Below, piece by piece: positions 1 through 52,926 of a stretch of 52,926 nucleotides of DNA. The stretch is from IMG/VR virus record IMGVR_UViG_3300009498_000007, positions 1-52,926 of that record; one strand, written 5' to 3'. This DNA comes from a virus. Its lineage: Duplodnaviria > Caudoviricetes. The notes under the pieces were generated by a model that did no database searches, was not told the DNA's origin, and saw only the letters and a program-made list of their open reading frames with translations. Made by a program: the position numbers and the translations under genes. Position 1 is the stretch's first letter; every line of letters begins with the position of its first letter.

Positions 1-66
1 CTAGATAAGATTCGCAATGAATCGTTTGAGCAAGTACTACCCGAATTATCGGTTGCTTTTTACTAA
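1..66 (+). CDS. 3' end of upstream gene (LDKIRNESFEQVLPELSVAFY*), possibly a radical SAM protein C-terminus
   Basis: Open frame from base 1 to TAA at 64-66; D..R..SF...PE pattern resembles the end of the 2865..4160 radical SAM protein (QDRYHGISIFDSIPEY). Confidence 0.45.
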   Translation, partial: LDKIRNESFEQVLPELSVAFY

Positions 67-81
67 AAAGGATGCTATAAT
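53..81 (+). promoter_or_regulatory. sigma70-type promoter (TTGCTT-N17-TATAAT, extended TGn -10) for gp46
   Basis: TTGCTT 53-58, TATAAT 76-81; predicted +1 falls at or near ATG 88 and no SD is visible. Confidence 0.55.
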
Positions 82-87
82 TATACA

Positions 88-1857
88 ATGTTTAAAATAA
101 AAGACTTAACTGTAAAAAACTTTATGAGTGTAGGTAATAGTACCCAAGCGGTTAATTTTAACCGCCAAGACCTCACGTTAGTGCTGGGCGAAAACTTAGA
201 TCTTGGTGGCGACGACAGCGGTGCAAGAAACGGAACAGGTAAAACAACTATACTAAATGCGTTAAGTTATGCGTTGTACGGTGAAGCACTTACCAAAATA
301 CGTAAAGATAATCTTATCAACAAAACAAATACCAAGAATATGTTGGTTACACTTGATTTTGAAGTTGATGGTAACGAGTATCGTGTTGAACGTGGTCGAA
401 AGCCTAATCTTTTTAAGTTCTATGTAAATGCACAAGAACAGGAAATGACCGACGAAAGCCAAGGCGATAGTAGACAAACTCAATTAGAAGTTGAACGTTT
501 GCTACGTATGAGTCACGAAATGTTCAAACACGTTGTAGCACTAAACACATACACTGAACCATTTCTAAGTTTAAGAGCAAATGATCAACGTGCTTTGATT
601 GAACAACTGCTTGGTATTACTATATTGAGTGATAAAGCAGACAATCTCAAAGACTTGCAAAAACTCACAAAAGATGCTGTAACGGAAGAAGAATTTCGTA
701 TCAAAGCAGTAGGAGATGCCAACGAAAGAATTGAACAGCAAATTGATAACTTGCGTAAACGTCAACGATTGTGGTATGCTCAACATGACGAGTCAATGGA
801 AAAGTTTACTAAAGGTATAGAACAGTTATCTAAAATTGATATTGATAATGAACTAGTAATACATAACAAGTTAGACAAATGGAATGAAAAAGAAAAAACG
901 TATAACGAAGCCGAACGTTGGGTAGCAAGTGCATGGAATGATACGCAAAAACAACAAGACCTAATAGATAGAATTGATAAAGAAATAGCACTACTCAAAG
1001 AACACAAGTGTCATTCGTGTGGACAAGACATTCATGATGAGAAGCAAGACGCACTTTTAAAGAGCAAAGAAAAAAATAAGAAAACAGCAAATGATGCGAT
1101 TATTGCTAACAGTCAAAAAGAAGAAGAACATACCAAAGTAATGTCTAAACATAGAAATATAGGAGATAAACCAGAAACGTTTTATCCAAGCCGCGATGAT
1201 GCTATTGAGCATAAAAACAATCTAGCCAACCTTGAAACACAACTAGCTAACAAAGAAGCAGAACAAGATCCGTATGCTGAACAGATACAAGAAATGGAAA
1301 CTGCTGGTATTGAAAAAATTGATTATGACAACCTCAATGAATTAGTAAATATAAAAGAACATCAAGAGTTCTTAATGAAGTTGTTAACAAACAAAGATAG
1401 CTTTATACGAAAAAGAATTATTGATCAAAATCTAAGTTTTTTAAATTCACGTTTGAATGTTTACTTAGACAAGATAGGGCTTCCGCATCAAGTGAAATTC
1501 TTAAACGATTTAAGTGTAGAAATTACAGAACTAGGCCGTGACTTAGATTTTGATAACCTAAGTCGTGGGGAACGCAACAGGCTTATTCTAAGCATGAGCT
1601 GGAGTTTCCGTGATGTGTGGGAAAGTTTATATCATCCAATCAACCTACTGTTCATTGATGAACTTGTAGATAGCGGAATGGACAGTTCAGGTGTAGAAAA
1701 TGCACTAGGTATACTTAAAAAAATGAGCCGTGAAAGCAATAGAAGTGTTTGGCTAGTGTCACACAAAGACGAACTAGCTGGTCGTGTTAACAATACGTTA
1801 CATGTTGTAAAGGAAAACGGCTTTACCAGTTATAACACGGACGTTGATATTGTTTGA
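88..1857 (+). CDS. gp46: Recombination endonuclease ATPase subunit (Rad50/SbcC-like, T4 gp46)
   Basis: N-terminal KNFMSVGN, Walker A NGTGKTT, coiled coil with CHSC zinc hook, signature LSRGE, Walker B LLFIDE, H-loop VSH. Confidence 0.93.
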   Translation: MFKIKDLTVKNFMSVGNSTQAVNFNRQDLTLVLGENLDLGGDDSGARNGTGKTTILNALSYALYGEALTKIRKDNLINKTNTKNMLVTLDFEVDGNEYRVERGRKPNLFKFYVNAQEQEMTDESQGDSRQTQLEVERLLRMSHEMFKHVVALNTYTEPFLSLRANDQRALIEQLLGITILSDKADNLKDLQKLTKDAVTEEEFRIKAVGDANERIEQQIDNLRKRQRLWYAQHDESMEKFTKGIEQLSKIDIDNELVIHNKLDKWNEKEKTYNEAERWVASAWNDTQKQQDLIDRIDKEIALLKEHKCHSCGQDIHDEKQDALLKSKEKNKKTANDAIIANSQKEEEHTKVMSKHRNIGDKPETFYPSRDDAIEHKNNLANLETQLANKEAEQDPYAEQIQEMETAGIEKIDYDNLNELVNIKEHQEFLMKLLTNKDSFIRKRIIDQNLSFLNSRLNVYLDKIGLPHQVKFLNDLSVEITELGRDLDFDNLSRGERNRLILSMSWSFRDVWESLYHPINLLFIDELVDSGMDSSGVENALGILKKMSRESNRSVWLVSHKDELAGRVNNTLHVVKENGFTSYNTDVDIV

Positions 1858-2872
1858 CATATCTGAATTACATATTGAAATTAGCAGTAGATGTGTGCTT
1901 AAATGCCCGCGATGTCCTAGAACTGAACTCAGCAAAGAACTAAAAGACGTTCTTAATACTGACTATTCACTCACTGACTTCAAACGTATATTCACTCCGC
2001 TTGTGTTAGACAAAGTAGAACGTATCTTGTTTTGTGGCGACAAAGGTGATCCAATATATGCAAAAGATTTCTTGCAAATTGTGCAGTATATCAAAGAGTA
2101 CAAACCAAATCTTAGAATTAGTATTACAACAAACGGCAGTTATAAATCAAGTTCCTGGTGGACTGAACTAGGAGAATCTTTATCGCCTCTTGACACTATT
2201 ACATTTAGTGTTGACGGACTTAACTCAACTAAAAACAACATGTATCGTGTTAATAGTGATATGCTGTCTATTATTGACGGAATGATTGCAATTAGCAAAA
2301 TATCTGAACACAAAAGACCGTTTATGGTTTGGAGTACTATAAGATTTAGGTTTAATCAAGACGATATACAAAAAAATAAATTTGTATTTCGAGCTAAAGA
2401 ATTAAACTTTGATAGATGGCAACTGGTTGAAAGCACCAAAGTTGGAAGTATTGATCAACAGTACTTAGATGAAAATGGGTACGACCATCTTGAGCCTATA
2501 AATATTAACGAAGCAAGTTCATTGAAAGTATATAAAAAACATTCACATTCTTTGTCAAAAAGAAAAGAACACGTTAATTATATACGTGAAGCTGAAAAGA
2601 ACAAACTAAATGGTAAAGACAGACCTTGGCAAAGTTGTTTACGTAAAGAACAAATACCAATGATTGATGTTGATGGTAAGTTTTATCCTTGTGCTTGGTT
2701 TAATAGTGGTTACATACCAAATGCTTTTGTTGAGAAATATGCAAACAAAATCAACATACGTAAAAACGGATTTGAATCAGTGATAAACAATTCGTGTTGG
2801 AAAGAGTTAGAAACTCAATGGTTAATGGCTCCGTTAGAAATTTGTAAATTGAAGTGTTATAAAAATGCCTAA
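1844..2872 (+). CDS. Radical SAM protein with C-terminal SPASM/twitch-like Cys cluster
   Basis: CVLKCPRC (CxxxCxxC), GDKGDP, TTNG, FSVDG; C-terminal C...IDVDGKFYPC...CKLKC; TTG start uncertain. Confidence 0.85.
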   Translation: MILFDISELHIEISSRCVLKCPRCPRTELSKELKDVLNTDYSLTDFKRIFTPLVLDKVERILFCGDKGDPIYAKDFLQIVQYIKEYKPNLRISITTNGSYKSSSWWTELGESLSPLDTITFSVDGLNSTKNNMYRVNSDMLSIIDGMIAISKISEHKRPFMVWSTIRFRFNQDDIQKNKFVFRAKELNFDRWQLVESTKVGSIDQQYLDENGYDHLEPININEASSLKVYKKHSHSLSKRKEHVNYIREAEKNKLNGKDRPWQSCLRKEQIPMIDVDGKFYPCAWFNSGYIPNAFVEKYANKINIRKNGFESVINNSCWKELETQWLMAPLEICKLKCYKNA

Positions 2873-4160
2873 TAAAAATATATTTTGTAATATTCCGTGG
2901 TTTGAACTGAACATTAATAATGATGGAAGTTTTGATCTGTGTGGCTGTCAAAATGATAAAATTATCAACACTGAGTTAGGTGAAGAATGGAATATCAAAA
3001 AGATGACCATTGACGAGTATTGGAATAGTACTCGTATGCAAGAGAAACGTAATATTAAACTTGGTGACACCGTTGATCCAATGTGTAAGATGTGTCAAAT
3101 GAAGGACCAAGCTGGGTACACCAGTGCTAGACAAAAAGAAAATTTAAAAAGTGTTATTTTCCAAGATGCATTTGATCGTAGTTTTGAGCAAAGTCCGCAT
3201 AAAGAACTTTTTACTGAAGTAACTGAAAGTAACATTCACAGTTTGCATCTAAACATTGGGAATACATGTAACTTAGCCTGTAAGTTTTGTGCTCCAGAAG
3301 CGAGTTCAAGAATTGCTAGTTTTCAAAGATCAGCTAAATGGATTCCTGAAACATGGAAACTAGAACCGTGGATTAAAGATGCAGTTGCTTATCAAAATTT
3401 TAGAGATTGGTTTGATAACAATTACAAACATCTTAAAGTTGTACATCTAATAGGTGGAGAGCCAGCATTAATTGATGAGTTTGCTGATTTAATTGATTTA
3501 TTCAGTGAACACGATATGAAGCATTTAAACCTAAGTTTTACAACAAACGGAACTTATACATATAATGAATATGCTAAACAATTTAAAAAATTTAAACGAG
3601 TTGAAATTGGTATTAGTATTGAAACAGCAGATGAAAGCAACAACTATATAAGAACTGGAAGTAATATTGATGAAATATTAGAAAACATTACTTCCATGCA
3701 AAAGAAGATGCCATTTGTTGATTTTGCATTCAGAACAGTACCAAACTTGCTTAGTGTTGGACGCTACCACACTCTGCTAAAAGAGGGTCTAAAAAGACGT
3801 ATTCCAATTGATGCAAGTTACCCACATAGACCAAGTTGGATGATGTCAGAACTACTGCCAGACGGGCATAAAGAGCTCGCTATTAAACATCTACAAGAAT
3901 TTGCAGACAGTATTAAACTAGACAGTAAAAAATTTAATAACACTAAAAATGCTAACAACGTTGAACTATCTCTTAAACGTGAAGCTGAAGCATTAATAAA
4001 ACACTTGCAACGACCAGTTGGTGACGAAGACGAAGCATTTAGACGTAGAGCAGAGGCCGCAAGTAGAATAGCTACACAAGACAGGTATCACGGAATTAGT
4101 ATATTTGATAGTATTCCAGAATACTTTGGATGGTTAAGAGAGCATGGATACAGTAATTAA
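2865..4160 (+). CDS. Radical SAM protein with N-terminal SPASM/twitch-like domain
   Basis: N-terminal FCNIPW..INNDGSFDLCGC...CKMC; central CNLACKFC, IGGEP, FTTNG, ISIE. Confidence 0.87.
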   Translation: MPNKNIFCNIPWFELNINNDGSFDLCGCQNDKIINTELGEEWNIKKMTIDEYWNSTRMQEKRNIKLGDTVDPMCKMCQMKDQAGYTSARQKENLKSVIFQDAFDRSFEQSPHKELFTEVTESNIHSLHLNIGNTCNLACKFCAPEASSRIASFQRSAKWIPETWKLEPWIKDAVAYQNFRDWFDNNYKHLKVVHLIGGEPALIDEFADLIDLFSEHDMKHLNLSFTTNGTYTYNEYAKQFKKFKRVEIGISIETADESNNYIRTGSNIDEILENITSMQKKMPFVDFAFRTVPNLLSVGRYHTLLKEGLKRRIPIDASYPHRPSWMMSELLPDGHKELAIKHLQEFADSIKLDSKKFNNTKNANNVELSLKREAEALIKHLQRPVGDEDEAFRRRAEAASRIATQDRYHGISIFDSIPEYFGWLREHGYSN

Positions 4161-4584
4161 AATTAAGCTCAAGCCAATTTGGCACATAGATCCTCCTGAG
4201 TTTTGTATTGACTGGGACGGTGATTGGCTATTCAATGATAAGATTGAAAAAGAACAAGAATTTACATTTCGTGTTGAAGGAAAGACCGGAAAACATGAGT
4301 TAGGATTTACTTTGCTTAACAAAAACGATAACGATACCGTTACTAAAGGCAAAGAAATTATCAAGGATAAAGCAGTCTCAATTGAATCAGTTTCAATCGA
4401 AGGGTTTGAATTTGATAGCTTTATGCACTTGATTGAGTATAAGGATCAATATAAGAGAAAAAAGAAGAAATATGGTAACTACGTATGCTGGAATCAACGT
4501 TGGGTTTTACCAATGGAGTTTCCAGTTTTCACCTGGATTCATAAATTAGAAAATTTAGGGTGGATCTACGGAGACACTATATAG
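4144..4584 (+). CDS. Hypothetical protein, overlapping the radical SAM gene
   Basis: 146 aa ORF, ATG overlapping upstream stop, Trp-rich C-terminus. Confidence 0.7.
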   Translation: MDTVIKIKLKPIWHIDPPEFCIDWDGDWLFNDKIEKEQEFTFRVEGKTGKHELGFTLLNKNDNDTVTKGKEIIKDKAVSIESVSIEGFEFDSFMHLIEYKDQYKRKKKKYGNYVCWNQRWVLPMEFPVFTWIHKLENLGWIYGDTI

Positions 4585-4588
4585 TAAT

Positions 4589-5029
4589 ATGTCGTGGACT
4601 TACAATGATCAACTTGTAACAGAATTACCGGAAGATTGTGTAGGTTTTGTTTACTTAATTACTAATACTGAAAGTGAACGCAAGTATATTGGTAAAAAGC
4701 TAGCCAAGTTTGCTAGAACAAGATACCGTGTTGTTAAACTGAAGAATGGTAATAAAAAACGCAAGAAGATCAGAGATAAAGTAGACAGCGACTGGCAAGA
4801 ATATTATGGCTCATCAAACGAACTAAACAAAGACATCGAAGCACTCGGCAAAGACTGCTTTAAACGTGAAATACTTTACTATTGTTACAGCAAGGCAGAG
4901 TGTAGTTACGTTGAAGCAAGAGAACAATTCAGGCACAAAGTATTGGAATCTGATAACTGGTACAACGGACTTATCCGTGTTAGAGTTAACAGAAGTCAAC
5001 ACGTCATAAATGAAAACAATCAAGATTAA
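4589..5029 (+). CDS. Compact GIY-YIG family endonuclease
   Basis: GFVYLITN...RKYIGKK (GIY-YIG), YYGSS, catalytic-type Glu in YVEAREQ, WYN; basic insert RTRYRVVKLKNGNKKRKKIR. Confidence 0.85.
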   Translation: MSWTYNDQLVTELPEDCVGFVYLITNTESERKYIGKKLAKFARTRYRVVKLKNGNKKRKKIRDKVDSDWQEYYGSSNELNKDIEALGKDCFKREILYYCYSKAECSYVEAREQFRHKVLESDNWYNGLIRVRVNRSQHVINENNQD

Positions 5030-5437
5030 GGCTTACAAGAGCTCTGTTTAGTCGAGGTAGCTCGACTCGTCAAGATACTGCGTGAAAAATTCGCCGTTGG
5101 GTGTGACGTTGCTCAAGGAATAATGCTAACTTTAGGCTCAAATGATGTGGCTCTGTGAGACAGATACAACCACAATTGACTACATGCTGGTTGGATGTGT
5201 GTAGAAGATACCGTTGATACGTGAACGCTAGAGTAAGGGGTACAGATTAACCGCCTCTGTATAGGAAACTATAATCTCTTCGAACCAACTGACTGCTGAT
5301 ACTCGGATGATGCTATCACAGACAACATTCACCCGGCAACGGGTGAATTATGACTACTTCATCTGGATGATACTAGAATAAATGTTAAAAAAAAGTTTAC
5401 GAAACGACAGTGAGTAAACAGATCACGTAAGTGATCT
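5030..5437 (+). ncRNA. Candidate large structured non-coding RNA (family not recognised)
   Basis: No ORF in track; ~45% GC over 5031-5370 (hand count); perfect hairpins 5050-5067, 5260-5273 (GAAA loop), 5327-5348 (GCAA loop), 5420-5437 (GTAA loop); GNRA loops and G-U pairs read on + strand. Confidence 0.6.
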
Positions 5438-5673
5438 TAATAGAATGGCAATTTACTTTGCTTAGTTATTTCTAAATTACTATCTATAATTTTACCAATT
5501 AGTTTACGTTCAGCTTGATCAAGATTGTGTGCTTCTGTGTAAGTTAATCCACCACGCATGTACCAACACATTCTTAAGAGCTCTTCTTTTATTGCCTCGA
5601 CTTCTCTGTCAAACCCTTTTAAAAAGGATATGACGTCTTGCTCAGTTTTTAATTGGAGGAGGCTTCTGCGAAA
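5437..5673 (-). CDS. gp51-like C-terminal frame, probably reached by -1 frameshift from the gp26-like gene (alternatively a 44 aa ORF from ATG 5571)
   Basis: Stop-free frame FRRSLLQLKTEQDVISFLKGFDREVEAIKEELLRMCWYMRGGLTYTEAHNLDQAERKLIGKIIDSNLEITKQSKLPFY*, TAA at 5439-5437; not in ORF track. Confidence 0.7.
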   Translation of the reverse strand, partial: FRRSLLQLKTEQDVISFLKGFDREVEAIKEELLRMCWYMRGGLTYTEAHNLDQAERKLIGKIIDSNLEITKQSKLPFY

Positions 5674-6632
5674 AAAGATGAGTAATCAAACTCCAATGGA
5701 GCTTCCCATTCATGATTACAATTTGTACATTTTAACTTTAGATCAGCACCGCTAGATGTTTTTTGTATTTCAACAAGTTTGTCTTGTAATTCACGCATTA
5801 CTCCTGCATCAGCATTTTGGAAAAACTCTTTAATAAAATTACCGTCGGTTACTTGTGTGCCGTCTGGCATAACAATAGCTTCAGTACTAGCAGTAATGTT
5901 ATCAAATCCCATATCCATAATACGACTAAAACCATCTGTAAGCTGTTTAGACTTTTCTTCTTCTGGCATGTCCATATCAACCACAACATTATTAATACGT
6001 TCTTCTTGAAAGCGTAACTGACTTAATCTTGTTATTGCATCATAGTACTGTGGCTTTAATTTAAAACCTAAATCACCAATTTGTACTGGAGTATTGTAGT
6101 CTGGCATTGTAATTCCAGCTAAACGTTGTCCTAGTGGAAGACTATATGTGTTTTCGTGCTCGCATTTTGGGCAAGTTGAATTGACATCCATATCTTCTCC
6201 AAAACTTGCAATACGAATAGCAATCAATAGTGCGTCGGTATCAATACTAGGCATTCCCCAAGCATCTCTTACTGATGGACAACAACTTTCGATTACACTA
6301 ACCATTGATTGTCCATTCATTAATCCATCTGGTGTACGTAATGCAACTTCATCTTTTGCAGTCATTGCAAAAATTGGAACTTCTCCTGTAGCAGGAAGTT
6401 CTAGTGCATTTGGTTTCCAGTATTGTCCTTTGCTAGGCAAAGCTAAATGAATCTTTGGTTGCCTAAAGTGTTTGGCAAGTGGATTTTGCGGTTGCTCTGG
6501 TATCTGGGGTGCTTGTTGAGGTGCTTGTTGTGGTGCTTGTTGTGGTTGCATGTTAGCAAAACTAACATTTTGTGGTCCAGGTAACGGTACACCAGCTGGA
6601 TTTGGCTGGTTTGGGGGATTTTGATTTTCCAT
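5649..6632 (-). CDS. Baseplate hub assembly / tail assembly chaperone (T4 gp26-like)
   Basis: LPSKG, MTAKDE, LLIAIRIASFGE, two CxxC pairs (CPKC, CTNC); Pro/Gln-rich N-terminus; divergent from tape measure gene. Confidence 0.75.
   Translation of the reverse strand: MENQNPPNQPNPAGVPLPGPQNVSFANMQPQQAPQQAPQQAPQIPEQPQNPLAKHFRQPKIHLALPSKGQYWKPNALELPATGEVPIFAMTAKDEVALRTPDGLMNGQSMVSVIESCCPSVRDAWGMPSIDTDALLIAIRIASFGEDMDVNSTCPKCEHENTYSLPLGQRLAGITMPDYNTPVQIGDLGFKLKPQYYDAITRLSQLRFQEERINNVVVDMDMPEEEKSKQLTDGFSRIMDMGFDNITASTEAIVMPDGTQVTDGNFIKEFFQNADAGVMRELQDKLVEIQKTSSGADLKLKCTNCNHEWEAPLEFDYSSFFAEASSN
5670..5676 (-). other. -1 ribosomal frameshift slippery heptamer T TTT TTC
   Basis: In-frame X XXY YYZ heptamer ending 6 sense codons before the gp26-like stop; -1 frame is open for 77 more codons. 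Confidence 0.65.
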
Positions 6633-6644
6633 GGTTTTAGATCC

Positions 6645-6652
6645 TATAAATA
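6645..6652 (+). promoter_or_regulatory. T4-type late promoter TATAAATA (tape measure gene)
   Basis: Exact gp55 consensus upstream of ATG 6722. Confidence 0.7.
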
Positions 6653-6679
6653 CATTATATAAATGTGATTGCTACAGTG

Positions 6680-6687
6680 TATTTATG
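6680..6687 (-). promoter_or_regulatory. Late promoter variant CATAAATA (gp26-like gene)
   Basis: Reverse complement of TATTTATG, 48 nt upstream of ATG 6632. Confidence 0.6.
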
Positions 6688-6721
6688 GTAAAATATACCC
6701 ACATTAAGGAAAAGATATATT

Positions 6722-9472
6722 ATGGCTGACGGCTTAACCCCAGAACAAATATCAAGAGCGTTTCTTGATGCAATGCGAGAATACAATTCTGGCGGTAATT
6801 TACCTGGAGCAGGTGGTGCTGGCGGCGGTAGATCGACTGGTCCTTCCGTAGGAACTCCAGCCGCTGATATGGGCGGCATAATCAAACAAGTCAAAGAATA
6901 CACTGATAAAGTTAAAAAAGGTAACGGTGCATTAGATTCGTATACCAGAATGATGCAACTTGCTGGTGGAAACTATGTTGATGTTTCACAACAATTATCT
7001 AGTTTAGATAAAGCTATTGCTAAAGCCAAAGCTTCTGAAGATCTAAATACTCAAGCCACATTAGAAAATACAAGAGCAGAACTAGCACAAACAGCAGAAG
7101 TTAAAAACGTAAACGCTATGATGAAAACGTTTGCGGCAACTACTATAAAATCAATTGCCGCGGCCGCTCCAGCAGTTGGAAACTTTGTTAAAGGTTTACA
7201 AAGTGGTGCTAGTGCTAACGAACTATCATCAGGATTAATGACAGCTGGTGTTGATGTAGCCAATGGAGCCGCACAAGGACTAGCCGCAGGAATGAGTGGT
7301 GCTGGTAGTGCAATGGCAATGTTGCCTGGACCAGCGGGAATGGCAGGTAAAGCCATGGCAGTGCTTGGTCCGATTGTTGGTAACGTGGCAAGTGGTATGT
7401 CAAAACTTGCTAAAACTGGTATTAGCATAATGCAAAAAGAAGTAGCACGTACCACTACCGTTTTTACTAATGCAAGTAGATCCGGAGCATTGTTTGCAGA
7501 TGGTATGACAGGCATGAAAAATGCCGCTAAAGATGCAGGATTAACTACAGAACAATATAGCAAAGTATTACAAAGTAATAGTTCTGCACTTGCCGCCGCT
7601 GGTATGGGTGTAGCAGAAGGTAGTTTATTACTTGGTGCAACCCTGAAAAAGGGTGGCGGAGAAATGCGCCGAGAGCTATTGAACTTAGGTTATAATTTTG
7701 AAGAGCAAGGTGAACTAGTTGCTGAGACTATGGCAAACATGCGTCAAAGTGGTAAAGCACTTACACAAGGCGATACAGCCGCTATTGCAGACCAAACTCG
7801 AAAGTATGCCGAAAACCTTAGAATTGTTTCATCTATTACAGGTGAAGATGCTAAGAAGAAAATGGATCAAGTTAAAGCTGAAGCACAACAACTAGCCTTC
7901 CAACAACAACTTGCAGGTATGGATGCAAAAGAGCGTGATAACATTATTCAGGCTATGTCAATGATGAGTGACCAACAACGCAAAAACTTCCAAGAAAGTT
8001 TGGTGTTTGGTCAAGTTATTAACAAAGAAGGCGCCGCACTAGAATCAACCAGTTCATCTTATGCCGCTAGTACACAAGCGATGGTTGATGCGGCCAAAAA
8101 TGGAACACTTGATGCCGCTAAAGCAAGAATAATTATTGCTGATTCAAGTGCAGGTATTAAGAAAGACCTACTAGCACAAAAAGAAATTGGCATGGCAGGT
8201 ATGGCTGGTGTCTCCGGTCTTGCAGGAAGCCTTAACACGGCAATGGGCTTAGAGTTACAATATAGAAATAAATGGAATGCTGACGCTATGAAAAAAGCCG
8301 AAGACGCCGCAAAAGCTCAAAAGAAAACAGATGATGAAGTAACAACTACAGTAGTTGACAATATGAAGATCGCACAAGATCTTGCAGTAAAAACTGAAGC
8401 TGAATTATCTAAATTATTACCACTGTTTACAGACTTCCAAAACAAAACACTTTCAATGACCAAACAATTAGTTGATGCAGTGTCAGGTGCCGCTCAAGAT
8501 TCAAAAGGCAAGAATGAAGACGGCAGTGACAAAGACTGGGTTGAAAAACAAATGAACAAAGTTGGTCTTTCAAAACAATCAGATGAAAATGCAGGTGTTG
8601 GCGGAGCTCTTAAAGGTGCCGCTACTGGTGCAATGACTGGTGCAATGGTAGGATCACTTGTTCCTGTTGTTGGTACTGCAATAGGCGCCGCAGTTGGTGG
8701 TATTATTGGAGGAGCATTAGGTTGGTTCTCCAAAGGTAGTTCTGATGGTGGTATTGTTACTGGTGCTAACGAAGGCTTCTTACACAAGTTACACGGAACT
8801 GAATTGATTGTGCCACTAGACAACGGCAAACCCAGAGAAAGTTCTAAAGGTTACGAACATGCAATGAATATATTTGGTAAAGGCAGTAGCACAGTAGAAG
8901 AAGCTGTTGGAGCCGCTGGCAAGGTTGCTAAAAGTGCATGGGGTTGGGCCAAAAAAACATTGTTTGGCGGCGGAGATGAAGAAGAAGGTGCCGCTTCGGG
9001 TGAAAAACAAGGAGGCGCATTATCAGCGTTAGCTAAGTTACCTGGACCAATTGGAGCAGTTGCTGATGGTGTAAAAGCTATTGGAAGTTGGTTTGGTGGT
9101 GGCAAAAAAGACGCAGAAGCAACAGCATCAAACGAAAAAGAATCATCGAGTGGAGGTTTATTTGGTGCTCTTAAGAGTATTGTTGGAATTAGAGAGAAAG
9201 ACGAACCTGGAGGTATACTAGACAGTATTGTAAGTAAAGTATCTTCGGTTGTAGCGGAAGTTAAAGAAGATGTTGTTGAAGCACTAGGTGGCGGAGATGA
9301 AGTTCGTGACCCGGATCGCCAGGCCGCAATGGCAGACGATAGCCCAATGAAAGCCGTATTAGACGAACAACTACAAGTATTATACCAATTACAAATGCAT
9401 CTTGCAAATATTGATGGTACTGGCAACGAAACAGTTGCCTACCAAAGAACATTGGTAGAGAATACTTGGTAA
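6722..9472 (+). CDS. Tail tape measure protein
   Basis: 916 aa, Ala/Gly/Met-rich helical composition, glycine-zipper segment, DGGIV...LHGTELIVPL motif; adjacent to chaperone-like gene. Confidence 0.75.
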   Translation: MADGLTPEQISRAFLDAMREYNSGGNLPGAGGAGGGRSTGPSVGTPAADMGGIIKQVKEYTDKVKKGNGALDSYTRMMQLAGGNYVDVSQQLSSLDKAIAKAKASEDLNTQATLENTRAELAQTAEVKNVNAMMKTFAATTIKSIAAAAPAVGNFVKGLQSGASANELSSGLMTAGVDVANGAAQGLAAGMSGAGSAMAMLPGPAGMAGKAMAVLGPIVGNVASGMSKLAKTGISIMQKEVARTTTVFTNASRSGALFADGMTGMKNAAKDAGLTTEQYSKVLQSNSSALAAAGMGVAEGSLLLGATLKKGGGEMRRELLNLGYNFEEQGELVAETMANMRQSGKALTQGDTAAIADQTRKYAENLRIVSSITGEDAKKKMDQVKAEAQQLAFQQQLAGMDAKERDNIIQAMSMMSDQQRKNFQESLVFGQVINKEGAALESTSSSYAASTQAMVDAAKNGTLDAAKARIIIADSSAGIKKDLLAQKEIGMAGMAGVSGLAGSLNTAMGLELQYRNKWNADAMKKAEDAAKAQKKTDDEVTTTVVDNMKIAQDLAVKTEAELSKLLPLFTDFQNKTLSMTKQLVDAVSGAAQDSKGKNEDGSDKDWVEKQMNKVGLSKQSDENAGVGGALKGAATGAMTGAMVGSLVPVVGTAIGAAVGGIIGGALGWFSKGSSDGGIVTGANEGFLHKLHGTELIVPLDNGKPRESSKGYEHAMNIFGKGSSTVEEAVGAAGKVAKSAWGWAKKTLFGGGDEEEGAASGEKQGGALSALAKLPGPIGAVADGVKAIGSWFGGGKKDAEATASNEKESSSGGLFGALKSIVGIREKDEPGGILDSIVSKVSSVVAEVKEDVVEALGGGDEVRDPDRQAAMADDSPMKAVLDEQLQVLYQLQMHLANIDGTGNETVAYQRTLVENTW

Positions 9473-9514
9473 AAAAACTAAATATACACATATAATAAAC
9501 TAGGTAGTAACAGA

Positions 9515-11248
9515 ATGAGTTGGAAAAAATATTTTAAAGCATCGAGTGTTCCAGGAGCAATGTCTGGAAACGTAAGCCCTATTTCAGGCTCGAGAAGTCA
9601 ACCAGCTGATTCAGCATACAGAAACTACCAAAGTAATTTACCAGAAATTTATGTAGGCCATCCAAACCGTATTGATCGTTATAACCAATATGAACAAATG
9701 GACCTTGACAGTGAAGTTAATGCCGCATTAGATATTATTTCGGAATTTTGCACACAGAAAAATGAATCAAACAATACACCATTTGACTTTCACTTTAACG
9801 ATAAACCAACAGACAACGAAGTTACTATTATTAACGAACAGTTGTTACAATGGGTAAACTTAAACGATCTTAATAAAAGAATGTTTAAAATTATTCGTAA
9901 TACTATTAAGTATGGAGATCAAGTATTTTTACGTGATCCAGAAACATTCAAATTATATTGGTCTGAAATGGCCAACGTTACAAAAATTATTGTTAACGAA
10001 GCTGAAGGTAAAGAACCTGAGCAGTATATTCTTAAAGATTTAAATCCTAACTTTGAAAACTTAACAGCTACAGCAGTTCATTCAAGTGATGCATACGTTA
10101 ATACTCCAAACGTTGGATCTGGAAATCAAAGTAGTAGTACTGCTTATATGCAAAATACAAATGCAGGAGTTTCCGGCGGGCGGTTTAGTGCAAGCCAAAG
10201 CGAAAGTGTAATTGATGCAGAACACGTTGTTCACCTAAGTTTAACAGAAGGGCTTGATATGTTTTGGCCTTTTGGTAACAGTGTTCTTGAAACAGTGTTT
10301 AAAGTTTTCAAACAAAAAGAATTACTTGAAGATGCTATTATTATTTACAGAGTGCAACGAGCACCAGAGCGTAGAATTTTCAAAATTGATGTAGGTAATA
10401 TGCCTACACACATGGCAATGGCTTTTGTTGAACGTGTTAAAAACGAAATACACCAGCGTAGAATTCCAACTCAATCTGGTGGCGGTGTTAATATGATGGA
10501 TGCTACATATAATCCATTAAGCACAAACGAAGATTTCTTTTTTCCAACTACAGCAGACGGCCGCGGTTCAAACGTTGAAACATTACCAGGCGGAACTAAT
10601 TTAGGAGAAATAACAGATTTAAGATTCTTCTCAAATAAATTGTTCCGTGGATTACGTATTCCGAGTAGTTACTTGCCAACTGGCATGGACGACGGAACAC
10701 AAAGTTATACAGACGGGCGTGTTGGTACAGCGTTAATTCAAGAATGGAGATTCAATCAATATTGTAAAAGATTACAAGCAATGATTGTTGATAAACTTAA
10801 CACCGAGTTTAAAATGTTCTTGCGTTGGAGAGGTTTTAATATTGACAATCAACTGTTTGATTTAATATTTGAAGAACCACAAAACTTTGCTCAGTATAGA
10901 CAAGCAGACATTGATAGTGCTCGTATTGCAACGTTTACACAATTAGAGGCTTTTCCTTATATGAGTAAGCGTTTTTTAATGCAACGTTACTTAGGTATGA
11001 GCGAAGCTGAATTAGCTGAAAATGAAATAATGTGGAATGAAGAGCAAGGCAAAGCAGATACATCAATGACAGGAGATCCGAGTTTACGTAATGTTGGTAT
11101 TACTCCTGGTGGTATTGAAGGAGATTTAACTGATACTGAAGTCCCAGATGAAGAAGGTGGCGAAGAAGGTGCAGTTGATGATGCAGGAGCCGCTGAGACA
11201 CCAGTTCCAGATGCTCCAACAGTAGATGCCGCTGGAAATCCTCTATAA
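9515..11248 (+). CDS. gp20: Portal protein (T4 gp20)
   Basis: LLEDAIIIYRVQRAPERRIFKIDVGNMP, EDFFFP, VETLPGG, LRIPSS; acidic tail. Confidence 0.95.
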   Translation: MSWKKYFKASSVPGAMSGNVSPISGSRSQPADSAYRNYQSNLPEIYVGHPNRIDRYNQYEQMDLDSEVNAALDIISEFCTQKNESNNTPFDFHFNDKPTDNEVTIINEQLLQWVNLNDLNKRMFKIIRNTIKYGDQVFLRDPETFKLYWSEMANVTKIIVNEAEGKEPEQYILKDLNPNFENLTATAVHSSDAYVNTPNVGSGNQSSSTAYMQNTNAGVSGGRFSASQSESVIDAEHVVHLSLTEGLDMFWPFGNSVLETVFKVFKQKELLEDAIIIYRVQRAPERRIFKIDVGNMPTHMAMAFVERVKNEIHQRRIPTQSGGGVNMMDATYNPLSTNEDFFFPTTADGRGSNVETLPGGTNLGEITDLRFFSNKLFRGLRIPSSYLPTGMDDGTQSYTDGRVGTALIQEWRFNQYCKRLQAMIVDKLNTEFKMFLRWRGFNIDNQLFDLIFEEPQNFAQYRQADIDSARIATFTQLEAFPYMSKRFLMQRYLGMSEAELAENEIMWNEEQGKADTSMTGDPSLRNVGITPGGIEGDLTDTEVPDEEGGEEGAVDDAGAAETPVPDAPTVDAAGNPL

Positions 11249-11261
11249 GGTAAATAGTTTT

Positions 11262-11495
11262 ATGTTATTAACTGAATTCTTTAAATCAGCGGATACACCG
11301 CACTATGTTGAAAAAGACGATGAAAGCATTATTCGTACAAATGATACACGAAAAGTTCGCTTGACTCTGTTACATCTAAATCGTTTGCGTAGTGCAAATG
11401 ATGTGCGTAAGTACGAAGATGAACAAAAAACTCAATCTTTAAAGGATCAATATGCTAAACCAGCAGATGACGAGGCTGGTGGATTAGACGTATAA
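11262..11495 (+). CDS. Small hypothetical head-region protein (77 aa)
   Basis: Track ORF 11226..11495; ATG 11262 (MLLTEFF) lies 5 nt after GGTAAATA and avoids overlap with portal. Confidence 0.7.
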   Translation: MLLTEFFKSADTPHYVEKDDESIIRTNDTRKVRLTLLHLNRLRSANDVRKYEDEQKTQSLKDQYAKPADDEAGGLDV

Positions 11496-11527
11496 CATAT
11501 CCTCCAACTTAAGAACATTTTGTCTAT

Positions 11528-11564
11528 AAAAAAGCAGTAATCCATAAAATTACTGCTTTTTTTT
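11528..11564. terminator. Bidirectional intrinsic terminator
   Basis: AAAAAAGCAGTAAT / ATTACTGCTTTTTT inverted repeat with A and T tracts. Confidence 0.75.
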
Positions 11565-11681
11565 CTTTTTGACTCAAAAACACCGTAAAAGTACCTGTAT
11601 TATATATAAAGTATGCAGTTATAGTAAATACATTACAAAGGTATTATATGCAAAGCCTTAATTATCACGAGAGGAGTTCCT

Positions 11682-12530
11682 ATGAACAAGTACGAAAAGT
11701 TAATCGATCTTATCATTAGCGAAGACGAAGAAAAAGCAAAAGGTCTTTTTCACGAGATTGTTGTAGAGAAAAGTAAAACAATCTATGAGTCATTAATGGA
11801 TGATGAAATCGCAGAAGAGATTACAGATGACAAAGTTGGTGATCTTGCACAGGACGTTGAAGCCGATGAAGAAGGTGTAAACGAAGAAGACGATGAAATG
11901 GAAATGGAATTAGATGCTGAAGCTGGCGATGACGGCGAAATGGGCATTGATGACATGGATATTGATGACGGTGCTGAAGAAGGTGGCGACGAAGCGCCAG
12001 CTACTAAAGGCGACGTAATGGATCTAGAAAGTGCAATTGATGAACTCAGAGTTGAGTTTGACAAAATCATGGACACAGTAGACGCAGATGGCGATGGCGA
12101 CCACGATATGGAAGACCATGAAGACGCTGGTGAAGAAGCTGAAGTTGATGATGAAGAAACAGAAGAGAGTGTACAATTTGAATCTGCTGATGAAGAAGCT
12201 GAAGACGACGAAGAAGTTGCTGAAGCTGAAGAAGTAGATGAAGCTGAAGAAGTCATTGAAGAAGACGACGGACAAGAAGATTTAGACAGACTACGCGAAT
12301 ATGTTGAAAAAGTTGCCGGTGTTCCAAACACAGGCGGCGCAGACAACAATAGTTCTGTTGTAGCTGGCAAAAACGACATGGGCGGCGAAGCTGGAAACAT
12401 TGCACAAGGTGGCGATGAAAAAGGCGGCAAAGTTGCATCACCTAAAGTTGATTCCGATGGTAATGTAAACGTTCCTGGTGGTAAAGCAAGTAAGTTGGCA
12501 CCGGCTCCTAAGCCTAAGTCAGCAGAATAA
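11682..12530 (+). CDS. Highly acidic prohead core protein (gp67-like position)
   Basis: Extremely Asp/Glu-rich, lies between portal and protease, SD GAGGAG, late promoter AGTAAATA at 11623. Confidence 0.65.
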   Translation: MNKYEKLIDLIISEDEEKAKGLFHEIVVEKSKTIYESLMDDEIAEEITDDKVGDLAQDVEADEEGVNEEDDEMEMELDAEAGDDGEMGIDDMDIDDGAEEGGDEAPATKGDVMDLESAIDELRVEFDKIMDTVDADGDGDHDMEDHEDAGEEAEVDDEETEESVQFESADEEAEDDEEVAEAEEVDEAEEVIEEDDGQEDLDRLREYVEKVAGVPNTGGADNNSSVVAGKNDMGGEAGNIAQGGDEKGGKVASPKVDSDGNVNVPGGKASKLAPAPKPKSAE

Positions 12531-12542
12531 TAGGGCTTAATA

Positions 12543-13178
12543 ATGGCTTTGTATCTTAGAGAAACTCTTACTTCTAACCAAGCTCAACTCGTAACGGAAT
12601 CTGAGGACGGCAAGGACGGAAGTAAGAATCTTTATATGAAAGGTATTTTCATTGAGGGTGGTGTTAAGAATGCCAACCAACGTGTATATCCTGTTAACGA
12701 AATCGAAAAAGCCGTAACAGCTATTACTGAACAAATCAAAAGTGGATACAGTGTTCTAGGTGAAGTAGATCACCCAGATGATTTGAAAATAAACTTAGAC
12801 CGAGTTTCGCACATGATCACAGATATGTGGATGGACGGACCGTGCGGTTATGGAAAACTAAAAGTCTTACCAACACCAATGGGTAAGATGGTTCAGAGTA
12901 TGTCTGATGCAGGTGTTATGCTAGGTGTTAGCTCACGTGGATCAGGAGACGTAAATGAGGCGTCAGGACATGTCAGCAATTTTGATATTATTACTGTTGA
13001 CATTGTAGCACAACCCAGTGCTCCACATGCATATCCTAAAGCAATCTATGAAAGTTTGCTTAATATGACTGGTGGCCATAAAGCTCTTGGGATAGCAGAA
13101 GAAGCTGTCCACGATCAAAGAGTACAAAAGTACTTGAAAGAGACGGTAACACGTCTAATCAAAGAACTGAAATTATAG
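12543..13178 (+). CDS. gp21: Prohead protease (T4 gp21)
   Basis: GIFIEGGVKNANQRVYP, LGEVDHP, INLDRVSH, GVSSRGSG, DIVAQPSAP. Confidence 0.95.
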   Translation: MALYLRETLTSNQAQLVTESEDGKDGSKNLYMKGIFIEGGVKNANQRVYPVNEIEKAVTAITEQIKSGYSVLGEVDHPDDLKINLDRVSHMITDMWMDGPCGYGKLKVLPTPMGKMVQSMSDAGVMLGVSSRGSGDVNEASGHVSNFDIITVDIVAQPSAPHAYPKAIYESLLNMTGGHKALGIAEEAVHDQRVQKYLKETVTRLIKELKL

Positions 13179-13189
13179 GAGAAAAATCT

Positions 13190-14293
13190 ATGTTTGATGC
13201 TTTAAAACCATTGTTAGAAAGTGGCATCGTAAATGAAGAAACTCGTGTAGCGATTGCAGAAGCTTGGGAAACTAAGTTATCTGAGGCTCGTGAAGAAATT
13301 CGTGCAGAAATGCGTGATGAGTTTTCTCAGAAGTTTGACCACGATAAAGGCGTAATGGTAGAAGCTCTAGACAAGATGGTAACCGAAAATTTAACAACAG
13401 AAATTGAAGAATTCCAAGCTGAGAAAAAGCAACTAGCAGAAGACCGTGCAAAGTTTAATGTACGTATGGTTGAAGCCAGTGAAAAGTTTGATAAGTTCAT
13501 GGTCACTAAGTTGGCTGAAGAAATTAAAGAACTACGTAATGATCGCAAAACATACGAGAATAGCATTGCTAAACTTGAAAAGTTTGTTGTCAAATCTCTT
13601 GCAGAAGAAATCCAAGAATTCGAACAAGACAAAAAAGCAGTTGTTGAGACTAAAGTACGTCTAGTAGCCGAAGCCAAAGGAAAAATGGCAGAGCTAAAAG
13701 AAGGCTTTATTAAGAAATCATCAGCTCTTGTTAAAGAAGCAGTTACTTCAAAGCTAGAGTCGGAATTGGCTCAACTTAAAGAAGACATTACAATCGCCAG
13801 AGAAAATATGTTTGGAAGAAAAATTTATGAAGCAGTTGCAAGTGAATTTGCTGTTACTCATTTAAATGAGAACAAAGAAATCGCTAAATTGCATCAGAAA
13901 ATTAAAGACTCTGAAGATAAACTTGCCGAAGCTACTAAGGCAATTGACGACGCTAATGTAATCGTTGAGACAAAATCCAAAGAGATCCGTATTATTAAAG
14001 AATCACAAGAGCGTAAGGAAACCCTTGCTTCTCTATTGAAACCTTTGAATAAGGAAAAAGCCACAGTTATGCGTGAGCTTCTCGAGTCAGTTGAGACAAC
14101 TAAGTTACAATCTCAATTTGACAAATATCTATCAGCAGTATTAGGTGGTACTAATTCAACTAAGACAAAAAAAGTCGTAGTAGAATCCACTGAAGCTACT
14201 GGAAATAAGAAATCTGTAAGTCCTTCTGTAGAAGCTGATGATAGTCAAGATGCTACTGTCATTGAGTTGAAGAAACTTGCAGGGCTTAGATAA
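13190..14293 (+). CDS. gp22: Prohead core scaffold protein (T4 gp22)
   Basis: Glu/Lys coiled-coil protein between protease and major capsid genes. Confidence 0.85.
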   Translation: MFDALKPLLESGIVNEETRVAIAEAWETKLSEAREEIRAEMRDEFSQKFDHDKGVMVEALDKMVTENLTTEIEEFQAEKKQLAEDRAKFNVRMVEASEKFDKFMVTKLAEEIKELRNDRKTYENSIAKLEKFVVKSLAEEIQEFEQDKKAVVETKVRLVAEAKGKMAELKEGFIKKSSALVKEAVTSKLESELAQLKEDITIARENMFGRKIYEAVASEFAVTHLNENKEIAKLHQKIKDSEDKLAEATKAIDDANVIVETKSKEIRIIKESQERKETLASLLKPLNKEKATVMRELLESVETTKLQSQFDKYLSAVLGGTNSTKTKKVVVESTEATGNKKSVSPSVEADDSQDATVIELKKLAGLR

Positions 14294-14320
14294 TAATATA
14301 CCCATAGGAGATAAGGTAAA

Positions 14321-15493
14321 ATGAAAACAGCATTATTAGAAGGCCGTTGGGGCGAGACAAAAGATGCCCTGCTAGAAGGTCTACAAGGAACAAAGCGTTC
14401 TACAATGAGTGTAGTCTTAGAAAATACTAAAGGCGCACTACTTAACGAAGCAACAGCTGGCGCAACTCAAGCTGGTAACGTAGCAACTCTTAACAGAGTT
14501 ATCCTACCTGTTATCAGACGTGTAATGCCAACAGTTATTGCTAACGAAATCGTTGGTGTTCAACCACTAACAAGCCCTGTATCACAAATCCACACTCTAC
14601 GTGTTCGTTATGCTGATACAGTAGCCGGCGATGCGGCCGCAGACGGCGCATCAGCAGGTGAAGAAGCACTATCACCATTTAAGGTTGCTACTGCTTATTC
14701 AGGAACAAGTGCAGGTAAAGCAAGTCCAACAGCTACAGCTGAAGGTGTTGCAGGTAACCGCATCAACGTTCAAATCATGAAGCAAACAGTCGAAGCAAAA
14801 TCCAGAAAGCTATCAGCTCGCTGGACATTTGAAGCGGCTCAAGACGCACAAGCAATGCATGGTGTTGACGTTGAAGCAGAAATCATGGCCGCACTAGCAC
14901 AAGAAATTACTGTTGAAATTGATCAGGAAATTCTTGGTTCACTACGTTCATTAGCTTCTACAGGATTCAGCTACGATCAAGCCGCTGTATCAGGTACTGC
15001 TACTTTCGTTGGTGACGAGCATGCCGCTCTAGCAGTTATTGTTAACAGAGCCGCTAACAGAATCGCTCAGCGTACACGTCGTGGCGCTGGTAACTGGGCA
15101 GTTGTTTCACCAGCCGCTCTAACAGTTCTACAAAGTGCTACAACTTCAGCGTTCGCAAGAACAACTGAAGGTTCTTTTGAGGCACCAACTAACACTAAGA
15201 TGGTTGGTACTCTTAACGGTGCAATGAAAGTGTTTGTTGATTCATTCGCTTCTGACTCAGCACCAGTACTAGTAGGCTACAAAGGTTCTGCAGAATCAGA
15301 CGCCGCGGCATTCTATTGCCCATACGTGCCATTAATGAGCACAGGCGTTGTACTAGATCCATCTACACTAGAGCCAGTAGTAGGCTTTATGACACGTTAC
15401 GGATACATTGAACTTACAAACACTGCAAGTTCATTGGGTAACGCGGCTGATTATCTAGAATCAATTAGCATGTCTAACCTATCATTCATCTAA
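14321..15493 (+). CDS. gp23: Major capsid protein (T4 gp23)
   Basis: IRRVMP..IANEIVGVQP, VEAKSRKLSARWTFEAAQD, EITVEIDQEI, FYCPYVPL, GFMTRYG. Confidence 0.97.
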   Translation: MKTALLEGRWGETKDALLEGLQGTKRSTMSVVLENTKGALLNEATAGATQAGNVATLNRVILPVIRRVMPTVIANEIVGVQPLTSPVSQIHTLRVRYADTVAGDAAADGASAGEEALSPFKVATAYSGTSAGKASPTATAEGVAGNRINVQIMKQTVEAKSRKLSARWTFEAAQDAQAMHGVDVEAEIMAALAQEITVEIDQEILGSLRSLASTGFSYDQAAVSGTATFVGDEHAALAVIVNRAANRIAQRTRRGAGNWAVVSPAALTVLQSATTSAFARTTEGSFEAPTNTKMVGTLNGAMKVFVDSFASDSAPVLVGYKGSAESDAAAFYCPYVPLMSTGVVLDPSTLEPVVGFMTRYGYIELTNTASSLGNAADYLESISMSNLSFI

Positions 15494-15517
15494 GTCTTAC
15501 TTAGAAGAATACCATTT

Positions 15518-15545
15518 AGAAAGGTCCTTCGGGGCCTTTCTTTTT
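15518..15545 (+). terminator. Intrinsic terminator after major capsid gene
   Basis: AGAAAGGTCC-TTCG-GGGCCTTTCT followed by T tract (cUUCGg loop). Confidence 0.9.
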
Positions 15546-15561
15546 GACTATAAATATTGCT

Positions 15562-15900
15562 ATGTTATTAGATAGTAAATATTTTGAAGGAACTGATATG
15601 ATATCAAGTACGGCTTGGGTTAAAGGCGGTACTTCTCCTTGTGTTGGCGATATAATTGAGCAAATTGATTCAACTAGTTTTATAGTAAAAACAGTTGAAG
15701 GTAAAAGCGATTGCACTCTTGTTAAAAGAGTACGAAATCCTGGTGAAATGTCAATAACAGCAACTCATTATCAGCGTGGAGCATTTAATATAGTAGAAAT
15801 TTTACCTGAAACAGTATTGCATCCAGACGGAACAACATATAATTGGGTTACAGGTGCAAGGAATGCTTTTGGTGATACCGTAGGTTTAGTTTCATTATAA
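15562..15900 (+). CDS. Hypothetical virion protein
   Basis: Track ORF 15544..15900; ATG 15562 lies 5 nt after TATAAATA (15549-15556). Confidence 0.65.
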   Translation: MLLDSKYFEGTDMISSTAWVKGGTSPCVGDIIEQIDSTSFIVKTVEGKSDCTLVKRVRNPGEMSITATHYQRGAFNIVEILPETVLHPDGTTYNWVTGARNAFGDTVGLVSL

Positions 15901-15950
15901 CTTTATCTACGCATAAATACAAAAGAATAAGAATCATAAGGTGAGACAAT

Positions 15951-16481
15951 ATGCCCGCAACAAAAAAAGTAAATGACCATTATTATATCACTTCTCCGGA
16001 AGTTACTATTACAGGTAACCTAACAGTTAGTGGTGCCCAAGCAAGTGTTACTTCAACTGATAGTGTTATCACAGATAGACAGATCGTTCTTAATAATGGA
16101 GAAGCAGGCGCAGGTATTACAGGTCAATTAAAATCAGGTATTGAAATTGATAGAGGAACGCTTGATAATGCTATTTTAGTATTTGATGAAGCTGACGATC
16201 GTTGGAAGATTTCAACTGATGGCGGCGCTACATACCGTTTCATTCTTTCTACTACAAGTGCAAGTGGAGGAACTGACGTTGTTAGTGATACTACTCCGCA
16301 TTTAGGTGGAAATTTAGAAATTGATGGCTTTAACATTCAACACGCAGGCGATAACGTGTCAATGGTTTTTGACGATGAAGGTTTTGGCGATAGTGGAGTT
16401 TATATGACAAACGATACTGTAACTACCCATGAACTAGTCACAATGAAAAAAGCGAAACTTATCGCATACGTATTAGGATAA
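15951..16481 (+). CDS. Virion structural / fibre-associated protein
   Basis: ITGNLTVSG..ITDRQIVLNNGE..SGIEIDRG..FDEADDRW module also present in downstream fibre genes; late promoter CATAAATA at 15912. Confidence 0.7.
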   Translation: MPATKKVNDHYYITSPEVTITGNLTVSGAQASVTSTDSVITDRQIVLNNGEAGAGITGQLKSGIEIDRGTLDNAILVFDEADDRWKISTDGGATYRFILSTTSASGGTDVVSDTTPHLGGNLEIDGFNIQHAGDNVSMVFDDEGFGDSGVYMTNDTVTTHELVTMKKAKLIAYVLG

Positions 16482-16487
16482 AATAAA

Positions 16488-16799
16488 ATGGCAATTCAAA
16501 ATACTACATTAACAAGTACTGCCCAGGATTTACTACCTACAGTAGGAACTAGAGCTATTACATCAGTTTATTTTCAAAATAATCACTCTGGTGCAGTAAC
16601 TATAGATATACATGTTATCCCAAGTGGTGATACAGCAGGAAATACAAATAGGATTTATAAAGAAGTTAATATCAACTCCGGTGATACACTTATTATTAGT
16701 ACTGAAAAAATTATACTAGGTAATGGTGATATGATGCAGGCTACAGCGTCAGTAGACAACGTGGTATTTGCAACATGCAGTCACACAAGTTTTAGTTAA
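16488..16799 (+). CDS. Small beta-rich virion protein
   Basis: 103 aa ORF in late structural operon. Confidence 0.65.
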   Translation: MAIQNTTLTSTAQDLLPTVGTRAITSVYFQNNHSGAVTIDIHVIPSGDTAGNTNRIYKEVNINSGDTLIISTEKIILGNGDMMQATASVDNVVFATCSHTSFS

Positions 16800-16808
16800 G
16801 GTTGAACA

Positions 16809-17255
16809 ATGGCATATTACTTAAAAACTCCCGAAGCACTTGGTAGCACTTCACCTACAAAAGCAATACAAATTCCGGTATCACTAAGTGGTGCTGATAA
16901 TCCTCCAGTATTACAAGACGGAATGCTTAGATACAATTCAGTCACTAGTTGCATTGAATTTGGAATAAACGCCGCATGGCGCAAGGTTGCAAAAGTTGGT
17001 AATGCAACAATTACATCACAAGATACAGTAGGAGATGGTACAGCTACAGATTTTGTATTGACAAATACAGTAGCGACAGTACACGATATTGTAGTCTTTG
17101 TAGGAGGAGTATATCAACAACCTACAGCAAATTATACAGTAGCAACCAATGCTAGTACTACCACTCTTACATTCACAAGTCCACCACCAGCACCTGGGGC
17201 CAATCCTAACAGAATTGTAATATTGTATAATGTAAATAGCACTGACGCAGTCTAA
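16809..17255 (+). CDS. Virion structural protein (fibre adaptor-like)
   Basis: GMLRYN and GDGT..F.L...VFVGGVYQQP..NY modules shared with 20650 and 26218 ORFs. Confidence 0.65.
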   Translation: MAYYLKTPEALGSTSPTKAIQIPVSLSGADNPPVLQDGMLRYNSVTSCIEFGINAAWRKVAKVGNATITSQDTVGDGTATDFVLTNTVATVHDIVVFVGGVYQQPTANYTVATNASTTTLTFTSPPPAPGANPNRIVILYNVNSTDAV

Positions 17256-17269
17256 GGAGCACTTATCAA

Positions 17270-20200
17270 ATGGCACTTGGCAGAATCTCAGGAGCAATGC
17301 TACAAGGGAATCTAGAGCGTGACGGAAGCGATCTAGCGTTTGAAACAGATTTACTTTATCTTGATGTAGCAAATAACAGGATTGGTATTAAAAACACCAC
17401 TCCGGCTCACAATTTAGATGTTGCCACGTCTGGTAAAATTGGTAACATAGTTCTTAACGGTTCCGCTATTTCAGCAACAGGGCAACTTGATTTTGGTGCT
17501 CCGGCAGATATTACATTATCCGGTGGCTCAAATGGTTATGTATTAAGCACTGACGGTTCTGGAAATTTATCATTTACAAGTTTGTCAAGTATCATTGGAG
17601 CATCAGGCACTGATGGTATGTCAATAGTATTAGGCACACCAACTGATACTAGCTTAGTAACAGAAGCCGCATGGGACGGTTGGTTAACAACAACAAAAGT
17701 TACAGATGCAATTGATAATTTAAATCAAGTAGCATTAAACATTGCCAAAGAAACTTATGTAGGACAAGCAGATTTTACTGAAAGCACATCTGCAGGACCA
17801 AGCCCTTTAACAGTTAATTTTACAAGTGCATACACAGGAACAGCAGACACTTTCTTTTGGGACTTTGGAGACGGAAATTCAAGTACACAAGAAAATCCTT
17901 CGCACACATACGTAAACAACTTAGGCGGACAGTTTACAGTTGAATTTAGAGCAAGTAATAGCTCGGGTACGTTTAGTGGTGTACCTGCAAGTGGAGCCAT
18001 TGGAAGTTACGATGATGTAACAAAAACAAATTTAATTACATTGTATACTCCAAATCCAATACCTGCTTTTACAATAACAGATGATAGCATTGATAGTGGC
18101 AGTTCAGCCGAAATAACAAATAGTAGTCAATACACAACCAGCTTTGATTTAGACTGGGGAGACGGAACACAAGAAAACCCAGCAAACGGTTGGACAACTG
18201 AAACTCATGTTTATTCTAATCCATCTGGTGATACACAGTATGCAATACAATTAGATGCAACTAGTACCACAGCAGGACCAAGCCCAGTTACTGTTACCGG
18301 AACTCCTCAAAACATTCAAGTGTTTGATACACATACGCCAACATTTACTGCTAATACAGTTGTTCTAGCAAACGAAGAATCAGCCGGAGGCGGGATTGTA
18401 ACATTTACAAATACTACAGCAACTAATCCTGGTAGCACAAGTACATTTAATGCTAATAGGTATAGATGGACATATGGCGATGGTGATATTGATACAATCA
18501 ATATACAAGGCGGTGTAGCAGGTAACCCCGGTAGCACTATACAACATCTATTTTCGTTATCATCAAGCAACCAAACCAACGGTGTTTCAGAAACGTTTGA
18601 TGTTAAATTAGAAGTTATTAACGAACATACAACCAGTCCTTTTGCAAGTGGTTTAACTTCAATTAAAATTGAACCAGATGTTAGATCAAACTTCTCTGGT
18701 TCAGCAGATAGGCAAAGCGATAGAATTGGGGATAATGCACAAGATATTTACTTGCACAATGACTACAGAGATAACTTTGATAGAGCCGCTGTTACCTTTA
18801 CGTCAACAGCAGAGCATGCCGATGATTACCTTTGGGATTTTGGAGACGGAACAAACTCCGGAACAATCAATGAAGGTAATCCAGGAACAACGACTGGAGG
18901 CACACTAGCAAAAACTTATGCAAGTAGCACGGTTGGAAATAAAACAGTTACTTTAACAGTCAACGGAACACCAGATACACTAGCACAAAGCGATGTTGAT
19001 ACAAAAACCAATTACATACAAATTAACAGTAATCCACCTGCACCAGCAAGTTTAAGTTCTCGCACATTAAGTTTAAGTACATCTGGTCAACCACATCAAG
19101 GATTTGATGTAAGGTTGGCATCAGGTGCAACAGACAACAGCGGTGGGAATATTCCAAGTGCTGGAAGCTCAGTTACAAGATATGTGTCTGGATTAACAAA
19201 TGTCAACACAAACTCTGTTACAGATGTTAATACTGATTTAACAGGAACGTTAACAGCTAAAGTTAACAATGTTGCCGCAGGAACTGTTACATTTAATATT
19301 ACTACAGATCAAAGTGCAACGTTCACTGACTTAGTACTAACTGACGATAGAGATGCACACGACTCAGTTAGTTCTTCAACATACCCAACAGGATTCTTCC
19401 GAGCATTTGATGCTAATATTAGCACATCATTTGCTGGATTGTCAACCGGTTATTCAGATTTTCAATTAACACATGATACAGGTGGAGATACTAATAATGT
19501 TGGGTTTCTCAAAGATGACTTGTCTTCGAATCCTACTTTAGATATTAATAGTGCCGTAGTAACGCAAACAGCACCAGGAACGTTAAAACATATATCTGGT
19601 ATTCCTTATTATAATAATAGCAGTAATACTATTAGTGTAGCTGGAATTGAAGTATCAAATTGGATAGGACAAGCATATCGTAATGGTAGTAACTTTTTCT
19701 TTGAAGATAGTACAAACGATGAAAGCACAACTGATTCAATTATTAACACACAAAGCAAAAGTTATTCAGATATTGACGGAGCATCAACAATGCTCAGTTC
19801 AGGAACTCCAATAGCAGGCACAGGACAAGGATCAGCGTATGCACTTGGTAACATAACTTTTTCAATTAATAGAAGTGCTAGAGCAGTTGCTCAAGTACAA
19901 GCAAAAATTCGAAATGTTAATGGTGATAGTAATACTGTTATTTTCCCAACAAAGTTTAATGTTTATAGTTCATCGTTGACAGGATTTGACGAAGAAGATA
20001 TTGACGTTCCAAGTACATTGGGTGGCACGTTTTCAGACAATGGAAAACGAGTTGCATTAGGATTAACTGGAGATAATCCTTCGTATACAGCGGCTGACTT
20101 TTTTACAAACAATCCTTTTACAGGTGCTATCACAGTTGCTGGAACCGACGAAGCAATAGTACGTTGGGGAACTTTAAAACATTATGATGATGATAATTTT

Positions 20201-20650
20201 TCAACTGGTTATCTACCAGTTGGTCCAGACTTAGTTACTGGAAGAACTGGAGCTCAGTATTTTACTTTTGCTTTCAGAAGAACTAACTTAGCAAACTTTG
20301 ATATTAATATTACAACATCAACTGGAATAGCAGGTTTATGGCTAGCCGCTCCTGGAACAGGAATTGATGCCTCAGCAAGTTCAACCAACGGTTGGATTGA
20401 TGGTACTGCTAGTTATGCAGGTGCTGGACTTCCTGGTACTGATACTAGTGCAGGAGGTAACGGTGACACCGGGTGTGCATTGACGTCAACTGATAGAGTA
20501 CCAGTAAATACTGCAATTACAAATACATCATATACTATGACATTAGGTAGCGAAAACTTATCTAATGCCACAGGCAAAAACTGTTTAATTAGAGTAAGAC
20601 TTGACAACGGGCAATCACTAAGTTCAATTAGTATTGAGGCGGCGGCATAA
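17270..20650 (+). CDS. Large virion protein with ~4 PKD (Ig-like) domains
   Basis: FFWDFGDG, LDWGDG, YRWTYGDG, YLWDFGDG motifs; Thr/Ser/Gly-rich. Confidence 0.8.
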   Translation: MALGRISGAMLQGNLERDGSDLAFETDLLYLDVANNRIGIKNTTPAHNLDVATSGKIGNIVLNGSAISATGQLDFGAPADITLSGGSNGYVLSTDGSGNLSFTSLSSIIGASGTDGMSIVLGTPTDTSLVTEAAWDGWLTTTKVTDAIDNLNQVALNIAKETYVGQADFTESTSAGPSPLTVNFTSAYTGTADTFFWDFGDGNSSTQENPSHTYVNNLGGQFTVEFRASNSSGTFSGVPASGAIGSYDDVTKTNLITLYTPNPIPAFTITDDSIDSGSSAEITNSSQYTTSFDLDWGDGTQENPANGWTTETHVYSNPSGDTQYAIQLDATSTTAGPSPVTVTGTPQNIQVFDTHTPTFTANTVVLANEESAGGGIVTFTNTTATNPGSTSTFNANRYRWTYGDGDIDTINIQGGVAGNPGSTIQHLFSLSSSNQTNGVSETFDVKLEVINEHTTSPFASGLTSIKIEPDVRSNFSGSADRQSDRIGDNAQDIYLHNDYRDNFDRAAVTFTSTAEHADDYLWDFGDGTNSGTINEGNPGTTTGGTLAKTYASSTVGNKTVTLTVNGTPDTLAQSDVDTKTNYIQINSNPPAPASLSSRTLSLSTSGQPHQGFDVRLASGATDNSGGNIPSAGSSVTRYVSGLTNVNTNSVTDVNTDLTGTLTAKVNNVAAGTVTFNITTDQSATFTDLVLTDDRDAHDSVSSSTYPTGFFRAFDANISTSFAGLSTGYSDFQLTHDTGGDTNNVGFLKDDLSSNPTLDINSAVVTQTAPGTLKHISGIPYYNNSSNTISVAGIEVSNWIGQAYRNGSNFFFEDSTNDESTTDSIINTQSKSYSDIDGASTMLSSGTPIAGTGQGSAYALGNITFSINRSARAVAQVQAKIRNVNGDSNTVIFPTKFNVYSSSLTGFDEEDIDVPSTLGGTFSDNGKRVALGLTGDNPSYTAADFFTNNPFTGAITVAGTDEAIVRWGTLKHYDDDNFSTGYLPVGPDLVTGRTGAQYFTFAFRRTNLANFDINITTSTGIAGLWLAAPGTGIDASASSTNGWIDGTASYAGAGLPGTDTSAGGNGDTGCALTSTDRVPVNTAITNTSYTMTLGSENLSNATGKNCLIRVRLDNGQSLSSISIEAAA

Positions 20651-22407
20651 TGGCTATTTCAGATACCCAAAAAGTTGATTACCTGTTTAAGAAGTTAGGG
20701 TATGGTGTTACTAAAACAGATACACTCGCTTTTAAACGAGCCTTCAATGAAAGTATAAGTTCGCCGCTATTATTACGTGGCGATAAAGTATGGCAAGAAG
20801 CAGATGTAATACCAGCAGTTAAACCGTCGTCGAGTAGTTCACAAGTAACAATATATGACGATAGTGGCAATGGTTTAGCTACTGTTGAATGCACAGAAGA
20901 TATTACAGCAAGTGACAATAGAACTTGGAAAACAGGTTTAACTGATTGGATACCAACTGAATTTGGTGCAACATATCTTGTTAAAGTTTATATTTCTACC
21001 ACCGCAGATGCAACTCCTCAAAGCAACGGAACTCAAATTCTTTCAGCAGGTAGTGGCAATGATGATGAATGGTTCTTTGATTACCAATCAGGTGTAGTAC
21101 ACTTCATTGGTGAAAACTTACCAACAGACATTGCGTCTGGAGTTACAGGAAAGAGTATCTTTGTAGTTGGTGCTAGGTATACTGGCAACTTTGGTGTAGG
21201 TGCAGGTGCCGGAGGCGGTGCTGTTGGCGATTTAAGTATATCCGGAACTACGATTAGTACAAACAGCGGAACTAATAATGATATTATACTTGACCCAGAT
21301 GGAACAGGAGCAGTTTTAATCAGTGGTGCTGAAATTGAAAATCTAGCAGACCCAACTGATGCACAGGATGCCGCTACTAAAAATTATGTAGACACTCAAC
21401 TAACTAGTGGATTATCAGGATTATCCGCTGATAAAATATTTGATGGTAACACAGAAGCCGTTGCTGATGATACTATTGGCGCAGAAAAAATTTCGTTTAC
21501 AATTAACGGAACACAAGTTGGCGAAGTAGTTGGCACAGGACTTAGTATTGATCAAATTAATCCGTATACCAGTGCAACAGGAAGAATAACATTTAATACA
21601 GTATCAGCTTTTACTATACCTGCAGGAACAACAGCCCAAAGACCTGCTACAGGTGTTACAGGAGATCTTAGGTATAATACAACCGATGGTGGCTTAGAGT
21701 TTTGGAATGGTTCAATATGGACCAAACCAGGTGCAAGTGCTACATCGTCGGAAACGATAACCCCAGACGGTACTAGTGCAACTTATGCTCTAAATGAACT
21801 TGCAACAGTTGATAGTATTATTGTTACACTAAATGGTGTTGTACAGCATACAAACGCATATACAGTTGCTACTAATTCTAATGTTTCTTCAATTACTTTC
21901 AGCCAAGTTCCACAGGCAACAGATGAAGTTAATGTTAGATATCTAACACTTGACATAGCATTTGAAAACAAATATAGAAGCAACATATCAGCTGATCCTA
22001 CTTCAAGTACAGCAGGTGAGGCTGGAGATTATTGGATCAATAATAAAGGTCAGTTTTTTATATACGAAGCAACAGGTTGGCATGTAGTAAGTACAGATCC
22101 AATAACTACTGTTTCTGTTGCATCAGCATCGCCACCAACTAGTATTTTTACATTCGCTTTAGCAGACTATCGTAGTGCAGAGTTTTTAGTTCAAAGTGTG
22201 AACGGTACTGATTATCAAATTAATAGATTGCTATTGATACATGATGATACTACAGCATCTATTAATAATACTTTATTAACTGCTGATGGAACAAGTGAAT
22301 TTGTAACATTATCTGCTACTATCACTGGCTCAAATGTTTTGTTACAAGCAACAACTACAAGCGGAACAAGTACAATAACCGTCAGATCAACTTTAATTCC
22401 AGCGTAA
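20650..22407 (+). CDS. Virion fibre/adaptor protein
   Basis: DAATKNYVD, PAGTTAQRP..GDLRYN, LNGVVQ modules; C-terminal YRSAEFLVQ..LLIHD domain. Confidence 0.75.
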   Translation: MAISDTQKVDYLFKKLGYGVTKTDTLAFKRAFNESISSPLLLRGDKVWQEADVIPAVKPSSSSSQVTIYDDSGNGLATVECTEDITASDNRTWKTGLTDWIPTEFGATYLVKVYISTTADATPQSNGTQILSAGSGNDDEWFFDYQSGVVHFIGENLPTDIASGVTGKSIFVVGARYTGNFGVGAGAGGGAVGDLSISGTTISTNSGTNNDIILDPDGTGAVLISGAEIENLADPTDAQDAATKNYVDTQLTSGLSGLSADKIFDGNTEAVADDTIGAEKISFTINGTQVGEVVGTGLSIDQINPYTSATGRITFNTVSAFTIPAGTTAQRPATGVTGDLRYNTTDGGLEFWNGSIWTKPGASATSSETITPDGTSATYALNELATVDSIIVTLNGVVQHTNAYTVATNSNVSSITFSQVPQATDEVNVRYLTLDIAFENKYRSNISADPTSSTAGEAGDYWINNKGQFFIYEATGWHVVSTDPITTVSVASASPPTSIFTFALADYRSAEFLVQSVNGTDYQINRLLLIHDDTTASINNTLLTADGTSEFVTLSATITGSNVLLQATTTSGTSTITVRSTLIPA

Positions 22408-22600
22408 ATTAGTTCTTTTTATTCAGTGGACTAAATAACATTATACGAAAGAGTCTGTTCAAGACCGTTCCATAAAACCCCCAAAAAATTTGCCAGTTAA
22501 AAAACATGCTCGCAAACCATTTTCTCATGACTATGGTAAATAGTGTTATAATTTGATAAAGTCACCAATGACTTAAGGATAACACAGGAGCATATTAAAA

Positions 22601-25600
22601 ATGGCGATAACACGTATTTTAAACAATCAAATTACCGATAGTACCATTACTGCGGCGAAGATTGCAAACGCTACTTTAACAGGTGGATTGTTTGCGGCAG
22701 ACTTGACGCTTAACAGTAACGTTACTATTTCGGGTAACTTGGTTGTTTCAGGAACAGAAAGTACAGTATCTAGTACTAATACTTTTGTTAACGATCCTCT
22801 GATCGTTTTCAATAATGGATATACAGGAACACCAACTTACGATATTGGTATTCTAGCTAATAGAAATCTACAAAATTTAGATGGAAATAACGTTAACGCC
22901 GCTTTGGTATGGGTTGAAGCAGACGATAAGTTTGAAGCAATCGCAACTACTGAAACTGGAGGTACAGCAGGGGCAATTAACAGAACAGCATTCGTTGATT
23001 TCCAAGCAAAAGAAATTGCTGGTACTACTATTACAGCAAGTACAAATTTTGCTGGTGCTTTAACTGGTAACGTAACAGGCGATGTAACAGGTGACTTAAC
23101 TGGTGATAGTGCAGGAACACATACAGGTGCAGTAACAGGTAACGTAACTGGCGATGTTACTGGAGACTTAACTGGTGATAGTGCAGGAACACATACAGGT
23201 GCAGTAACAGGTAACGTAACTGGCGATGTAACTGGTGATTTAACAGGCGCCTCAACTGGTGCTCATAATGGTACAGTTGGAGCAACCACTCCAGCAACTG
23301 GTGCATTTACAACAATCAGTGCTAGTGGAACAATCACTGGTGATGTAACTGGTGACTTAACCGGCAATGTAACCGGCAATGTAACTGGCGATGTTACTGG
23401 TGACTTAACTGGTGATGTAACCGGCAATGTAACTGGTAACTTAACTGGAGCCTCAACTGGTGCTCACAATGGTACAGTTGGTGCAACCACTCCTGCTACA
23501 ATCGTAGGTACAACCATCGGCGGTACTGTTATTACAGCAAGTACAAACTTTGCAGGTGATATTACTGGTGATGTAACTGGTAACGTAACAGGTAACTTAA
23601 CAGGTGATGTAACTGGTGATGTAACTGGTGATGTTACAAGTGCAGGAACAAGTACTTTTGCTACAGTTGATGTGAATGGCGGTGCTATTGACGGAACTAC
23701 TATTGGAGCAACTTCAGCTTCAACTGGTGCATTTACAACATTAACATCAAGTGGTGGATTTACAGGTGATGTAACTGGTGATGTAACTGGTGACTTAACC
23801 GGTGATGTTACAAGTGCAGGAACAAGTACTTTTGCTACAGTTGATGTGAATGGCGGTGCCATTGATGGTGCAATTATTGGTGCTAACTCAGCCGCGGCAG
23901 GTACGTTCACAACAATTAATGCAAGTGGTGCAATCACAGGTGATTTAACTGGTGATGTTACAGGTAACGCTGATACAGCAACAGCTCTAGCAACAGGTAG
24001 AACTATTGCAATCACTGGCGATGCAACATATACATCAGGATCATTTGATGGAACAGGCAATGTAACCGGCGCACTTACCTTAGCAAACAGCGGAGTAACA
24101 GCCGCAACAGTTGGATCTGGAACAGAAATTCCAGTTATTACTGTTGATGCAAAAGGACGTATTACATCAACTTCAACAGCCACAGTAACAGCCGGCGTAT
24201 TGGCTATGGCAGGTGACTCGGGCACTGACAACGTAACAGTTGGTACTGATACACTAACCTTTGCTGGTACAACAAACGAAGTTGTAACTACAGTAACAGA
24301 CAACCAAGTACAAATTGGTTTACCAGACAACGTAACAGTTGGCGGAAACTTAACAATTAGCGGTGACTTAACAGTTGATGGTACAACTACAACAGTTAAC
24401 ACAACCAACATTGAAGTTGAAGATCCATTGATGTTCTTAGCAACTGGTAACGGTGGCGCTGACTTAGTGGACATTGGTTTCTACGGACTATATGACACAA
24501 GTGGCTCACAAGACTTATACGCAGGACTATTTAGAGATGCTGGAGATGGCAAATTTAAATTGTTCAAAGATACACAAGACGTTCCAACTACAACAGTGGA
24601 TACAAGTGGTACTGGTTATGCAGTCGCATCACTGGTAGCAAACTTAGAAGGTGCTAGTGACGGTGCTCATAACGGTACAGTTGGAGCAACAACTCCAGCA
24701 ACTGGTGCATTTACAACAATCAGTGCTAGTGGAACAATCACTGGTGATGTAACTGGTGACTTAACTGGTAATGCAGATACAGCTACAGCATTAGCTACTG
24801 GTAGAACTATTGCAATTACAGGAGATGGAACTTATACATCGGGATCATTTGATGGAACAGGTAACGTAACTGGTGCTTTAACACTAGCAAACAGCGGAGT
24901 AACAGCAGGCTCATATGGTGATGCCGCCAACGCCGTAGCAGTGACAGTTGATGCAAAAGGACGTATTACAGCGATCTCAGAAAACGCTATTGCCGCAGTA
25001 TTTAATGTCACAGGTGACTCAGGTAGTAAAGCTATAGCATTAGCAACTGAAACTATTGACTTTGAAGGTGGTACAGGTGTAACAACCGCTGTTGATAATG
25101 CAAATGATAAGATTTCGTTTGCAATTGGTCAGGCAGTTGGAACAACTGACAACGTAACATTTGGAACAATTGGCGGTACTGTTATTACAGCAAGTACAAA
25201 CTTTGTAGGTGATATAACTGGTGACTTAACTGGTGGTGCAACAATTGGTGCAGGTAAAACATTAGATGTCGACGGTGTTGTTGATATTGATGCTAGTTCA
25301 GGAAACATGGATGGTGTTAATATTGGTGGAACTACACCAGGAACAGCCGCATTTACTACAGCATCAGCAAGTGGTGGATTTACAGGTGACTTAACTGGTA
25401 CAGCAGACGTAGCAACAGCAGTAACATTGATTGCTAGTAACACCACAGACTCCGCACACTACATCAACTTTACAGACTCTGCAACAGGTAATGAAAACAT
25501 CAGAACTGACACTGGATTAACATACAATCCAAGTAGTGGAATTTTAACAACCACTCAAGTAACTGGCAACTTAACTGGTGACGTAACTGGTAATGCAGAT

Positions 25601-26946
25601 ACAGCCACAGCATGGGCATCAGCTCGTACTATTTCACTAGGTGGTGACTTGTCAGGTAGTGTAAGCATTGACGGTAGTTCAAACGTAACACTAAACGCAA
25701 CTATTGCCGCAGATAGTATTGCACTAGGTACAGATACTACTGGAGCCTATGTCCAAAGTATTACAAACGGATCGTACATCACAGGTGGTGACGGTGGTAG
25801 CGAAAGCGCCGCTCTAACACTAGCAGTTGATGCAACTATCAAAATACAGCAAGTAAAGTTGTTGCACGTGATGGCAGTGGTGACTTTGCCGCAGGCACAA
25901 TCACAGCAACTTTAACTGGTAACGTAACTGGTAACATTACTTCATCTGGTACAAGTGCATTTGCTACTGCAACATTTAGCGGAGACTTAACTGGCAACAG
26001 TGCAGGTACCGCAGGTAATGATGTAACTTGGTCAGGTGATACAAAAGCTGGACTATTTAGAGTAGTTGCAAGTGCAACATACGACACAGTCATTATTGGC
26101 GGTGATGGTACTTCAGGAGACTTAACAACAGGTGCTACTCTTAATATTGTTGGTACAGACAGTGTTAGAATTCCGTCAGGAACAACAGGACAACGTCCAG
26201 TTTCTGGTGCACAAGGCATGATGCGTTATAATACAACTTCAGGTAACACTGAAATTTATAGCGGAAGTGAATGGAAAAACTTAGCAACTGACTTCACAGT
26301 TATTACACACGATAGCTTTAACGGTGACGCCAGTACTGTAGCATTTACACTAAGTGAATCGTCAACTACAGCAGGTTGTATGGTTAGCATCAACGGTGTT
26401 ATCCAGATTCCAACTTCAGCATACAGCATTAGTGGTACAACATTAACATTTACTGAGGCACCAGCTTCAGGTGATGTTATTGATGCTAGAATTATCACAA
26501 CTACTAGTACTATTGAAGGACTAAGTTCTGGTAATACTTACATGAAGATTGATGCTACAAATACCAGCATTGATGTTTACACTGGAACAAACTCAGGAAC
26601 TATTACTAGTTACTGGGATAGAGATGGTGCATATGTTGAGAATAAGACTGCTATTAGCGTTGGCACAAGTGCAACTGATATTGCAACGTTTGCGTTGGCA
26701 ACATACCGCTCAGCTAAGTTTATTGTACAAAGTACAAATGGAACTGATTATCAAGTAGACGAAGTGCTTGTTATACACGACGGAACTACAGCAACAATGA
26801 CATCATATGCTCAAACAGTTGCTGATGGAACTACAGCGTTTATGACACTAACAGCAGACATTGATAGTGGAAGCGTTAGACTAAGAGGAACAGGTGGCAG
26901 TGGAACTTCAACCGTAAGAGTTGCAAAACACTACATCGCAGTATAA
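22601..26946 (+). CDS. Long tail fibre-like protein (~1450 aa if joined), interrupted by a -1 frame break near 25838
   Basis: ORF 22601..25915 with TGDVTG/TGNVTG repeats; fibre-like sequence continues in the -1 frame from 25840 (QNTASKVVARDGSGDFAAGTITATLTG) without a stop into ORF 26218..26946. Confidence 0.75.
23093..23229 (+). repeat. 72-bp-period near-perfect coding tandem repeat
   Basis: GACTTAACTGGTGATAGTGCAGGAACACATACAGGTGCAGTAACAGGTAACGTAACTGGCGATGT at 23093 and 23165. Confidence 0.85.
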
Positions 26947-26954
26947 TAAAACAA

Positions 26955-26985
26955 GAGCTGGGGTAGGAATAGCTTACCCCAGCTC
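26955..26985 (+). other. Strong intergenic hairpin without U tract
   Basis: GAGCTGGGGTAGG / CTTACCCCAGCTC between two fibre genes. Confidence 0.7.
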
Positions 26986-27018
26986 ACTTAACAAATAGCC
27001 AATGGGAGATATGGAACA

Positions 27019-29127
27019 ATGGCAAACAGTAATTTCGTAGTTAAAAATGGATTAACCGTAGGTGCATTAACAATTGATGCATCAACAGGTAACATCACAA
27101 CATCAGGTACCATTAGTGGTGACCTAGCAACATCAAGTATCGCTAAAAACGATACCAGTCTTGCTCTAAACGATACTGGCACAGGCAGCGATGTTGCTGT
27201 TACTGTTGACGGTACAGAAATTTTTACAATTACCGGTGACGGTATTATACCAAGTGTTGATTCCGACGGGTCAACAGGTTTTTCATTAGGTAGTGCATCT
27301 TTTGCATGGAAAGACGTTTATGTGTCCTCAGGATCACTTTACGTTAATGGTCAAAAAGTTCTACAAGACGATTCAGGTACAATCGTTGTTAGTGCTGACT
27401 CTGACCAAAACCTAAGTTTTCAAACAAGTGGTTCAGGTAATGTTGAATTGAATGCAACAGGCTCAGGACTGATTGCAGTTAAATCAACACTACAGATTGA
27501 AGATGGTATTAATATCACTAACTCAGCAGGAAATGCAATTACATTCGCTAATAGCATTGACGTTGATGCAATTGAAAGCAGATCAACTGACACTAACTTA
27601 ACACTTTCAGCTAACGGCTCAGGTGTTGTTACAGTTAACGATAACTGTACAATTACAGGAAACTTAACAGTTTCTGGCACAACAACCACAGTTAACTCAG
27701 AAACAATTTCACTAGCTGATAACATGATTGACTTAAACAGTAACTTTACCACTGGTACTCCAAGTGAGAATTCAGGTATCAGAATTATGCGTGGTGACTC
27801 AACTAACGTAACATTTATTTGGGATGAAGGCAATGATAGATGGACAGTAGGTTCATCAAATATGGTTGCTGGTACATTCATTGGTGCTTTAACAGGTAAC
27901 GTAACTGGTAACGTAACTGGTGATGTAACTGGTGATTTAACTGGTAACGCAGATACAGCAACAGCACTTGCAACTACAAGAGCAATTCAAGTAAGTGGTG
28001 CTGTAACAGGCACTGCAAACTTTGATGGCAGTGCGGCAATTAACATTGTTACTACTAATACTGCTGATCCAACTGTTACACTTACTGGTGCAGTAACTGG
28101 TTCAGGTACATTAACAAACTTAGGTGATGTTACTATTACAACAACAGCAACAGCAGATCCAACTGTTACACTTACTGGTGCAGTAACTGGTTCAGGTACA
28201 TTAACAAACTTAGGTGATGTTACTATTACAACAACAGCAACAGCAGATCCAACACTAACACTTGCTGGTGATTTAAGTGGTAGTGCAACATTTACCAACC
28301 TTGGTAATGCTACACTAACTGCAACTATTGCCGCAAACAGTGTTGCACTAGGAACTGATACAACAGGTAACTATGTTGCCGCAGGTGCTACAAGTGGTAG
28401 TGGTATTAGTGGTAGCGTAAGCAGTGAAGGTGGTACATTTACTGTAACATCAAACGCTACAAACGCAAACACTGGTTCAACTATTGTGTTTAGAGATGGT
28501 TCAGGTAACTTTAGTGCTGGAACAATCACTGCTAACTTAACAGGTAACGCAAGTGGTAGCTCAGGAAGTTGTACTGGTAACAGTGCTACTGCAACAACTG
28601 CAACTAACGTTACTGTAAGTGCAAACAATACTGCTAACGAAACTGTTTACTTAACATTCGTTGACGGAGCAACTGGTACACAAGGTCTTGAAACAGATAC
28701 AGGACTTAGTTACAATCCAAGTACAAACGTTCTTGCTACAACAGCAAGCCAAGCACAATACGCTGACTTGGCAGAACGTTATGAAGCAGAAGCACCTGTA
28801 GAGCCAGGAACAGTAGTACACTTTGGTGGATCTAAAGAAATCAAAGAATGCGACGAAGATGGTTGTTCTAAGGTAGCTGGTATTATCAGTACAACACCAG
28901 CTTACATGATGAACGCAGATGCAGGAGATGATTCAACTCACCCATACGTAGCACTTAAAGGTAGAGTTCCTTGTAAAGTACAGGGTTCTATTAAGAAAGG
29001 TGATATGATGGTTTCAGCAGGCAATGGCAGAGCCAGAGCAGAAGCTGATCCAAAAATGGGATCTGTTATCGGAAAAGCAATAGCTGATAGCGAAGGCGAA
29101 GCAGTCATTGAAGTGGTTGTACTATAA
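27019..29127 (+). CDS. Tail fibre protein with C-terminal intramolecular chaperone-like (autocleavage) domain
   Basis: TGNVTG repeats; C-terminal AQYADLAERY...GIIST.PAY.MN...VALKGRVPCKV..GD...IGKA. Confidence 0.8.
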   Translation: MANSNFVVKNGLTVGALTIDASTGNITTSGTISGDLATSSIAKNDTSLALNDTGTGSDVAVTVDGTEIFTITGDGIIPSVDSDGSTGFSLGSASFAWKDVYVSSGSLYVNGQKVLQDDSGTIVVSADSDQNLSFQTSGSGNVELNATGSGLIAVKSTLQIEDGINITNSAGNAITFANSIDVDAIESRSTDTNLTLSANGSGVVTVNDNCTITGNLTVSGTTTTVNSETISLADNMIDLNSNFTTGTPSENSGIRIMRGDSTNVTFIWDEGNDRWTVGSSNMVAGTFIGALTGNVTGNVTGDVTGDLTGNADTATALATTRAIQVSGAVTGTANFDGSAAINIVTTNTADPTVTLTGAVTGSGTLTNLGDVTITTTATADPTVTLTGAVTGSGTLTNLGDVTITTTATADPTLTLAGDLSGSATFTNLGNATLTATIAANSVALGTDTTGNYVAAGATSGSGISGSVSSEGGTFTVTSNATNANTGSTIVFRDGSGNFSAGTITANLTGNASGSSGSCTGNSATATTATNVTVSANNTANETVYLTFVDGATGTQGLETDTGLSYNPSTNVLATTASQAQYADLAERYEAEAPVEPGTVVHFGGSKEIKECDEDGCSKVAGIISTTPAYMMNADAGDDSTHPYVALKGRVPCKVQGSIKKGDMMVSAGNGRARAEADPKMGSVIGKAIADSEGEAVIEVVVL
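28066..28253 (+). repeat. Perfect 90-bp tandem duplication (30 aa unit)
   Basis: Units 28066-28155 and 28156-28245 are identical (DPTVTLTGAVTGSGTLTNLGDVTITTTATA), followed by a diverged third unit. Confidence 0.9.
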
Positions 29128-29153
29128 TTTAATAGTATAAAAATCAAATTAGG

Positions 29154-29182
29154 AGAAAAGGGTCGAGAGGCCCTTTTCTTTT
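29154..29182 (+). terminator. Intrinsic terminator
   Basis: AGAAAAGGGTC-GAGA-GGCCCTTTTCT then TTT. Confidence 0.85.
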
Positions 29183-29234
29183 GACTGTATAGAACATATA
29201 AATACAATGAAGACTACGAGCTTAGGAACACGCA

Positions 29235-30638
29235 ATGCCATTAACACGCCCTACTGCATCACAGGTTAATTTTGATGTAACCAATGTTACCGACCCATTG
29301 GTACGATTTAACAGTGGGCAATCTGGAACAAATGATAAAGATATTGGTATTGTATTCGAAAGAGGAAGTCAAACGAATGTTGCATTACTATGGGATGAAA
29401 GTGCTGATAAGTTTGTATTAGTTAATACTTCAGAAGATGGCACAACCAGTGGTAACGTAACTATCTCAAGTTATGCAAATCTACAAGCAAATGATATTGT
29501 ATCAGGAAATATCAACAACACTGGTACAGTAACGGCAGGAACAATGACTGACGGTACAGTGTCATTTAATGCAGGCAATATTACTGGCGTAGATACACTA
29601 CGCATTGACCAAACAGGCACTGGTTTGCGTATGACAAATGTTGGTGCGTTTGACAATGATGGTAGTAACAACTTCCGTATTTTCGCTACAAGTGATTTAC
29701 AACTTAAAGCAAATGGTGATACAGGTGGTGGTTTAACAATTGACGCTACAAATCAAGATGTAACTATTACAAACGATTTGCGTGTAACTGCTGGACAGTT
29801 TTACTATGGTGGTACAGCAGTAACTAGCACAGCAACAGAACTTAATTTGTTAGATGGTGTAACAGGCACATTAGTTACTGAAGCAGGTACACAAACATTA
29901 ACAAATAAAACAATCACATCGCCTACTATTAGTAATCCAACACTAACAGGCACATACACATTTACATCAGATGCAACTTCAACGCCTGCAATGACATTAA
30001 CAGCAAACAGTATTAATGACGGTGTAGGTGCATTGCGAATAAACGGATCACAAGCAGACATATACTTAAACCCAAGTACTGCTACACACACCACTGTAAC
30101 TTTTGCAGTTAACGATGATCAGCGTCTTGCATTTGGTATGGACAACAACAGTGACTTTTATATTACCAGACGAACTGGTGGCAGTTGGTATAATGATACT
30201 TTTGTAATAGACAGAGACACTGGTTTACTCAGTTTAGGATATGATCTTTCAGTAGCCGGTGATGCAACTATTACAGGAAATCTTACAGCATCAAGTTTAA
30301 ATGTAAATAATCAAAGTACATTAGCAACATCGTCTCAAACACTTGCAACAACATCTCAGACAGCAATTGATACATTCAGTGCGTCAGCGTTTAGAAGTTG
30401 TAAATATTTAATACAAGCAACAAATACTGTCAGCAGTGAATACCAAGCCACTGAAGCAATTATAGTACATAACGGCACCACTTCATACATGAGTACTTAC
30501 GGAATCACTTATACTGGTAGTGCCGAACTAGCAACATTTGCAACAGACATTAATAGCGGAAGTGTTAGGCTATTAGCGACCGGCGCCAATGCAAATAGTA
30601 CACAGTATAAAGTAACACGTATAACGGTTGTAGTATAA
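29235..30638 (+). CDS. Tail fibre-like protein
   Basis: VTDPLVRFN..DIGIVFERG..WDESADKF module, TATELNLLDGV, TQTLTNKTI; C-terminal FRSCKYLIQ..IVHNG domain; TATAAATA at 29197. Confidence 0.75.
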   Translation: MPLTRPTASQVNFDVTNVTDPLVRFNSGQSGTNDKDIGIVFERGSQTNVALLWDESADKFVLVNTSEDGTTSGNVTISSYANLQANDIVSGNINNTGTVTAGTMTDGTVSFNAGNITGVDTLRIDQTGTGLRMTNVGAFDNDGSNNFRIFATSDLQLKANGDTGGGLTIDATNQDVTITNDLRVTAGQFYYGGTAVTSTATELNLLDGVTGTLVTEAGTQTLTNKTITSPTISNPTLTGTYTFTSDATSTPAMTLTANSINDGVGALRINGSQADIYLNPSTATHTTVTFAVNDDQRLAFGMDNNSDFYITRRTGGSWYNDTFVIDRDTGLLSLGYDLSVAGDATITGNLTASSLNVNNQSTLATSSQTLATTSQTAIDTFSASAFRSCKYLIQATNTVSSEYQATEAIIVHNGTTSYMSTYGITYTGSAELATFATDINSGSVRLLATGANANSTQYKVTRITVVV

Positions 30639-30848
30639 CCTAGTCCACAGACTATTAAATTGTTTATTTTAACTACCTTTAGGATTCTTTTTGAAGCCTT
30701 TTAACCCCACAAGACTTATGTTGTTTAAACTATGTGTACTGCTCAGCAATGATGCTTAATGACGACAAGCATTTTTTACTGTATATGAATAATTACTCTC
30801 AAAAGAATAAATAGTAGTAATAGAACACCTTGTAAGGAGCAAAGCCAT

Positions 30849-31538
30849 ATGTACACTATTGAGCAAAAATTTCGTGCCTCGTATACTGGTGAAGATGTTA
30901 CAACCCTATTAAAGTTTGAAGATGGGCAACAACCACCACAAACTGAATGGGTAGCTAATAGCGTTTTCAACAATTACGTAACTACACAAGCCGTTGTTAT
31001 CGGCGGAGGCGAAACAGCCTTAAAAAATAATGCAAGTTTATTAACTAAAATTAAAAATCATAAAGGTGGTTTATTAGCCGCTAATAAGTTACAAACTTAT
31101 GGAACAAACGATACATGGAAATATATTCCTTGTGATTTCCTAGTAGCTATTAGCGATGCCAATGTTAAGCCTATTATTGACGATGGATATTACAATGGTA
31201 AAATTGTTTACACCAACGCTGATATGGTTTTAAAATATCCAGGAAAAATGTATCTAACACCTCAAGATCCACCATGGAATAGTGGTGCTATTGCGGCCTA
31301 TCTTGCCGCTTTTGACGGGCATAGTAAAGTGTTTCTATTAGGCTTTGAAGCAGATAAAGGAGAAGAATTCCCATTCTGGGTTAAAGCGGCACAAATAGTT
31401 TTTGACACATATCCTGATACAGAATTTGTTTATATTACTGATTCATCAGATGGAGAGATGCCAGGTAGTTGGAAGAACTCAGACAACGTTAGACATATTA
31501 CCTTACGTGAGTTTGTTCTTGAAGCTGATATTGGATAA
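30849..31538 (+). CDS. Hypothetical Rossmann-like protein (Maf/DUF115 or sialyltransferase-like)
   Basis: AVVIGGG, TYGTN, DFLVAISD, NSGAIAAYLAA..GHSKVFLLGFE. Confidence 0.5.
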   Translation: MYTIEQKFRASYTGEDVTTLLKFEDGQQPPQTEWVANSVFNNYVTTQAVVIGGGETALKNNASLLTKIKNHKGGLLAANKLQTYGTNDTWKYIPCDFLVAISDANVKPIIDDGYYNGKIVYTNADMVLKYPGKMYLTPQDPPWNSGAIAAYLAAFDGHSKVFLLGFEADKGEEFPFWVKAAQIVFDTYPDTEFVYITDSSDGEMPGSWKNSDNVRHITLREFVLEADIG

Positions 31539-31997
31539 TTCCTGAACAGTCTCAAGTTTTTCAATTATTTTGTCAAACTTAAAAGAACGCCATACCCCCG
31601 GATGTAAAGGCCGGGGGTATTTCTTTATCGGAACCCAACAATAACCTTCGTGTTCGTCATTGAGATTTGGTATAAATTCTTCTTCTACAATACTTACATA
31701 GGTATGAAATGTAAATTTTTTATTATCGCTTGTAAAAGTTTCAAGCGGAGATAACTTTACTTCTTTAAGTTCTCCAATCTCTTCGTTAATTTCTCGTCGA
31801 AGAGTTTGAATAGGAGTTTCGTCTTTTTCAACTTTACCTCCAGTTATACCCCAAGTGCTTTTATATTTTCCTGTGGTGGATCTTAATAGAAATAGGTATC
31901 GCTGAGTAGACTTGGCATATATTAAACACCCAGTTGCTACTAGATTACGATTCTCCACTCGCCTTCTCGATACAGGCCTTCGACGCTCTTTGTCCAT
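31503..31997 (-). CDS. NUDIX hydrolase (true start possibly GTG 31958)
   Basis: NUDIX box GGKVEKDETPIQTLRREINEEIG; LNDEHEGYCW. Confidence 0.9.
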   Translation of the reverse strand: MDKERRRPVSRRRVENRNLVATGCLIYAKSTQRYLFLLRSTTGKYKSTWGITGGKVEKDETPIQTLRREINEEIGELKEVKLSPLETFTSDNKKFTFHTYVSIVEEEFIPNLNDEHEGYCWVPIKKYPRPLHPGVWRSFKFDKIIEKLETVQELSNISFKNKLT

Positions 31998-33397
31998 GTT
32001 TTCTCATGCCACTTGTATTGTATATTGGTATTTACGTTAGTAACATACTGGACATCATTTTCTGTACTGGCATCAAAGATAACTCTCCAAGTTTGGTCAG
32101 AAAGGTCGTATTCAATAATATCGTTGGCTTTAGCAATAAAGTTACGGTTTTGTCCACCACCCCATACATCTGCACTTTCGTGGTTATCTCCACTACCAAT
32201 TGGTCCAAGTGTTAAATATCTTACATTTTGACCATCACGTTCTGCCGGACGTCCTTGGCCGGGTGCATAAGCATCAGTGTTATCGTACATTAAATCAATT
32301 ATGTTGTTGTTGAATGGATCTATAATTGCATCTATTCCGCCTGTTATAGTGTTTGCTGGGAAAGTGTCATTATCTTTTGAAGTTATTAATAATTGATTTG
32401 TGTTTCCTGGATTAAAATTAACATATAATACACTCTCGTATGTACGCCCAATATCTGTTAATCTAATTTCAGTTAAACCTGGTTGTAACTCACCGTAGTG
32501 TTCTATTAAATCTGCCCAGTTGGCTTGATTACCATGTGCAACAGTTAATTCTCCGTCTGGACTAGATGCAACTGCTTCGTTCTTCATTAACGTTATAGCG
32601 TCTCCGTTATAGATAATACTATATCCATATGGTTCAACAATTCTACGTGTCAAATATGAAGCGTCATCAAGTACATCTCGTTTAATTTGCCCAGTTGAAT
32701 CGTATACACTTGATACCGCACTTAATATAACACCAAGTCTTTTAACTTTAGCTGGTGGGCTAATCCAAATTGGTAAACTAAAACTCATAGTTGAAATACT
32801 AATATCTTCGTTAGTACCCATTGGAACAGATCTGCTATCCCATCTGGTTTGAGTTAGCCGTACTGCACTTAGACTGGTCCAATCAATATAGTTGTCGGTA
32901 CTTTGTATTTCTAATGCAGGATTAAATAGTGTAGCAAGTTGTTCAACAATTTGTAGTTTTTGTTCTGTATTGCTTGTCCATATATCTAAGTTTAATGTTA
33001 GCTCGTACGGAACAGGCATGTGCCTCTCTACAGTATAACTATCAAATTTTGTTTCATCATATGTGTCAGTGTCTTTATCATAGCGGTGTTGGCGTAAACT
33101 TATTTTGTTTGAAAATGATGGATCTTGCATACGTGATTGATCATACACTAAATCTGTAATGTATACTGACATTGCAGGAACAGATGGCATGGTATTTTCA
33201 GTATTACCTTTAAGGATAGTTGCGGCTTGTCTGCTTTGATCTCCGTACATTACTGGAATACGTTGTACAGCGGTAGCACCTGCCGCATCTTCGCTACCAA
33301 ATTCTACATAAAAGTTACTAACCATACGTATGAACTGTTGAACAAAACGACGGATCTGGCCGTCATAGAAGAAATTTTTATGATCTGTATCAGCCAT
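31940..33397 (-). CDS. gp15: Tail terminator / sheath stabiliser (T4 gp15-like) with C-terminal extension
   Basis: FFYDGQIRR, RIPVMYG, MPVPYEL.LNLDIW, LQIVEQLATLFNP. Confidence 0.85.
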   Translation of the reverse strand: MADTDHKNFFYDGQIRRFVQQFIRMVSNFYVEFGSEDAAGATAVQRIPVMYGDQSRQAATILKGNTENTMPSVPAMSVYITDLVYDQSRMQDPSFSNKISLRQHRYDKDTDTYDETKFDSYTVERHMPVPYELTLNLDIWTSNTEQKLQIVEQLATLFNPALEIQSTDNYIDWTSLSAVRLTQTRWDSRSVPMGTNEDISISTMSFSLPIWISPPAKVKRLGVILSAVSSVYDSTGQIKRDVLDDASYLTRRIVEPYGYSIIYNGDAITLMKNEAVASSPDGELTVAHGNQANWADLIEHYGELQPGLTEIRLTDIGRTYESVLYVNFNPGNTNQLLITSKDNDTFPANTITGGIDAIIDPFNNNIIDLMYDNTDAYAPGQGRPAERDGQNVRYLTLGPIGSGDNHESADVWGGGQNRNFIAKANDIIEYDLSDQTWRVIFDASTENDVQYVTNVNTNIQYKWHEKTWTKSVEGLYREGEWRIVI

Positions 33398-34595
33398 TAT
33401 TATCCGCCTTAGGTGTAAATGCTACACTTAAACCTTGACGCTCAGGTAGTGTATTAGTTTCATCTTCAGGATCAACGTAAGTAGTATCGTTATGTCTAAA
33501 TTCTGAGTTTCGTGTTTGATTTATATCAGTGTTTGGCGTCAATCCTGTTCGTACAGCATCTACCTGTTTAATCCATCGTTTACCATCATATTTAAACAAT
33601 CTATTAGGTAAGAAGTCTATTCTTAAGAATTGGTCTTGTGGTGCAGGACTAGCTGGAAAAGCTATACCTGATCCAATGGTGCCATCAAACACGCCTCCGG
33701 TTAAATATCCAGTTAGACGTTTGTCTTCGTTATTTGCTACTGAACTATTATTAGCGGCATTAAGTGGAACGCCTTTTTTGTCAAGGTCAACTGGTTCACC
33801 GTCGTGATCAGCTGTATATTCTGTGTCGTCTGCACTTGGTAAGTTATCTCGACCAAGCGTTGTTTTAAGTTCAAATAGATGTTCAACATCATATCCTGAT
33901 TTTGGTACTTCGGCAGTTGCCTGTGCAATAACAGCGTCATTGATAGCAATATTTTTATCATACTGACTAAGAATTTGAGCAGTGGTTGTTGCAGTACCTT
34001 CAACAGCAATTTTATTAATAATGTCTTTGTATTCTTGTGCGTCCACCATTGGTTCAAATTTAACACGCCACAAGTGAGGCCACCATGTTGGACTGAATCC
34101 TTCAGATGCAAAACTAGCATCTCCCGCTACATAATATCTTTTTAAAGCAACAGGTACGTCATCGTCTAATGCATAAAAGTCTTTAAGATGTGGTAATTCA
34201 ATAACATCACCAGCTATAATTTTACGTCCTAGTTGTGCAACCATGTCGTTTAAATGGAAGGTTACCATAATACTAGCACCTGTTAGAAAAATACCAAACT
34301 GAGATAGATCAAAATCGCTATCTCCTCTTGTGTAATGTCCTCGTACCTCATAAACATCATCATCATATTGACGATCTCTGTTTTCTACAAATAGCAGATC
34401 TTGTATATTCTTTTCGCTTTGAGTACCATATTGAGGTTGAGTTGCATCGCCTTGGTCACCTTGATCCTTTGTACCAATGTATTTGTGTACAAACATTCCA
34501 GTGCCACCTATTGTAAACATTTCGGAAATACGGCGATCTGTAAACTTGTAATCGTTACTATGTTGTCCGTCTTTCCATAGGCTAAGTCTTGGCAT
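33390..34595 (-). CDS. gp14: Neck protein (T4 gp14-like)
   Basis: Likely start ATG 34595 (MPRLSLWK); DLSQFGIFL, GDVIELPH; adjacent to gp15. Confidence 0.7.
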   Translation of the reverse strand: MPRLSLWKDGQHSNDYKFTDRRISEMFTIGGTGMFVHKYIGTKDQGDQGDATQPQYGTQSEKNIQDLLFVENRDRQYDDDVYEVRGHYTRGDSDFDLSQFGIFLTGASIMVTFHLNDMVAQLGRKIIAGDVIELPHLKDFYALDDDVPVALKRYYVAGDASFASEGFSPTWWPHLWRVKFEPMVDAQEYKDIINKIAVEGTATTTAQILSQYDKNIAINDAVIAQATAEVPKSGYDVEHLFELKTTLGRDNLPSADDTEYTADHDGEPVDLDKKGVPLNAANNSSVANNEDKRLTGYLTGGVFDGTIGSGIAFPASPAPQDQFLRIDFLPNRLFKYDGKRWIKQVDAVRTGLTPNTDINQTRNSEFRHNDTTYVDPEDETNTLPERQGLSVAFTPKADNNG

Positions 34596-34663
34596 TTTTG
34601 CAAAATCCTTATTAGTTGTACTCTTATTTATTAGAAAAATCTCCTGTGTGGTTAAATAAATGG

Positions 34664-34691
34664 TTGACAAATCCTTGTTATGTGTTATTAT
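34664..34691 (+). promoter_or_regulatory. sigma70-type early promoter
   Basis: TTGACA 34664-69, N16, TGn-TATTAT 34686-91. Confidence 0.6.
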
Positions 34692-34732
34692 GTATATTGT
34701 AGTGTATTTTATAAGTACCAAAAGGAGCGGAT

Positions 34733-35977
34733 ATGGCTGTTACAAAAAAACGTATAAATCTAACCCCAAAGAAAAAGAAGCCCAGAGCTAAAGTACACGT
34801 TAGACGTGGCTCTAAACTACAAGAACCAAATTGGGAAGGATCTGAGCATTGGGATGGTAAACAGTATCACGATTTTACTCGTGTTGCTTCTGATTTTTAT
34901 TATGCTGAGTATAAAGGAAGTGATTTGGTTCCATATCTGTGGGCCTGGATGAAAGAGAATGATTACACTAACCAACAAATTAAAGAAGCAAAAGCGGCAC
35001 CGTCACATGCAATTTCGACAGTAGCATGTTATAATGCACGTATGCTTTCAAATGGTAGACCTGACTATCACAAAGCACATGATGAGTACTGGCAATCTCT
35101 TGCAGGTACAATGGGTGATGTTAGACCAGTAAGTACTTGGATACGTGAACAAATTGAAAAAGCAATTGAGCTTGGTGCTCCGCTTGTAGCAGAAAAAGAA
35201 GCTGAAGCCCAAGCGGCAAAAGCAAAAGGTACATATTACAAGCCAACTATTCAAGATCGACTTAATGAAAAAGTTGATGAAATACTAGGTGAGCTTGAAG
35301 GTCGTTACGACGAAGTAATACTAGGTTCTAAATCGGCTAAAGCAGATGCCTACAAACTGTTCCAAGATGAAAAGCTACCTCAGTCTAAAATTGGTGATGT
35401 TGTTAAATTTGTTACTGAACGTAAACAAGGACTTGAAGAAGATTGGAAAGATCTAAAGAAAGGCGATCCAGACTGCAAAGAAGGTTACGCTCATATGAAG
35501 CCTGCAGATTGGAAGCGACACATTGCTTGGTATGAAGAAGTACTAGCAGATTGTACTAGTTTCTCTCAATTGAAAAAAGCTACACGTAAAACTCGTGTTA
35601 AGAAGAGTCCGTCAAGAGAAAAGATTGTTTCAAAGCTCAAGTATAAAGCTGAAGATACAGTTGTTAAAGTTGCTAGTATTAATCCAATGCAGATACTAGA
35701 TGCTGAAGTGCTTTGGGTTTATAATACTAAAACACGTAAACTAGGCAAATATGTTGCTGACGATCATCAAAAGCTAGGTGTCAAAGGTGCTAGTATTACA
35801 AACTTTGTAGAAAGTGCTAGTGTGCAAAAAACATTACGTAAGCCTGAAGAGCAATTGAAAACCTTCCAAAAAGCAAACAAAGTTGCTCTAAGGAAGTTTA
35901 TGTCAACTGTAAAAACCACTGAAACCAAACTAAACGGTAGAATTAACAACGAAACAATTCTAATCAAAGTTCAGTAA
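34733..35977 (+). CDS. Hypothetical basic protein (414 aa)
   Basis: SD AAGGAG, Lys-rich N- and C-termini, LWVYNTKTRKLGKY. Confidence 0.8.
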   Translation: MAVTKKRINLTPKKKKPRAKVHVRRGSKLQEPNWEGSEHWDGKQYHDFTRVASDFYYAEYKGSDLVPYLWAWMKENDYTNQQIKEAKAAPSHAISTVACYNARMLSNGRPDYHKAHDEYWQSLAGTMGDVRPVSTWIREQIEKAIELGAPLVAEKEAEAQAAKAKGTYYKPTIQDRLNEKVDEILGELEGRYDEVILGSKSAKADAYKLFQDEKLPQSKIGDVVKFVTERKQGLEEDWKDLKKGDPDCKEGYAHMKPADWKRHIAWYEEVLADCTSFSQLKKATRKTRVKKSPSREKIVSKLKYKAEDTVVKVASINPMQILDAEVLWVYNTKTRKLGKYVADDHQKLGVKGASITNFVESASVQKTLRKPEEQLKTFQKANKVALRKFMSTVKTTETKLNGRINNETILIKVQ

Positions 35978-36028
35978 CTTATTACAACCCTGATAAATAC
36001 ATTATATTAACTAGCAGGGTTACTCTCT

Positions 36029-36898
36029 ATGGCAACACAAAAATCTGGACTAAATGCTGACGGCACCTTAATTAGCGATAATCTATTTGATGCTGGTACT
36101 GGAACAGGTGCTGGACAAATTGAATTTGATGGTTCTAGTTTGCCAGCAGTAAATGCTCTTAAAAAACAAATTGAAGACTATACTCGTTTAAAATTAGGTG
36201 ACGGGCTGGTTGATGTAGAGCTTGATAAAGAGCATTACGATTTAGGAATACACAATGCATTAGTAAAGTTTCGTCAACGTAGTAGTGCCGCAACTGAACA
36301 GAGTTATGCTTTCTTAAAATTACTACCTGAAACTTCAGAGTATATTTTACCATCTGAGATTATGACTGTTAATGCTATATACCGTCGTGGCATTGGAAGT
36401 GCCACAGGCAATACCGCCACACAGTTTGAACCATTCTCAGCAGGGTATATGAATACGTATATGTTGGTAGCAGGTCGTGTTGGCGGCTTGTTGAGTTATG
36501 AATTATATGCACAGTACCAAGAACTAGCAATGACTATGTTTGGTGGTTACATGCAGTTTAATTGGAACAATGCAAATAAAAAATTAACAATCATTCGTAA
36601 GATTCCAGATCAAAGCGATGAAGTTGTTGGGCTACAGGTTAACAACTACAAGCCAGATTTAATGTTACTAAATGATCATATGGTATATCCTTGGTTACAA
36701 GATTATGCATATTCATTCTGTAAACGTATACTTGGAGAAGCAAGAAGCAAGTTTGCTAGTATTGCAGGACCAAGTGGTGGTACTGCTCTTAATGGACCTG
36801 CATTGGTTGCCGAAGCACAAGCCGAACTTGATGTGCTAGAGCAACAACTAAAAGATTATGTTGATGGTGGAATGCCATTAACTTGGACAACAGGGTAA
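36029..36898 (+). CDS. gp13: Neck protein (T4 gp13-like)
   Basis: LKLGDGLVDVELD, WLQDYAY..CKRILGEARSKF..GG.ALNG..L..EA; late promoter GATAAATA at 35992. Confidence 0.85.
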   Translation: MATQKSGLNADGTLISDNLFDAGTGTGAGQIEFDGSSLPAVNALKKQIEDYTRLKLGDGLVDVELDKEHYDLGIHNALVKFRQRSSAATEQSYAFLKLLPETSEYILPSEIMTVNAIYRRGIGSATGNTATQFEPFSAGYMNTYMLVAGRVGGLLSYELYAQYQELAMTMFGGYMQFNWNNANKKLTIIRKIPDQSDEVVGLQVNNYKPDLMLLNDHMVYPWLQDYAYSFCKRILGEARSKFASIAGPSGGTALNGPALVAEAQAELDVLEQQLKDYVDGGMPLTWTTG

Positions 36899-36904
36899 AC
36901 TAAA

Positions 36905-37201
36905 ATGAGAGCATTTGATTTTTTACCAGAAGATACTGATGTTACTGAACATGAATTAGTTTGGGCTAAATCTAAAAAAGGTCCCGTGATGAAATGGCGT
37001 TGTCTAAGTGGTCAACGTAAAGGACGAGTTGTTCCTAAAGTAATTGATTGTAGTAAACCAATTGATGTTGCACAACGAGCTCGTATGAAAGTTACTCGTG
37101 CTAATACTAAGATTAGAGCGGCACGTAAAGCCAAGAAAACTAAAAGAGTAAATCCATACAGTCGTATGGTAAGAAATCTTAATAAATCCAAAAAAAGATA
37201 G
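36905..37201 (+). CDS. Small basic hypothetical protein, possibly internal head protein
   Basis: MRAFDFLPE N-terminus followed by Lys/Arg-rich body. Confidence 0.7.
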   Translation: MRAFDFLPEDTDVTEHELVWAKSKKGPVMKWRCLSGQRKGRVVPKVIDCSKPIDVAQRARMKVTRANTKIRAARKAKKTKRVNPYSRMVRNLNKSKKR

Positions 37202-37202
37202 A

Positions 37203-37231
37203 TTGACACTACCCAATGTTTATGCTATAAT
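37203..37231 (+). promoter_or_regulatory. Consensus sigma70 promoter
   Basis: TTGACA 37203-08, N17, TGC-TATAAT 37226-31. Confidence 0.85.
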
Positions 37232-37260
37232 ACAGTATTAGCATTGGAGATTAATTCATT

Positions 37261-37848
37261 ATGATTGTTGGAATTTGTGGTCTTATTGGATCAGGCAAAG
37301 GAACAGTTGCTGATTTCCTAGTGAACGACAAAGGTTTTACTAAATTAAGTTTTGCAGATAAGTTAAAAGATAGTGTAGCTACATTATTCGATTGGCCTCG
37401 TCAACTACTTGAAGGTGATACTGAAGAAAGTAGACAATGGCGTGAGCAAGAAGATATATTTTGGTCAAAAGAATTAAGCCAGCCTGTAACTCCACGTTTT
37501 GTATTACAACTATACGGAACAGAATGTATGCGAAATGGATTCTATGATGGCATATGGGTTAGTTTTGTTAAAAAGAAAATACTTGATAATCCTAAACAAA
37601 ATTTTATAATTCCAGACACCCGCTTTCCTAATGAAATTAATGTATTACATGAACTAGGTGGCGAAGTATGGTGGATACGCAGAGGCGAACTTCCGAGTTG
37701 GTGGAATATTGCAGTTATTGGTGAGACTCCGCCTGGAATACATGCAAGTGAATATGCTTGGGCAATGCCTGACGATAAGTTTGATAGAGTTGTTTATAAC
37801 GACGGAACTAAAGAAGAATTGTTTAAAAGTCTTCAATTTGTGGACTAG
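37261..37848 (+). CDS. gp1: Deoxynucleoside monophosphate kinase (T4 gp1-like)
   Basis: GLIGSGKGT P-loop, SFADKLK, TPRFVLQLYGTE, DTRFPNE, HASE. Confidence 0.9.
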   Translation: MIVGICGLIGSGKGTVADFLVNDKGFTKLSFADKLKDSVATLFDWPRQLLEGDTEESRQWREQEDIFWSKELSQPVTPRFVLQLYGTECMRNGFYDGIWVSFVKKKILDNPKQNFIIPDTRFPNEINVLHELGGEVWWIRRGELPSWWNIAVIGETPPGIHASEYAWAMPDDKFDRVVYNDGTKEELFKSLQFVD

Positions 37849-38173
37849 GCTTCCAAGGTATTCTACTTCCGTATAGCTCTGCTTTGCAGTTAGCACATAT
37901 TGTTTTAAGATTAAAACTATCAACGTTTGATAGATTTCCGTCTACATGAAAGACAAACATTTGATTATTTGTCTTTGCTTTAAAGCCACACTTATCACAT
38001 CTTTCTTTTTTACGATACCCCATACGATACCACATAGGTGCCGCTGGCTTTAATTTTTTCTTTTTACGGCTACATGAATCGCACATTTTGCGATAGTAAA
38101 CTTTGTTGCCCTTACGACTATTAATAGCAACAGGTCTTTCTTCGCATACAGGGCATATTTTGCGTTCGCTCAT
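37823..38173 (-). CDS. Zn-finger / degenerate HNH-like protein
   Basis: CPVC, CDSC, CDKC, FHVDGNLSN...NL.TICANC; ATG 38173 lies 5 nt after TATAAATA (38186-38179). Confidence 0.7.
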   Translation of the reverse strand: MSERKICPVCEERPVAINSRKGNKVYYRKMCDSCSRKKKKLKPAAPMWYRMGYRKKERCDKCGFKAKTNNQMFVFHVDGNLSNVDSFNLKTICANCKAELYGSRIPWKPSPQIEDF

Positions 38174-38321
38174 ATAGTTATTTATAAGCAAACCTTAATT
38201 AAGGGCATCTGTAGAGCATGGTTTTTGGACATAATTAATAAATACATTTAAGCAAAAACATTGTGTCCTCACTGATACAGAGTTTTTAAATATTACAATA
38301 GTGTAAAAGGAAGATAATAAA

Positions 38322-41300
38322 ATGGCATTAATTTCACCAGGTTTAGAGCTTAGTGTTACCGACGAGAGTGCATACGTACCAGGTGCCGTCGGAACAGTAC
38401 CTCTAGTATTCCTAACAACCGAACAAGACAAAATTTATACAGGCACAACGATTGCCTCTGGTACAACTAAAGCTAACGCCGCAACATTGCAGGCGTTCAC
38501 TAGCCAACGTGAAATTGTTACTGCTCTTGGAACTCCGATATTTAAACAGAGCGCCAGCGGTACACCAACACACGGTTCACCACTAAACGAATACGGCTTA
38601 ATGGCTTCATATTCCGCACTAGGACTAAGCAATAGACTATATGCTATCCGTGCTGATGTTAACCTTAAAGAGTTAGAAGCAACAAGCGTTCGACCAATTG
38701 GTGACCCAACTAACGGAACAAGTTGGTTAGACTTAGGATTAACTGATTGGGGCATTTACGAATGGGATGCCGCAACATTCCAGTTTACTAAAAAGACTCC
38801 AATTATCATTGATATTGATGACGAGATTAACCCAGCCACTCTTTCAGGCGGCAAGTATCCATCAACTGCAATTGGCAGTAACGGAGACTATGCAGTTGTA
38901 ACAGTAGGCGGAGAAACAAAAACAGCACAAAATAGATTCTACTACAAAGACTATTTAGGTCGTTGGAGAAGACTAGGACTTGACGAATGGTACAGGTCTA
39001 AGCCAACTATTTCTGCTACAGTTTCAAATCCAACATTAACCACTGCCGAAGCTCTTACAGTCAACGGTGTTACAGTTACATTAACTGGTACTACAGTAGC
39101 TGAACTTAAAACATCATTTGATGGAGCATCCGGACTAACTGGTATTACAACATACGTTGATGGATCTAATAACTTTAAAATCTTTGCAGACTCAACAGCA
39201 ACGTCAAATGGTACAGATGCAGACGGAAAGATTGCTATTGCTAACAGCGGTAGCGGAACAATATTAGCCGCACTAGGAATTACAGCAGGTACATATAATG
39301 GACCTGAACTATACCACGGTTCATATGTTGACGTTCCAGCATGGAGAGCATCAGATACAGACCCAAGACCATCAGGTAGTGTTTGGATTAAAACATCAGT
39401 ACTAGGTGCTGGTATGAACTTATCACTTAAAAAGTACAATTCAGAAACAGATACATTTACTGCTGAAGCAGTAACAGTAGCCGCAGACTTTGCTAAAGCA
39501 GGATTTGCTCTAGATCCAAATGCAAATACATTTAGTACTCCTTTTGGAACTAAGATTGCATTGTACACAAATAATACATCAACAGGTAACATTCTAAGAT
39601 TGTTCGAAAGAGGTGTACAAGGTAAATCATCAAATACTGCTACACCAACTACACTAGCAGGCGGCGGAACTATTACTATCCAAGCAACCAAGAGTGGCTT
39701 TGATACATTTTTTGATTACTCACTAACATTCCCAGTAACAGTTACTAACGCAGTTGATTGGGTTACAAGGTTCTCAGCACTTGGTATTCCTGAAGTTTCA
39801 GCAAAAGCAAATGCAGATGATACTATTACAATTACACACGATACTGGTGGAGTTATTACACTTAAAGACGTGTCAGGTACAATGGTTAGTGGTGCAGGCT
39901 TTACAGCGGCAAACTTCTTAGATGACGGCGACGGAGCAATTATCCTAAGTAACTGGAGAGTTTTAGCATACGAAGCAAGTATTACTAAGCCTTACAAAGA
40001 GCCAGCAGACGGTACATATTGGTATTACGGTGATGCAACTACAGTTGACATTATGATTAACGACAACGGTTGGAAAGGTTATAAGAACCTAAGCAATGAT
40101 GCACGTGGTTATAATTTATCTAACACTGATCCAAATGGTGTTATTGTTACTGCAAGTAAGCCTGTTACACAAACAGACGGAACAGGACTTGTAAGTGGAG
40201 ATCTTTGGTTAGATACAAGTGATTTAATTAACTATCCAAAACTTTATCGTTACAATGATGCTAGTGAATTTGTTGCAATTGATGCAACAGATAGATTTAG
40301 TCAGAACGGTATTGCTTTTGCTGATGCACGTTGGGATGGAGCAGGAACAACAGATGTTGTTGCCTCAGCAATGCCAACAGTAAAGAGTCTTTTAACAAGT
40401 GACTACTTAGACTTAGACGCTCCAAACCACAAGTTGTATCCAAGAGGATTACTACTTTGGAACACAAGACGTAGCGGATTTAATGTTAAGAAGTTTGCTA
40501 ACAATTACTTTAACGAAAATAGTTTCCCAAATAAAACACTACCTACTATCGTAGATACATGGGTAAGTGTTTCGGGACTAATGGATAGCCAGGCACCATT
40601 TATGGGTACTGCCGCACAACGCAACATGGTTGTTAAAGCTATGAAATCAGCAGTTGATGCAAATATCCAAATACGTGAAGAACAGTTTGCGTACAACCTA
40701 ATTACTGCTCCTGGTTTTCCAGAAGTAATTCCAAATATGGTTGCACTAAACAACGATCGTAAGAATACAGCATTTGTAATTGGTGACACACCAATGACAC
40801 TACCAGCAAATAGCATTAGTTTTGCTAACTGGGCAAATAACACAGACGGAACAGGACTTAGCACTGCTGATCCTTACCTAGCTGTTTACTACCCACATGG
40901 TAAAACAAACGATCTAGCAGGTAACACTATTGTTATGCCAGCAAGTCATATGGCACTACGTACATATATCAGAAATGATAATGTAAGTTACCAATGGTTT
41001 GCTCCAGCAGGTGTTAGACGTGGACTTATTGATAATGCCGCTGATATTGGTTGGATCAACCCTGTAACAGGTGGATTTGTTAGAAATGCTATTAACAACG
41101 GTCTACGTGATGCACTTTACGAGAATAGAATTAACCCATTTACAATCCTTCCAGGTGTTGGACTAGTATGTTGGGGACAAAAAACTCGTAACCCAGTTGC
41201 AAGTTCAATGGATAGAGTTAACGTTGCAAGACTAGTTAACTATATTAGAACGATCCTTGCAAATGTTGGTAACGCATTCTTGTTTGAACCAAATGATAAG

Positions 41301-41531
41301 ATTACAAGAGATCAAATTAAGAATATTATTGAAGGTGCGATTAACGACCTAATTGCAAAACGTGGTATTTACGATTACCTTGTTGTTTGTGACGAAACAA
41401 ATAACACACCAACTCGTATTGCACGTAACGAACTATACGTTGATATTGCAATTGAGCCAATGAAAGCAGTTGAATTTATATATATTCCAATTAGATTGAA
41501 AAACCCAGGTGATATTGCCGCAGGTGTATAA
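38322..41531 (+). CDS. gp18: Tail sheath protein (T4 gp18) with large internal insertion
   Basis: LISPG.E.SVTDES N-terminus; WFAPAGVRRG, RDALYENRINP, WGQKT, DRVNVARL, FLFEPND, VCDETNNTP. Confidence 0.95.
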   Translation: MALISPGLELSVTDESAYVPGAVGTVPLVFLTTEQDKIYTGTTIASGTTKANAATLQAFTSQREIVTALGTPIFKQSASGTPTHGSPLNEYGLMASYSALGLSNRLYAIRADVNLKELEATSVRPIGDPTNGTSWLDLGLTDWGIYEWDAATFQFTKKTPIIIDIDDEINPATLSGGKYPSTAIGSNGDYAVVTVGGETKTAQNRFYYKDYLGRWRRLGLDEWYRSKPTISATVSNPTLTTAEALTVNGVTVTLTGTTVAELKTSFDGASGLTGITTYVDGSNNFKIFADSTATSNGTDADGKIAIANSGSGTILAALGITAGTYNGPELYHGSYVDVPAWRASDTDPRPSGSVWIKTSVLGAGMNLSLKKYNSETDTFTAEAVTVAADFAKAGFALDPNANTFSTPFGTKIALYTNNTSTGNILRLFERGVQGKSSNTATPTTLAGGGTITIQATKSGFDTFFDYSLTFPVTVTNAVDWVTRFSALGIPEVSAKANADDTITITHDTGGVITLKDVSGTMVSGAGFTAANFLDDGDGAIILSNWRVLAYEASITKPYKEPADGTYWYYGDATTVDIMINDNGWKGYKNLSNDARGYNLSNTDPNGVIVTASKPVTQTDGTGLVSGDLWLDTSDLINYPKLYRYNDASEFVAIDATDRFSQNGIAFADARWDGAGTTDVVASAMPTVKSLLTSDYLDLDAPNHKLYPRGLLLWNTRRSGFNVKKFANNYFNENSFPNKTLPTIVDTWVSVSGLMDSQAPFMGTAAQRNMVVKAMKSAVDANIQIREEQFAYNLITAPGFPEVIPNMVALNNDRKNTAFVIGDTPMTLPANSISFANWANNTDGTGLSTADPYLAVYYPHGKTNDLAGNTIVMPASHMALRTYIRNDNVSYQWFAPAGVRRGLIDNAADIGWINPVTGGFVRNAINNGLRDALYENRINPFTILPGVGLVCWGQKTRNPVASSMDRVNVARLVNYIRTILANVGNAFLFEPNDKITRDQIKNIIEGAINDLIAKRGIYDYLVVCDETNNTPTRIARNELYVDIAIEPMKAVEFIYIPIRLKNPGDIAAGV

Positions 41532-41546
41532 AATAAATTAAAAAAA

Positions 41547-41583
41547 ATCGGCAACTGGGGCTAAACTGGTCTCAGTTGTCGAT
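41547..41583. terminator. Intergenic hairpin between sheath and tube genes
   Basis: ATCGGCAACTGGGGC / GTCTCAGTTGTCGAT with G-U pairs; A tract upstream, no U tract on + strand. Confidence 0.5.
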
Positions 41584-41622
41584 CAAATACAGATAAATAC
41601 TTCTGTATAAGGAGAACATAAC

Positions 41623-42240
41623 ATGTCAGTTGCAAGTTTAACAAAATTTACAGTTCCATTAGCTACGGACCAAAGTGCTACATCACAAGGTCTATTAATG
41701 CCAAAACTAAGCTATCGCTTTCGTGCCAGCTTTGATAACTTTGGTGTTAGTCAACCTAAGTCGGAACTGACAAAACAAATAGTAAGTATTGCGAGACCAC
41801 AGGTTGCATTCAACCCAATCACAATCGATACTTACAACTCAAAAGTATATCTTCAAGGTAAGCCAGAATGGCAAGAAACATCAGTTACATTGCGTGATGA
41901 CGCAGGTGGAAACGTTTCACGTCTAGTTGGTGAACAGATTCAGAAACAATTTGACTTCCTAGAGCAGGCAAGTGCCGCTTCTGGAATTGATTACAAATTC
42001 TTATTACGTTTTGAAATGCTAGATGGTGGTAATGGAACATTAGAGCCAGCAGTATTAGAAACATGGGAACTATATGGTTGCATGTTGTCAAACGTAAACT
42101 ACGGAGAAATGGCTTACGAAAACAATGAGCCAGCTACAATTCAGCTAAGTGTCAGATTTGACAACGCAATACAATCACCAGTTGGTGTTGGTGTTGGAAC
42201 GTTAGTTGGACGTACAGCCGCAGGAGCAATTACTGGCTAA
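41623..42240 (+). CDS. gp19: Tail tube protein (T4 gp19-like)
   Basis: Follows sheath; PKLSYRFR, YLQGKPEW..TSVTLRDD, WELYGC; late promoter GATAAATA 41592; SD AAGGAG. Confidence 0.85.
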   Translation: MSVASLTKFTVPLATDQSATSQGLLMPKLSYRFRASFDNFGVSQPKSELTKQIVSIARPQVAFNPITIDTYNSKVYLQGKPEWQETSVTLRDDAGGNVSRLVGEQIQKQFDFLEQASAASGIDYKFLLRFEMLDGGNGTLEPAVLETWELYGCMLSNVNYGEMAYENNEPATIQLSVRFDNAIQSPVGVGVGTLVGRTAAGAITG

Positions 42241-42322
42241 TAATAATTAGGCAGACGACTCAACAATAAGAAAAAAAGTATTTTAAAAGCTAAAACTGTA
42301 AAAAGTAAATTGTTATAACTAG

Positions 42323-42359
42323 ATAAACTCGGGTCGAATTAAAACCCGGGTTTATTTTT
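42323..42359 (+). terminator. Intrinsic terminator after tube gene
   Basis: ATAAACTCGGGT / ACCCGGGTTTAT then T tract. Confidence 0.7.
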
Positions 42360-42374
42360 GGCATAAATACTTGT

Positions 42375-43673
42375 ATGAGCATAAACCAATTTTTAAAACA
42401 ATTTTCACAAGGTGATCAGCTAAAAGACTATAGTCATGCCAGTAAACTATTTGTTTCTGACAACTATAAGCTATCCCCTAAATATGGATTTCTATATCAT
42501 GTAGCGTTTGACTTAAACCCAGGCATTGCTACTACAGGCAACCAAGAGCAAATGGAACTTGGTATGCTTTGTAAGCAAGTAACATTGCCATCGTTTAAGA
42601 TGAATATTAAAAAGCAAAATGCATATAATAGATGGAACTATACCCAAACAAAACTTGAGTATGATGATATAAGACTTACATTCCATGACGACAGTGCTGA
42701 TGTTGTACGTAATTTTTGGTATGATTATTATAGCTATTATTTTAGAGATAGTGATTATTACGATAGTGTTTACAGACAAGGACACAAGTATTCACCGAGT
42801 GTAGGTGGTGCATGGGGTTATACACCACGCAATTATCCTAAAACCTATCCCGATCCTTTTGGTGATGCACCTTCAACTGATGCTCAATTACAATTTATAA
42901 ATGCAATACACATTTACAGTTTTCATCAAAAACGATTTAGTAAGTATACACTAATAAACCCAATCATTAGTTCTTTTAAACACGGAGAACATGAAGCGGC
43001 CGCAGGTGATTCAATTCTATCACATGAAATGACAGTTCAATTTGAAACAGTTAAATATGCTACAGGCACAGTAACAGGAAATAATGTTAAAGGCTTTGCT
43101 GATTTACATTATGATAACTCACCAAGTCCACTAACTCCAGCTGGTGGCGGAACTAATAGTATTGCTGGTCCAGGTGGATTACTTGAAACAGCAGATGAGA
43201 TAGTTGAAGATTTAGCGGCAGGCAATATTTCAAGTGCCGTTGTTAAAGCAAGTAGAGCATTAAGCAACTTTAAAAATGGAGATTTTAAAGCTATTGCTAG
43301 TGCAGAATTAGGACAGATTGGAAAAGATATTTTAAGTGGACAAAATCCATTAGATAGATTAAGTGTACCAGGAATTAGTAATCTAAGTACTGGCCCAGTA
43401 GCACAAGGCTTAAAACAAATAGGCGGAAGTGTTGGCGATGCAATTGACTCTGGGTTTAAAGCAATTGGCGGCGTAAGTCCGGCAATTAGCAGTAATGGAT
43501 CTTTACTAAGTACTGCTTCAAGTTTTGCATCAACAGCTAATTCGTTGAGTAACGGAACTCTTCCATTACCAACAATTAATAATGCTATTAACTTTGCTAA
43601 TCAAGTATCAGTGGCATCAGCTAAAGCCAAAGAAGCCGAAGTTCGTAAGCAACTTAATACTATAGCAACGTAA
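42375..43673 (+). CDS. Tube-fold baseplate protein (gp48/gp54-like tube initiator)
   Basis: PKYGFLYHV, VTLPSF, YDDIRLTFHDD, LINPIISSF, MTVQFE (tube-protein paralogue pattern). Confidence 0.65.
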   Translation: MSINQFLKQFSQGDQLKDYSHASKLFVSDNYKLSPKYGFLYHVAFDLNPGIATTGNQEQMELGMLCKQVTLPSFKMNIKKQNAYNRWNYTQTKLEYDDIRLTFHDDSADVVRNFWYDYYSYYFRDSDYYDSVYRQGHKYSPSVGGAWGYTPRNYPKTYPDPFGDAPSTDAQLQFINAIHIYSFHQKRFSKYTLINPIISSFKHGEHEAAAGDSILSHEMTVQFETVKYATGTVTGNNVKGFADLHYDNSPSPLTPAGGGTNSIAGPGGLLETADEIVEDLAAGNISSAVVKASRALSNFKNGDFKAIASAELGQIGKDILSGQNPLDRLSVPGISNLSTGPVAQGLKQIGGSVGDAIDSGFKAIGGVSPAISSNGSLLSTASSFASTANSLSNGTLPLPTINNAINFANQVSVASAKAKEAEVRKQLNTIAT

Positions 43674-43697
43674 GGTGTAAAACAATAGCGTATAAAA

Positions 43698-44162
43698 ATG
43701 TTTAGTTTTGACGTAGAAAATATAACCAAAGGCGTAGGTGTAATTACAGCAACATTGGCAATGTTAGGTGGTGGTTATACTCTATGGGATAAACTTGAAA
43801 ACAAGGACATACTTACTTGGGCACCTGAGCACTTTAACATAGCACCATACGAAGGTGATTACAAAGTTACTGTGGCAAGAGAGAAACACAGAGATGATTG
43901 CACAGTCACAGACTTTACACTAACTGTTAGGGACAGCGAAAACATTGTCCACCAAGCATCAAGTAGTATTGGTAAATTTATGGGTCCAGCAAGTGATACT
44001 GTTGATACGTTTGCATTTAAGATGCAGATTGAATCCGACCAAACGGTAGCACCAGGCATAGCAACACTGATTGCTTATATTGATTATGATTGTCCAGAAG
44101 GTCATATTGCAGTAACATATCCAGATCACGAAAACTTAAGGTTTGAAATAACCACTAAATAG
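43698..44162 (+). CDS. Hypothetical protein with N-terminal membrane anchor
   Basis: Hydrophobic GVGVITATLAMLGGGYTLW; two Cys in soluble domain. Confidence 0.65.
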   Translation: MFSFDVENITKGVGVITATLAMLGGGYTLWDKLENKDILTWAPEHFNIAPYEGDYKVTVAREKHRDDCTVTDFTLTVRDSENIVHQASSSIGKFMGPASDTVDTFAFKMQIESDQTVAPGIATLIAYIDYDCPEGHIAVTYPDHENLRFEITTK

Positions 44163-44200
44163 TTATAAGGGCATAGGACTACTATTATAGGAGAAAACAA

Positions 44201-44587
44201 ATGGCGTATAAAAATGTATTAACAAATATATCCGGAGTAGATGTAAACTCTGTTGATAAAAGTGTTGATGGATTCTTTACTAACTACTTTGATCGTATTG
44301 TTGATATTAGTGGTCCTGAAAATGACGTTATTGTTTCTCATTTTGAAATGTACACAAGAGGAAACAAATTAGCGGCACAGGCTCTAGCAAGTGCAGTTAT
44401 ATTTACAGCACAAAAATTAGAAGCGAGTCCAATGGAAGTACTCGACGATTTCAAAAATGTACCAATTGGTGATCTAAGCGAATACCTTTGCATGTACTTA
44501 AACCTCAATAGACAAGGTACTAGTTTACTTGGAATTAATAATGCTAAGGTTCGCAATAAATATGTCGAACGTAGCATTTTACCATGA
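44201..44587 (+). CDS. Hypothetical protein
   Basis: SD AGGAG; stop overlaps gp4 start (ATGA). Confidence 0.7.
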   Translation: MAYKNVLTNISGVDVNSVDKSVDGFFTNYFDRIVDISGPENDVIVSHFEMYTRGNKLAAQALASAVIFTAQKLEASPMEVLDDFKNVPIGDLSEYLCMYLNLNRQGTSLLGINNAKVRNKYVERSILP

Positions 44588-45018
44588 GCAAATATTCCCA
44601 AGGCAAGTATCAAATAAAAAACCCAGACAAGTATGTTGGAAAAGGCACGCCTACATTTCGCAGTAGCTGGGAACATGTCTTTATGTCGTTCTGTGATAAT
44701 AATCCTAATATACTAAAGTGGGCAAGTGAACCAATACGTATTAACTATAAAAATCCGTTTACAGGAAAGAATACTATATACGTTCCTGATTTTTTAATTT
44801 ACTACATTGATCGCAGTGGTAATCACAGTGCTGATGTAATTGAAGTCAAACCCAAGAAAGAAACAAATCTTGGAGAGGCTAAAAGTCGACGAGACCAAGC
44901 ATATACAGTGCTTAACATGGCAAAATGGGAAGCCGCTAAAGCATGGTGTAAGCAAAAAGGTCTTAATTTTAAGATAGTCACAGAAGAGCAAATTTTCCAC
45001 CAAGGCAATAAACGATAA
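44584..45018 (+). CDS. gp4: Head completion nuclease (T4 gp4, TnsA-like PD-(D/E)xK)
   Basis: KNPDKYVG, FRSSWE, WASE, YVPDF, IEVKP, N.AKWEAA..WC. Confidence 0.9.
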   Translation: MSKYSQGKYQIKNPDKYVGKGTPTFRSSWEHVFMSFCDNNPNILKWASEPIRINYKNPFTGKNTIYVPDFLIYYIDRSGNHSADVIEVKPKKETNLGEAKSRRDQAYTVLNMAKWEAAKAWCKQKGLNFKIVTEEQIFHQGNKR

Positions 45019-45041
45019 GTATATACACATACTTAATAGGA

Positions 45042-45575
45042 ATGCCAATGACAAAAAAACTTGAAGAATTTTTTAACGTAGATCCAGCTGATATACACGA
45101 GCCAACGCATGAGGAACCTGAAGAGGTAAACCCTGAGGTTGCAAAGAATGAAATTACTACTAACGTAGAAACAATTAGATCAGTTAACAATGCCATTGAT
45201 AAGATTGATGTTGCATTACCAACTATTAAAGATTTAGATGCAAGTGATAACGAAATGGATGCTCTTGCTTCTTTAGCACAAGAAAAGTTTCAAGATCTAA
45301 TGGATTTAGGAATGAATGTAGAGCCTAGGTTTAGCGGAGTTATTCTACAAACTGCTAGTCAACTACTTGGCCATTCAATTACTGCAAAAACAGCTAAAAT
45401 GGATAAAAAACTAAAAATGGTTCAACTGCAATTACAAAAAGCCAGACTGGATCATCAAATTAATAAAGATAACGGCGGAGTTGAAGACCCAATTGAAGGT
45501 CAAGGTGTAGTTATTGATCGCTCGACACTATTAAACGAGATTTTGTCAGCAAACAAAAAGACCTCCGACGGATAA
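45042..45575 (+). CDS. Probable terminase small subunit (gp16-like)
   Basis: Helical core DLMDLGMNVEPR..., coiled coil, C-terminal VVIDRSTLL; upstream of terL region. Confidence 0.55.
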   Translation: MPMTKKLEEFFNVDPADIHEPTHEEPEEVNPEVAKNEITTNVETIRSVNNAIDKIDVALPTIKDLDASDNEMDALASLAQEKFQDLMDLGMNVEPRFSGVILQTASQLLGHSITAKTAKMDKKLKMVQLQLQKARLDHQINKDNGGVEDPIEGQGVVIDRSTLLNEILSANKKTSDG

Positions 45576-45614
45576 ATACATTATAAAATATAAAAAACGA
45601 AGGTGGTTTGTTTA

Positions 45615-46082
45615 ATGAAAACATTTCAGACATATTATTTCGAAGCTGACAAAACCTATCAGTTTCGTATCAAATTAGCAGGCTTAGAGCCTAAGGGTGA
45701 AGCCCTTGATCGTATTACTAAAGCGATTGATGTGTATCAAGTTGAAACAGTCAGCAAGAGCAAACGTACACCTATAAGTGAACGTCCTGAGTTTCCAAGA
45801 CACGGACCAATTGACACATACGAAGTTGAAGTTGACCTAAAATACCCAGCAACTGCTGAGGGTGTTAAGAATCTGTTAGTAAATAGAGCATTTATTTCTG
45901 CACACGATGTTGTGGTTGCTAGATGCGGAGAAGACTACGATATACTTTCAGAAACTGAAGTGTCAGACGAAGAAAATGATAAAGGTAAGCAAGAAACTGT
46001 TGGACAAAAAAGAGTTGATAGTATGCTTAAAGACTTTGTTAAAGATTCAACTAAATTTGATGAGATAGCAAAGGAAAAATAA
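45615..46082 (+). CDS. Hypothetical protein, probable head-associated
   Basis: SD AAGGTGG supports ATG 45615 (MKTFQTYYFE); late promoter GATAAATA 45571. Confidence 0.7.
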   Translation: MKTFQTYYFEADKTYQFRIKLAGLEPKGEALDRITKAIDVYQVETVSKSKRTPISERPEFPRHGPIDTYEVEVDLKYPATAEGVKNLLVNRAFISAHDVVVARCGEDYDILSETEVSDEENDKGKQETVGQKRVDSMLKDFVKDSTKFDEIAKEK

Positions 46083-46083
46083 A

Positions 46084-47754
46084 ATGACAGATTTTTATAA
46101 ATTAAATGATCAGTTAAAAAATATTGACGAAGGCTATTACGAAATGCCTCCAATAGATAGAGAACGTTATACTGACTTGGAAGGGGAAGGACTTGAAGGC
46201 CCATTCCAGACACGCAGTGGTAAAGTAGTATACTATGATCCTAAAGAAGGCAAGTACTACGATCGTGATAGCGATATGTACCTATCACATGAAGAATTTC
46301 AAGCATACGACCAAAGCAAACCAGACGACTATAAGATTACTAAAATGGAGTTGCCTAAACTTAAAAGGACACAATCTGATTTAGATTATATGAGTCAGAT
46401 GGACGATGCCCACGCACAAATTTATGGTGAAGGCAAAATGAGCGACATACACCAAGACGCTCAAGAGAATGATAAAGAAGATTTTATTGCAATGCATAAA
46501 GACTCTATGTCAGCAGACGAAGCCGGTAAGATGTGGGACGAAGTACAAAAACAGATGGACGAAGGCAAAAAGAAAGCAAAGAAAAAGTCTGATGCTGAGA
46601 TAGACCAAAATTGGTTAGACGCACAAAATAGTATGCTTGATCATGAAGGTAAACCAAAGCCTGAATATACTAAAATGAGAGATACAATGTCCGAAGGCAT
46701 TGAACTAACAACATCATTACAACAAGCATACGAATCAATATTAAAAAGGGAAAATGATAGCCTGGCTAATCCTGAGGTTGTAGAGAGCCAAGCAGAAACA
46801 TCAGAACTTGACGAACAGCAGGACTCAAAGGATTTACAAGAAGAACAAGTTGCCCCTTATGACAACAGTGAGTGTTCAACCGACGACGAAGAAGAAATTG
46901 TTAGTGAAGCACCACCATTACCCACTGAAAAACAAAAAGCTATGACACAAAGAATTAAAGATAGAATAGCTATGCGATCAGGTTCCCCAGAAGATCAGGC
47001 AAACACAAAAGAAAAAGAATCTACAGCAAAGATGTTAAAGCTAGTACGAGAAATTAGCGAACATCGCCGTATGCTTGAAAATATGATTATTAAGTTAGCA
47101 GAAATTGACAATGGTGATCTACATGATCAACTTAGTACAATGTTTGACCTTAATACTAAATTTAGTGCAGTATTGCGTAGAGCAATGAGCATTGTTCCAC
47201 GTTATGAAAGCATTAAAAATGAAGCATCAATTGGTGAAAAACCAATTGAAGAAAGCTATACTGCTATTGATAAAACATTTAATGAAATGTTTAACATGAT
47301 GGGCCGTTTACTAAAAATTACACGTCAAGACGGTGTATTAAGTAAGATGGTAGGCTGGGAAGGCGGCGACCCAGCATGGATTACTGATGCTAATCAAAAA
47401 TTAATTGAAGCGATGGAAGCCATTGAAGAAGCACACAGGTTTAGTTACAGGGAAGAACATTCACAAATGAAAGATGAAAGTGTTGATAACGAATCCAAAT
47501 CTGTACAAAAAAATCAGCTAACTGATATTAAAAAACTAGCTGGTATTGAAGAAGATGCAACACAGACCGTGGATGTCAAAGTAATCAACAGTGGTTACGG
47601 AACTGAAATGGGTATGAAAAGTGCAGAAATTATTAGCCAAGAATTAAATAATAATATGCAACCCGTTTTAAAAGTTAGAATTGAAGATCTTAATATGGGT
47701 GACCCAGTTGTTGCGGAATTCCGCAATGGTAGTTGGGTCGTAGATATGGACTAA
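46084..47754 (+). CDS. Acidic multi-segment protein, probable internal head protein
   Basis: Many (I/L/M)xE-type sites, YYDPKEGKYYD module, IKKLAGIEE motif. Confidence 0.6.
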   Translation: MTDFYKLNDQLKNIDEGYYEMPPIDRERYTDLEGEGLEGPFQTRSGKVVYYDPKEGKYYDRDSDMYLSHEEFQAYDQSKPDDYKITKMELPKLKRTQSDLDYMSQMDDAHAQIYGEGKMSDIHQDAQENDKEDFIAMHKDSMSADEAGKMWDEVQKQMDEGKKKAKKKSDAEIDQNWLDAQNSMLDHEGKPKPEYTKMRDTMSEGIELTTSLQQAYESILKRENDSLANPEVVESQAETSELDEQQDSKDLQEEQVAPYDNSECSTDDEEEIVSEAPPLPTEKQKAMTQRIKDRIAMRSGSPEDQANTKEKESTAKMLKLVREISEHRRMLENMIIKLAEIDNGDLHDQLSTMFDLNTKFSAVLRRAMSIVPRYESIKNEASIGEKPIEESYTAIDKTFNEMFNMMGRLLKITRQDGVLSKMVGWEGGDPAWITDANQKLIEAMEAIEEAHRFSYREEHSQMKDESVDNESKSVQKNQLTDIKKLAGIEEDATQTVDVKVINSGYGTEMGMKSAEIISQELNNNMQPVLKVRIEDLNMGDPVVAEFRNGSWVVDMD

Positions 47755-47766
47755 CAAGGTCTAATT

Positions 47767-48123
47767 ATGAGAGCATTTGAATTTATTTCTGAATCTAAGA
47801 GACGTCTACGTAAAGGCGCACAACATGCATTACCTACAGCTCATACATGGGCAACAGATTTTTATGGTGCATATAGATTTGGACTTTCGTTAGCAAGTTC
47901 TCCAGATGGACCTGATATGCCTGAGGTTGGACCAACTGGCGGCAGAATGACTACTGTATCATACAGCGATGGTGACCAATCGATACTTGACGGCGCTTCA
48001 AAACGAATGGGTATTTCAAAGAAAGATAAATTGACTAAAGGAAATAAAAGCCAAGAAATGCCAGATGTGAATACAAAAAGTACACTAGTTCCTAAAGGTC
48101 CAGTTAAACGTAAAAACAAATGA
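47767..48123 (+). CDS. Hypothetical protein, probable internal head protein
   Basis: MRAFEFISE N-terminus. Confidence 0.65.
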   Translation: MRAFEFISESKRRLRKGAQHALPTAHTWATDFYGAYRFGLSLASSPDGPDMPEVGPTGGRMTTVSYSDGDQSILDGASKRMGISKKDKLTKGNKSQEMPDVNTKSTLVPKGPVKRKNK

Positions 48124-48317
48124 CCAGATATAGAAACGAGTTAAGCGAACTTGTTAAACTGGCTGGCATCAAACAGGAATCCCCAGAAGACAACATCACT
48201 GATACTGCTAAAGAGAAAGCAGAATACCAACGTAAAAACAATGTTGAACCAGGCACTGATGAATGGTTCAAACTTTGGTTTGCTCGCCCTAAACTAACTG
48301 GTGAAAAACCTTTCTAA
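48120..48317 (+). CDS. Small hypothetical protein
   Basis: ELVKLAGI motif, PGTDEWFKLWF; ATGA coupling to upstream gene. Confidence 0.7.
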   Translation: MTRYRNELSELVKLAGIKQESPEDNITDTAKEKAEYQRKNNVEPGTDEWFKLWFARPKLTGEKPF

Positions 48318-48335
48318 CTGTAATATAATTGTAAT
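48318..48335 (+). promoter_or_regulatory. Pho-box-like direct repeat
   Basis: CTGTAAT-ATAA-TTGTAAT (7-4-7, 11-bp period) upstream of PiT-like gene. Confidence 0.55.
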
Positions 48336-48365
48336 ATTAAAATTTTGTCAAAACAGTAAATAATG

Positions 48366-48394
48366 TTGACAAAACAGAAAATATAAGTTATACT
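48366..48394 (+). promoter_or_regulatory. sigma70-type promoter
   Basis: TTGACA 48366-71, N17, TATACT 48389-94. Confidence 0.75.
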
Positions 48395-48431
48395 TACAGT
48401 GTAACGCCAATCAATTACGAAAGGTTATAGG

Positions 48432-49397
48432 ATGGATCAATTAACGTTATGGATGGCCTTGGGCTTTCTATTTGCGGGCTATAGTGTTATAGCAAACGAT
48501 AGTATACAAACACTAGGTACATGGATTGCTAGTAATAACGAGCGATTTAAATGGACAACAATGTGGGCCGCCGCTTCGGCGGTTTTATTATGGGCATTGT
48601 GGTACGGATGGTATATGAATGGTGGCGACATAAGTTACGGCCGGTTAGATAAGATACCTTTTCAAGAAGTTAAATGGTATCATGCAATGGCACCATTAGT
48701 GCTATTACTATTAACAAGGATAGGCGTACCCGTTAGTACGTCTTTTTTAGTTTTAAGTGCTTTTGCAAGTACATTTGTATTAGAAAAAATGCTTGTAAAA
48801 AGTATAATGGGTTATGCCGTTGCGGCAGTATTTGCATATATGCTTTGGTTTTTTATAGCTAGATGGATAGATGAAAAGAACAATCCTGTTAAAGAGGAAC
48901 GTAAAAAGTATTGGCGTATAGCACAATGGGTAAGTGCTGGATTTTTATGGTGGACTTGGCTAGCACATGATATTGCCAACATAGCAGTATTCTTACCAAG
49001 ACAAGTTCCTTGGGATATGATGTTAGGTGTTAGTATTATATTTGTAGGCGGACTCGCATTTATGTTCCGTGAAGGCGGCGGCAAGATACAAGAAATTGTA
49101 TTAGAAAAAGCACATACTAGATATGTAAGAAGTGCAACTATTATTAATACGGCATACTTTATATGTTTACTTTTCTTTAAAGAACTAAACAATATTCCAA
49201 TGTCAACTACATGGGTATTTGTTGGTATACTATGTGGTCGTGAATTAGCAATAGGTACACTTAGTAATGGCGAATATAAACTAAAAAATGTATTTCCTCT
49301 TATAGGTAGAGATTTCTTAAAAATGTTAGTTGGATTAGGTGCAAGTTTAGGTATTGTATTAACGATACATTACATATTAGTACCAAACGGCTTTTGA
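48432..49397 (+). CDS. Multi-pass membrane protein, PiT (inorganic phosphate transporter)-like; putative auxiliary metabolic gene
   Basis: Many hydrophobic helices; duplicated PiT-like signatures IANDS/AHDIAN and GVPVSTS/IPMSTTW. Confidence 0.65.
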   Translation: MDQLTLWMALGFLFAGYSVIANDSIQTLGTWIASNNERFKWTTMWAAASAVLLWALWYGWYMNGGDISYGRLDKIPFQEVKWYHAMAPLVLLLLTRIGVPVSTSFLVLSAFASTFVLEKMLVKSIMGYAVAAVFAYMLWFFIARWIDEKNNPVKEERKKYWRIAQWVSAGFLWWTWLAHDIANIAVFLPRQVPWDMMLGVSIIFVGGLAFMFREGGGKIQEIVLEKAHTRYVRSATIINTAYFICLLFFKELNNIPMSTTWVFVGILCGRELAIGTLSNGEYKLKNVFPLIGRDFLKMLVGLGASLGIVLTIHYILVPNGF

Positions 49398-49431
49398 GCT
49401 AGTTTTTGGTTAAATACGTTTGTAAAATAAC

Positions 49432-49460
49432 TTGACCAACCGGAAGATCTTTGCTATAAT
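49432..49460 (+). promoter_or_regulatory. sigma70-type promoter
   Basis: TTGACC 49432-37, N17, TGC-TATAAT 49455-60. Confidence 0.75.
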
Positions 49461-49489
49461 AGGTCTAGGTTGAAAGGACACAAACTATT

Positions 49490-49750
49490 ATGAAAACTAC
49501 TTTTGGAGTATTACTCACACTAGTACTAGCTTCGGCTTGTACACCACATTATAAAAAAGGTGAAATTGCTTATGATTGGGTTGGTTGTCATGTTGTAGGA
49601 TCAGAAAATCCTAAAAATGGTGAAACTGCTTTTGCTTTTATTACCAGCAACAAACTTAAAGAAGGACAACTACTCTATTTTAAACAAGTTGATACCTCAA
49701 CCGAAGAAAGTCGTGTAGGCAAAGTACAAACGGCTACACCTTGTAAATAA
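49490..49750 (+). CDS. Small lipoprotein
   Basis: MK + hydrophobic stretch + lipobox-like LASA-C; SD AAAGGA. Confidence 0.7.
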   Translation: MKTTFGVLLTLVLASACTPHYKKGEIAYDWVGCHVVGSENPKNGETAFAFITSNKLKEGQLLYFKQVDTSTEESRVGKVQTATPCK

Positions 49751-49753
49751 ATT

Positions 49754-49924
49754 ATGAATAGTAAAAATAATAACCCCAGCGATACAAAGACAGAAGATGA
49801 GTCTGAGTTAGCTGGGGTTAACTCTATGAAATACACTCAGCGAGCTTGGGATAGGATTGTTGGTATAGGTAAAGTACCAGCTAAGTATGCACTTAATCCT
49901 CAAGACGACCAATCTGAAGATTAG
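49754..49924 (+). CDS. Small hypothetical protein (56 aa, below track cutoff)
   Basis: MNSKNNNPSD...MKYTQRAWDRIVGIGKVP...SED*; fills the gap after the lipoprotein gene. Confidence 0.5.
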   Translation: MNSKNNNPSDTKTEDESELAGVNSMKYTQRAWDRIVGIGKVPAKYALNPQDDQSED

Positions 49925-50444
49925 ATTTAGTTAATCCTAAGTAAGGTAACCATTCTTCTCTTAACTTAGTTCTACTTGGCCTTTTACGCCATTTGTTAAC
50001 TAGATGATAATATTCAGGACTGAATGGTACTCTTAACGGCTTCTGTATCTTAGATCCTTTTTTCCAGTTGCATGGCTTACATGCAGTTACACAATTTTCC
50101 CATGACATATTTCCTCCAGCACTTTTTGGAATAACATGATCAATTGTTAATTCTTTTTCTTCAAATACTTCTGCACAATATTGGCACTGAAACATATCTC
50201 GCAAGTACAAGTTTGCACGGCTAAACTTTACTCGTTTCATTGGATTAAAGTATTCGTGTGTTACACATATACTTGGCACAGGATAGCACACTGTAGGACT
50301 ACGTACTACTTTGTCTGGGTAGTTTTCAATTACTGTTACTTTGTTTAAAAATACTAGTTTTATTGCCTGTTGCCAGCCAATAATGCTTAACGGAATAATT
50401 GATATTGGCTCGTAGTTTGCATTTAATAAAAGTGTGTCCATCAT
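49893..50444 (-). CDS. HNH endonuclease (McrA-like)
   Basis: LLLNANYEP, RD.FQCQYC, LTIDHVIPKSAGG..SWENCVTACKPCNWKKG. Confidence 0.92.
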   Translation of the reverse strand: MMDTLLLNANYEPISIIPLSIIGWQQAIKLVFLNKVTVIENYPDKVVRSPTVCYPVPSICVTHEYFNPMKRVKFSRANLYLRDMFQCQYCAEVFEEKELTIDHVIPKSAGGNMSWENCVTACKPCNWKKGSKIQKPLRVPFSPEYYHLVNKWRKRPSRTKLREEWLPYLGLTKSNLQIGRLED

Positions 50445-50521
50445 TAATACTTATTAGGCTAGTGTTGAGTGATAAGTATAGTGTATACTTGAAACGTATT
50501 TAACCACAGGGGAAATCTACA

Positions 50522-52087
50522 TTGAGTAAAAGTTTAGAAGGTGTATTAGTTAAACCTGCACACAAGAGTGAATCTTATTCCAAAACACAATTAGCAGAAC
50601 TTGTAAAATCTGCTGATCCTGTCAACGGCGTTTCCTATTTCCTTGAGAACTTTTTCTATATTCAGCATCCTACACAAGGTCGTTTACTTTATAATGCGTT
50701 TGATTACCAACGAGAGCTAATTGATGTCTATCATAATAATCGTTTTAGTATTAATTTACTAGGTAGACAGATGGGTAAAACTACGACAGCGGCAGGTTAT
50801 TTGTTGTGGTATGCCATGTTTAAGCCAGATAGTACTATTCTTATTGCGGCACACAAATACACAGGTGCCCAGGAAATTATGCAACGTATTCGTTATGCTT
50901 ATGAGCTATGTCCAAATCATATTCGTGCTGGTGTTACTAGTTACAACAAGGGCAGTATAGACTTTGAAAATGGCAGTAGAATTGTTAGTACTACAACAAC
51001 TGAAACAACAGGACGTGGTATGAGTATTACATTGTTGTATTGTGATGAGTTTGCATTTGTTCGTAATACTATTGCTCGAGAGTTTTGGACTAGTATTAGT
51101 CCTACACTAGCAACAGGTGGTAAAGCTATTCTTACAAGCACACCAAATAGTGACGAAGACCAATTTTGGTTGCTATGGAAGGGTGCTAATAAAACACAAG
51201 ATGAATTTGGGAACCGAACCGAAATAGGTGTAAATGGTTTTAAAGGATACATGGCTGTATGGGATAGGCATCCTGAACGAGACGTAGAATGGGCTACTCA
51301 AGAACGTGCTAGTATCGGCGACGAAAGGTTTAAAAGAGAACACGAATGTGAACCTATTATATATGACGAGACATTAATTAGTAGTATTAAATTGCTTGAA
51401 CTCGAAGGTCGTGAACCAATTGAAAAGCAAGGACAGGTACGTTGGTTCAAGAAACCTGAAATTGGATGTCAGTATGTAGTTGCATTAGATCCTAGTTTAG
51501 GAACTGGCGGAGACAACTCAGCTATACAGGTTTATGAAGTACCTAGTTTGGTACAAGTTGCTGAGTGGAAACATAACAAAACAGTAATACAAAGACAAAT
51601 TGTTATACTAAAAGAGATAGTTAGTTATATAAATGACATTATTGGCGACCCTAATAAGATTTATTATAGTATTGAAAATAATACACTAGGAGAAGCAGGG
51701 CTAGTAAGTATCAGTGAAATTGGTGAAGAGAATATTTCAGGTGTGTTTCTTAGCGAAGCGGCCAAAAAAGGTAATGTTCGTAAATTCCGTCGAGGATTCA
51801 ATACCACTGCTAAGAGTAAACTAGCCGCTTGTTCTAAATTTAAAATGTTACTTGAAACAAACAAGATAACAGTAAACAGTAAAAATTTATTATCGGAATT
51901 AAAATCCTTTGTTAGTCATGGCATAAGTTTTAGTGCAAAGCCAGGTGAACATGATGACTTAGTAATGAGTACTTTGTTAGCAGTCAGAATGATTCAACTA
52001 CTACAAAACTTTGACTCAGATCTTGATGACAAACTAAAAGATCAAATTGATGACTACATTGAACCGATGCCATTTATAGTTGTGTAA
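50522..52087 (+). CDS. gp17: Terminase large subunit (T4 gp17)
   Basis: FDYQ Q-motif, Walker A GRQMGKTT, Walker B LLYCDEFAF, TSTPN, ALDPSLG, ENN, HDDLVM; TTG start with SD GGGGA. Confidence 0.96.
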   Translation: MSKSLEGVLVKPAHKSESYSKTQLAELVKSADPVNGVSYFLENFFYIQHPTQGRLLYNAFDYQRELIDVYHNNRFSINLLGRQMGKTTTAAGYLLWYAMFKPDSTILIAAHKYTGAQEIMQRIRYAYELCPNHIRAGVTSYNKGSIDFENGSRIVSTTTTETTGRGMSITLLYCDEFAFVRNTIAREFWTSISPTLATGGKAILTSTPNSDEDQFWLLWKGANKTQDEFGNRTEIGVNGFKGYMAVWDRHPERDVEWATQERASIGDERFKREHECEPIIYDETLISSIKLLELEGREPIEKQGQVRWFKKPEIGCQYVVALDPSLGTGGDNSAIQVYEVPSLVQVAEWKHNKTVIQRQIVILKEIVSYINDIIGDPNKIYYSIENNTLGEAGLVSISEIGEENISGVFLSEAAKKGNVRKFRRGFNTTAKSKLAACSKFKMLLETNKITVNSKNLLSELKSFVSHGISFSAKPGEHDDLVMSTLLAVRMIQLLQNFDSDLDDKLKDQIDDYIEPMPFIVV

Positions 52088-52096
52088 GAGGAACGT

Positions 52097-52666
52097 ATGG
52101 AGATAGAACAGATAACTGAGAACCTTTACTGGATTAACAATGTAGTTGATAACGAAACACTAAAAAGAGTACAAACTGAACTTTACACACACGAAAAAGA
52201 AAACCCAGAACGTTGGCGCAAAGAAAATGCTCAGGATCATCTGAAACGTAAAATGATAGAAGATCATCCACTATGCAATGTAGTAGAAGATCAAGTTAGA
52301 GAACAACTTCCTCTTATTAATTCAACAATAAACAGCCAATGGGATCACGCAGAAGGTACACGTTTTTGGATAGATGAACCAGGCTTTACAATTGGCATAC
52401 ACAGAGATGATAATGTAAAAATAGCATTACATTTATACTGGGATGGTGAGAATGGAACAACGTTTTGGACACCAAAATTTGATCCAAAAGAAAAACGAAG
52501 TAGAGTAACTGATGATTATGGACTTACGTACCAGTTTAAATTTATACCAAACAGCGGTTACTTGATGCTAAATCCAAACAATGAAACTAACATGTTATTT
52601 CATTCAATGTTGCTACCAACAACGTGTCAGCGACTTGCAAGTTACACATATTTTCGCAAGGACTAA
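52097..52666 (+). CDS. 2OG-Fe(II) oxygenase-like protein
   Basis: HxD (IHRD), GTTF, distal His (FHSM) and Arg (QRLA). Confidence 0.65.
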   Translation: MEIEQITENLYWINNVVDNETLKRVQTELYTHEKENPERWRKENAQDHLKRKMIEDHPLCNVVEDQVREQLPLINSTINSQWDHAEGTRFWIDEPGFTIGIHRDDNVKIALHLYWDGENGTTFWTPKFDPKEKRSRVTDDYGLTYQFKFIPNSGYLMLNPNNETNMLFHSMLLPTTCQRLASYTYFRKD

Positions 52667-52691
52667 TTGTTTAAGTTAGGTAAATAGTATT

Positions 52692-52926
52692 ATGAAAGAT
52701 ATAAACAAAGTTGCAGAGCTATTATTCGACAAAATTCGTAGCCGTTTTTCTAACGTAACGTTAGGAACCGAGTCTGGTAAGAACACATCAGACCCAAGTC
52801 AAGCACGATTTTTTAACTTTAATTACATGTCAGGTGAAAAAGACTTTGGCAATGTAACTATAAGTATCATTGACGGAGTAAGTGTAAAGGTATACTTTAA
52901 TAAAGACCTTAGTAGCAACTTAGATA
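52692..52926 (+). CDS. 5' part of a hypothetical late gene (runs off window)
   Basis: MKDINKVAELLFDKIRSRFSNVTLG... open to window end; GGTAAATA 5 nt upstream. Confidence 0.7.
   Translation, partial: MKDINKVAELLFDKIRSRFSNVTLGTESGKNTSDPSQARFFNFNYMSGEKDFGNVTISIIDGVSVKVYFNKDLSSNLD

Follow-up and report, generated by a model that had tools for sequence, protein, structure and literature searches.

A large, covarying, pseudoknotted RNA-like element beside a GIY-YIG nuclease gene of jumbo phages and its possible role in starting replication

What is encoded in a long stretch of phage DNA that holds no open reading frame, and does it belong to the small nuclease gene that precedes it? The window, by which we mean the whole stretch of 52,926 nt that was analysed, is the record IMGVR_UViG_3300009498_000007 (15% complete). 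It derives from a jumbo myophage whose portal protein is ~50% identical to the portals of PA5oct/Paride, Phosso and Atu_ph07, and ~46% identical to those of Asteriusvirus-type phages. Its largest ORF-free gap, 5030-5436, comprises 407 nt with 43% GC (44.7% for 5031-5370), and the next seven gaps are poorer in GC (25–34%). An earlier sequence-only reading had described the largest such gap, with ~45% GC, and this was borne out, as were the coordinates, sequences and hairpin placements that it gave. The gap follows a gene for a GIY-YIG nuclease of 146 aa (4589..5029, + strand), and the locus is bracketed by a gp46-like SMC/AAA ATPase gene (88..1857, + strand; assigned by domain and family matches) and by a convergent baseplate hub gene (5649-6632, − strand). 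The sequence-only reading had proposed that a large structured RNA is encoded here on the + strand and that it possibly forms a dedicated system with the nuclease.

The Rfam scan of the window gave no match at the gathering score, and the two matches obtained were at chance level (E 0.67 and 2.1). ARAGORN detected no tRNA or tmRNA in the window, and there was no PDB sequence match under E 0.08. As neither Rfam nor ARAGORN gave a match, tmRNA, RNase P, 6S RNA, group I/II introns and known ribozymes were discarded as candidates, in agreement with the initial statement that this was not tmRNA, RNase P, 6S or a group I intron. By eye, we also noted look-alikes of an RNase P-like P4 and of a group II intron. 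Rfam gave no match for them, and they were rejected because the loop pairs with an upstream strand in the covarying variants. A box C/D kink-turn or TIGR-like reading was dropped since the pairings vary across the subtypes.

Folding of the single sequence beat the shuffled controls modestly, with z-scores of −1.75 for the + strand and −2.49 for the − strand, the two strands being much alike; the structural case therefore rests on comparison. Comparison of the element with its homologues, along the lines suggested from the sequence, yielded a covarying structure of 13 helices and 64 pairs. Across 36 sequences of the window's own subtype (1a), 90.3% of the cells were paired, compared with 76.8% for shuffled and 40–45% for slid controls. 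Both-sided (compensatory) changes occurred at 44 of the 64 pairs, and 0 of 500 shuffles reached the score of this structure, which was itself taken from the covariation of the same family, so that the scoring leans to these data. The comparison speaks for a large RNA-like element with covarying helices and pseudoknots on the + strand: the gap encodes a fold of ~340 nt, conserved and with two pseudoknots, and behind it a tail of hairpins.

The fold begins with a variable 5′ module (5039..5114, + strand; helices 1–4), made of a closing helix (5039-42/5111-14), a hairpin (5050-67) and a helix at 5068-72/5104-08. It continues with a hairpin having a conserved TGAAA-like loop (5146..5174, + strand; helices 5 and 6) and with hairpin X (5180..5204, + strand; helices 7 and 8), the loop of which (5189-94) pairs with 5285-90 to form pseudoknot 1, where five of the six pairs show both-sided change. 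In the conserved core (5213..5290, + strand; helices 8–12), covariation defines pseudoknot 2 (5213-18 with 5246-51), helix D (5230-33/5276-79), helix E (5236-40/5254-58), hairpin H (5260-73) and the 3′ strand of pseudoknot 1 (5285-90), all on the + strand. Two identical segments, the twins R1 (GGATGAT, 5305..5311) and R2 (GGATGAT, 5365..5371), lie on the same strand on either side of hairpin F (5327..5348, + strand; helix 13), and R2 is likely to be the 3′ end of the RNA core. From hairpin X onward the order is thus X (loop in pseudoknot 1), strand C, D, E (loop pairing with C as pseudoknot 2), H, D′, the pseudoknot 1′ strand, R1, F and R2.

Most pairings that had been picked out by inspection have covarying counterparts, namely the helices at 5050-67, 5068-5108, 5146-74, 5180-5204, 5260-73 and 5327-48 and the pseudoknot GGTTGG/CCAACT. 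The proposed pairing of CGGATGA with TCATCTG is confined to this genome, the homologues keeping the two segments identical and not complementary, and the TCTGT/ACAGA stem takes another register in the homologues. The hairpin at 5420-37 is present, and it turned out to be part of a separate tail with GNA/GNNA loops. Pseudoknot 2, the helices 5230-33/5276-79 and 5236-40/5254-58, the twin 7-mers and an exchange in bacterial islands described below had gone unremarked.

The element is conserved at >240 phage loci. Among 70 viral loci with nuclease homologues, 28 carried a related non-coding element and 42 were without an RNA match. Scanning with sequence patterns brought up at least 120 loci for each of type 1, type 2 and metagenome type 2, and 117 of the 120 metagenome type-2 loci listed were confirmed. 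Three phage subtypes share a common core and differ in their 5′ modules. The covariance model of the type-1 core found four of seven type-2 loci at E 0.05 or better, and no island or cultured-phage element; a descriptor of helix order matched 8–60% of the shuffles, picking the wrong helices. The proposed comparison with Rfam had a divided outcome: the window's own subtype gave no RF01718 match, and the 5′ third (~135 nt) of the sister subtype 1b is the Rfam motif Polynucleobacter-1 (RF01718), as is that of island subtype 3. These subtype 1b and 3 relatives score 69–115 bits, the gathering score being 37 bits; with a looser genome pattern, 9 of the 18 loci checked were RF01718. The window gap finds the subtype-1b loci L008, L013, L015 and L028 by nhmmer, and the subtype 1b core can be aligned with that of the window RNA. 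On this sequence evidence, the whole window RNA appears homologous to the RF01718-bearing RNAs.

Polynucleobacter-1 is described as having 16 members, ‘probably’ RNA and ‘probably’ cis-regulatory, in an excerpt of Weinberg et al. 2010 (PMC2864571), which was the only paper on it in the literature searched. That search turned up neither an account of the RNA in full nor one of the island exchange; the PMC2864571 supplement on the motif lies outside it and may already mention the neighbouring gene. The element is a real, conserved and largely uncatalogued RNA module.

Cultured phages carry a look-alike element. That of Ecwhy_1 was matched in 72 cultured enterobacterial phage records, one of them of a phage growing on E. 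coli K-12 (Sharanji). Five core helices were paired in 93.5% of the cells, with eight double changes, and in all six elements that were aligned hairpin F lies between twins of 6 nt or more, which vary in step with each other. Since the type-1 model missed these elements, the case for their homology is built on the order of the helices, on motifs and on synteny. Searching cultured phages by blastn with the window RNA or with an island RNA also gave no match. A non-coding gap at the syntenic place adjoins a divergent PF24608 gene in PA5oct and Phosso and a divergent Endo VII gene in Ecwhy_1, GAP32 and PBECO4, and RaK2 and XaC1 have the element without an annotated nuclease adjacent to it. The gaps of PA5oct and Phosso are structured, the full core not being mapped there, and in Phosso an RNase HI gene lies directly downstream. 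The four ncRNAs given in the available part of the PA5oct paper sit elsewhere than the element.

The identification of the upstream gene as a GIY-YIG nuclease was confirmed (PF19835 SegE_GIY-YIG, E 5e-33; PHROG 447). Its motifs are intact, with Y22, Y33, G35, E109 and N126 invariant in the alignment, and it shares the catalytic domain with the T4 Seg/I-TevI enzymes and, as had been stated, is without their DNA-recognition domains. PHROG 447 is often misnamed NAD synthetase. The gene lies upstream of the RNA in 76 of 80 type-2 loci, the other four having no upstream DNA, and in 72 of 80 type-1 loci. Only 24 of 209 distinct loci have more than 300 nt from nuclease to RNA; for comparison, the joint of gp46 and nuclease exceeds 330 nt in 71 of 165 and that of RNA and hub exceeds 450 nt in 84 of 129. 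Rare insertion at the nuclease–RNA joint fits shared transcription, and the RNA is likely to be co-transcribed with the upstream nuclease gene. By covariation and adjacency, the idea of a large structured + strand RNA, usually right behind the nuclease, held.

The idea of a dedicated nuclease–RNA system did not. Of 169 RNA loci with 1.5 kb of upstream DNA, 162 had a GIY-YIG gene, five (all type 1) a PF24608 nuclease, two neither and none both, and 7 of 46 true type-2 metagenome loci had no GIY-YIG gene in 1–1.5 kb. The RNA was also met next to genes of unrelated kinds. The tree of the nucleases (81 of 162 proteins) ignores both the RNA subtype and the 7-mer. In it, the window nuclease groups (100/99, a starred clade) with enzymes beside type-2 and type-1b RNAs, the clade spanning three RNA subtypes, and another starred clade of eight RNA-less nucleases is nested among the RNA-linked ones. 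The basic insert, which had been noted from the sequence, occurs in RNA-less homologues too. In cyanophage P-HM1 and phage Melnitz the nuclease gene lies within dense coding DNA, and in L038 and the Endo VII phages the nuclease gene beside the RNA is oriented away from it.

One could suppose that the RNA serves the GIY-YIG nuclease as a binding partner or guide, much as OMEGA RNAs do, the twins directing a dimer to an inverted target. The tight adjacency, with fewer insertions than at the neighbouring joints, the compact basic protein and the pseudo-symmetric twins speak in favour of this. Against it are the missing co-phylogeny, the nested RNA-less clade, the loci having nuclease without RNA or RNA without nuclease and the genes pointing away, and we regard such guidance as quite improbable. 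On sequence grounds, the nuclease appears to be an exchangeable neighbour and not a dedicated partner. It fills the slot of Endo VII (PF02945) or PDDEXK_15 (PF24608), with one family per complete genome tested: PF19835 was absent from 4/4 complete genomes of cultured relatives with PF24608/Endo VII-type or nuclease-less loci, and Endo VII and PF24608 were absent from 3/3 complete GIY-bearing genomes, where the Endo VII control scored only below the cut-off. From this mutual exclusion we infer a resolvase role, and the GIY-YIG enzyme is likely a junction resolvase, which would give PHROG 447 a testable function. It may also have a free-standing homing role (cf. PMC10055350, in part).

The twins offer a second line of evidence. 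These 7-mers lie 47–68 nt apart; they differ between phages and stay identical to each other. With flanking anchors, 261 distinct loci could be parsed and 58 further ones could not; in the parsed loci 24 different 7-mers occurred, and the twins agreed at positions 2–6 in 261/261, at position 1 in 259 and at position 7 in 255, compared with only 83/261 at position 8. Since the type-1 search pattern had R1 positions 2–6 fixed, the information from type 1 sits in positions 1 and 7, and these two switch together in type-1 loci; position 6 is a nearly fixed A. The twins are pseudo-symmetric. No consistent complement was found for them in cis, and the template strand would be the one partner that always matches them.

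A variable guide matching phage DNA, which had been suggested as something to look for, did not emerge: there was no consistent complement in cis and no inverted target in the complete 355-kb genome G001, and in place of an OMEGA-type guide of ~15–20 nt only the 7-nt twin varies freely. G001 contains no inverted 7-mer pair within 30 nt and shows no depletion of the 7-mer (58 and 28 copies), which again speaks against nuclease guidance. Identical direct repeats around a hairpin could also be viewed as a template on which a reverse transcriptase switches from one twin to the other, in a DRT2/DRT10- or telomerase-like way, and the DRT10 ncRNA, in the excerpt of its description, is likewise pseudo-symmetric. 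Five of five records, including G001, had no RVT_1, and G001 had no extra copies of the element; we consider this reading highly implausible.

Behind R2 lies a tail (5387..5437, + strand) consisting of an A8 tract, a GA-mismatch hairpin (5395-5419) and the perfect hairpin 5420-37. A motif of the form GA-GC-loop-GC-GA occurs on the same strand within 160 nt past R2 in 216 of 257 loci and on the other strand in 35, against a background of 0.006 per 160 nt; the window's own variant falls outside the regular expression used. The tail loops (n = 182) are mostly GATA, GCAA, GTAA, GTTA and GNA, i.e. of the GNNA/GNA type, a pattern that we take to be typical of single-stranded DNA. In G001, the loose GA motif has 24 copies, and within the sequence context inspected only the copy at the locus has a flanking stem. 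In ColE1, this GA hairpin motif is found ~135 nt beyond the origin, on the strand of RNA II, and presumably this is pas. The latter is a hairpin bound by PriA, according to a partial text of PMC5778457. The tail is likely to be read as single-stranded DNA when its strand is displaced, or to act as a terminator of the convergent late genes; the A tract by itself could be a terminator for convergent genes.

The strongest functional clue is an exchange in bacterial islands, where the RNA alternates with a Rep-like gene. At the RF01718 hits in bacterial genomes, the full element follows with the same helix order, the twins and the tail. Nine sequences of this island element were 95.5% paired with nine double changes; its homology to the phage element is argued from the RF01718 module, which among the island RNAs is confined to subtype 3, from a helix order in which few pairs vary, and from synteny. 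The islands are ~9 kb long and carry an integrase, a divergent DUF6641 gene, a conserved TAAATA and a short tyrosine recombinase, the last being downstream in both RNA- and Rep-type islands. A homologue of the T4 clamp loader (phrog_168) is encoded in two RNA-type islands, L583 and L584. None of the 22 island proteins scanned matched a Rep or primase family, and we found no GIY-YIG gene in the islands.

Searching from the protein side, we obtained 26 DUF6641 loci in 15 of 401 genomes. The slot behind the divergent TAAATA held the RNA in 11 of them, an HUH Rep-like ORF in seven, both in none, and other or truncated contents in eight. Four of the RNAs belong to subtype 3, and three and four to two further subtypes (4 and 5); these seven were recognised by eye, so that their HMM matches arise by construction, and subtype 5 is the least certain. 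The Rep-like assignment comes from TLT/HxH/YxxK-type motifs, read by eye in seven ORFs, and from PF23343 (REP_ORF2-G2P), which matched two of the three ORFs scanned below the cut-off (E 3e-4 and 5e-4). The Atlas assigned one ORF, at 0.97, to a cluster in which PF23343 makes up 16%, and PHROGs gave nothing for the island ORFs. Two Rep-type regions of 17 kb had no RNA match. In the DUF6641 tree (24 rows, rough support), three starred forks join Rep type with RNA type. A search for DUF6641 in five phage records, run without a positive control, did not find it. The islands likely borrow the module to replicate upon infection by a helper phage, and they would point to an unrecognised satellite family. 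If true, the swap of RNA and Rep-like gene would be an unusual case in which nature itself indicates what a large orphan RNA does.

Such exact positional replacement of an HUH Rep-like gene might mean that the RNA replaces Rep chemically, nicking the template at the twin site either alone or with a host or phage nuclease. The doubly pseudoknotted conserved core and the sharp 7-nt window with its near-fixed A at position 6 would suit a nicking RNA. We nevertheless think it distinctly unlikely, as no catalytic motif was identified, Rfam gave no ribozyme match, and priming through an R-loop requires no new chemistry.

The expression data bear on another possibility, that of a late RNA that works in trans, whether for packaging, for the assembly of heads or as a scaffold (pRNA- or GOLLD/ROOL-like). 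In that case the twins would be symmetric multimer contacts or homodimer sites, and the islands would hijack the virion pathway of their helper; satellites commonly exploit packaging. In the window, a promoter-like hexamer, TATATA, lies 5 nt ahead of the leaderless ATG of the nuclease gene (4576..4591, + strand) and is likely, judging from the sequence, to mark the start of a joint transcript of nuclease and RNA. The resemblance to a promoter, which had been noted before, holds in that the same hexamer–5 nt–ATG spacing recurs (as TAAATA) in six island ORFs; a sigma-70 scan gave nothing beyond chance level. We take TAAATA to be a late-type promoter, and this, together with the ornate fold, agrees with a trans-acting RNA.

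The sequence-only reading had also pointed to metatranscriptomes. Fourteen runs on record as RNA contain part of the window stretch, and four were examined. Runs X10 (4990-5321) and X7 (4802-5265) give contigs mostly over the RNA, with no more of the gene than its end, which counts in favour of this reading; X1 spans the whole region, and X11, with the gene and not the RNA, points the other way. As the contigs lack strand, ends and level, they are a weak hint of transcription, and stretches without coverage carry no weight as evidence. A role in trans leaves the exchange for a Rep-like gene and the DNA-type tail unexplained, and a protein site that accepts both variants of the twins should tolerate single mismatches, which are rare. 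On balance, we consider such a role unlikely.

We propose instead that the element, when transcribed, starts replication of the DNA that carries it, in the manner of the ColE1 preprimer, and we put the probability of this at about 0.5. A ‘structured origin’ had been listed among the alternatives at the outset and is now the best-supported reading. A phage promoter would transcribe the locus, and the transcript would fold into the core, the fold itself being documented by covariation. The core could then offer R1, which would pair behind the polymerase with the complement of R2 on the template strand. Any change in the twins alters that complement automatically, which would explain why only the identity of the twins is conserved. 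The hybrid may persist as an R-loop and provide the 3′ end for leading-strand synthesis, and the displaced strand would expose the A tract and the GA hairpins for loading of helicase or primase. A wider version, which we hold tentatively and below even odds, is that in RaK2/121Q/PA5oct-like jumbo phages and in their satellites the element is an old replication initiator made of RNA alone. It would read its own template through the twins, make the starting 3′ end by R-loop priming or by a ribozyme nick, and be interchangeable with a protein Rep in the course of evolution.

In the complete genome G001, the element is present as a single copy, and the GC skew follows gene direction without switching where the element lies. 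Such a switch need not be expected of a one-way origin if the genome is circularly permuted. The late-type TAAATA and the sub-cut-off Rep assignment were counted against the origin reading; T4 origins use early or middle promoters. The literature searched held no account of how replication starts in these giant phages. The locus may also be thought of as a transcription-dependent site of recombination or concatemer resolution, where hairpin F and the twins form branched DNA for the adjacent junction enzyme, i.e. the resolvase in phages and the short tyrosine recombinase in islands. Neighbours that act on junctions are found in most contexts, and the overlap regions of recombinases resemble a 7-nt identity requirement. 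Twins merely 47–68 nt apart and G-U-rich covarying pseudoknots, which indicate RNA, argue against it, as do RaK2 and XaC1 with their lack of an annotated adjacent nuclease and the occurrence of the recombinase in Rep-type islands; we judge a resolution site improbable.

Of the known systems, OMEGA and HEARO RNAs, which occur with IscB, TnpB or HNH proteins, are likewise large pseudoknotted RNAs adjoining a compact nuclease gene. The element differs from them in being a single-copy, syntenic locus without transposon ends, beside a nuclease that is exchangeable and does not co-evolve with it. The Polynucleobacter-1 model, with 141 positions, corresponds to the 5′ module of subtypes 1b and 3, in place of which the window has another 5′ module, and is without core, twins and tail; our results would extend this 141-nt fragment to a module of 400–500 nt.

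With ColE1 RNA II the element has its anatomy in common, i.e. a promoter, a long structured RNA, an A tract and a GA hairpin on the non-template strand. RNA II also contains a short sequence twice, as two G6 runs ~250 nt apart, whereas the phage twins are mixed 7-mers ~55 nt apart; the upstream G run of the RNA pairs with the C run of the template. Priming by RNA II through the preprimer mechanism, with helicase loading on the non-template strand, is described in the excerpted text of PMC5043065. There is no similarity in sequence or fold, the covariance model has no match in ColE1, and no equivalent of the antisense RNA I was found at the element.

Satellites with a rolling-circle Rep or helper-dependent origins are known, e.g. 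PLE and PICI. Those with an HUH Rep (PF23343) or helper-dependent origins are, like the present ones, integrase islands of ~9 kb with a phage-type promoter and a replication slot. The DUF6641 islands, whose helper dependence we infer, differ from them in that this slot alternates between a Rep-like gene and the RNA.

Among the phage loci compared, those designated L016-L018, L023, L024, L029, L034 and L036 carry a GIY-YIG nuclease with no RNA behind it. These RNA-less nucleases, which are 65-70% identical to the window enzyme and are each followed by a 350-aa gene, nest among the RNA-linked ones; it is likely that the nuclease gene was transferred into another phage group. In the window itself, two radical-SAM/SPASM genes (1844-4160) are inserted between gp46 and the nuclease, and in the cultured phage Phosso (L588) an RNase HI gene (L588:2600-2986) lies directly 3' of the gap syntenic to the RNA.

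Within the RNA fold, we observed that the 5' strand of hairpin F (5328-5332) has a complement in the linker GTGAA (window 5221-5225). The two segments covary (alignment columns 196:290) and may form an alternative pairing or act as a switch. Hairpin H contains long AT-rich palindromic insertions in L003 (3690-3740), L008 and L035. Their common CATTAAC...GTTAATG-like centre, also present in a type-2 hairpin, is possibly that of a small mobile palindrome.

The bacterial islands include a further module, subtype 5 (L617:2059-2400, L618:1033-1341, L624:2033-2413 and L641). Here, TAAATA is directly followed by a basic ORF of 100-130 aa that matched no family; the structured RNA comes next, carrying twin-like segments and the GA hairpin. 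A third filler of the island slot was observed behind DUF6641 in L622 and L632, where the slot holds neither RNA nor Rep-like gene; instead, hairpin-like, GAGT/ACTC-rich repeats spanning ∼200 nt precede an ORF. L583 is a tandem of related islands, two in number and lying 8.9 kb from each other (G011:C15:183766 and 192645), both having DUF6641 and a subtype-3 RNA, with a 6-7 nt twin identical between them.

Phage-type loci with gp46, nuclease and full RNA (L516, L500 and L508) occur within metagenome-assembled genomes labelled Polynucleobacter and Bacteroidetes, which may be a clue to the host or a result of mis-binning. Island proteins (L584:7671-8075 and L585:3519-3815) and ORFs behind some phage RNAs have in common N-terminal starts of the MRISEI or MKIKEI type, which may be capsid-targeting sequences, comparable to those of the T4 internal proteins.
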